Below are positions 1 to 64,000 of a stretch of DNA of 64,000 nucleotides, one piece after another. Under the pieces are notes generated by a model, which searched no databases, was not told the origin of the DNA, and saw only the letters and a list, made by a program, of their open reading frames with translations. The stretch is from Chrysomallon squamiferum. Lineage: Eukaryota; Animalia; Mollusca. A program made the translations under genes and the position numbers. The first letter of the stretch is position 1. Each line of letters opens with the position of its first letter. The stretch is taken from positions 34,100,001 through 34,164,000 of the forward strand of contig CM022672.1 of the NCBI GenBank assembly GCA_012295275.1. Reading direction: 5' to 3'.

Positions 1-299
1 GAGATACAATAGGATCTCCTTTCAAGATGAATTATGTTACAGAACTGTCTTCATGGATAATTTCGTGAGAGAAGTTTTAGTTTTGCAAAACGATTTATTT
101 CTATGTTAGAGTTCCAGCTGGTTGCTCGCTGTTTTGTATCACGGTCTCACAAATGACAAGAAGGCGACTTTTCTACAAACACATGAAGTAACTTTCATCA
201 GTTTTATACTCATCTGTGATGAATTGCTGAATCAGCGAGCTACATCCATTTATCTATATCCTGTAATATTATCGCATGAAACTTTTTCTAAACATTAAA

Positions 300-1041
300 A
301 TGGAAAGGGGTAGAAGAAGAAGATTCGTTAACCTGACTGAGAATGAGACAGACGTGTACAAAATGGACGCCACACCCAGGAATTTGTGTGATCATCAACA
401 ACCGAGATTTTACTGATGAACGACTAAGTCGACGCGATGGCACAGACGAAGATAAAAACAAAGTGGAAGATTTTTTCAGACGACGTCATTTTGAAGTGAG
501 AATCTTTGAAAACCAGACCGATTCGGATATGCTGGAAGAACTAAAACGAATATCTTCTCTGGATCATCAAAACTACGACTGTTTCGTCTGCTTCATATTT
601 TCACATGGAGAGCACAGGTCAGTGTATGGAAGTAATGGCAAGCTTGTGTACGTAGAGGAAATAGAAACTTTTTTCTGCGCTAGACAATGTCGCTCTTTAG
701 CCAACAAACCAAAACTATTTTTCGTTCAAGCTTGCCAGGGAAGTCGACCGGCGCAAGCCGTTGCTGTGCAAACAGATAACGGATACAACAGAGTACGACG
801 CCTGGTGCATGAGTCGGCGGACTTTCTGACAGTTTTCGCTACGACTCCTGGAAACCTCGCCTACAGACAGACGACAGGATCTCGTTTTATTTCTACACTG
901 ATTGAAGTACTCGACAACAATCCTCGGGTCAGTCTTCTCGATATCATCACCATGGTGACAAACGAAATGAATGAAGTTACTGATGGAAAACAAATTCCTA
1001 TACAGACGTCCACTCTCAGAAAAAAAATTAAATTAAACTAG
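300..1041 (+). CDS. Caspase (C14; caspase-8/3-like catalytic domain, no long prodomain), copy 1, with 5' frameshift; possible pseudogene
   Basis: ORF 343-1041 has GICVIINN, RDGT, SHG, KPKLFFVQACQG, ADFL and GSRFI. ATG at 300 reads MERGRRRRFVNLTENETDVYKMDATPR in another frame. Relative to the paralog (cccagaggaatt) this copy has cccaggaatt, a 2-nt deletion near 378. Confidence 0.9.
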
Positions 1042-2293
1042 ATATTTCTTTTTCAGCCGAAATTCTGAAAATGTGATTCACTTCAAAATAACTAAGTTAC
1101 TTTTACATAAACATATTTGCAAAAAAGGAAGAAGAAGAAGAAGAATAAAAAAAAGGGAAACACAAAATGTTTGTCGTCTTCGATTATATCAGTAAACTGT
1201 ATAAAACGAAAACTGTATCAATGTGGATTTACAGAATATAGAACTGTATTTTACTTACGAGCTGAAATTTCGTGTGGTGTTGAAATTAAAAACAAAACAA
1301 TACAAACATTTACGATAATTACTAACATATTCCATGAACTGGAAGGAGTGATGAACAAACAAACGTTTTTATTTTATTTTATTTTATTTTCTTCATTTAT
1401 ATATATAACGTATTATCAGTACAGGTAAATATTAAAACATCTGAATTAGACAATTTGTAAAAATATGATAGTAATAGTTAAATATAATGATTTTACAATG
1501 TATATATGTATATATATATATATCTATATATGGAATAACTGGTTACGATCTTAAGGTATCCACTTTATCTTGAGAAATTTTCGCATCTTTTCCCACCTGC
1601 GAAGCTGTGAATGGCCCGATACAACGAGGCTCGGTGTAAATTCTAATTTGATAGAAAAAGAAACTATTTGGTAATGAAGTAGTTGAATACTGATAATTTT
1701 AATAATCCATGAAAATCTTTATCACTGGGTTCAGTAGAAAACACGTCTGTGTAACGAACACAGATTTTTGTTTGTCTAAACATTTTATTTTCTCTCTTTG
1801 CCATAAGGCATATCGCTCAAAACAACAAAATAATAACTAAGAAATATACATTTTAGTAGTGAAAACAACCTCTTATTCCATATATGTCTGTGTGTCTGTG
1901 TGTGTGCTCGCGCGTATTTTGTATTATTAATTTGATGTTGTAAAAATTATAATTTCTTAGACTTTTCTTTAACTATGCGTACACACAAAACACATGCACA
2001 CACACACGCACAAGTATATAATGTTTACTAACGTCCATCTTTGTAACAACTTAAGAAAAAGGAAATAAATAAATTCAAACAATTTCCTTTACTTACTTTT
2101 CTCGTGTGTATGTGTGTTTGTGCGCGTGTCTTGGTGGATTTGGTGCTTGATAGGTTGAGTAACGGACACACACAAATACTGTTCTATTTCTACATACTCT
2201 GTAGTCGTAAAGTAATCTATTATTTTGTAATATAGTCTTTATGTAAGAGGTAGATAATTATGTTTGCTGTCTTTAAATGCAACTGATACGTCC

Positions 2294-2355
<62 letters not shown>

Positions 2356-3054
2356 CATACACATATACACACACTTATACATACACACACACATATATAT
2401 ATATACTTACATACAAATATACATATACATAAACATATTAATGTAAATACTTATACTCATGTATATAGGTTTGTTTTGTGCGTGAGAATCTGAATGTAAA
2501 GAAATATGTATAAACGGCCTAGGCAGGGTTAGATTCTGACGCCCCCAAGTAAATTTCAGTTTCACAATTTATAAATAACATTTATTTTTACATCCTATGC
2601 CATCTGCAGACGCAAATGTTTCTGCGACGGGGATCTAAATATCCCACACAGGCCATTTATTTCTTTGTTTATATCATTAAAATAAGGAGTTATCTCCCTC
2701 AGTTTGGATTCCATGGCAAACTGAAAATTTCATGATTCTACGGAAAAACTCGAGGCCTATAAAAACATATGATCATAATTACGTCCTGAGAGTTTCGAGT
2801 AGACGCGGTTTTCACTCACTCATTTTGCTAGTTCCGGTCAGACAGAATCTACCCGATTATTTGTCCCTGTATGGAATAAACCAGGATAAAAAAAAAATAA
2901 AAAAATAAAAAAATAAATAAATACGACACTCATAAATCTGAAATTTATTTATTTAAATTTCAAAATTGTTCTTCTAATTATTATCATTTAGTTTTAATTT
3001 TACTAATCCTGCACTTACAGCTTTCTAGGAATCTCGACTTGAAATCCTTTGCTC

Positions 3055-3144
<90 letters not shown>

Positions 3145-4237
3145 TATTATTTTTTTTTATTTTTATTATATTCACTTTAATATATTTGTGTATATCAAGC
3201 GTAAGAAATGTTACATTGATACATATATCTGGTTACACGTCTATGTCACAGTGACAAAGACAGTGCAGTTATTTTTCTTAAATACCGAAATACCGCGGCT
3301 TTGTTTACTTGTTAGTCACGTCAGCAACACAGTCACGCGCTCATTTGATATCATCTACATTATTGTCATTATTCTCAGAGTTGGTAGATCCTTCACAGAT
3401 CGCTCAGTGTATGACAGCAGTGTATCAGTGAACCAAGCTTTACGGTTCACATACACTAACACACGCACACACGACGCTGACGTCAGACTTATCTGGCGGC
3501 TACGGCAAGGTTAGATTATCATGCCCTCCAAAACATGCACAACTTAAATTACATTTCCACGAACAGTTAGTAATACTCATAGGTAACATGATAAATACCA
3601 TTATAGACGAAAAGTTTTATTCCTACTCCTACTATTACTACTAATAATAATAACTGAATTTCGAATAGATCCAAAAATTACCATCGGTCTTTATTTATTT
3701 GTTTTTATATCTCAATAGAAAATGTGACAGTGGCACTGAAACTGAGTAGAAAACTGAAAACGAAGACCTATGTTCACACTGAGGCTTTCACACAACCGTG
3801 AATGACGTCACATTTGCGCAAACGTTTTTGGAAAGAAGCAGATCTTTTTCTCGAGATATCGCTGGCGAAATCGTGTGCTAAAAATAGAATTTTACGTCAC
3901 ACACATTGAACGTTAGTTGATCTCTTTCGATCTGGGTGTCGACTTGCTAACAAACAGATTAGTTTCTATGTCCAGATAAAACATGAAATACTCTACAACA
4001 AATCCCCACCATACTACAAATATTATTACTTTATTTCCATAGTAAAAACTCCGGAATGAACAATAAAAATTATATATAAAATTTGAAAACTACAATTTAA
4101 TACTATGTAGATTTTCTTTAACATTATAATACAACTTTTATATATTTAAAGATACAAAAAGCATAGCAGAGATATGAAGCTATGAAGTATTGATAAATTA
4201 TGTATTTATTTATTTGTTTATTTATTTATTTGTTGAT

Positions 4238-4268
<31 letters not shown>

Positions 4269-5612
4269 TTTGTTTGTTTATTTATTTATTTATTTATTTA
4301 TTTGTTTGTTTGTTTGTTTGTTTATTTATTTATTTATTTCTGGAGGCAAGGAATCACTCTATTCTGGTGTGCAATGACCCCTACACGTTTCAGCTGAGCT
4401 ACAGTGTCTTAGGTACTTTTAGAATGAATAAAATAAAGAGAATCCATAAATAGAACTTTATTTTTTATCCTAGTTTCTGTTTCAAGATGACGTCGGATAA
4501 TCGTATGTAAACTGACAAATTTTAAGACTTTTTCTTAGATTTAACCAAGATTAATTAGATAAGTTAAATTACATTCCATGAATAGCAACACACGCAGGTA
4601 ACATAATAAATACAGTAATAACTAAAAATGTAAGACGGTCATCGTAATAATGATTGTCACTAATTTGTAATAATTATTGTTATAAGAATAACACTAATAT
4701 ATAAAAAAAATGTATACAAATATAAAAACTGAATTTTATACTTCAGCGGCAAATAGTCCGCAACAATTTACTGACTTTAAGTAATTATTATTATTATTAT
4801 TGAAAAGTGCCAGTGACTCTGTAGATCAGTACAAAAAATGGAAAATCAGTAGGAAAAAGTGACAGTGACAATGTACCTCAGTACAAAAGTGAAAATTCAG
4901 TAGGAAAAAGTAACAGTGACAATGTATCTCAGTACAAAAGTGAAAATTCAGTAGGAAAAAGTGACAGTGACATTGTAACTTAGTATAAAATCTGACTAAA
5001 ATAAATACCGTGAGAAAACGAACATCATAAAGACAGAATTAAAAAAACTACAGCTGATATAGTTAAATTGAGATAGCTAAACAACGAAAAAGCGTTATTT
5101 ATTTATTACAATCTGCACATTTGTTACTGGTAACCTGGGACGGACGTCAATGAAGCGAATTTCTGCTAGCAACATCAAAGTTTACATTATTTATATCTCT
5201 AAATGTCGCCTCATTCAGATTATATTTTATTATAATATCTTCAGACAGTTTTTAAGAAAAATTAACACAAAATTTGGCGTAACAAAAGTTAACATTAATA
5301 CATGTTGGTCATACCTTTTTTGTTCATTATGGTAATATAGTAGCGATATTTGTAGTATGTTAGGGATTTTCTGAAGAGTATTTCATGTTTTGTTGATACA
5401 GGAATACTAATGCCTTTGTTATCAAATCGAGTAGCAGATTGAGAGAGATCAACTCAAGTTGAATGTGTGTGACATCACATTCTATATATAGCATGAAATG
5501 ACGCCAGCGATATCTCAAAAATAGGATCTATTTCTTTCCAAAAACTTTTTCGTAAATTGTGACATTAGTTGTGTTTGGTGTGCAAGCATCAAAGTGAATG
5601 TATGTTTGCATT

Positions 5613-5880
5613 GTCACTGTCACTTTTCTAGTCAGTTTCAGTGCCTGTGTCACTTTTGTACTCAGTTTCAGTGTCACTGTCACTTTTCTACTCAGTTTCA
5701 GTGCCAGTGTCAGTTTTCTACTCAGTTTCAGTGCCACTGTCACTTTTCTACTCAGTTTCAGTGCCAGTGTCAGTTTTCTACTCAGTTTCAGTGCCACTGT
5801 CACTTTTCTACTCAGTTTCAGTGCCACTGTCACTTTTCTACTCAGTTTCAGTGCCAGTGTCACTTTTTCTACTGAGTTAC
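5613..5880. repeat. 30-bp minisatellite CACTTTTCTACTCAGTTTCAGTGCCACTGT
   Basis: About 9 copies; explains the overlapping repetitive ORFs. Confidence 0.95.
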
Positions 5881-6664
5881 ATTAAAAAAAATGCTATCAA
5901 TAAAGAAAATAAGAGCGTTTGTAAGTTTTTGTTCTAATATAAAATTCAATTATTATGATTATTATTATTGTTATTCTTAGTAGTAGTAACGCTGACAAAT
6001 GAAGCTGACGTCATGTCATTGATGACATTATATTCTTCTGTTATATAGTATAGTTGTTATGTTTACGATTCTTAATTCGTCATTTATCGCAAGAATTTTG
6101 AAAGCAAGACAATCGCCTTTCTTAGAACGGAAGAGATCGTAATCGGCAAAACATAATGTTACTTCGTTTATTTCAGAACATATTCATATTATATACAGTA
6201 AAAGTCTGAACATATAATAAAATATTCATCCTACAAATAATTAAAAACATAATCAACAGAAAAATATAATCATTTTAAATAGCGCCAGTTCTTTTTAGTT
6301 GCACATAAAATCTACGGCGATTTTTCCCGGTAGGAAACAATTTACGGCGATTTCGCTACGTCCGCTCTATAATCTACACTCTAAAAGTAGGAACACTGAA
6401 GATAAACTTACAGCGAAGAAGTTATTAAAAATATAAACAACATATAATCATTTTAGACAGGGCTAGTGGTACTATAAACTCTTCTGCATTTTGGCTCTGT
6501 AGAAAACGTAAGTGATGGTGATTTCGCTAAGCACGTGCTACATTCAAATGCGGAGCTAGTCTGCGCCAAATGCACATCGTAGTATCGCACATTGGTTGAA
6601 AGATGACTGAATGAGCTTTCATTTGATCATGAGTTTGTAGGTTTTATTTTCAGCCTCTTTTATT

Positions 6665-6772
<108 letters not shown>

Positions 6773-6898
6773 TTTTAGTATTAGTTTTCAATCACTTAAG
6801 TATATTTGGTTACACATCTGCGTAACAGTATCGAAGAGACTGTGGGTGTTATTTATCTTAAGATCTTCGAAAAACCGCGGCTTTGTTTACTTGTTCGT

Positions 6899-7395
6899 CG
6901 ATATTATCTACATTATTGTCATTATTCTCAGAGTTGTTAGATCCTTTACATATCACTCATTGTATGACAGCAGTGTATCAACAAACCATCGATTACATAC
7001 ACTAACATACGCACGCAGTTCTTTGATATTATCTACATTATTGTCATTATTCTCAGAGTTGTTAGATCCTTTACATATCACTCATTGTATGACAGCAGTG
7101 TATCAACAAACCATCGATTACATACACTAACATACGCACGCAGTTCTTTGATATTATCTACATTATTGTCATTATTCTCAGAGTTGTTAGATCCTTTACA
7201 TATCACTCATTGTATGACAGCAGTGTATCAACAAACCATCGATTACATACACTAACATACGCACGCAATTCTTTGATATTATCTACATTATTGTCATTAT
7301 TCTCAGAGTTGTTAGATCCTTTACATATCACTCATTGTATGACAGCAGTGTATCAACAAACCATCGTTCACACGCTCTAACACAGGCACGCACAA
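6899..7395. repeat. ~125-bp tandem repeat x4; single-copy homologue at about 3345-3470
   Basis: gatattatctacattattgtcattattctcagagttg repeated. Confidence 0.92.
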
Positions 7396-7820
7396 GGCTG
7401 GCACCAGATAGTCTGGCGGCTACAGCAAAGTTAGATTCTCGCGCCCCCAGGAAGATATCAATTTCAAAATTTATAACCAATAAATTAAAACTAAAATGTT
7501 TCCAACATTTGAGCTCAGACCAAGGTTAATTTCAGAAAAAACGAAAAAAAAAAGGAGAAAAAAAGAAAGAAAAACACAACACCTCTGCATTCAAACGTCC
7601 TGACGCACAAAAAGCATAAAAGAATAATCATAAAAAAACAACAAAACAAACAAACAAACAATCCCACTACTTGACACTGTTTTAATTTCAAAATTAACAC
7701 AAGAATAAAGTAACATTAGTGATGAACTAACAGCATAATGAACAGTTGAACAGACAGTCAGTACTAATACATCTGAAACCAAATTTGGCTGAGGGATAAA
7801 TGCAGGCAGAAAGACAATTG

Positions 7821-7859
<39 letters not shown>

Positions 7860-8969
7860 TCATCAGTATATTTATCCTTTACATTACAATAAGGAGTTAC
7901 CGCCATCAATTTGGTTTCCGCGGCAAACTGAAGGTTTCTTATAAGCGTGATTTTACGGAAAAATTGGTGGTCTACAAAAACACGGGAACATAATTACGTC
8001 GTGAAAGTTTCATGTACGCGCGATTTACATTCACTCATTCGGCTTGTTTTGTTAAATTTACTAACGCACACACACAGAGTCAAACACAGACGTGTATTTT
8101 AAAAAAGGTTAATAAATACAAACGGACATTTTGAAAGTTTTGCGGTTTTGACGTCACCTGTCAGAGACGTAGCGTTGGCAAGACACGTGTACTGCGCCCA
8201 CTAACCCATGGAAATTAGCGACACCTCATCCACCTCCACTAATCCAGTAGTGAACATGAAAATGTTGGGTTGTGACCCCGTATACGGCCTCGTGACAATG
8301 GAGACATACATTCAAACTGGACTTGCACACCAGACACCTTTAGGTCACAATTTACACAGCAGTTTATATGCACACATTCACATATCGTCACATTTACGAA
8401 CCAACGTACAAACACATTCGCATACACACAGACTTATATCCATGTATAAAGGTTGTATTTTGTATATCCAAATGAAAAGATATATATATATATATGTATT
8501 ACCTAACAGAACAGAACAGAATGGTTAATTCTCCCCCCGACACATTTGTGTTTATAAAAAGATTTATCAACAGAAATGGGTACTTGAAACGTTCTATTGT
8601 CTGACGGTTCTGATGTCATCTTCATATTTCAGTTGGCAGAATTCAAAGTAATCGGTGCAAACGTATACTGTGATATTGTATAACTTGCATTACATAGGTA
8701 ACTTATATTACTTCCATGAATAGTTAGTAATACTCATAGGTAACATAATAAATACACTTATAAGCAGAAAATGTAAGTAGATAGCAATTGCTAATGTAAC
8801 TCAGAAAATGTGACAGTGGTATTGAAACTGAGTAGTAACAGTGACAATGCAGACATACAGTTTCATACCAAACACAACTAATGTCACAAGTTGCGAAAAA
8901 TTTGTTTCAATGAAACTGATCCTATTTTTTTTTTAGATATCCCTGGCGAAATCGCGTGCTAAATACAGA

Positions 8970-10550
8970 ATTAGAAATGTAATTAATTTTTCTTTATTTC
9001 ATGTAAAATGTTAATTTTTCAGTTGTCGAAACTAAATATGAATTTATCTGTTATATTTATTATTATTATTCTTATTTTGAAAAAAAAACAAAAAAAACGA
9101 ACGTCCATGTATTTAAATAATAACATTTAAATGTGGATAGTATTCATTAAAACTTTATTATTATTATAATTATTACTTGATGAGAAGACGAACAATTTTT
9201 TTTTTTTTTTTTTTTTTTCGCCTTTCTCCACCTCATAATTTCTTTGTCATCGGCATTACTGGGTTCAGGAAAGCTATACTGTTATGACGTCATATTCAGA
9301 CTGGACGTATTAAGACTTCACGTACAATGGTTAAAAGGACAAATTTCATGCAACGTCAAGTGACGTGCTTGAAATATTCCTAAATGTCGAACAGAGTAGT
9401 TCATTTAGCTGTCGTAAATTTTATTTTATTCGATATCATTTATATTATTTATTCTATTTGTGAAGTTATTCTTTTATTACAATCTGCACATTTGTTACTC
9501 GTAACCTGAGACGGCGCGTTATTGAAGCGAATTTCTGCTAGCAACATCACAGTTTACATTATTTATATCTCTGAATGTCGCCTCATTAACATTATATTTT
9601 ATTATAATATCTTCAGACAGTTTTTGAGAAAAATTAACAAGTCATTTCATAATTACAATTGAAATAATATATTTAGTAATAAGAATAAGAAATAACCATA
9701 GAAAATAGTAGTAGTAGTAACAATAGTAGTAGTAGTAGCAGCAGTAATAAGACATTACCTTGATCACCCGCACCAGCAACAGCAAGAAGAAGAACAACAA
9801 CAACAACAGCAATAATTATAATAATAATAAACCACAAATACAAACTTCTCACAAGAATAAGACAGCAACAACAATCATAAAATGCAGAAAAAATCAAAAC
9901 AGTAACGACGTCGAAGAAGACGACAACAAGACAAATAATAATAATTATAATAATTTCAAAAAAAGCTGATCAAAAATAAGATATTTGGAAATAATATCAT
10001 ATTTATTTTTGTCAGTATAACAGTAAAATAATAAATCTGTATTAAGTTTGTGTTGAATTGTTCTAGATGTTGCTGTTTTAAAATGAAAGTAGTGGTTATA
10101 AAAATTATTAATTTAAAAAATAAGTTGTACATTATCAACAAACAAAGACTCATCAATGTGAAACTGATTTCAAGGTTTCAGATATCATTGTATAGTAAGC
10201 ATGTCGCTTCGAGTTATTTGTTTACGTATATTCTGAAGACTCAGCCTTTGGTTTAACTTTGTACACGTGAAAGAGAGTTATTTCCCTTACATCGTGTTTT
10301 TATGCAGTATTTGATCGAGGCAAAGGTACTTTTAACATTCGTGAAAGAAACGTGAACGTATTTAGTGTTGCTGAAATTATCATAAATTATATTCTGTATA
10401 ACCAGCACTTGTTTCAGACGAGGTTCTTTATTATTATTATTATTATTATTTTATTTATTTATTTTTTAAATACAAACATTAAATTACTGTATTATTTGTT
10501 GTTTGTTTGTATTTATTATTTTATTTATTCATTAGGCAGCATACACTCAA

Positions 10551-10555
<5 letters not shown>
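8970..10555 (+). repeat. Segmental duplicate of 45375-46450
   Basis: Collinear non-coding similarity, e.g. taagacattaccttgatcacccgcacca and the shadow ORFs MITRTS.. / MITRTN.. Confidence 0.9.
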
Positions 10556-10598
<43 letters not shown>

Positions 10599-11029
10599 TA
10601 CCTTTTTATAATCATATTTTTTTTAAAAGATAAGAAAAATGGAATTATTTTTTTTATCTCAATTTGTCTGCATTTTACAGAACGCGTAGTTTGAAATGAC
10701 ATATATCAAAAAAATTCAAGAATTTGTTCATCAATGTGAAACAGTTTTCAAGGTTTCAAATATCACTGTATCGCTTTGACTTATTTATTAGTTTATTTCT
10801 TTATACAGACTCAGCCTTTGCTGTAATTTTATAACTTTAAAGAGAGTTATTTCCCTTATATCGTGTTTTTATGCAGTATTTCATCGACGCTGAGCTATTT
10901 ATTATTAAAAAATGTATTATTATTATTTTTAAATACAAACATTAAATTACTGTATTATTTGTTGTTTATTTGTATTTATTATTTGATTCATTCATTAGGC
11001 AGCACACACTCACAATAATAATAATAATA

Positions 11030-11087
11030 ACAAGATATGTTATTTACATTATAGTAACAAGATATAGTATTTTTGTTACACAAAAAT

Positions 11088-11177
<90 letters not shown>

Positions 11178-12013
11178 GATTGTAAAATATATAACTGTGA
11201 ATAACTTTGAATACAGTTTTATTAAGTTTGTGATAGAGTCTCTAGTTATAGAAAGCACTCAGATAAGATGTGAACTGTGTTGTCTTTATTTATTTTAATT
11301 AGATATTTCACTATTGTATAAAATTATAATTATTGTGCTTTTGATATCAGAGCCAGATTATAATAAAGCCGTTTAGCAAGCAAAATACAAAGGCTCGGAC
11401 TACTGTTTAGATTTCGGATCACAATCAAACTCAACTATGTTGTGAATGTTAATCTGCTTGACCCCGGGGCAGTTGTCCAGTTTGTGTCTTTATAAACGTG
11501 GCTCGGGTACCACCCTGCTTTGTGTGAAACACGTGTAAACAAACTTACATTAACACAAACCAACATCAGCCCGATGTTGAGTACGACCACCACGTAAACC
11601 ACGTCTCACTGTGTGTCGTGTGTAACAAACACAAAATACAAACACAAAAAACAAACACAAATACAAACACAAAATACAAACACAAACCTTCCTTCATTGA
11701 TGTGAATGTTTTGTGGTTTAAAACATGCTGTTAAAAAGAGTATTACACGATCACATGTTTTTTTTTTATATAATGAATCTAAATTGTTTGATATATTTTA
11801 CGTTATCATCACATATTCTCAACATGTTATAAATGATAAATTAATTCAAAAGTAATTTTCCAATACTGAAAGAGAAAAATGAAATCTGTCATTTTTAAAA
11901 TTTTCATGACGAATTATTATTATTAACCGTATATAACTTTATCTACTGAGAGAAATTAATACATACATACATACATACATATGTATATATGGAAAAACAC
12001 ACACACACACACA

Positions 12014-12056
<43 letters not shown>

Positions 12057-12260
12057 TTTGACTAAAAACGAAATATCAGCATTTATTTTCTAGAACAGTG
12101 TGACTGAGAAAATAAATTTTCCAGGATAAATAGTAACTAATAGGTCTTGTGCTATTTCAGAAAACGTTAATTATGTTTTGTAGCGTTTGTATCTTAACCA
12201 GAGTCGTTATCTCTCAGTTATTCATAATTAATTATAATTAGGATTATTCTAGTGAACTGA
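11030..12260 (-). repeat. Inverted paralog of the upstream region and part of intron 1 of the intact Hint gene (23195-23770, 24580-25065, 25986-26040)
   Basis: 11390-11690 is near-identical to the reverse complement of 24580-24890; 11030-11080 matches 25986-26040. Confidence 0.85.
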
Positions 12261-13031
12261 GTAACATATATTATTATTATTAGATCGATTATTATTACTG
12301 TCGTTGTTGTCGTCGTCTTCTCTACATAACATAGCCAAACCGGTTATATACGTGTCGTTTCCTAGTTAATATAACTGTTCCATCTTGAACTACACTGGGG
12401 TATAGACATCGCTGAACTGAACATGGAAGAAGTAAAACAATATGCTTACATATAATGAAGGTAAATTCACTTGGGTTGTAATGTCTGCTATATCTGCATC
12501 ACGTCCATGCCTTTGTCGTAACAAACAAATGCAGTTACAACATTAAAACAGTAGCACAATAAAGAAAAACCTTAAAGAAAAACCAAAACCAGAGAAAACA
12601 AAAAACAAACACAAAAACAGAAAAAGTAATACATAGCGTTTAATATCATATTTTAAAGTACTACATATTAAGTGAATACAAAAATTAGAATAATCATGTC
12701 TTCTAAACCATGATTAGAAAGTAATATATGAAAACAGAAGCAAAAGTTTAATAAAGGTAACAAAATTTAGTAATGCAGAAACAACCTCGTTGAAGGAAAT
12801 GTAAACTTAATATCTTCTGACACAAAGAACGTCTGATTTAACTTGAATGTCAACGATTGTGGAAAATAAATTAAAAATAAATATATAAGAATAAATATAT
12901 AAAATTATTAAAAACCCCTAAAATATTCACAATAATAAAAAGATGTACTGAATTGTACCCCATATTAATTTTTATTTCATTTTTTGCTTAAAGGTCTGAC
13001 GCAAACATATATTTAAAATAATCATAATGAC

Positions 13032-13110
<79 letters not shown>

Positions 13111-13119
13111 GTAATAATC

Positions 13120-13204
<85 letters not shown>

Positions 13205-13888
13205 TAATAATATCAACTAAAAATAGATGCTGTAGTAGTACATATTTCATTAAATAAGTTATTACATTATTCAATAATAAAACAAAAATAATACTTAATT
13301 CTTGTGATTTATTTATTATCCCCTTCCTCATTTTCTGATGAATCACTTGCATGTTAGCTGTAATAGACATAATAACATATACCAATGTATACAAAATCTT
13401 CTAATCTATATCTATTGCAAGATGTACATATTTGTAATTATAAATTTCGCTTCAATTAAGAAAAAAATGTATTTATAGCAACTAAGGAAATAATTAAGCG
13501 AAAAAAGCCACTATTTTGACATTAAAAATCATAATCAACAGTTTAATTATGAAACTACAAAATAATCGTAAATCAGTAAATGAAAATTAATATATAGTTA
13601 TCCTGACTAATGCAAATTTAATATCTGGATGAAAAATTATACAATGGATAGAATGACAACTGGAGTGAAACATAATCCATCATCTAATGAAATGAATGCT
13701 TACTGTGCATTCAGATGATTCAGATGGGTGTTCAGAACAAGACATAAGGACATAATCTTCTGTTTAATGTTATTTTACAGAGCTTACTCATTTCCGAACA
13801 CCAGCCATCAATAATTTCTCTTAGAGAAACCAAAGTTTCTGAGGCAAAACACAAATAATGTGGTATTAAACTGACTAATTATTATGGC

Positions 13889-13947
<59 letters not shown>

Positions 13948-14074
13948 TAATATTGACAAGAAGAATACAAAAATAGCACAAATCTAATGATTACGTATAA
14001 TTGGCAGGTGTTGGCGCATGTTTCATGTTAAACAATCAGTAACACATGGTTTTCTCTTGGTGTTTATTTTTTTA

Positions 14075-14122
<48 letters not shown>

Positions 14123-14399
14123 ACATTTAAATTGACAAATAAAAAATAAAACAACCTTGCTGCTTAGGATATAATTACGTACTCCTTAAATAACAAGATA
14201 AGTATTTACTATACTGAATATTTAACGTATAATGTTATATTACATAGTCAGTTATACTGTACAATTATAAACAGACACTAAGAGATCATATACTGTACAG
14301 AATAGATGAAATAGCACTAATTTAATCAGTCTATGGAATAAAATCTAAAAACGTTTCATAACATTCCCAATGTTCTAAAATCATTCTTCTCTTTACTGA

Positions 14400-20932
<6,533 letters not shown>

Positions 20933-20972
20933 CTACATTGGAATCAGAAAGAAAATGAAATTAATATAAATT

Positions 20973-21172
20973 NNNNNNNNNNNNNNNNNNNNNNNNNNNN
21001 NNNNNNNNNNNNNNNNNNNNNNNNNNNNNNNNNNNNNNNNNNNNNNNNNNNNNNNNNNNNNNNNNNNNNNNNNNNNNNNNNNNNNNNNNNNNNNNNNNNN
21101 NNNNNNNNNNNNNNNNNNNNNNNNNNNNNNNNNNNNNNNNNNNNNNNNNNNNNNNNNNNNNNNNNNNNNNNN
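20973..21172. other. Assembly gap (200 N)
   Basis: Run of N; true length unknown. Confidence 1.
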
Positions 21173-21256
21173 GCTTATTAATTCATAATAACAGAACACA
21201 GGGTTAGAAACATGCAATAAGGTAAACACAGCAAATTTAGCTTCAGCCGATTTCAT
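21173..21256 (-). CDS. Signal-peptide exon of a third member of the peptide-Hint family, running into the gap
   Basis: MKSAEAKFAVFTLLHVSNPVFCYYELIS versus MKSAQAKFAVFTIFSVFNSVFC; about 190 bp upstream also aligns with 25190-25369. Confidence 0.7.
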
Positions 21257-21519
21257 TCTTCAGGAATAGTATTACTAAGAGTAATACGAAGAAGAACATT
21301 ATTCAAATATTTTCATATATTCAAATTGCACAGATTTTTTTTTTCACTTCATTTCATCGACGCAGTAATAAATGTCAGTTGTACGTGCCAAGCTGCTCGT
21401 TTGTTCACTATCGTTACTAAAAACGACATTATATTGCAGTAATAAAATCCGTTTATTTCAAGTTAAGGCGTAGAATGACATTTTATTTTTTTTAAATTCA
21501 GCGAGAACTGATATTACCG

Positions 21520-21690
21520 TTTATATACTTGCATACGAAAGATTTCTTTCTGCAGTGCAGTTTCTAGGATTAAAAGTAAAAATCAAAGATCCACAAAGAA
21601 TTTTCTTCAAAATTGTGAACTGACTACTGAGCATTCTAAAACTGAGAATAGAATTCGGCGACTTGGCAAATGACGTCATCAGGGGCAAAT
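21520..21690 (-). promoter_or_regulatory. Conserved upstream block (putative promoter and non-coding exon 1) of the Hint family
   Basis: Aligns with 50517-50660: shared ctaggattaaaagtaaaaatcaaagat and ttggcaaatgacgtcatcagggg (perfect CRE TGACGTCA), upstream of homologous signal exons. Confidence 0.55.
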
Positions 21691-22159
21691 CTGTCACGAA
21701 TCTAATAAAGTTTGAGCTTCATGGCCCTACCAAGAAGCTAGTTTAGTCCATACTGCTTAAAACAGTTAATCCAAATCTAGAATTTTAAATCATGGTGATC
21801 AATCACAAGGTCACTAAAGAAGATAAAAGTGGATTTAAAGAACCTGTTGTTGCTAACGAACGCCCACGTCTCAGTTCAGGCTTCAGGTTCAGAAATGTAC
21901 GTGAGCAACTGAACGTCATCAATGAAGTCATAAACATAAAATAAATGTTAGATTTTATAAGCACATGATTTCGTAGAAACAGTTTTACTGTTGCAGTATA
22001 ACGTCGTTCAAATCAGATAATAACATTTAAGATTTCATTCACATTTAATATTTAATAAAAATAATATGAGAAAGACTTTTACTTTTATCAGAATAACACG
22101 TTACACACAGTCATAATTATACCATCTGTTTCTTATACTATATTTGTTGGTCCCTTCAG

Positions 22160-22266
22160 TTTTGCGAAATCAGTGAAAGGAGGTGATTATTTGTTCAAAA
22201 CAGAAAGCTGTTCAGATGATATCTGTCCAGATCGAGTTGTACAAACATTTCATTCAAACAAACAAA
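22160..22266 (+). pseudogene. Orphan Hint exon (paralog of 27152-27258)
   Basis: Same 107-nt length, FAKSVKGGDYLFKTESCSDDICPDRVVQTFHSNKQ; CAG acceptor kept, donor degraded (gctaat); flanking intron sequence also aligns; other exons absent. Confidence 0.8.
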
Positions 22267-22910
22267 GCTAATCTAGTAACAGTACTAAATTTCAATAGCA
22301 GTTGTTGTAGTTATAGTACGTTGTCTAGTAATTTACATTAACATTAGAAAGAGTAGTAATAACAACTGTATTTGTACTAGCAGTAAGACTGGCATTACCG
22401 ATTTTTCCATTGGAAAATGTAAAACATGTTAATACAATTGAAAAACGAAACATTTCAAGTTGATTTTTCTTTCTTCTTGTGTTGAAGTGTATTTACTAAA
22501 CATTACTAAGAATGTGTGTACAAAAAAGAGCAGTTTGTGATCTGTTCGGTCCAACGTATTGTAACATTTGCGATTTACCGCGGTATCGTGGAAACTCCCT
22601 TCAACAGAAGCCAGTGCTATGGTGTTTTAATGTCTTAACTGCATGTGTCTGTTAACTCAATGACCTGGACATGATTCAGATATAGCAAACATTACAACCC
22701 AAGTGAATTTACTATCATATGTATATTTCTTTATTTCTTCCAAATAGTTAAGTACAACGATGTCATGGAATCCTAGTAGACTTCAAGATGGATCAGTTAT
22801 ATTAATTAGGAGATGACACGTGTGTGTTAACAACCGGCTCAGCTGTGATATGATAGAAAAAACAACCAGACGAGAACGAGAGTAATAATAATGAATGTAA
22901 TAATAACATA

Positions 22911-23172
22911 TATTATAAAATTCACTAGAATAATAATATCTGTTATAAAATTCACTAGAATAGTAACATATATTATAAAATGTACTAGAATAATAACATC
23001 TATTATAAAATTCACTAGAATAATAACATCTGTTATAAAATTCACTAGAATAATAACATCTATTATAAAATTCACTAGATAATAACATCTATTATAAAAT
23101 TCACTAGAATAATAACATCTTTATACAATTCACTAGAATAATAACATCTATTATAAAATTCACCAGAATAAT
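22911..23172. repeat. 30-bp minisatellite TTATAAAATTCACTAGAATAATAACATCTA
   Basis: About 9 copies. Confidence 0.95.
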
Positions 23173-23340
23173 ACTAATAATAATTAAATATCAATAACTG
23201 AGCCATAACGACTCTGGTTAAGATACAAATCCTACAAAACATAATTAATGTTTTCTGAAGTAGGACAAAATATATTAGTTACTATTTATCCTTGAATTTG
23301 TTTTCTTAATCATACTGTGTTTTTGTTTATGTGTGCGTGC

Positions 23341-23392
<52 letters not shown>

Positions 23393-24483
23393 GTGTGTGT
23401 GTCAGTTTATCTCAGCAGATAAAGTTGTACGGTTAAAAATAATTTATCACCATGAAAATTACGAAAGTAACAGATACCATTTACCATTTTTCTGTTTTAG
23501 TATTAGAAAAATACCTTTCAATTAATTTTGTATTTATAACATTGTTATGAGTATAGGATGACAACATTTAAAATATTTCAGACAATTTAGATTCATTATC
23601 AAAATGACCTATGCAATTTTTCTCTTTCAGGTATTAAGCTCTTTAATGTTTCACATTACCAGTCGTAAATTCGTTAACTACTCAAATTCATCATCGTTTT
23701 TTAACATACGATCATGTAGTATTCTTTTTACAGCGTGTTTTAAATCACAAGATTTTCACGTCAATGAAGCTATACATGTTAGAAACACATGTTTATCTAG
23801 AAATACTTTTACAAAAGATAACCAAAGACTTAAGATAGCAGATATTAAGTTAGATTCATACAGTTACAAAGATTTATCCAAAATATAATCATTCTTATTT
23901 CAGCACTTATAAACAATGGAAATATTGCTAATTCACCAGAAAGTTTGATTTCTTTATATAAAATATCTGTGAAACTTGAGATGAATTCTTTAACTTAATC
24001 TAAATGACTGAATCCCCGGTTTTCACATCCATATTATAATTATTTTAATTTTACAATCTTGCCAAACAAGTCTAACTGACATTCGACCGATGCATTATCA
24101 ACATCTAGTTTTGAATACAGTGAAGAGAGACTTTCAGTCTGGGTTGAATTAAATCTTCCTTAATATTTTTGAACTATCTGGATTGACTTAAGACAAGCCC
24201 AACATATTAACTGCAGTAACAATTTCTCTTTTTGTTTTTATTAGATATAACTGCATTCCAATTTGTTCGTAAGACTTTCCTTTAGAATATAAAAACACAA
24301 AAAGAACCTCTATTACTGACTCAATACCTTACAGTTTTCTGTAACTGTTTAGGGAATAATACGACATTAGAAATAACGAATGCTAGTTATAATAATCTCG
24401 TGATAACTAGAAACCATGTACAATGCATTTTCCTTAGTATCATGTAAACTTGTGTTACGTTTTTGAAAATAACCAGACAGAAA

Positions 24484-24626
24484 ATGTATTTTGTGTTTGT
24501 ATTTTGTGTTTGTATTTGTGTTTGTATTTTGTGTTTGTATTTTGTGTTTGTATTTGTGTTTGTATTTGTGTTTGTATTTTGTGTTTGTATTTTGTGTTTG
24601 TATTTTGTGTTTGTATTTTGTGTTTG
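24484..24626. repeat. 12-13-bp tandem repeat TATTTTGTGTTTG; shorter inverted copy at 11626-11686
   Basis: Visible tandem units. Confidence 0.9.
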
Positions 24627-25369
24627 TTACACACGACACACAGTGAGACGTGGTTTACGTGGTGGTCGTACTCAACATCGGGCTGATGTTGGTTTGTGTT
24701 AATGTAAGTTTGTTTACACGTGTTTCACACAAAGCAGGGTGGTACCCGAGCCACGTTTATAAAGATACAAACTGGACAACTGCCCCGGGGTCAAGCAAAT
24801 TAACATTCACAACATAGTTGAGTTTGATTGTGATCCGAAATCAAACAGTTGTCCGAGCCTTTGTAATTTTGCTTGCTAAACGGCTTTATAATGTTTCGGC
24901 TGTGATATGAATACACAATAATTAAAATCTTATACAATAGTGAAATGTCTAATTAAAAGAAATAAACACACAATACTACATAACTTATCTTATTCCCTGT
25001 ACTTTATGTAACTAGAGTCTGTATTACAAACTGAATAAAACTGTATTCAGCAGTTATTCACACAGTCAATACAGTTGAGAAAAATAAAAATAAAACCTAA
25101 AAACTTCATTATGTAAATGATGGTACCACTTCTCGCTTATCTAATAAATATGTAGTTTTACAAGAGAATTTAATTAAGCGCTTTTTATTATAGCAATATA
25201 ATGTCGTTTTTTAATGAACAAACGAGCAGCTTCAAAAGAAATAAAAATACAAGTATCTATTACTGGACTGATCAAAGTAAGTGAAAAACATCTGTGCGTA
25301 TTTGAATATATGAAACTATTTAAATTATGTTCATATTGGTTTTTCTATTAGTAACACTATTACTGCAGA

Positions 25370-25710
25370 ATGAAATCGGCTCAAGCTAAATTCGCTGTGT
25401 TTACGATCTTCAGTGTTTTTAACTCTGTGTTTTGTTCCCTTTCAGTGAGAAAGAGAGCAGAGGTAAGCAAAATTTAACCATAACCCAATAAAATATAATA
25501 TTGTAGTTTAGACAGCAGTTTAATATAATAATAGGATGTAAAATATGACAAATATTTGTAGATAATCAAGAACATGGAACTGGTCTAAAAATGATTTTTT
25601 TTTATTTTCTAGCGCACTCATGTTTTTATCTGAATCACTAAAGGAAGATTCGAATTGCTAATTAATAAAACATTACCTCAAATTCTGTTCAGACATATCC
25701 TCCTATTGCA

Positions 25711-25789
<79 letters not shown>

Positions 25790-27448
25790 ATATAATGAAT
25801 GGAGAAGGATTCTTTTAATAAGTAACAATAAATATAAGTATTTTCCACTTGATAGATTTTTTATACGTAGTCTCAGAATTTATTATGTTATAATGTATTT
25901 ATTTTTTATTTTTTTATTATTTATTTATTTACTTACTTACTTACTTTTTATTATAATGTAAGACAAAAAAGGTATCCTCTTAACATAACAAAAATATTGA
26001 CATCTTGTTACTATAATGTAAATAATATATCTTATTACTATAATCTAATATATCTTGTACGTAAATACTGTTAGTAGTGTTCACCTAGTTAATTTTTCAC
26101 ACAACAGTACGAATTACAACAATTTACAGACAAACCCAAAGCTAACTGTTTACTTCTTTTCGTTAATGTTAAAATATTAAAACTACTCAATCAACGAAAC
26201 TAGCAATGTCGATGTGGAGATCAAATGATGTTCTGTAATTTTGGATGTTGTCCTGAGTATCATGTTTATTGGGACGAGTGTTGTCTGCCATGCATGATGG
26301 CGGATAAGGAGGACTCTTCACGCTGCTTTCCTGGTGACGTCACTGTGCTCCTGGACACTGGGGAGACTGCAGAAATGAAAAACCTCGTTTCAGGACAAAA
26401 GATTCTCACTGGTACGTCACGTGTTTGTTTCGAGTTACACACTGAGGTGTTCAGTATTTCTCTCTTCTTTTTTTTTGACATTCTACGCACGTCGTTTCCT
26501 CAACAGTACCAATGTTAGGTGCTGCACTGAAGCAAGAGATCTCTTAGGTCAAGAATGAAATAAAACAGTCGAGTGTTGTTAACTGGTGAAGTAACTACAA
26601 CTAAGATCGTTTCATCAACGTTCCATTATTTCCTATCTTTTTTCGTATAAAATGAAGACATGTTTCATGTTGTTTTAATGATGACAAAACATGTTCTACT
26701 GAAAGTCTATCAATTTAATATTATTTTACTAATTTCAGTACAAAATGGAAAACGCTTATTTTCTCAAGTCAGAACATTTCTGCATCGACAACCAGCATCA
26801 AATACGACATTTGTGACTCTGATTACAGAACAAGGCCGTCGACTTTCTCTCACCGAGTTACACATTGTGTTTACCTCAGCAAATAAGTCAGCCAGCATGG
26901 AACCTAAGTTTGTTTTCTTTCTTAGTGTAATTACAATGCTTTTCAAATAAATTTCGAAAATCTATTCAAATAAGTTTCTTCTGGATGAAATTATGTATAA
27001 GTGCATTATTTGAATTGTAAGTCTTAAACAACATAGTTTATTTTAAAATTAATTCATAGTACATTAAGATAATATTTAATATTCCATGTATATCATGTAT
27101 TATTTAATGAATAACATCTGTTATTTACACTATATTTGTTGTTTTCTTGAGGTTTGCTAAATCAGTGAAACCAGGTGATTATTTATTCAACACAGAGAGC
27201 TGCACAGCTGATGTCTGTCCAGAACGAGTTGTACAAATATTTCTTTCACACAAACAAGGTAAGCTAGTAATAGTACTAAATAGTAATAGCAGTAGTTGTA
27301 GTATAGTACACTTTGTCTAGTAACTTGTACTAATATTAGTAACAGTAGTACTAACAGCAGTATTTGTACTAGTAGTAATAATTACAGTAATAATTATAAT
27401 AGTGGTAATTCTGGTAACGACAGTAATATATATGTACTTCTATATATG

Positions 27449-27487
<39 letters not shown>

Positions 27488-27815
27488 ACACATTCACACA
27501 CACACTCACACACACATTCACACACACACACATTTAGTTACATGCATATACCACATAGACACAGATATTCACATACACACCTACTTGAAATTATCTCCAG
27601 GTTTGTACGCTCCTCTGACGGACACGGGAACTGTTGTTGTTAATGGGATTGTGGCTTCCTGCTATGCACATGTTCTCTTACAAGACTTCACACACAGTTT
27701 CACACTGTCTCCATTTCGATGGTTTCCTTGGTTGTTAGAGCCGTGGCAAGAAGTCGGTTTCAGTCCTATTTTGTCCTACTTGGAACCCGTGTATAAAAGT
27801 ATTTTCCGCGCCTGA
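25370..27815 (+). CDS. Secreted hedgehog-related (Hog/Hint domain) precursor: signal peptide, KR site, 8-Cys peptide, Hint, SRR-like tail; 263 aa
   Basis: Exons 25370-25462, 26204-26411, 26739-26907, 27152-27258, 27601-27815 join in frame (792 nt). MKSAQAKFAVFTIFSVFNSVFCSLSVRKR-AEQCRCGDQMMFCNFGCCPEYHVYWDECCLPCMMADKEDSSR-CFPGDVTV...TFLHR...LSLTELHIVF...FAKSVKPGDYL...GLYAPLTDTGTVVVNGIVASCYA...SPFRW. AATAAA at 27816 and 27884. Exon 2 and exon 4 acceptors are weak. Confidence 0.88.
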
Positions 27816-28559
27816 AATAAAGTTAGACAATTACCACAACTGTATTTCTGGTTTCTAGATGAAAATGTATTGTTTGAGTGATAAATAAACAGTTCTCTCC
27901 TGCCAATCTGAATTATACTGACTTTATTGTTTTTCTCAGTGATATACTAAACTCGATTTGTCTAAACACATGATACAGATGTACACACAAACACACTTAC
28001 TCAAACACATTCATTCACGTAATACTGACATACATGCAATTGTACGGTGTTAGAATCGAAACCATATTTTATCAGTTCACAAAACAGCAGCATGCACAAC
28101 GCGTAGACGTCACAGGTGTAATGATGACGTTGTCAGAGGATCCTAACTGGTCTCAGTCCAAATAAGACTGACCAAGCAACCAATGTTGTCACCTATGAAG
28201 ATAGATTATTCAGAAAATTATGAAGTCAGCAAATGATTTCATTTTATTTTAGAGAATGGTCAAACTGAATTCAAATGATTATATGTGGTCACTTCCTTTA
28301 TTTTAATTTCAAATCTGTTTTGAATGAATTAAAAGTTCTGCATACTAACAAATATAACTTTGTATCATCTTTTACTCAACAATCTCTGAGTTTTAGAAAG
28401 TCCAAAAATTACAACGTTTTGACTTGAATTTTTAAGCATTCTGTGCACGATGCAATATTCATCTTATGTTTCAGGAATTTACTATTAGCGTGTGTGTATG
28501 TGTCTATGTATGTATCTGTCTATGTGTGTCAGTATGTTTGTGGATGTGTGTGTTTTGTG

Positions 28560-28640
<81 letters not shown>

Positions 28641-29000
28641 CTGTGACTGGGTGTTGATGTAAATATATTTATATATTTCTCTGTCGCTATGAAAGGATTT
28701 ATAAATCAGGGCTGTTGTGTTGACTTTTCTACTCTCCCTTTCACTACCTTTAACTACCAAGTGCGAGCTGCTTTAAATCAACCCCGTGGAGTGGAAAAAT
28801 TGGCGGCAAAAATAAAAAGGGCGGACGTGGTAGAAAGACACATTTGTTACGCAATGGGCCGGTTCCGCAGTATAATTATTTAGAGTTATCTTCCCATTCC
28901 GCGAATCCTCCTCACTTCCGGGTCGCACCGCTTGATTTAGTCCAAGTGCAACCTTCACAATTCAGGCAGCAGCCAAGATAAACAGCCACTTGGAAGCTGC

Positions 29001-29711
29001 ATGATACTGTGTGATTAATTACTGTCTGGTTTAGTATGGACGCTTTGTTTAAATACTCAAACTGGTTTCACAGAGAGATTATTGTATTGATGTAGTTCTC
29101 TGTCTAGGTATCTATTTACTGAATAAAACGTCATGATATTGTGCGATTAATTACTGTCTGGTTTAGTATGGACGCTTTGTTTAAATACTCAAACTGGTTT
29201 TCACTGTGAGATTATTGTATTGATGTAGTTCTCTATCTAGGTATCTATTTACTGAATAAAACGTCATGATATTGTGTGATTAATTACTGTCTGGTTTAGT
29301 ATGGACGCTTTGTTTAAATACTCAAACTGGTTTTCACTGTGAGATTATTTTGTTGATGTAGTTCTCTATCTAGGTATCTATTTACTGAATAAAACTTGGA
29401 TACACGATACTGTGTGATTAATTACTGTCTGGTTTTAGTATGGATGTTTTGTTTAAATACTCAAACTGGTTTCACAGAGAGATTATTTTATTGATGTAGT
29501 TCTCTATCTAGGTATCTATTTACTGAATAAAACTTGGATACATGATATTGTGTGATTAATTACTGTGTGGTTTAGTATGGACGCTTTGTTTAAATACTCA
29601 AACTGGTTTTCACAGAGAGATTATTTTATTGATGTAGTTCTCTATCTAGGTATCTATTTACTGAATAACACGTGGATGTTGCATGATATTGTGTGATTAA
29701 TTACTGTCTGG
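29001..29711. repeat. ~125-140-bp tandem repeat, about 5 copies, inside the transposon
   Basis: tgtgattaattactgtctggtttagtatggacgc repeated. Confidence 0.93.
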
Positions 29712-31038
29712 ATATAGCAGCGCTACGTAAACAATGAAATGTGACCTGATCTTGGACTATCTATGTTACTATTAGTCTAAGTAAATGTAATTGAAGTTGT
29801 TAAAAACATGTTACTGAAATCGGAATGGGATGTTGTACTAGTCGTAGGGTTTGATTATTCTTATGTACATGTATTATATATGTGTGTGTTGTGTTTAAAA
29901 TTTATAATAAATGTAACAGTATTTGAGTTTGTTTTCAAAACGACGACAAACCGCTGTAGGTTCGGGACAATGGCTTTTTATTTGACATCACACACAATTT
30001 ATGTTTAAAACCTTGAAACAGTCAAATCAATTAAATTAAAATACAACAAGATTAGAATGCACGACATTACAATAAGAAATATATATAACGCATGACATTC
30101 CCTAGACATCTTGCCACATATCGCTAATACATGGTTCCTATCAAACAATACACATGACAAAACACCATATGTTATTCCTGTTATTATACTATCCATACTT
30201 TCCTAATACATTCACTACTAATGTTTAACATATTCATATACATCACAACGTCATAAAATTATACATATAACTACACAGTCACGTACAAGTTTGTGTGACT
30301 AAGGTTTAACACCTGGCCGGTAACCGACACACACATTCAACAATAGCGATCTAAATAAGTCGGACGGTTATATGCATTACTTGCTGACAATGTCATCCTG
30401 CTCACAAATTGTTTTTACTTTTTAATAGCAGGTAAAATAACAAAACAACGTCTGTAGGATGATATCATTTACTTGTTCATTAGCCACTCATTGGAAGTCA
30501 GGAGGCTTTGTTGTTACTAGATAAAGTACGATAAAGAAATTTTGTCAGTTTTGTCTGGAATCATCTCCAATGTTCAGGTCACCGACTGAAGAAACAAAAA
30601 CAAATTATTTGAAAACCGGAAACTATCTTCAAAGATAAATGGATCAGCCATTTATCAATCCAACATGACACTTCATTTCAGGACGTTTAGGTTGAGATGG
30701 GACTAATTCAATACTAACAAAAACACATTCTTTTATTTCGGTGAGAATAGTTTAATTTAACAAACAACAATAGACAAGATTGTCCCTGTGCCGAGTTGTC
30801 TGGCATTCCAGAAAAGGTACAATTAAAACTGTTTTACCATTTTAAATTGTTTTACCTTTTTAAATTGTTTTACCTTTTTAAATTGTTTGCCGATTTTAAG
30901 AATGACGAATTGAGTAAAGTATTATAGTAATGTTTAACTGTTATATTTAACTTTCTGATATTATTTGTTAACATGGAGCGGATGTTACACGTGTTCCACA
31001 GGGATCAGCAACGAGGTGACCACATCCAACTCGCTGGG

Positions 31039-31376
31039 CAGAGTCAAAGCCCTTTGTTAGTTTGTACCTGTTTGCGTTTGTTTACGTACAGAGTCAAAGC
31101 CCTTTGTTAGTTTGTAACTGTTTGAGTTTGTTTACGTACTGAGTCAAAGCCCTTTGTTAGTTTGTAACTGTTTGAGTCTGTTTACGTACAGAGTCCAAGT
31201 CCTTTGTTAGTTTGTAACTGTTTGAGTTTGTTTACGTACAAAGTCAAATCCCTTTGTTGTTTGATTGTTTGAGTTTGTTTTACGTACAAATAGTTTGTAA
31301 CTGTTTGAATTTGTTTACGTACAGAGTCAAAGCCCTTTGTTAGTTTGTAACTGTTTGAGTTTGTTTACATACAGAG
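31039..31376. repeat. ~50-bp tandem repeat inside the transposon
   Basis: cagagtcaaagccctttgttagtttgtaactgtttgagtttgtttacgta repeated. Confidence 0.92.
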
Positions 31377-31852
31377 AATGTTGGATGAATAATTTAATGG
31401 TTTTGTAAAGAAATCTTACCTCTGGCTCTGCAATCAATCAGAGATGAGTGGAGAGATTCTGGTCAGTTATCAGCTTATCAACAGGTTTATGTCGCGGGTA
31501 TTTAGAGTGTGTTTTGTTGATAACAGTTTGCTTCGTCGTGCTGTGTTCTTCGCAACAGCTGATCTGGTTTTTGCTCCCGGAAGCGGTTTGCGCAGCGGCA
31601 TCTAACGAGAAATCAAGGGACATAACTCAAAATAACCGCATTGCGGAACCGGCCCATTTAAATTCCGTGACAGCAGGATGTTCTGTTTTAATGTTTATGT
31701 ATGTGTATGTCTGAATGTGTCTGTGTGTGTCTGTGTGTGTCTGTCTGTCAGAATGTCTCTCTCTGTGTGTGTTTCTGTGTGTGTGTTTTAGTGTGTATGT
31801 CTTATTATTATTATTATTATTAACCTTTCTTATTCATGTATTTATTTATTAT

Positions 31853-31883
<31 letters not shown>

Positions 31884-32815
31884 GCAGAATTGATAGTTTT
31901 CACTGGTACTGGATGTGACGGGGAACTAGTTAACATATTCACAATGAATGTTCGATCCCATACGACCGTGTATTATTATAATTAAACAAATTATTGAATG
32001 AAAATTTTTAGAAAGGAAAAATTTAAATACGTTGGAAATTTTTTTAAATCCTTTTATTCTAACCAAAGAAAATTGACTGACAAAGACTGCTAAATACTGT
32101 TGAAATATATGCGTATTATCGTTGCCATGAAAACAGTGTATATGCACATCATCTCATTCATGTTTTGCCATAAAGAAAACCTCTGAAAATTGAAAGTAAG
32201 TGAATTAATAAACTTTTCAAACCGAATAAAATCACCTTCTGGTTTTATTTCAATCATTTTAAGATGATTACTTTCGTTACTTAAGCATCAGATTCGACAG
32301 AAAGTGATAATTCAGAGACGTCATCAGTAATCATTTTCGATTATCTCCCTTATCTGAAGTTCTCATATATTCACATGCATGCGTACCTGCTGTTTTCGAC
32401 GTTCCTAACTTTCTTCTTATTTTATTTATTTATTTACTTATTTATTTATTTATTTATTTATTTTACTTCTTTTGGTACGATCAGAAAAATATGATGTGTT
32501 TTAAAAATCTAGATTTTATATAATAGTAAAAAAAACAAAAACAAAACAAAACTAAAAATGAAGAAAAAAAATTGTTTATAAATACCTCAGGTTCAGCAAG
32601 CCACTTACAGTTTTCAAAACTATTTAGAAACAGACTGATGTAACCTCGTTATGAATAAATAAGTTTGTTTTGTTAAAGTAAGTCAGGTTTTCACGATATT
32701 TGCTGAGATTTTCTTTTACTGTAATTTTGGTAACCTTGTTGGGAGACAAAGCAGCTTCATGACGACTCTATTTCCATTTTTTATTTAAATATTCCCGTTT
32801 TTAATTTAGATATCC

Positions 32816-32877
<62 letters not shown>

Positions 32878-33408
32878 ATATAAATTACAAACATGATTGT
32901 ACAAGATAGCTAAATAAATATTACCGTAAAATAATAATAGACTAAAGATAAAATGTAGCAGACATTCTGCTTTAAATGGGCTTATGAAAATAAGGATGTT
33001 ATTATATAATTCACTACATAGAAAACAAAATTACGATTGAAGACAAGTCTGGCAAAGAGGCACTAATGAGGTTACGTCACATTTACATCAAGTTTGAATT
33101 CTGCAACATAAAAAATAACGATGTTAATAAATACAGTAAATATTTGTATCTAATTATTAAAAAATTAAAAACAATAAAAACTTGTAAAATTTAGCAGTCT
33201 TTGTTAATGTTTGTTTTTGGATAGACTATGTTCTGTATCGTGTTATAAATCAACTTACACATTTATAAAACTTTAATAACATTTATTAATAAACAATATA
33301 TCAAATTCAGTTTCCTTTTCTCATATTCAAATTTAAAAACGATGAAAATAAAATAGAAACAATGTTTTTATTAATAAATTAGCACAAAGCCATATTTAGT
33401 CACAGACT

Positions 33409-34645
33409 GTAATTTTTAACTCTATAAGATTCAGTGGATGAACTTTATTTTTAAATCCTGCCAGTATCTATCAGAACTCAATTATTGGAAAATTTAATAA
33501 TTACTGATAACACACTGTAACATTTTTTAATATATTTTTTTCTAAACAAAAGAAATCAAAGTAAGACTTTACTATTTATGTTAATAATTACTGCATACGC
33601 TAATTATAATGAAAATATTAAATAAGAATGATGAGTCATTTAACAGACAACAAATCAAATGAAAATGCAGATTTTAATAAAAATAAAAAAATTATAATTA
33701 ATGACAACTTCTTTGTCAGCAGTCGTGTTATTTAACGTTTGGAGTTGATGATTAATTAGACTACTAATTCAAGTAAAAAATAAAAATTAAATAATTATTA
33801 ATTATCTCCCTTGAGCCAAACACTTTTTAACTCTGTACTTTTTTTCTGAGGCAATAATCAAGAATTTGAAAGATAATTCATTTCTAAAAAAAAATATTCA
33901 TGTTTCTTTTTGTACCATTTTTTTATGAATCACATGAATTAATGTCATATTTTTGCCCATTAGATGTTGTTTGAAATACACCTTTAACGTTTCCCTCTCC
34001 CCATCAAGAATTGTTTGAAATACACCATCATGTTAAAACACTTTGTAATCTGGGAGTCAGTATGACAAAACTCAGATAAACACAAATCTGTATTAAATTC
34101 AGCCAGAGACGATCATTTCTTCATTCACATCTGTGAACACTAAACTCAAAAAAAAAAAACATCCTATAAAGAATAAAAATAAGAACAAGAAGAAGAAGAA
34201 GAAGTAAAAATATAACTCACATTATAACACAATTATAAGTGTAGTCCAATATTCATATAAGTAATGTTTTTAATTATCACCCTTGAACCAAACACTTTCT
34301 GAAAACTCTGCAAATTCTCCAACCATTCAGTTCTCATTTTTATAGTGGAGATATTTTATCGTCTGCTTACTTAACTCAGTACCATCAGAATACCTGAAGA
34401 ACTTGGTCAAACAGCATGGTCAAGTCTGGCCTTTTTCTGGTCAGCAAGAGCATGTTTATTCTGTAATGTAATAAATAAAATTAATTTACTAAAAAAATTA
34501 AGTTTATCTTTGATAACACTTTCATTCACTATAAAGAGAAACAAATTAGTATTTAAAAGTTGCCAAAAGTACTAAATTACCAATTAATATTGAATTATTT
34601 ACTCAGAATAAATATATTTCACACAGTTTAAATTGTTCCATGTTA

Positions 34646-34690
<45 letters not shown>

Positions 34691-36125
34691 GTCATCTGTT
34701 ACAAGTTATCTGCTCTTTGTTTTTGTTTTTTAAACTACAGAGGTTTATCGCACACTTTTTTCTTTATCACATCAAAAAGTAAAATGGCAAACTGCATGAT
34801 TTTTTTCAATTTTGTCATAAAACTGTCAAATACTAGCATCAACAAGACTGTTCTAATAAATAAACAAAATATTCTTTTGTTCTGGGTTTCATGTTAAACT
34901 GTGCAGCTTGAATCCTTGTAATTTTTAACTCTATAAGATTCAGTGGATGAACTTTATTTTTAAATCCTGCCAGTACCTATCAGAACTCAATTATTGGAAA
35001 ATTTAATAATTACTGATAACACACTGTAACATTTTTTAATATAATGTTTTCTAAACAAAAGAAATCAAAGTAAGACTTTACTATTTATGTTAATAATTAC
35101 TGCATACGCTAATTATAATGAAAATATTAAATAAGAATGATGAGTCATCCTTAAGAGACAACAAATCAAATGAGAAATGCAATTTTTAATAAAACAATAA
35201 ATTATAATTAATGACAACTTCTTTGTCAGCAGTCGTTTTATTTAACGTTTTGAGTTGATGATTAATTACACTACTAATTCAAGTAAAAAATAAAAAATTA
35301 TATAAATATTAATTATCTCCCTTGAGGCAAACACTTTATCTCTGTACTTTTTTCTGAGGCAATAATCGAGGATTTCCAAGATAATTTATTTCTAAAACAA
35401 AATATTTATGTTCCTTTTTGTACCATTTTTTTATGAATCACATGAATTAATGTCATATTCTTTCCCATTAGATGTTGTTTGAAATACACCTTTAACGTTT
35501 CCCTCTCCCCATCAAGTATTGTTTGAAATAAACCATCATGGTAAAACACTTTGTAATCTGGGAGTCAGTATGACAAAACTCAGATAAACACAAATCTGTA
35601 TTAAATTCAGCCAGAGACGATCATTTCTTCATTCACATCTGTGTACACTAAACTCAAAAAAAAAAACATCCTATAAAGAATAAAAATAAAAACAAGAAGA
35701 AGAAGAAGAAGTAAAAATATAACTCACATTATAGCATAATTATAAGTGTAGTCCATTATTCATATAAGTAATGTTTTTAATTATCACCCTTGAACCAAAC
35801 ACTTTCTGGAAACTCTGCAAATTCTCCAACCATTCAGTTCTCATATTTATAGTGGAGATATTTTATCGTCTGCTTACTCAGTACCATCAGAATACCTGAA
35901 GAACTTGGTCAAACAGCATGGTCAAGTGGTCAGTCTGGCCTTTTTCTGGTCAGCAAGAGCATGTTTATTCTGTAATGTAATAAATAAAATTAATTTACTA
36001 AAAATAACACTTTCATTCACTATAAAGAGAAACAAATTAGTATTTAAAAGTTGCCATTAGTAGTAAAATTACCAATTATTTACTCAGAATAAATATATTT
36101 CACACAGTTTAAATTGCTCCATGTT
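33409..36125. repeat. Direct duplication of ~1.2 kb (33409-34645 vs 34918-36125)
   Basis: Near-identical blocks both starting gtaatttttaactctataagattcagtgg. Confidence 0.93.
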
Positions 36126-36126
36126 A

Positions 36127-36470
36127 ACGGATCATCTTCGTGCCGTTTCTACCGCTTGAAGAACAACACGTGGTCGACTGCATTAAGCATGATTTGCACG
36201 TGAAGCGCGAGAAGCAAACGCGAGACACAATACAGCAAGTTATTAATGAATTAATTTTCACTGAGCAAGAAAACGGACGTCGTTATTCTGTTAATGGTTG
36301 CAAACGTGTTTCTGATAAAGTGACATATGTAACAAATTTTCAATAGCAATAGCCAATGAAACGGCTGGAAATAGGTCACATGATTTCACTCGACGTACTA
36401 AGTGATATTTCTTTCTTTCTTTCTTTCTTATATTTTCAATATTACATCGTGTTCATTTATTTTTAGATAT
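36127..36470 (+). pseudogene. 5'-truncated torsin fragment (last ~70 codons plus 3'UTR)
   Basis: RIIFVPFLPLEEQHVVDCIKHDL..GCKRVSDKV, nearly identical to 44492-44820 including UTR; upstream part absent. Confidence 0.9.
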
Positions 36471-36789
36471 ATATTATATTATTATTATTATTAGTGTTAT
36501 TATTATTATGTCATCTTTTTTCAATTTCATGATAAAACTGTTAAATACTACCATCAACAAGAGTGTTCTGATAAATAAACAAAATAATCTTTTAGATGAA
36601 TAAAAAAAATCAGTTAATTTATTTGTCCATTCTACAACAACATTCGACAACCTTCGTATCCTCGCTCGACAATCACAAAACTGATTTGTTTCTCCAGCAT
36701 CGTAAAAATACACGCTTGTATCTTTAATTGTGTACCTACATTAGATTGAACTCATATAAATATGTTTCTGATACCTATCGTTTATTATC

Positions 36790-36910
36790 ATAAAAGTGTC
36801 TCTGTCTAGTAAGTTGCTACTGTTTTTGATTAGCATTACCATCCCACAGACAGGGCAGTACATACCAGTCATGCTGAACTGGTTGGAACAAGAAATGGTC
36901 CAGTGGACCC
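36790..36910 (-). mobile_element. Degraded SINE fragment, Meta/MESC-like central domain
   Basis: Minus strand ggtatgtactgccctgtctgtgggatggt...gctaatcaaaaacagtagc resembles, from memory, the conserved core of MetaSINE/mollusc MESC SINEs. Confidence 0.45.
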
Positions 36911-37144
36911 ACAGAAAATTAAAAAACAAAAGACTGTGTGTGTTGTGTGTATGTGTTGTGTGTGTGTGTTGTGTGTGTGTTTGTGTGTGTTGTATGTGTG
37001 TTGTGTGTGTTGTGTGAGTGTGTGTGTGTGTTCGTGTATATAAGATACCCATAACCAAAACTGGTTGTGAGGTGAATTCAGACTAAACAGTGGGCGATCT
37101 ACTGAATATGTTCACCTATTACAAATATTCTTGACAATGCAGCT

Positions 37145-37340
37145 TTACATTTTCGGTTGATTTTCGTTGGAAATTTTTATATCGTGGATGTAGCCTTGCG
37201 TAAAATAATTTAAATCTTTCTTTTGTGCTTTTCTGGAAAGGCCCAAGCTCTGATGAAAATAGGAAGCCGACACATCATCTGCAGTGCATTTTAGATCGGG
37301 TATGCAGTCTGCTACCGATACCGCCATTTTGGATGTTAGC
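37145..37340 (-). mobile_element. Decayed transposon-like coding fragment
   Basis: AAAATGGCGG start context; KKDLNYFTQGYIHDI resembles the segment preceding SWIM fingers in Harbinger/ISL2EU accessory proteins; early stop. Confidence 0.3.
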
Positions 37341-38121
37341 TTGTGGGGCTTAGTAACAGTAACAAGGGGGCGTGGCTTAATGAGTAATTGTGCAAAAACC
37401 TGTTTGCTGCGTTTACTTGGTATTCTGTTACGTCATGGGGAAAACCCAAACACCCAGAACGTTTAAACTGCACTTTTGTACAGATAATGCTTTTTAAACT
37501 GTGTGTGTGCGCATGCGTGCGATTAGCAGACTGATCTGTATTATTAGATAGTAATTAATTTCATTCAAGTACTTGCATAAAGAGAAGTCTGTATAAATGT
37601 GTGTGTGTATGTATATACAAATTTCACACTATGTAAATGTGAAATAAATATCTACACACGTGTGTGTGTATGAATGTACGTGTATGTGCGTATGTGTGTC
37701 TGTGTATGTGTGTATGTGTGTGTGATATTTTACAAAATGAAATAGAAAAGTGTTGTATTTCGTAGTGATTATTATTGTTGTTTTAATAAATAGGTCTTAG
37801 ATAATCACAGCGACAGAAAACAAAATGTTTCGTACAAAACAAAAATATCAAAAATGTTTATTTTATACAGTTGATTGTATTGATCCAGAAAGAAAATTTG
37901 AACAAAATCAAAATGACGCAACACCTGGCGATTGTGATTCTAAAATGTAAACAAATATATTGTTTCTAGTATTTGATTTTTTAATTTTTTTAATTTTTAT
38001 TATTTTATTTTATTTATTTTATTTTATTTTTTTTATTTTTTTTTTAATGCATGTTTGTATAAAAGTACTTCATTTTCAACCGAACTTTGTCAGGAAATCA
38101 GCTGAAAAAGAAATATTTAGT

Positions 38122-38940
38122 TTAAAAAATAATTCGTTTCCGGAGAGTCGACTTCAGTATAGGAATTTGTTTCGGATCAGTAACTTCATTCATTTCGTTT
38201 GTCACCATGGTGATTATATCGAGAAGACTGACTCGAGGATTGTTGTCGAGTACTTCAATCAGTGTAGAAATAAAACGAGATCCTGTCGTCTGTCTGTAGG
38301 CGAGGTTTCCAGGAGTCGTAGCGAAAACCGTCAGAAAGTCCGCCGACTCGTGAACAGGATATTCTGTTCTGACGTCACAGCAGAATCCGTGATCTATTTC
38401 CACAGCAACGTCTTGCGCCGGTCGACTTCCCTGGCAAGCTTGAACGAAAAATAGTTTTGGTTTGTCGGCTAAAGACCGACATTGTCTATTGCAGAAAAAA
38501 GTCTGTATTTCATTTACTGATACAAGCTTGCCATTACTTCCATACACTGACCTGTGCTCTCCATGTGAAAGTATGAAGCAGACGAAACAGTCGTAGTTAC
38601 GATGATCCAGAGAAGATATTCCTTTTAGTTCTTCCAGCATATCCGAATCCGTCTGGTTTTCAAAGATTCTCACTTCAAAATGACGTCGTCTGAAAAAGTC
38701 TTCCACTTTGTTTTTATCTTCGTCTGTGCCATCGCGTCGACTTAGTCGTTCATCAGTAAAATCTCGGTTGTTGATGATCACACAAATTCCTCTGGGTTCG
38801 GCGTCCATTTTGTTACCGACTGTTTCTTCAGTTTTGGCGTCCATTTTGTACAAGTCTGTCTCTTTCTTCGTAAAATGTTCGACTTCAGCGTCTTGAAAAT
38901 ATTCCACTTCATGGGAATTCAGCTTGTGTGTTTTCTTCAT
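38122..38940 (-). CDS. Caspase (QACQG), copy 2, intact single-exon ORF, 272 aa
   Basis: YKMDA..PRGICVIINN, ILSHG, KPKLFFVQACQG, ADFL, QIP..STLRK motifs; near-identical to 343-1041 over the catalytic domain. Confidence 0.93.
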   Translation of the reverse strand: MKKTHKLNSHEVEYFQDAEVEHFTKKETDLYKMDAKTEETVGNKMDAEPRGICVIINNRDFTDERLSRRDGTDEDKNKVEDFFRRRHFEVRIFENQTDSDMLEELKGISSLDHRNYDCFVCFILSHGEHRSVYGSNGKLVSVNEIQTFFCNRQCRSLADKPKLFFVQACQGSRPAQDVAVEIDHGFCCDVRTEYPVHESADFLTVFATTPGNLAYRQTTGSRFISTLIEVLDNNPRVSLLDIITMVTNEMNEVTDPKQIPILKSTLRKRIIF

Positions 38941-40055
38941 TTTTCTTCTTATATTTTGCTTGCTTTTTTATTTTATTTATTTATTTATTTTTAATAGACG
39001 ATTATTAATACAGAATACAATTCCGGAAACAATTAATCTCTTTAACGAAGTCAATTTAATTTTAAACTTCTCGATGTGGTGCTCAGTAATTATCTGGCGG
39101 TTATACAATTAAGTAATAATCTTAAGATGTTTGTGGTATATATTTTCGCATTATATCAGCTTGGGTGTAATTTAATCACGTTTAATCATCTGATAACTGA
39201 TAACCGAGAGGTATGACACATACATACAATTATTCTTAACATGTAAACATCTGTTGTATGACTTGGAATTCTGCCTTTATGGTTTCGTACTTGAATTTCT
39301 TTGGTGATTTAAACCCAGACGATTCGTATAAAATAGGATCTACACAGCATAGAGGAGAACAAGAAAAAAATAGAATAAAATCTTTAGAAAAGTATGCACT
39401 GTTTTCGAGGAGTGTGTATTAGTCTTTGTATATATGTGTGTGTACGTGAGTGTGTCTTTGTGTATATGTTTGAGTGTGTGTTAGCGTGTGTGTTTGTTTT
39501 GTGTGGTGTGTGTAGGTATGTGTGTGCTTTTGTACATGTGTATGTTTTTGGGTGTGTTTTGTGTCTTTGTGTTTGTGTTATGTGTTTGTTATGTGTTTGT
39601 GTGTGTGTGTGTGTGTTTGTCTTCGTGTGCTAGACAAAACCAAGTTACACTGATATACTGCTTTCATGAATCGAGAGATTTGTGTTGACAAATTCTTCAC
39701 ATTAATTATTATTCACGAGTGGACTGCGACAAAATACGAATATGGCGCCGCATTCGCTTTGACATTTGTGACACTGACTACAGTGCAAGGCCGTTGACTT
39801 ACTCTCATGTTTATATATATATATATGTAATTATGTAACTCAATAGCAAAATGACAATGGCATTGAATCTGAGTACAAAAGTATCTGACAGTGAAGAGAT
39901 ACATTCACACTGAGGCTTGCACGGCAAACACAATTAATGTCACGATTTACGTAGAAGTTGTTTGAAATTTATTTTTTAGATGTCGCTGGCGAAATATAAA
40001 ATTCATTAGTATTCATATACGAACGAAACATGAAATACTTTACAACAAAGCCCTG

Positions 40056-41915
40056 CCATACTACAAATATCACTACCATATTACCATACTAAAAATATCA
40101 CTACCATATTACCATACTACAAAATATCACTACCATATTACCATACTACAAATATATCACTACCATATTACCATACTACAAATATATCACTACCATATTA
40201 CCATACTACAAATATCACTACCATATTACCATACTACAAATATCACTACCATATTACCATACTACAAATATCACTACCATATTACCATACTACAAAATAC
40301 CATATTACAAATATCACTACCATATTACCATACTACAAATATCACTACCATACTACAAAAATATCACTACCATATTACCATACTACAAATATATCACTAC
40401 CATATTACCATACTACAAATATATGAGTAACCATATTACCATACTACAAATATATGAGTAACCATATTACCATACTACAAATATATGAGTAACCATATTA
40501 CGAGTAACCATATTACCATACTACAAATATATGAGTAACCATATTACCATACTACAAATATACAAATATAACCATACAAATTACCATATACTACAAATAT
40601 ATCACTACCATATTACCATACTACAAAATATCACTACCATATTACCATACTACAAATATATCACTACCATATTACCATACTACAAATATATCACTACCAT
40701 ATTACCATACTCCAAATATCACTACCATATTACCATACTACAAATATCACTACCATATTACCATACTCCAAATATCACTACCATATTACCATACTACAAA
40801 TATCACTACCATATTACCATACTACAAATATCACTACCATACTACAAATATCACTACCATATTACCATACTACAAATATATCACTACCATATTACCATAC
40901 TACAAATATATGAGTAACCATATTACCATACTACAAATATATGAGTAACCATATTACCATACTACAAATATCACTACCATACTACCATACTACCAATATA
41001 TGAGTAACCATATTACCATACTACAAATATATGAGTAACCATATTACCATACTACAAATATATGAGTAACCATATTACCATACTACAAATATATGAGTAA
41101 CCATATTACCATACTACAAATATCACTACCATATTACCATACTACAAATATATGAGTAACCATACTACCATACTACATATTAACCATCTACCATATATAT
41201 ACAAAATAACCATATTACCATATACAAAATACAAATATATGACCATAACCATACTACCATACCATACTACAAATATATCACTACCATATTACCATACTAC
41301 AAATATATGATACTACAAACCATATTACCATATTACCATACTACAAAATATATGATTACCATAACCATATTACCATACTACAAATATCACTACCATACCA
41401 TACTACCATACTACCAATATATGAGTAACCATATTACCATACTACAAATATATGAGTAACCATATTACCATACTACAAATATATAGTAACCATATTACCA
41501 TACTACAAATATACCATAATAGTAACCATATTACCATACTACAAAATATCACTAACCATATTACCATACTACAAATATATGAGTAACCATACTACCATAC
41601 TACAAATATATGAGTAACCATATTAGTAACCATATACTACCACCATACTACAAATATATGAGTAACCATACTACCATACTACAAAAATATATACCATACC
41701 ATATATCACTACCATATTACCATACTACAAATATCACTACCATATTACCATACTACAAATATATGAGTAACCATACTACCATACTACAAATATATGAGTA
41801 ACCATATTACCATACTACAAATATATGAGTAACCATACTACCATACTACAAATATATGAGTAACCATACTACCATACTACAAATATATGAGTAACCATAC
41901 TACCATACTACAAAG
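40056..41915. repeat. Satellite, ~27-29-bp unit CCATACTACAAATAT(AT)CACTACCATATTA with GAGTAA variant
   Basis: About 1.85 kb of tandem units. Confidence 0.97.
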
Positions 41916-42137
41916 ATTGTACCGAACACAAACATATTATAAAGCTTTAACCTGCCTAGTGAAAGTACGTCATTATAATTATAATACCAATGGTCGCTAT
42001 TGTGTAAATATTAATATGGCTCATCTATCGTCAAAATCTATTAATGTTAATTTTTGTTACGCCTAATTTTAATGGGAATAACTTTGTCAGAAATCGAGTA
42101 TCAATTCATGGAATTGAACTGAAAAACGCAACGAAAA

Positions 42138-42402
42138 TCACGTGACCTTTGCAAACAGTGACTCGTGGGGTTAAGTAGCGAAAATGGCGGCGAGAAATCT
42201 CTCTCGTCTGGTGTGCATTCGCACTTATACGTTTCAGCTGAGCTACAGCGTCTTAGGCACTTTCAGAATAAATATAACACATTATCAATAAAATCCGGAA
42301 ACAGAACTTCCCTAGTTTCGGTTTCAAGAGAGATGTCGGATGATCGTACTTAAACAGACAAATTTTAAGTGTTTTTCTTTAACTTTAACCTTCATTATTT
42401 AG
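42138..42402 (+). promoter_or_regulatory. Putative torsin promoter and non-coding first exon
   Basis: Locally GC/CpG-richer; TCACGTGA E-box, AAAATGGCGGC YY1-like motif, and AG|GTAAGT donor near 42402 that could splice to the 43786 acceptor. Confidence 0.45.
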
Positions 42403-42654
42403 GTAAGTTATTTTCCTATTTGTTATTAACCTGTAGGTTCGTGAATAACAACATACGCAGGTAACATAATCAATACAATTACAGATAAAAATGTAAGTAG
42501 GTCACCGTAATGATCATTGTCAGTAATTTCTAATAATTATTACTAAAAGAATAATACTAATACAATTAAAATGGATACAAAGATATAAAAACACAATTTT
42601 ACGCCCCAGCGGCATCTGTTTATTGCAAGTCTTTATGTAATTATAATTATTATT

Positions 42655-43260
42655 GAAAAGTGACAGTGACAATGTAGCTCAGTATAAATTTGAAAATTCA
42701 GTAGGAAAAAGTGACAGTGACAATGTAGCTCAGTATAAATTTGAAAATTCGGTAGGAAAAATAACAGTGACAATGTAGCTCAGTATAAAAGTGAAAATTC
42801 AGTAGGAAACGTGACAGTGACAATGTAGCTCAGTATAAATTTGAAAATTCGGTAGGAAAAAGTGACAGTGACAATGTAGCTCGATATAAAAAGTGAAAAT
42901 TCAGTAGGAAACGTGACAGTGATAATCAGTAGGAAAAATAACAGTGACAATGTAGCTCAGTATAAAAGTGAAAATTCAGTAGGAAAAGTAACAGTGACAA
43001 TGTAGCTCAGTATAAAAGTGAAAATTCAGTAGGAAACGTGACAGTGATAATCAGTAGGAAAAATAACAGTGACAATGTAGCTCAGTATAAAAGTGAAAAT
43101 TCAGTAGGAAACGTGACAGTGATAATCAGTAGGAAAAATAACAGTGACAATGTAGCTCAGTATAAAAGTGCCAATCAGTAGGAAAAATAACAGTGACTAT
43201 GTAGCTCAGTATAAAAGTGCCAATCAGTAGGAAAAATAACAGTGACAATGTAGCTCGATA
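42655..43260. repeat. Minisatellite (GTGACAGTGACAATGTAGCTCAGTATAAA..TCAGTAGGAAA); same family as 4805-4990 and, inverted, 5613-5880
   Basis: Visible tandem units. Confidence 0.9.
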
Positions 43261-43847
43261 TAAAAATGTCGGTGACTCTAATTCAGTTTGAAAATGATCG
43301 TATGTTGTTTTACTTTACTAGTAATAATTGTTGTGCAGTACTATTTTTACACGTTGTTTTCTCATAGGCCTGTTATTAATTTAACATAAAGTAAATTTGT
43401 GTATTGTAAATGTTAATATTGTTAACACTATTAAATCATACAGTTTATCCAGAATTTAGATCCATGAGAGATAAGTGAAGAAAATATGTTCAGTGGTATA
43501 AAATTATATACAGGATGTAACTGTAAACATCTCTAACCGATGCATATTTGCTTTCGTGTGTCTGTATGTATATGTGTGTATCTGTGTGTGCTTGCGTGTA
43601 TATGTGTGTGTGTGTGTGCGTTTCAATTCGGCGATTTGTTGACTGATGATAGGATCAACATTTTTCATATTTAATTATAATTTAAATCAATGAATTTATA
43701 ATTTCCTGAATGTATTTTTTAATTTGTATGCTTATAAATTAGGTATTTTTAAAACTAACTAATTAATTAATACTACTTTTCAACAGGTGTTTTATTCAAA
43801 CGAAATCTCAACACGAGAGGATATTCTTAAGTCTGAGTTAACCAAAC

Positions 43848-44711
43848 ATGTTTCTAACTATAACTTCTGTTATTCTTGTCGCTGGAATTGCTTACGTTTT
43901 ATTCCCAAGACCTTGCACTTTTGAATTCAATTTCTTTAGACTGCTAGAAAACATTTCCGTACATGTATATGGACAGCATATTGCTTGTGATATTGTTCCG
44001 AAGGAGATCTCCAGATATTTTGACAGGCATCAGACATATTTCGAGCCTCTAATTCTTTCATTCCATGGCTCATATGGAGTTGGTAAAAATTACATGTCAA
44101 AGTTCATCGTCGACTTCTTCCCATGCAAAACAGAACTGATTTTCACAGCTGAGACAGATGCAACGTACAGAGAACTAACAGGCGACTACGCCAGCAACGT
44201 AAAGCGACGAATTATGTCGACAGTTGCCGAATGTCACGTTAACATCGTCATTCTGGATGAAGTGGAACGTTTTTCGGACGCCGTGATGGAAGAAATCCTA
44301 AAATATCTCGATTATTTTTCGAACAAGAAAAACGTTCCTATTATTGTGCTGTTGCTTGGAAATAGCAGGTCGCTGCACATAAATAATGTTGTTTTCACAA
44401 CAAAATTACCGAGAAGAAGATTGTCACGAATTGATTTCGAATTCTCTAAAACGGACAACGAGTGGTATGCTAAATTTATCAGGCGAAAAAGACGGATCGT
44501 CTTCGTGCCGTTTCTACCGCTTGAAGAGGAACACGTGGTCGACTGCATTAAGCATGATTTGCTCGTGAAGCGCGAGAAGCAAACGCAAGACACAATACAG
44601 CAAGTTATTAATGAATTAATTTTCACTGAGCAAGAAAACGGACGTCGTTATTCTGTTTATGGTTGCAAACGTGTTTCTGATAAAGTGGATTTTGTACGAA
44701 CTCACCAATGA
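43848..44711 (+). CDS. Torsin-family AAA+ ATPase, single coding exon, 287 aa
   Basis: Hydrophobic N-terminus, VYGQHIA, PLILSFHGSYGVGKNY (torsin Walker A GKN), ILDEVE (Walker B), FVPFLPLE..HV..CI, YS..GCKRV. Acceptor at about 43786 implies a 5'UTR intron. Confidence 0.92.
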   Translation: MFLTITSVILVAGIAYVLFPRPCTFEFNFFRLLENISVHVYGQHIACDIVPKEISRYFDRHQTYFEPLILSFHGSYGVGKNYMSKFIVDFFPCKTELIFTAETDATYRELTGDYASNVKRRIMSTVAECHVNIVILDEVERFSDAVMEEILKYLDYFSNKKNVPIIVLLLGNSRSLHINNVVFTTKLPRRRLSRIDFEFSKTDNEWYAKFIRRKRRIVFVPFLPLEEEHVVDCIKHDLLVKREKQTQDTIQQVINELIFTEQENGRRYSVYGCKRVSDKVDFVRTHQ

Positions 44712-44816
44712 AACTGCTGGAAATAGGTCACATGATTTCACTCGACGTACTTAGTGATATTTCTTTTTCTTTCTTTCTTATATTTTCAATAATACATCGT
44801 GTTCATTTATTTTTAG

Positions 44817-44855
<39 letters not shown>

Positions 44856-45454
44856 TTTTTTTATTTATTTTTTTTTTTTTAAATATTCTTCCAGCAGTAT
44901 AACATTCTTCCAGTATAACAAAGGGAAGCTATCGAAATATAATCTAAAATTAGTTTAAATTATAAATAGTTATATCTGAAACTTCATAAGAATATATAAT
45001 GGGATTTTTTTTTCATTTAAAATAGAGAAAAACAGCCTGAATAATACAGCTTTTCTTGATTACTTTTTTTTGCAAATGCGTGCATAATAAAGTTAGATTA
45101 TAATTTGTTAAAGATTAATGTATTAACTTTTTTAGTTGGCAATGTTCAACAACAGAAAAGAACATTAAGGTGTAGTTTGTACCCATTAAAGCCGTTGACG
45201 AAATTTGTGCCTTTACGAGTTATCGTTCCTTTTGGTCCTTGCTACTCCCAGTTTATTTTTATTTATTTGTTGTTGTTTTTTTAATTGTAAAATCGATTTT
45301 ACATTTTCTACAAAGAGTTTGACAAATTAAAATTATTTTAAAAATAAAATTCCTACATAACTGTGGCGAAAATAAGAACGTAATTAATTTTCCTTTATTT
45401 CGTATGTCATGTTAATTATCAGTTGTCGAAACTAAATATATATTTATCTGTTGT

Positions 45455-45492
<38 letters not shown>

Positions 45493-45867
45493 CGGCCTTT
45501 CTCCACCTCCACACTTTTTAAGAAAAATTAACAAGTCATTTCATAATTACAATAGAAATAATATATTTTGTAATAAGAATAAGTAATAACCACAGAAAAT
45601 AGTAGTAGTAGTAGTAATAGTAGTAGTAGTAGTAGCAGTAGTAGTAGCAGTAGTAAGCATTAGAATAAGATCACCGATTAAATACTATTTCAGTGTTATG
45701 AATAAGACATTACCTTGATCACCCGCACCAACAACAGCAACAACAGCAATAATAATAATAAAAATAAACCACAAATACAAACTTCTCACAAGAATAAGAC
45801 AGCAACAACAATCAGAAAATGCAGAAAAAATCAAAACAGTAACGACGTCAAAGAAGACAACAAGACA

Positions 45868-45909
<42 letters not shown>

Positions 45910-46999
45910 TTAAAAAAGCTGATTATTTGTTTCCAGTACCAGTTCAAAAATAAGATATTATTTGGAAATAATATCATATTTATTTTTGTTAGTATAACAC
46001 TAAAATAATAAATCTGCATTAAGTTTGTGTTGAATTGTTCTAGATGTTGCTGTTTTGAAATGAAAGTAGTGGTTATAAAAATTATTAATTTAAAAAATAA
46101 ATTATAGGCCATCAACAAAAAAAGACTCATCAATATAAAACTGTTTTTAAAGTTTCAGATATCGCTGTATCGCTTTGACGTAGTGATCAGTTTATGTGTT
46201 TATGGAGACTCAGCCTTTGTTGTAATTTTGTTAACGTAAAAGAGAGTTATTTCGCTTATGTCGTGTTTAATGCAGTATTTGATCCAGGCAAAGCTATTGT
46301 TAACATTCGTGAAATGATGTAAATGTATTTAGTGTTAGTGAAGTTATCGTATATTATAATCAGCACGTGTCTCTTTATTATTACTATTTCTTTTCTTTTT
46401 TTTAAATAAAAATATTAAATTACTGTATTATTTCTTGTTTGTATTTATTATTTTATTTATTCACTAGGCAGTTCAAACAATAATACGAAATAGTCATATT
46501 TTTTTAAAATGTATATAAATTTCATAAAAAAAGACATCGTAAATAAAATATATATATATAATATCAAGATTTTTTAGAAAATAGATAAACAACCTTTTGT
46601 TGGTTTTTAATGTATATTAAGGTTTATAAAATAAGAAAAACATTGAAATATGGAATTTTATATGTTTTATATCATGGTGTTTCTTTCTTTGCTTTTTGAA
46701 AATTAAGAAAAGATATAAGTTTCAAAGGTAAGATAATTGTAAATATTTAAATATATCAATATATAATAATAAATACTTTTTTAAAAAATATGGTAAAAAC
46801 ATTAACTGCATTGTTTCCTTTCAACACTCACACAAAAACATTCACACACACTAAATTCTCAGTTTTATACACATGACGCACACATTTCATTTGCGAGACA
46901 GAAAACACTTTATTTTATCGCACAAGTCAAAGAGAGAAGATATTTATAAATCCTATTTAAACTCTCAATATAAAATAACAAAATGTTTTATTTTTACTA

Positions 47000-47605
47000 A
47001 CAAGATGTCTAAAATTCTAGTAACAGAATGTTTGTTTACACAGCAACGAAGTATCTATATTTACATTCCAGTAACAGAATGTTTGTTTTTACATCATCGA
47101 AGTACCTATATTTACATCACAGTAACAAAATGTCTATATTTATATCACAGTAACAAAATGTCTATATTTTTAGTTTAAAATGTCTATATTTAAATTCTAG
47201 TAACAGAATGTCTTTTAAACATCAACGAAGTGTCTATATTTACATCACAGTAACAAAATGTCTATATTTATATCACAGTAACAAAATGTCTATATTTTTA
47301 TCACGTAGCAAAATGTCTATATTTACATTCTAGTAACAGAATGTCTGTTTTTACATCAACAAAGTGTCTATATTTACATCACAGTAACAAAATGTCTATA
47401 TTTATATCACAGTAACAAAATGTCTATATTTTTATCACGTAGCAAAATGTCTATATTTACATTATAGTAACGGAATGTCTGTTTTTACAGCAACGAAATG
47501 TCTGTTTTTACAGCAACGAAGTGTTTATATTTACATCACATTAGCTAAATGTCTATATTTACATCACAGTAGAACAATGTCTATATTTACATCTCATTAG
47601 CAAAA
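47000..47605. repeat. Compound minisatellite (AAATGTCTATATTTACATCACAGTAAC)
   Basis: Visible tandem units. Confidence 0.9.
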
Positions 47606-48183
47606 CATATAAGACTGAAATGTCATGTACTACTGACTGCTTAAGTTATTAATAATGTGACATTAGAAACACAAAGACAGTTTCATATTATTATTTTAAA
47701 TTGTTAATTTATATATAAACCTCTGTCAGCTGAACAGGACAATGTTGAAATGTGTGGTTTGGAAAGCTGCTTTCTGTGCCGCTGATTTAGATTTTAAAAT
47801 CATTTTACGAACTGTTCCGATTTGACGGAATATTCAAGTTTATTGAGGGTCCAGATGTGGAAAATTTCTCTTCATGTACAAAACATAGGTAGAGCTGAAA
47901 TGACGTCTGTCAAAAAAACTGAAGACATTTATAACTAAATGCATTAAAAAACTGAAGACATTTATTACTAAATTTATCAACTGGAAGACGATTTCTTTTC
48001 TACACTATTATTATTTTTTATTTTTTATTCTTTTTCTTTTTTATTTTATTCTGCAGAATTTAAAAATGTGCTACGTTTATGACGTCACGATGATGAGAAG
48101 TGTAGTCAGAAATGACATCGATAAAAAAAAAAAAAGATTATCACACTGCAGGCATTTATTACTAGATCTGTCAAATGAAAGGC

Positions 48184-48422
48184 GATTTAATTTCTGAATG
48201 TCTGTCTGTGTTGTGTATTCGTGTGTGTGTGTGATTATACATGATTTAATTTCTGAATGTCTGTCTGTGTTGTGTATTCGTGTGTGTGTGTGATTATACA
48301 TGATTTAATTTCTGAATGTCTGTCTGTGTTATGTATTCGTGTGTATGTGTGATTATACATTATTTAATGTCTGAATGTCTGTGTGTGTTGTGTATCCGTG
48401 TGTATGTCTGATTATACATGAT
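48184..48422. repeat. ~59-bp tandem repeat x4 abutting the last recognisable exon of Hint copy 2
   Basis: gatttaatttctgaatgtctgtctgtgttgtgtattcg repeated. Confidence 0.9.
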
Positions 48423-48425
48423 TAC

Positions 48426-50174
<1,749 letters not shown>

Positions 50175-50516
50175 GATAGTAAAACACAACCAATTTAGCT
50201 TCAGCCAGTATTGTCCTGTAGAAATACCAGCAAAAAAATTATTTAAATTATTTCCTTAAAAATCTGTTTTATCTACACATCAAAATATGCAAATATGCAT
50301 AGCGTCTGCTTGTAGTTTCTGTGATCTAGTAATAGTCTTCTTTTTTTTTTTTTTTTTATTTTTTATTTTTTTTTTTTTTTTTTTTTTTATTTTTTTATTT
50401 GTAGTAGTGGTCGTTTCAAACAGCTCTACTATGTATCACCGTTATTAAAAAAAAAAAAATGCTTATATTTCAAATCCCTTTGAAGCATTTTACATTTTTA
50501 ACGTTTTTTTAAACCT

Positions 50517-50660
50517 GTACTTGAATACGAAAGCTGTGATGCCGTGGTGCAGTTGCTAGGATTAAAAGTAAAAATCAAAGATTTTTCAGCATCGTCGACT
50601 GACTGCCGAGCGTACTGAAAGTGAGAGAAGAATTTGGCAAATGACGTCATCAGGGGTGAT
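50517..50660 (-). promoter_or_regulatory. Paralogous upstream block with CRE, Hint copy 2
   Basis: Aligns with 21520-21690. Confidence 0.55.
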
Positions 50661-51130
50661 GCACTTTTATGACCCTTTAATCCAAGAGGGGCTCCACAAG
50701 GGATTTTTTTAGACTCCATTGCGTGGAAAATTCAGTCCGTATCAGAGATTTAAAACGTTTTAAAACATTTACGCTGATCGAGCAAAGTCTACTGAAGAAA
50801 ATAACAGTGGTTATCTAGAAAGTGTTTCTCCATGTGAAAACACTCCAAACCCAAACTGACAATTTCTTTTTTCGAATTTACTTCTTTATTATTTTTTTTA
50901 ATGCGAAGATTTTATTTAAAAAATATAAAATGTAAATCTCTATTGTGATAGAAACGGTATCCACTGAATGAATTCGTTTGTGTCTGCGGTTAACGTTTTA
51001 AGTCTACCGACGTCGTTGCGATGAAAAACATAACTGACTTCAACGACATCAGACATCAATCATGTATTTGCCTCATTTCAAAAAGAGTCTAGTATGTATG
51101 TATGTATGTATGTATGTATGTATGTATGTA

Positions 51131-51169
<39 letters not shown>

Positions 51170-51503
51170 TTGGGTCAGTATTCTGCTAAATCAGTTGACG
51201 TGATCACTTGTTACTAAAATCATGAAGAATCTACATCAAGCCGTTGTTATCTTTTATAAAAGTGTTACTAGACAAATGTGAGTTTTGTAACATATTTTCA
51301 TACACGCTTGTGGTTAAAATATTCTGTTAACTCAGTTTTACGAGATTATTTATTCTAAAATAATGACAGGCTTGTCTCGACTGAAGATATTAACTATGGA
51401 AAGTTTAATTTGAAAATTATCTGCTAAAACGGGCTCCAGAAATGACTGAATATCATGGAACTTTAGAACTGTGACGTGAAACCTTAATGGATTTAATACT
51501 GAA

Positions 51504-51812
51504 ATAGAAAGCGTTATGAATCTATATGCAATGAGATAAATGACTATTATATACAGACTGTATTATAGAAAGCGTTATGAATCTATATGCAATGAGATAA
51601 AAGACTATTATATACAGACTGTATTATAGAAAGCGTTATGAATCTATATGCAATGAGATAAATGACTATTATATACAGACTGTATTATAGAAAGCGTTAT
51701 GAATCTATATGCAATGAGATAAATGACTATTATATACAGACTGTATTATAGAAAGCGTTATGAATCTATATGCAATGAGATAAATGACTATTATATACAG
51801 ACTGTATTATAC
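51504..51812. repeat. ~61-bp tandem repeat x5
   Basis: atagaaagcgttatgaatctatatgcaatgagataaatgactattatatacagactgtatt repeated. Confidence 0.95.
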
Positions 51813-52872
51813 ATAATATACTTAAAGTGCAGTGATATATGAACATGTATTTCTACAACAAAATCATTATTACAACAGTTATAAAAAAAAAAAAAAAAAA
51901 ACTTTCGGGATAAATAATAAGTAATATGTCTTGTGCTACATCAGAATGTTTAATTGTTTTGTGAACAGAAGTGTCACACATTTATCATTAACAGATGACT
52001 GATCACCAGAAATCACTCATCTCCGCTTCTTATATTTTCCATTTGTTATCATCATTGTGTTAATAGTTATTTTTATGGGTGTAGCTGTTATTTGCTTTCA
52101 TTTTGCTTTTGTACTTTTAGTTGATAAACCTTTTTAATTTAACGTTATTTTGTTGTTGTTTTTTTGGGGGGGTTACTTTTTTCTTTTTTTCAACCTGAAT
52201 ACTGTACACCAGAAATTTTTGTTTCAAAATGGTGGAACTCCGAAATCGTTTGCCGTCTGCTATGTTATTTTTCCCGCCATTTGAGTTGCATTTGATTGTT
52301 ACATTTTCTAATTAACTAACTAAATAAATCAAAATCAACAACTGAATTAGTATTTGTTTACGCTAGTTTTTTTTTTTTTAACTAACTAACTAACTAAAAA
52401 ATAAAAAAATAAAATTTTTTTTTTTTTTTTAAATTAAAAATAAAATAAAGTAAAACAAAATAGTAAACAAATACAGAAATAAATAAATAAAAATAAAACT
52501 TAAAATAAAATAAAATAAAATAATAAATAAAAATGAAAAATTAAAATTAAGATTTGTCACGTAGTGAATAAGGCTGCCCCTTCTTCGGCTCGTAAATCTT
52601 TTTTTTTCTTTTTTTCTTCTCTCTGTTATATTCATTTCCCTGCCTTGTACTCATATTTTTATCTTGGTTTATATTACATATTCTTTTCAGACATTGCTTA
52701 TAAAGGTATTACACACGGAAACAAATATTTCCGCGCATACCTGCTTTCAGACACACGAAGGAGATACACAAACAAAGACATTTTACATGGTCTTTGTAAA
52801 TGAAGATTTCATGTCCTGATACGGAATAATTCTTATTTCTGTAATTGGTTTAATGTGTGAAAGTGTTAGTGG

Positions 52873-52986
<114 letters not shown>

Positions 52987-53096
52987 ATACAAATGTCCAC
53001 TCAATCAATGGTTTCATCAATGATAAGAGACGTCGGCCATTTTTATTTTCTTTCAGCAAATGTGTTACAATGATTCAGTCGATTAGAAAAAAAAAA

Positions 53097-53168
<72 letters not shown>

Positions 53169-53398
53169 AACAAATAATAATAATAATAAAAAATAATAAA
53201 AATATAATAATAATAATAATAATAATAACAAATAATAAAAATAATAATAATAATAATAACAGCAACAACAAATAATAGTGATAATAATAATAATAATTTT
53301 CAAAAAAGAAAAATCTGTATACCATGTACATGCAAAATCATGATGTACCACATACCCCAAAACATTATTTTGTTTGTTTTTATTGTTATTTTGTTTAT

Positions 53399-53519
53399 TT
53401 ACTGCATCATCTCCATCAAAAGCGGCAGCATCATGGGATGCATGTTGCCCCCGCTATTCATCATCATCATCATCATCATCGGCATCATACCTTCACCTCC
53501 ACCCCCGCTCATCATCATC
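53399..53519 (-). CDS. Probable terminal exon of a small Met/Gly-rich protein
   Basis: tttcag acceptor, then MMMSGGGGEGMMPMMMMMMMNSGGNMHPMMLPLLMEMMQ*, then AATAAA; GC-richer island in AAT repeats; upstream exons not identified. Confidence 0.6.
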
Positions 53520-53604
53520 CTGAAATATAACAACAACAACAACGATAACAACAACCACAACAACAGTAACAGCAACGATAAATAATAGTAATAATAATAT
53601 GATC

Positions 53605-53648
<44 letters not shown>

Positions 53649-54890
53649 TAATAACAATAATAACAGTAATGATAATAATAATGATAATAACAATAAATAA
53701 TAATAATAACGATAATAACAACAACAATAATAATAGTGTAAATAAAAATATTGACAATAACAATAAAATAATAATAAAATTAAAATATTACTACTACTAC
53801 TACTACTAGTTATTCTATTATAATTTGTTGTCCTTTTTCTTCTTCTTCTTCTTCTTCTTATTATTATTAGTAGTAGTAGTAGTAGCACAACTACTACTAC
53901 TACTACTAATATTAATAATAATAAGAAGAAGAAGAAGAAGAAGAAAAACAACAACAACAACAACAAATAATAATAATAATAATAACAGAATAATAATTAA
54001 GACATGAGTATTGACCGTTATATGCCAAAATATCAAGTTAATATGTGCAGCAGTTTTTACCTATAACGTAAATAAATTTTAAAATATTGTAAATAATCCT
54101 GTATTTAATTATTGCATTTGGATGTGGAATTCACTGAGAGGGGAGATATTAGAAAGTGGACTGGATAAATTCAGTAAGGAGAAACGATAGATTAGATTCA
54201 GCGAAAACGATCAGCCATGAAGAAGCGATTAGAAAAACTGTGTGAGGAAAGTAAAGGATCATCTGTCCTTGTAGATTACTGACATTTTTAATACCAGTAA
54301 CCATGTCTTTGGAGAATCGTGTGCTTTGTCAGGAAATTGTAAAAAGCTTTCGGCTTTTTTTAAAGCTATATTTCTGTTTGTGTGTGTGTGTGTATGTGTG
54401 TATGTGTGTGTCCTTGTGCGTGTGCTTCTGTGAGAGTGTGTATGTTTGATCTATGTACGTATGCATGTATCTGTTTGTGTACATTTGTGTTTTACTAGTG
54501 AATGTGAATATAACACGATTATGTGACAGTTTTATAGAATTATCAGTTTTACTTACAGCATCAGTGGCAAAAGATTGTTATCTACAAAAGAAAAGACAAA
54601 AGTTTGAGTAACAGAATTTCTTTTTTTTTTTCTTTCTTTCTTTTTTTGGGGAACAAAAAGACAAAACAAAATAATTGAATGAATGAATAAATAAATAAAT
54701 AATTCAATAAAAAATCTAAATAAATATGTAAATAATTGAAAGAATGACTGTATAAATAAATAAATAAACTGATATATGAATGAATCACGAATAAGATTTT
54801 AAAAGTAACCTGCTGTCTAACAATATTGTAATGGTGTTTAAAAATCGTTAGCAACAGATTCGAATAAGTTTAATGGATGATAGTCTTGTT

Positions 54891-54986
<96 letters not shown>

Positions 54987-55148
54987 CTAGTCTGTTACAT
55001 TTATAAAAATACTGTACTTCTTTTAGGCTGTTGATTCTTTCATGATCGCATCATGCTGTAGGAATCAAGAGGTCCCCATTGACCCGTTCTTTGTACACGT
55101 GACGTCATAAAGTTGCCAGGACGACGGCCTGCTAGTGGAATCTGATTA

Positions 55149-55260
<112 letters not shown>

Positions 55261-55500
55261 CACACATACATATGCATAAGACATCTGACTTCGGCAATAT
55301 TTTATCTCAGTTATCTCAGGAAAATATCGCAATTACAATTGACACAGACCATTGACTTGGTAATTGTATCAATTAACCAGTTTTGTTTTCTCTTCTAATG
55401 CTTTTTTTTTTTATTATTTCGAATGACTAATGTTAGATACATCTTTCTGGATACTTTAAAAATCATATTTCTAAAGTGTTTTTGATATAGAGCCTTTTGT

Positions 55501-55662
<162 letters not shown>

Positions 55663-56009
55663 GATAGATAGATCCTGAATTTAGCCTCCATTTGTAATTT
55701 ATTTTTTAAATTCCTTGTCTTAAAAGTATCCAAGTTTAAAATTACTCTGTGAACATATGTGCACAAATATTTTATTCATTCATTCATTCATTCATTCATT
55801 GGTTTCTTTTAGCCATGATGTATTTTATATCATGACCAGGTACGTTACCCAGTTATGTGAAGTCTGCTTAGTATTTGTCACGTGACAGGTTTAACGTAAC
55901 CTTAAATTAAATAACTCAGACTTACCCACATAATTACTTGAAAAGACTAAGATCCAAGGAACAATTTCAGTATCAGCTGATATTATTCCTCTTCAAAAAA
56001 GTTAATAAA

Positions 56010-56050
<41 letters not shown>

Positions 56051-56359
56051 TAACAACAATAATAATTAAAAAAAAACAATAACATTAATAATTGTAGTAG
56101 TATTAGGAGTAGTAGCAGTAGCAGCAGTAGTAATAATAATAACCATAACGATAATAATAATAACAATAATAATAGCAGAATAACAATAATAATAGTCAAT
56201 AATAATAATAAATGTTGCTAAATAATAATAATAGCAGTACTAGTAGTATAGTAGCAGTAGTAGTACCGTTTGTTTTTGAAGTTGACTGTTTTTCGTTTGT
56301 TGTTTGTAGTTTGTGGTTTCTGACATGGATTTAACGGTTTCTTATTTGTAGTTGGTAAC

Positions 56360-56421
<62 letters not shown>

Positions 56422-56813
56422 TAATAATAATAAAATGCAATAAAAAAATGAAAATTGTAAAAACAAAAAAAACGAAAGAACAAAAAGTAAAATAAAGACT
56501 TATAGATACGATACTTAGGTGTAAACAAACAAACACTCGATAATATGTAGAATAATACATTTATTTCATGCTTTAGTTGGTTGGACTTTTTAATTTCCTT
56601 TCTTCGTTTTATTCTTTTCTCTTTTTTTTTGCGTGTGTGTGTGTGTGTGTGTGAACTGTAAACCAAATTACAGCAAAATATAATAAATGGTTTAAACAGT
56701 CAATAGCTCCTTACATCTGCTTTTTGTTATTTCCATCTGTTATATCTAAATTTCTGTGTTGCTAGATGTCACAAACCAACTTGAAGCATTTCACCTGAAA
56801 ACGATCATCTATT

Positions 56814-57992
56814 TCACTTGATAGCAAAAGCTTCTTCTAACATACGCTTAATTTCAGACATATCTACCGACAATATTATAGATACGCTGCCAGCCTCGTT
56901 CTGGTGCTCATTCCAGTCCACCTCCATCCGACCCCTGGTGTCGCTATTTCCTGTGTCCACTTTCACAGACGCCGATTTCCTGGCTGTTATGACGTCATCA
57001 TTCAAGGCGGCCGCCATTGCGTACTGATCCGCCAGGAGGTATCCTTTCTTTAGCTGAGAACAATCGAGATCGTGTTCATCATCGTTTTTATCGTTTTTGA
57101 TCAAATGTCCGTCACCTTCGTAAAATGTTTCAATTGTTTTCCGTTCCACTGTTTTCATAAACTGAGCGATCTTTGTTGGCTTATTAACAAGTTCTTCATA
57201 CCAACTCTGAAAATAATAATAGCAGTAGTAGTAGTAGTAGTAGTAGTAGTAATAATAATCATAAATAAATAAATAATATTAATAATTAGATAAAATAAAA
57301 TAAACACAAAAACACAAGGACTGTTTCACGTACCCATGGAAACGAATTACTGACGCACAGATCCCAACAAGCTATTGTGATTGGACAACCGAGGTCACTG
57401 AGGACTATCTGAGCTGCTTCCGGGTCACTGTGAAAGTTGAATTCCGCATATGACGTCACATTACCCGCCACTGGAATAAATGACGTGCACGTGAACACCA
57501 TTATGTTAATCAAATGTTAGATGAAGACGAAAAATACGCACATTCATTTCAGGAAGAATTCAAAAGCATATTAAAAATAAGTAAATAAACACACACAAAA
57601 AAACGGGTTTAACTTATTAACAGGAATTAAAGAATGTAGCAACAAAATTATAATTAATGATTTTTGGGAGTCAAAATATTTACTAATAATTAACTATTCC
57701 AGATTAGTGACAATGCTTTGTACATTTCATGTTATCTTAGTTCATTATCAGATAATGAGAACAGTGTTAACAATGACCAAAACAACAGTAACGATAACAA
57801 CAGCAAGAACGACAACGACAATAACAATAAGAAAAAGAAAAAGAAGAAGAAGAATTTTCGTAACACGAACCGTGGTAATTTCCTCCCATTATGTAACAGC
57901 TCCTAAGACGTTTACCAAATCCTGGATCTAATCTGATTGCAATAGCAACATTCGTGAGTGGTCCTAAAGCAACTAGAGTGACGTCACCTACA

Positions 57993-58027
<35 letters not shown>

Positions 58028-58140
58028 ATTCCTTACAAGTAATTATGTTAATTTTCATTTTATATCTTTGTATTCTTGTTTTATTCAAATAGAGAATATT
58101 CTGAAAGCAACGACATAATATATATATACATATACCTATG

Positions 58141-58187
<47 letters not shown>

Positions 58188-58779
58188 AAAAAATGCTGTG
58201 TCTATTTTGGAAGGGTCTCTACGTTTTATAACAACAACATCAACAAAACAACAATGAGAATAATAACAACAATAATAATAATGTATATTTGTTAAGAAAA
58301 ATGTAATATACTAATGGTACAAATTATGTTTATGATGATCATAATGTTCAACAGCAGCAACAACAACAACAATAATGATAATAATTAAAATATATGCCTG
58401 TGTCATGGATGTTAGATAATTTTAAAGTCTGAATAAACAGCATCCTTGTTTAAACAGGGAATTATCTTTGTGTGCATTTTTTACGATTTTAGTATTTTTG
58501 CTATTACTAATTTATTAATATAGTAAGTAAATAATCTTTTTTTCAGAAATCTCTTGCCTGGATACTTTTTTGATAAGTTCAGTAAAGCTTGCACGCCATG
58601 TTCTTTTTTAATCAGAACGTCGTCTGATGGATTCGAGTCGAAGACGTCGCCAAAACCGTCAGTGCCGTGGTAGTTGATGTCGGGTGGTTTCTTCCACCCC
58701 ATTAACATTTCGTCACATCCGACGTAAACAGGAATCTGAGGAAAACAAATCATTTTATCAAATAAGAGAACTAATTAAG

Positions 58780-58871
<92 letters not shown>

Positions 58872-58899
58872 TTATGTTTATTTATTTTGCACGCAGACT

Positions 58900-58930
<31 letters not shown>

Positions 58931-59418
58931 GGACAGAAACACACGCCTACATATACATACACAAACACACAGCAGACAATACACACACACACACACATAC
59001 AGAAACACATTTTATACACACACACATACATACGTCCATATGCTATTTAAGGTTAAGTTTCCAAATTTCAGTTTTCTATTTATTTTACAATCATCAGCCA
59101 GCTTAACAAACTAAATAACTAACTAATAAACAAAGAAGAAAATAAAATAGAAGAAAAAGAAGAAAAAAATAGAAGAATATATATATATATTAAATTCAAA
59201 GCAAGCCTCGTAATCGAAATTATACTAACATCAAGATGACCAGCTTCTCGTAACAGGCGTAACAAATTTCTCCCAACTTGTTTAGATCGGGTGTTTCCGG
59301 TAACTGTCGTCAGAGCAATGATTTCCACGTGGCTTGAAGACATTGCCATCAAAATGGCCTGAGCGTCATCTATTCCCGCGTCTGTGTCGATTATTAGTAA
59401 CTGTTTTCTGTCGGCCAT
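56814..59418 (-). CDS. Inosine-uridine preferring nucleoside hydrolase family protein, 337 aa
   Basis: Exons 59230-59418, 58558-58735 (GC donor), 57871-57987, 57334-57470, 56814-57206. Motifs [64 protein letters not shown]. Confidence 0.93.
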
Positions 59419-59478
59419 TACAGTTTGCTGGTTCGAAATTCAGTTTAGAAAGAGCTACCAGTTCTATAAACAAGCAAA

Positions 59479-59513
<35 letters not shown>

Positions 59514-59790
59514 ATGTTGATGATGATGATAATAATGACTTCTGAATTTCGAATGAAACCTTGAATTAATTATAAATTTATATTTATTTTTATTTCCAAA
59601 ATAAACCAAATAAAGTCTCATACTGGAAAAAAAAATAAAAAAAAAAAAGAAAAAATAAAGAACAAAAATAACTAAAACAAAATGAAGAAATTAAGAAATA
59701 AAGAAAACAAACAAACAAACAAACAAAAAACAAACAAATAAGAAAAAAAAAGAGCCTCACTGTATTTCTAGAAATACACTATTATGTAAT

Positions 59791-59882
<92 letters not shown>

Positions 59883-59931
59883 GACATAAAATATAATTTA
59901 ATCAAAAGCGCAAAAGAAAAATTAAATTTTC

Positions 59932-59987
<56 letters not shown>

Positions 59988-60823
59988 AATTATATCTTAT
60001 TATTATTATTACAAAAGAACATTATATACGCGTAACCAAATTAATTTTTGTATCGTCTGCTTTTTAGTCTCTGAAGTAAAATGTACAAGAACTAAACTTG
60101 CATCAAGTCAAATATCTACTGAATAAAAACATAAGAAATTAAACTTCAGGATCAAGCAGATTTGTTCCATATCGAAATATCCACCTGTAAATTAGTAGAA
60201 ATAATAATATTTATTCATTTATTTATTTTGAATACAATATTAAGCTATTAAAGACATTATTCGATAGTATTATAAATAAATTAGAAAGACGTGAACGTGT
60301 TGTTACAAATTGATTATAAAGGATGAGTTTGACCTTTCTTGACCTAGAAATTGACTTTTGATATCTAATGTATTTATAGTTTGTCCACGAGTTTCAGGAT
60401 GGCTAATTTTAAAACAGTAGATGACAAAATGGATAAAGAAAAACAAATTTAGAAAGTAAATACATACATACATGAATGCATACATATAGTATACATAAAT
60501 ACACGTATTACACATATAAATATATACAAATATCTCCACACACACACACAACAACGCGCGAGCGCGCGCGAGGGAAAGAAACCTACCTTGAGTCTTAATG
60601 TTCAAATGATTCTTGAATTATGACGTTTTAAAGCAACTGTGAATCGTTTTCAAGCAAAGATTGTGGGAGGATCTGTTTGTTGTATGTAGGGCGGTTATGT
60701 AATTATAAATAGCAATGGATAACGATTACGTTTATCCTCATCTTAAACACAGAATGTCCTCGAATTACCGATAAGGTTGACAGTTTGTACAGGTTTAGTA
60801 CGGCAATCAGTACAGTGTGACAG

Positions 60824-60864
<41 letters not shown>

Positions 60865-60898
60865 CACTATCATTAGTATTATTATAATTATTATTACA

Positions 60899-60951
<53 letters not shown>

Positions 60952-61180
60952 CAGTATTATTATAAGTATTATTATTATTATTATTATTATCACTATCATT
61001 AGTATTATTATAATTATTATTACAGTTATTATTATTATTATTATCATTATCGTTATTATTATTATTATCACTATCATTAGTATTATTATAATTATTATTA
61101 CAGTTATTATTATTATTATTATCATCATTATTATTATTATTATTATCACTATCATTAGTATTATTATAATTATTATTACA

Positions 61181-61223
<43 letters not shown>

Positions 61224-61482
61224 GTTGAAGGGTGAGTATGTTCCCCATATATTTCTGGATATGCCCCTTGATGCAGAAAAACACCGCGAAATCACTGGTT
61301 TGAATGCAGGTCAAATACCATAGCTAATTACAAATTATAATTCTAATCAAACAATACACTATTAATCTTCTTGCTAAAGATATCAAATTACAAATATTTC
61401 TCTTCGGAAAATGCTGATCATGTAAACCAGTATTAAAATAAAAAATTAGAATATATAAATAATAATACTTTTTGGATTGTTC

Positions 61483-61578
<96 letters not shown>

Positions 61579-61887
61579 TGTACAACAAATAATAGTTACT
61601 TAGATGTATAGAAAATATTTTTAACCGATTATAAAACTAAAACAAATAAGATAAAATAAAATAAAATAATATAATAAATTTTAATGGTTTTTTTTTTATA
61701 TATATATATAAATCTAGAAATAGTTGTTACAAAGATAAGTGAAAATTCTAATCGAATATTTTATGACAGAGAGAAAAAAAGTAAAAAAATATAAAAATAT
61801 AAAAAATGTCAGTGAACAATTTCAAGATATATCAATAACAATGTATTAGTCTGTAGAGGAATGTGTCAAAGAACAGGAAAAGAATGA

Positions 61888-61920
<33 letters not shown>

Positions 61921-62912
61921 CACACATACAAAAGAAAAACATGCACGCATTTTTCATTCTGTACTTCCCTTCCTGCAATCACTTTCTAACAATAAAATGT
62001 GACAACATATATTTAAAACTAGTTATACTTCAAAATAAAAACAACATCGAAAAATACATTAAATAACAAAAATTAAAAAAAAAAAAAGAAACGATATCCT
62101 TTATAAACATTTACTATAATCGCTCTGAAACTATGAGCAGTTATATTAAACATGATTAATATTATAACATTATTCAATATAAACATAGGCTAAAATAAAA
62201 TAATTAAAAATTACGAAACAAATTTAAATATTAAAAAATAAAAACACATCTAAACTTGGTAGACGTATAACAAATGTTTCTTTACCAAGTGTATATCTGT
62301 TAGATATAACATATTAACAAAAAAAATGTTTATTTCTGAAAACTTAACGAAATTATGAATCACTTTTCCCAAGGCGTGAAAAAACCTTTGGCAAGTAATA
62401 TGCGCTGTGGCCAGTAATGGCGAGTTTTTTTCTTCTTCTTTACACTGCAGGGCCGAATTTTAATATAAGCTGGAAAATCCGCAACTTATAAATTCTGTGT
62501 TCAGTGTTATTTATTTTATTTTCTGTAAATATTAAATAGACTTTCCGCTGTTAATGTTTAATACGAAAATGTTAGTAGATGACGTAAAATGATCGATCCC
62601 TGAGTTGAGAAAAAAATCTTCTGCGGAAAAACTATCACGTGATTTATTACAGCACTAAGGAAACGTTTGACATAATTATTATAACAATGTATTTTCGTAT
62701 AATCACTACACTGAAACTATGTCTGAATCCATCATTTCTCTAAACACTGTGTAAGATTCACCAGTGCATAATACTTGCTGTAGTTGTCGAAAGTTACCGT
62801 TCTTGTTTCAGCGCCCTCTATAAGACTAGACAGTAAACAGTGGAAACTAATGTAATAACAGCACAATGGCTAGCACCATAAATACGTTTAAAGATTTGAT
62901 CGTAGCAAATTT

Positions 62913-63236
62913 CTACTTCTTTTTCTTTTTTCCTTTCTTCCCCTTCTTTCCTCCTTTCTTTCCCTTTTTGCCTTTCTTTACTTTAGTTTTACTATCAACT
63001 TTTGGAATGGCATAGGCGGGAATTATCGGCGTATCTCTGATCTCGTCCGCAAGAACGGGTTCGACGCCATTTTGTGTTTGTCTCATAACGTCCCAAGAAT
63101 TTGAATAATATTTGCTGAAATCAATCGGTCGAACTGTCGACTTGGTTTCAGCTTCGTTACTAGCTCCGTTCAGTAGCAACAATTTCACTATTTCAGTATG
63201 GTTACCTGAAAGTAATAATAAAAATAACAACAACAA

Positions 63237-63291
<55 letters not shown>

Positions 63292-63342
63292 TTCACTATT
63301 TCAGTATGGTTACCTGAAAGTAATAATAAAAATAACAACAAC

Positions 63343-63402
<60 letters not shown>

Positions 63403-63537
63403 CTCCCAAAATAAAATAAAATAATTAATTCAGTACAAAACGAAAAATAATTTTAAAATAATTTTTTTTTTAAATCTGAAATTTGGAAAAGGAATTAAAA
63501 TGAAAATACGAACCTTTCAAACTGCCTATTAAAATAA

Positions 63538-63584
<47 letters not shown>

Positions 63585-63709
63585 CTGTACGGCAGTGTGA
63601 ATGTACTTGCCTTTAGACGCAAGGTGAAGTGGTGATACATGAGACCCAACTGTAAAGTTTGGATCAGCTCCACATTCCAGTAAGAGTCGGACAATATCCA
63701 AGTAACCAC
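62913..63709 (-). CDS. Ankyrin-repeat protein, last two exons, Lys-rich C-terminal tail
   Basis: 99-nt phase-1 exon 63611-63709 (GYLDIVRLLLECGADPN..SPLHLASK, GC donor) and last exon 62913-63205 (GNHTEIVKLLLLNGA..KKGKKGKKGGKKGKKGKKKKK*); gene continues beyond the window. Confidence 0.88.
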
Positions 63710-63758
63710 CTGAAAAATATAGAATGAAAATCATTTATTTATTTATTTGTTTGCTTGT

Positions 63759-63797
<39 letters not shown>

Positions 63798-63925
63798 TGT
63801 ATTTGGTTGTTTATTTATTTATTTTTTTTTTTTTTTTTTTTGTTTATTTGTTTGTTAGTTTGTTTATTATTTTATTTATTTATTTATTTGTCTGCCATCA
63901 CTATATTAAGTATGTTTCCCATACC

Positions 63926-63973
<48 letters not shown>

Positions 63974-64000
63974 TATTATGTTACTGTTTGTGTAGATGTG

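Follow-up and report, generated by a model that had tools for sequence, protein, structure and literature searches.

A peptide-Hog gene in the window

The window analysed here, 64,000 nucleotides of AT-rich, animal-type Chrysomallon squamiferum DNA with many introns and microsatellites, contains a gene whose five exons, all bounded by GT donors and AG acceptors, join into a single 792-nucleotide frame of 263 amino acids and a stop codon, with exon-junction phases of 0, 1, 2 and 1 (Table 1). The encoded protein consists of a hydrophobic start, a basic pair (Lys28-Arg29), a 42-residue peptide (the payload) and, from Cys72 onwards, a 192-residue Hog domain. Against a profile built from seven relatives in the deep-sea vent snail Gigantopelta aegis, the joined protein reaches a score of 292 bits, which, together with the splice-site ends and the open frame, bears out the five-exon model of the preliminary description; the gene is real and intact.

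The Pfam Hint family (PF01079) matches exon 3 (E = 1.7e-11) and exon 5 (E = 4.6e-12), both above the 29.7-bit cut-off, and exon 2 under it (E = 5e-4); exon 4 alone has no Pfam match. With Cys72, Thr139, His142 and Cys213 all present, the claim of a complete Hint domain that lacks a Hedge domain holds: Pfam gives no match to the Hedge family in the exons of the window gene or in eight relatives, and 71 amino acids precede the first residue of the Hog domain (Cys1). An AG acceptor at 25367–25368 directly precedes the ATG of exon 1, pointing to an upstream exon that is probably non-coding, and the genome just 5' of this ATG has stops in frame. Further upstream exons encoding a larger N-terminal domain had been considered as a potential objection; they are unlikely because the relatives begin at their signal stretch, as six of seven do, with 44–80 amino acids before Cys1.

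Table 1. Features of the window (position 1 is its first letter)
Feature	Position	Strand	Content
Exon 1, coding part	25370..25462	+	start Met, signal-like hydrophobic stretch, Lys-Arg (28-29), payload residues 1-2
Intron 1, 3' end	26140..26203	+	branch-like CTAAC and T-rich tract, AG-free zone, TAG acceptor 26201-26203
Exon 2, payload part	26204..26323	+	40 of 42 codons of the eight-Cys payload; Arg at -1 last
Exon 2, Hog start	26324..26411	+	Cys1 = protein Cys72; Hint block A; aligns with SHH 192-225
Exon 3	26739..26907	+	His116 (Asp46 position), Thr139/His142 of T-x-x-H block; spliced related RNA contigs
Exon 4	27152..27258	+	Hint middle; Cys-x4-Cys pair conserved across the family
Exon 5	27601..27815	+	Hint end (Cys213 = Cys143), adduct-recognition tail, stop
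AATAAA polyadenylation signal	27816..27821	+	directly 3' of the stop; second AATAAA at 27884
Paralogous copy B	48424..50174	-	short payload without Cys after a signal-like start; Hog frameshifted by 2 nt in second exon
Exon-1 copy	21174..21256	-	interrupted by 200-N gap
Isolated exon-4 copy	22160..22270	+	donor lost, runs into stop
Caspase-domain ORF	337..1038	+	domain in one exon
Caspase-domain ORF	38125..38967	-	domain in one exon
Torsin-like AAA ORF	43842..44708	+
Partial duplicate of Torsin-like ORF	36128..36343	+	3' end
Protein-tyrosine-phosphatase exons	~15800..20960	-	interrupted upstream by 200-N gap 20973-21172
Inosine-uridine nucleoside hydrolase exons	56817..59439	-
Ankyrin-repeat exon	63498..63734	-
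Gly/Met-rich frame	~53400..53520	-	short; long Met runs to stop, amid trinucleotide repeats
Inverted matches	22623..25062 (upstream of gene) and 11021..12550		several, 71-91%

The proposed signal peptide and basic site are retained in part: the signal-like start and Lys28-Arg29 are present and homologues share the plan, but the hydrophobic core falls short of that in six G. aegis relatives (best 11-residue mean 1.90, versus 2.7–3.5).

Intron 1, RNA evidence and other copies

The acceptor of intron 1 has a pyrimidine content of 41% and no pyrimidine tract nearby; its AG is the first to follow a 60-nucleotide zone devoid of AG (none from 26142 to 26201) that opens with CTAAC and a T-rich tract. 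Among the G. aegis proteins, P0008 reads R-K-R-A-x-x-C-x-C-G, a spacing that arises in the window gene only through the splice of exon 1 to exon 2, and P0006 reads R-R-R-A-x-C-x-C-G. Since the reading frame has to take in the C-x-C-G motif, homology forces the acceptor at the TAG listed in Table 1, and intron 1 appears to be settled indirectly by comparison with these two proteins. Among the RNA contigs, none joins 25462 to 26204 or lies on exon 1 or on the payload of this copy (which is no evidence on expression), so that intron 1 rests on homology.

Related RNA contigs come from three runs that share the organism label of run X1, which itself covers introns as well as exons. They are spliced at introns 2–4: one joint, 26850 to 27153, leaves 58 letters between, exactly as many as expected if intron 3 is taken out; the loose ends at 26738 are similar to the last part of exon 2, and those at 27238 lead from the exon 4 end on into exon 5. 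Since these contigs resemble the window at only 85–95%, or else correspond to copy B and not to this gene, they prove the intron positions of the family and not the expression of this gene. RNA support for the four introns, as the preliminary description had envisaged it, thus extends to introns 2–4 in related contigs, and no contig spans intron 1.

Run X1 contains contigs nearly identical to the window gene, with one or two differences, and up to 15 contigs overlap one site in exon 3, this overlap (at most 15) being the only measure used, as summed depth in that run does not equal copy number. The same run contains the payload exon in a second version, which keeps the three Cys codons that lie well inside the contig and has Gly at -1; eight of its 13 listed substitutions and three single-letter insertions fall in the linker, and two more differences are unlisted.

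No exon 5 of copy B was found within the window. Run X3 contains a spliced RNA contig, of copy B or a sister copy, with the same 2-nt shortfall, and copy B or a sister copy is therefore transcribed. Copy B could still yield a secreted peptide that lacks a Hog domain, an echo of Hog loss in the nematode wrt/grd genes. Because three broken or partial copies share the window with it, the intact gene may itself be decaying. That the family is real and this copy a young or decaying duplicate, poorly spliced or silent within a birth-and-death cluster, is quite unlikely in our judgement: such a reading would agree with the weak intron-1 acceptor, the three broken relatives nearby and the divergence of the RNA contigs, but is opposed by the open five-exon frame, the full set of catalytic residues, the even number of Cys, the AATAAA 3' of the stop and the near-identical contigs in run X1.

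The payload peptide

The payload that follows Lys28-Arg29 has 42 amino acids, a net charge of -5 and Cys at positions 4, 6, 13, 17, 18, 28, 29 and 32, and the spacing claimed for it, C-x-C-x6-C-x3-CC-x9-CC-x2-C, is read directly from the joined frame; from these eight Cys up to four disulfides are predicted. When all six frames of the window were searched for eight Cys within 29 stop-free codons, under a low-complexity filter, five places were found, one of them the payload. The payload is more than a chance concentration, because the other four places are read-throughs of TG microsatellites.

For the description of the peptide as toxin-, defensin- or hormone-like, no matching family was found. 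Two stretches of the payload matched no Pfam family at E ≤ 10, granulin, Shisa-like, defensin and conotoxin families included, in a search whose HMMER filters drop weak hits, and a profile of five payloads matched no PDB sequence at E ≤ 10. A cationic defensin does not fit, as the payload is acidic. The structures that AlphaFold predicted for the payload (pLDDT 60, pTM 0.25) and for P0008 (pLDDT 40) were both too poor for use, and Foldseek with the poor payload model returned no matches.

These results bear on the idea that the products are defensive toxins, or inhibitors of proteases or other enzymes, that are secreted into gut or mucus and have no part in signalling or symbiosis. The prepropeptide layout and variable Cys frameworks recall conotoxin-type families, and hedgehog-like models are expressed in the gland discussed below, but with neither a Pfam nor a solved-structure match, and with some members of the family free of Cys, we give this idea very little credence.

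Chemistry of the Hog domain

In alignment, Cys72, Thr139, His142 and Cys213 match the catalytic set of Hedgehog, and cleavage before Cys72 is, on our own estimate from these residues, highly probable. His116 aligns with the His of the 6TYY structure (D46H) and with the Asp of 1AT0; the Asp46 position is occupied by His or Lys in all six relatives that have this exon, four of them with Lys. The helix-1 His, Pro and Arg equivalents of the tail are kept, but the HWY motif of helix 2 of the SRR is absent from all eight proteins checked, G-[FYH]-S-P replacing the G-I-H-W-Y of Hedgehog; the window gene has Ser-Pro here. Residue -1 is Arg71 and not the Gly of GCF; in the relatives it is non-Gly in five of seven (K, D, D, S, S) and Gly in two.

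Several experimental results provide a background, as given in the available portions of the sources. In human SHH, neither H433A nor Y435A yields a cholesteroylated product, cholesterolysis being abolished in vitro (PMC7242414). D303H keeps activity and has a wider sterol range, accepting coprostanol and epicoprostanol, and D303A, N, R and E are cleaved faster by DTT (PMC9163320). N-terminal residues are reported to be unnecessary for cholesterolysis (PMC7906309), and Trichinella Xhog1/2 also have Arg at -1 (PMC2362128).

Of the proposed self-release and lipidation, the release is likely, with the catalytic residues intact, whereas the cholesterol step is weakened: because Asp46 is replaced by His or Lys and HWY is absent from every protein checked, addition of cholesterol to the payload is doubtful. 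If cleavage does occur, a free acid and an adduct (non-cholesterol or sterol) would be about equally probable outcomes. Strong conservation of the tail among the family members implies that it binds something, and argues for continued binding of a membrane or another adduct.

The same conservation would suit a Hog domain that is still a sterol ligase, yielding a peptide with a C-terminal sterol that acts, like Hedgehog, as a membrane-tethered, short-range signal, perhaps on Patched-type receptors. His at position 46, aligned with that of 6TYY, could serve as a working general base with a wider sterol range, and the helix-1 equivalents are in place; but HWY is missing throughout even though SHH requires H433 and Y435 in vitro (PMC7242414), four relatives have Lys at 46, and sterol addition by non-Hedgehog Hog proteins is stated to be unclear in the available part of PMC2362128, and we regard a retained sterol ligase as rather unlikely.

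A family with a constant tail and a variable payload

A search with exon 2 among 1.84 billion representatives gave five matches, of which a protein from G. aegis and an ENA fragment are real; the others, a stick-insect repeat and two bacterial-type repeat proteins, were rejected as chance. Of 608 candidates in a profile search, 13 proteins had E ≤ 0.001, namely eight G. aegis RefSeq representatives located on five chromosome-sized contigs, four exon-sized ENA fragments and one distant Hog protein. With cluster members included there are nine G. aegis RefSeq models, two isoforms being counted once (XP_041371453/454 [isoforms], XP_041372238, XP_041360543, XP_041356242, XP_041350542, XP_041356210, XP_041379577, XP_041372396 and XP_041372413); seven of these reach Cys1, and all were automatically named 'desert/indian hedgehog-like' or left uncharacterized. 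Single-exon word searches found no match (weak evidence), two metagenome scans yielded 245 and 87 pattern matches, none of which was confirmed, and in the ESM Atlas exon 2 scored at most 0.82 and exon 5 led to rotifer-dominated Hint clusters.

The relatives score 134–150 bits against PF01079. In seven G. aegis proteins the Hog domain is 52–55% identical to that of the window gene (30% in the distant Hog), and the 45 residues before Cys1 are only 13–31% identical. Local similarity of the window payload to that of P0006 was equalled in none of 5000 shuffles and to that of P0008 in three; for P0010 it was marginal (100 of 5000), and for P0004, P0009 and P0013 there was none beyond shuffles (329, 1727 and 2728 of 5000). 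The G. aegis payloads contain 0, 4, 6, 6, 8 and 8 Cys, P0011 being set aside for its odd, doubtful long N-terminus. Two genes share the six-Cys framework C-x-C-x6-C-x3-C-x4-CC and two eight-Cys forms end in CC-x2-C, and the eight-Cys spacing of the window gene is not repeated exactly among them. A [KR]R site stands 1–8 residues before the first C-x-C in four of the five Cys-bearing relatives, P0013 being the one that lacks it.

The homologues independently show the succession of signal, basic site, short Cys peptide and Hog domain, and the members share the tail motif, the central Cys pair and the prepropeptide plan. A Hog tree, limited to family members and one distant Hog, was poorly resolved and unrooted by Hedgehog, and was not used. 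The preliminary description had missed this multigene family with hypervariable payloads. As judged from these comparisons, the family evolves by birth and death, with a variable cargo on a constant tail, and since it is the payload that varies, the Hog tail is likely there to release a repertoire of small peptides, which may be directed to the organ where the snail houses its bacteria. P0006/P0002 (XP_041371453/454) skips the equivalents of exons 3 and 4 exactly, with loss of the T-x-x-H block, and is either a mis-model or a non-cleaving isoform.

Expression of hedgehog-like models in the G. aegis oesophageal gland

Hedgehog is mentioned in 27 annotation rows of the available supplements to the genome paper on G. 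aegis (PMC7895826); once seven were dropped (three HHAT, wntless, two patched and SUFU), 20 hedgehog-like, ligand-like models remained. Thirteen of the 20 are raised in the oesophageal gland, which houses the symbionts, with log2FC of 2.0–8.6, and 12 of 15 contigs carry such a model. The gland background is 1,782 of 21,438 genes (8%), by which 1.7 of the 20 would be expected; the nominal P of 4e-10 is to be read with the caveat that paralogues are not independent, as they share regulation and reads. The gland was compared only with foot, ctenidium (gill) and mantle, and is itself gut tissue. These models bear contig-based names not tied to the RefSeq family proteins and may be other Hog genes. 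Two adjacent models that resemble true hedgehog are outside the gland list, and one gland-enriched model is named 'lophotrochozoan hedgehog-related'.

The word 'hedgehog' does not occur in the main text of the paper, nor was it found in the available portions of its other supplements, by name including the proteome. The Scaly-foot Snail table (column Mean_OG, read as oesophageal gland) contains one gene named as a hedgehog ligand, with FC 2.4, in a count drawn from 12 of the 13 supplements of PMC7142155, where the total of such genes is not given. Three HHAT-like acyltransferase models lie on one G. aegis contig (PMC7895826, Supplementary Data 1).

Comparison with known systems

With the Hog domains of Drosophila (HhC, 1AT0; D46H, 6TYY) and human SHH (7E2I) the window gene shares Cys1, T-x-x-H and the Cys143 motif, as well as the tail helix-1 His/Pro/Arg and a secreted precursor. 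Unlike Hedgehog it has no Hedge domain, has Arg in place of Gly at -1, His at Asp46 (a natural match to the engineered D46H) and a replaced HWY, and it has an extra central Cys pair and a convertase-type site before the payload. The predicted protein appears to work like HhC but, with four defining features missing, is no Hedgehog.

Secreted Hog proteins with new and in some cases very short N-termini are described from nematodes, cnidarians and protists (Bürglin 2008, PMC2362128), and the enoplean short-hog/Enop-hog and cnidarian Hog genes have, as here, a signal, a short N-terminal peptide and a Hog domain. Their N-terminal peptides have 15–34 amino acids, or about 60–70 with six Cys. Trichinella Xhog1/2 (Ts Xhog1/2) resemble the window gene in Arg at -1, and the enoplean and cnidarian genes share with it, by eye, His at the Asp46 position. 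In contrast to the window payload, the Enop motif (C-x19-C-x7-C-x9-C-x-C-x-C by eye) has no CC pair; these genes belong to a different phylum, and the available part of PMC2362128 describes neither a convertase site nor a hypervariable family among them. Short-payload Hog genes having been described already, the architecture itself is known, and the novelty suggested for the payload is reduced to that extent.

Molluscan Hh-related genes number 11 in Lottia cf. kogamogai and one in Acanthochitona, with Lophohog among them (PMC5103448, PMC9695228); like the present family, Lophohog and its molluscan kin are lophotrochozoan, lack Hedge and are expanded in gastropods. The available portions of the two papers describe no short Cys peptides or basic sites, and the matches of the exon-2 and profile searches include no Lottia or Capitella proteins (a weak negative). 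The family may itself belong to Lophohog, a point that bears directly on its novelty. A literature search, with most subscription journals outside it, found no description of this peptide-Hog family.

A further likeness lies outside the Hog proteins. Legume NCR peptides, aphid BCR peptides and the conotoxin superfamilies are secreted, small and Cys-framed multigene families with a variable mature part and no self-cleaving tail. The window family recalls them in being Cys-framed, variable and multigene, and predicted to be secreted; it differs in that conservation lies in the Hog domain at the C-terminus.

Proposed mechanism and significance

The explanation we favour, and to which we assign somewhat better than an even chance, is that the gene encodes a prepropeptide, likely secreted, that would be cleaved at two places, after Lys-Arg by a convertase and before Cys72 by the Hog domain of the precursor itself. 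The product would be a peptide of 42 residues, one member of a fast-varying family, likely acting outside the cell with up to four disulfides. In the ER, Cys72 would attack the carbonyl of Arg71 in an N-S shift helped by Thr139 and His142, and the thioester would pass to a nucleophile, either directly or by way of Cys213. His116 and the tail would position this nucleophile, which, given the replacement of Asp46 and the lack of HWY, is more likely to be water or a non-cholesterol lipid. Reading frame, motifs, family membership and the pattern of constant tail and variable payload are observed; these reaction steps are modelled on Hedgehog biochemistry. The peptide would serve as a ligand or effector in the gut-derived gland, control of resident bacteria being the leading candidate role; its acidic payload, unlike cationic antimicrobial peptides, counts against this explanation.

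A further-reaching proposal, which we consider unlikely, is that chemosymbiotic snails reuse the autoprocessing domain of Hedgehog as a release-and-tagging cassette for a diversifying library of disulfide peptides that are produced in the gland and police or instruct the intracellular bacteria of the gland, the His/Lys swaps serving to attach something other than cholesterol; if true, this would be an animal counterpart of the legume NCR peptides. If the gland enrichment in G. aegis belongs to this family, this would point to peptides, overlooked under a mistaken 'hedgehog-like' annotation, at the interface between vent snails and their symbionts, and would show that a domain from a developmental gene can conceal small bioactive peptides ahead of it. 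What appears to be new is a family of variable disulfide peptides with a convertase site, set on a Hog domain with altered adduct-determining residues. The cargo adduct of non-Hedgehog Hog domains has been an open question since they were named (PMC2362128, available part); with tiny, easily made substrates and a natural D46H-type ligase that has a different conserved tail, the family would allow a mass measurement to answer it.

Other features of the window

Around the peptide-Hog gene lie the further genes and fragments listed in Table 1, among which the two caspase-domain ORFs have about 88% DNA identity. The Gly/Met-rich frame may be a real low-complexity exon or a repeat read-through, and the inverted matches upstream of the gene represent either an old inverted duplication or a shared repeat.
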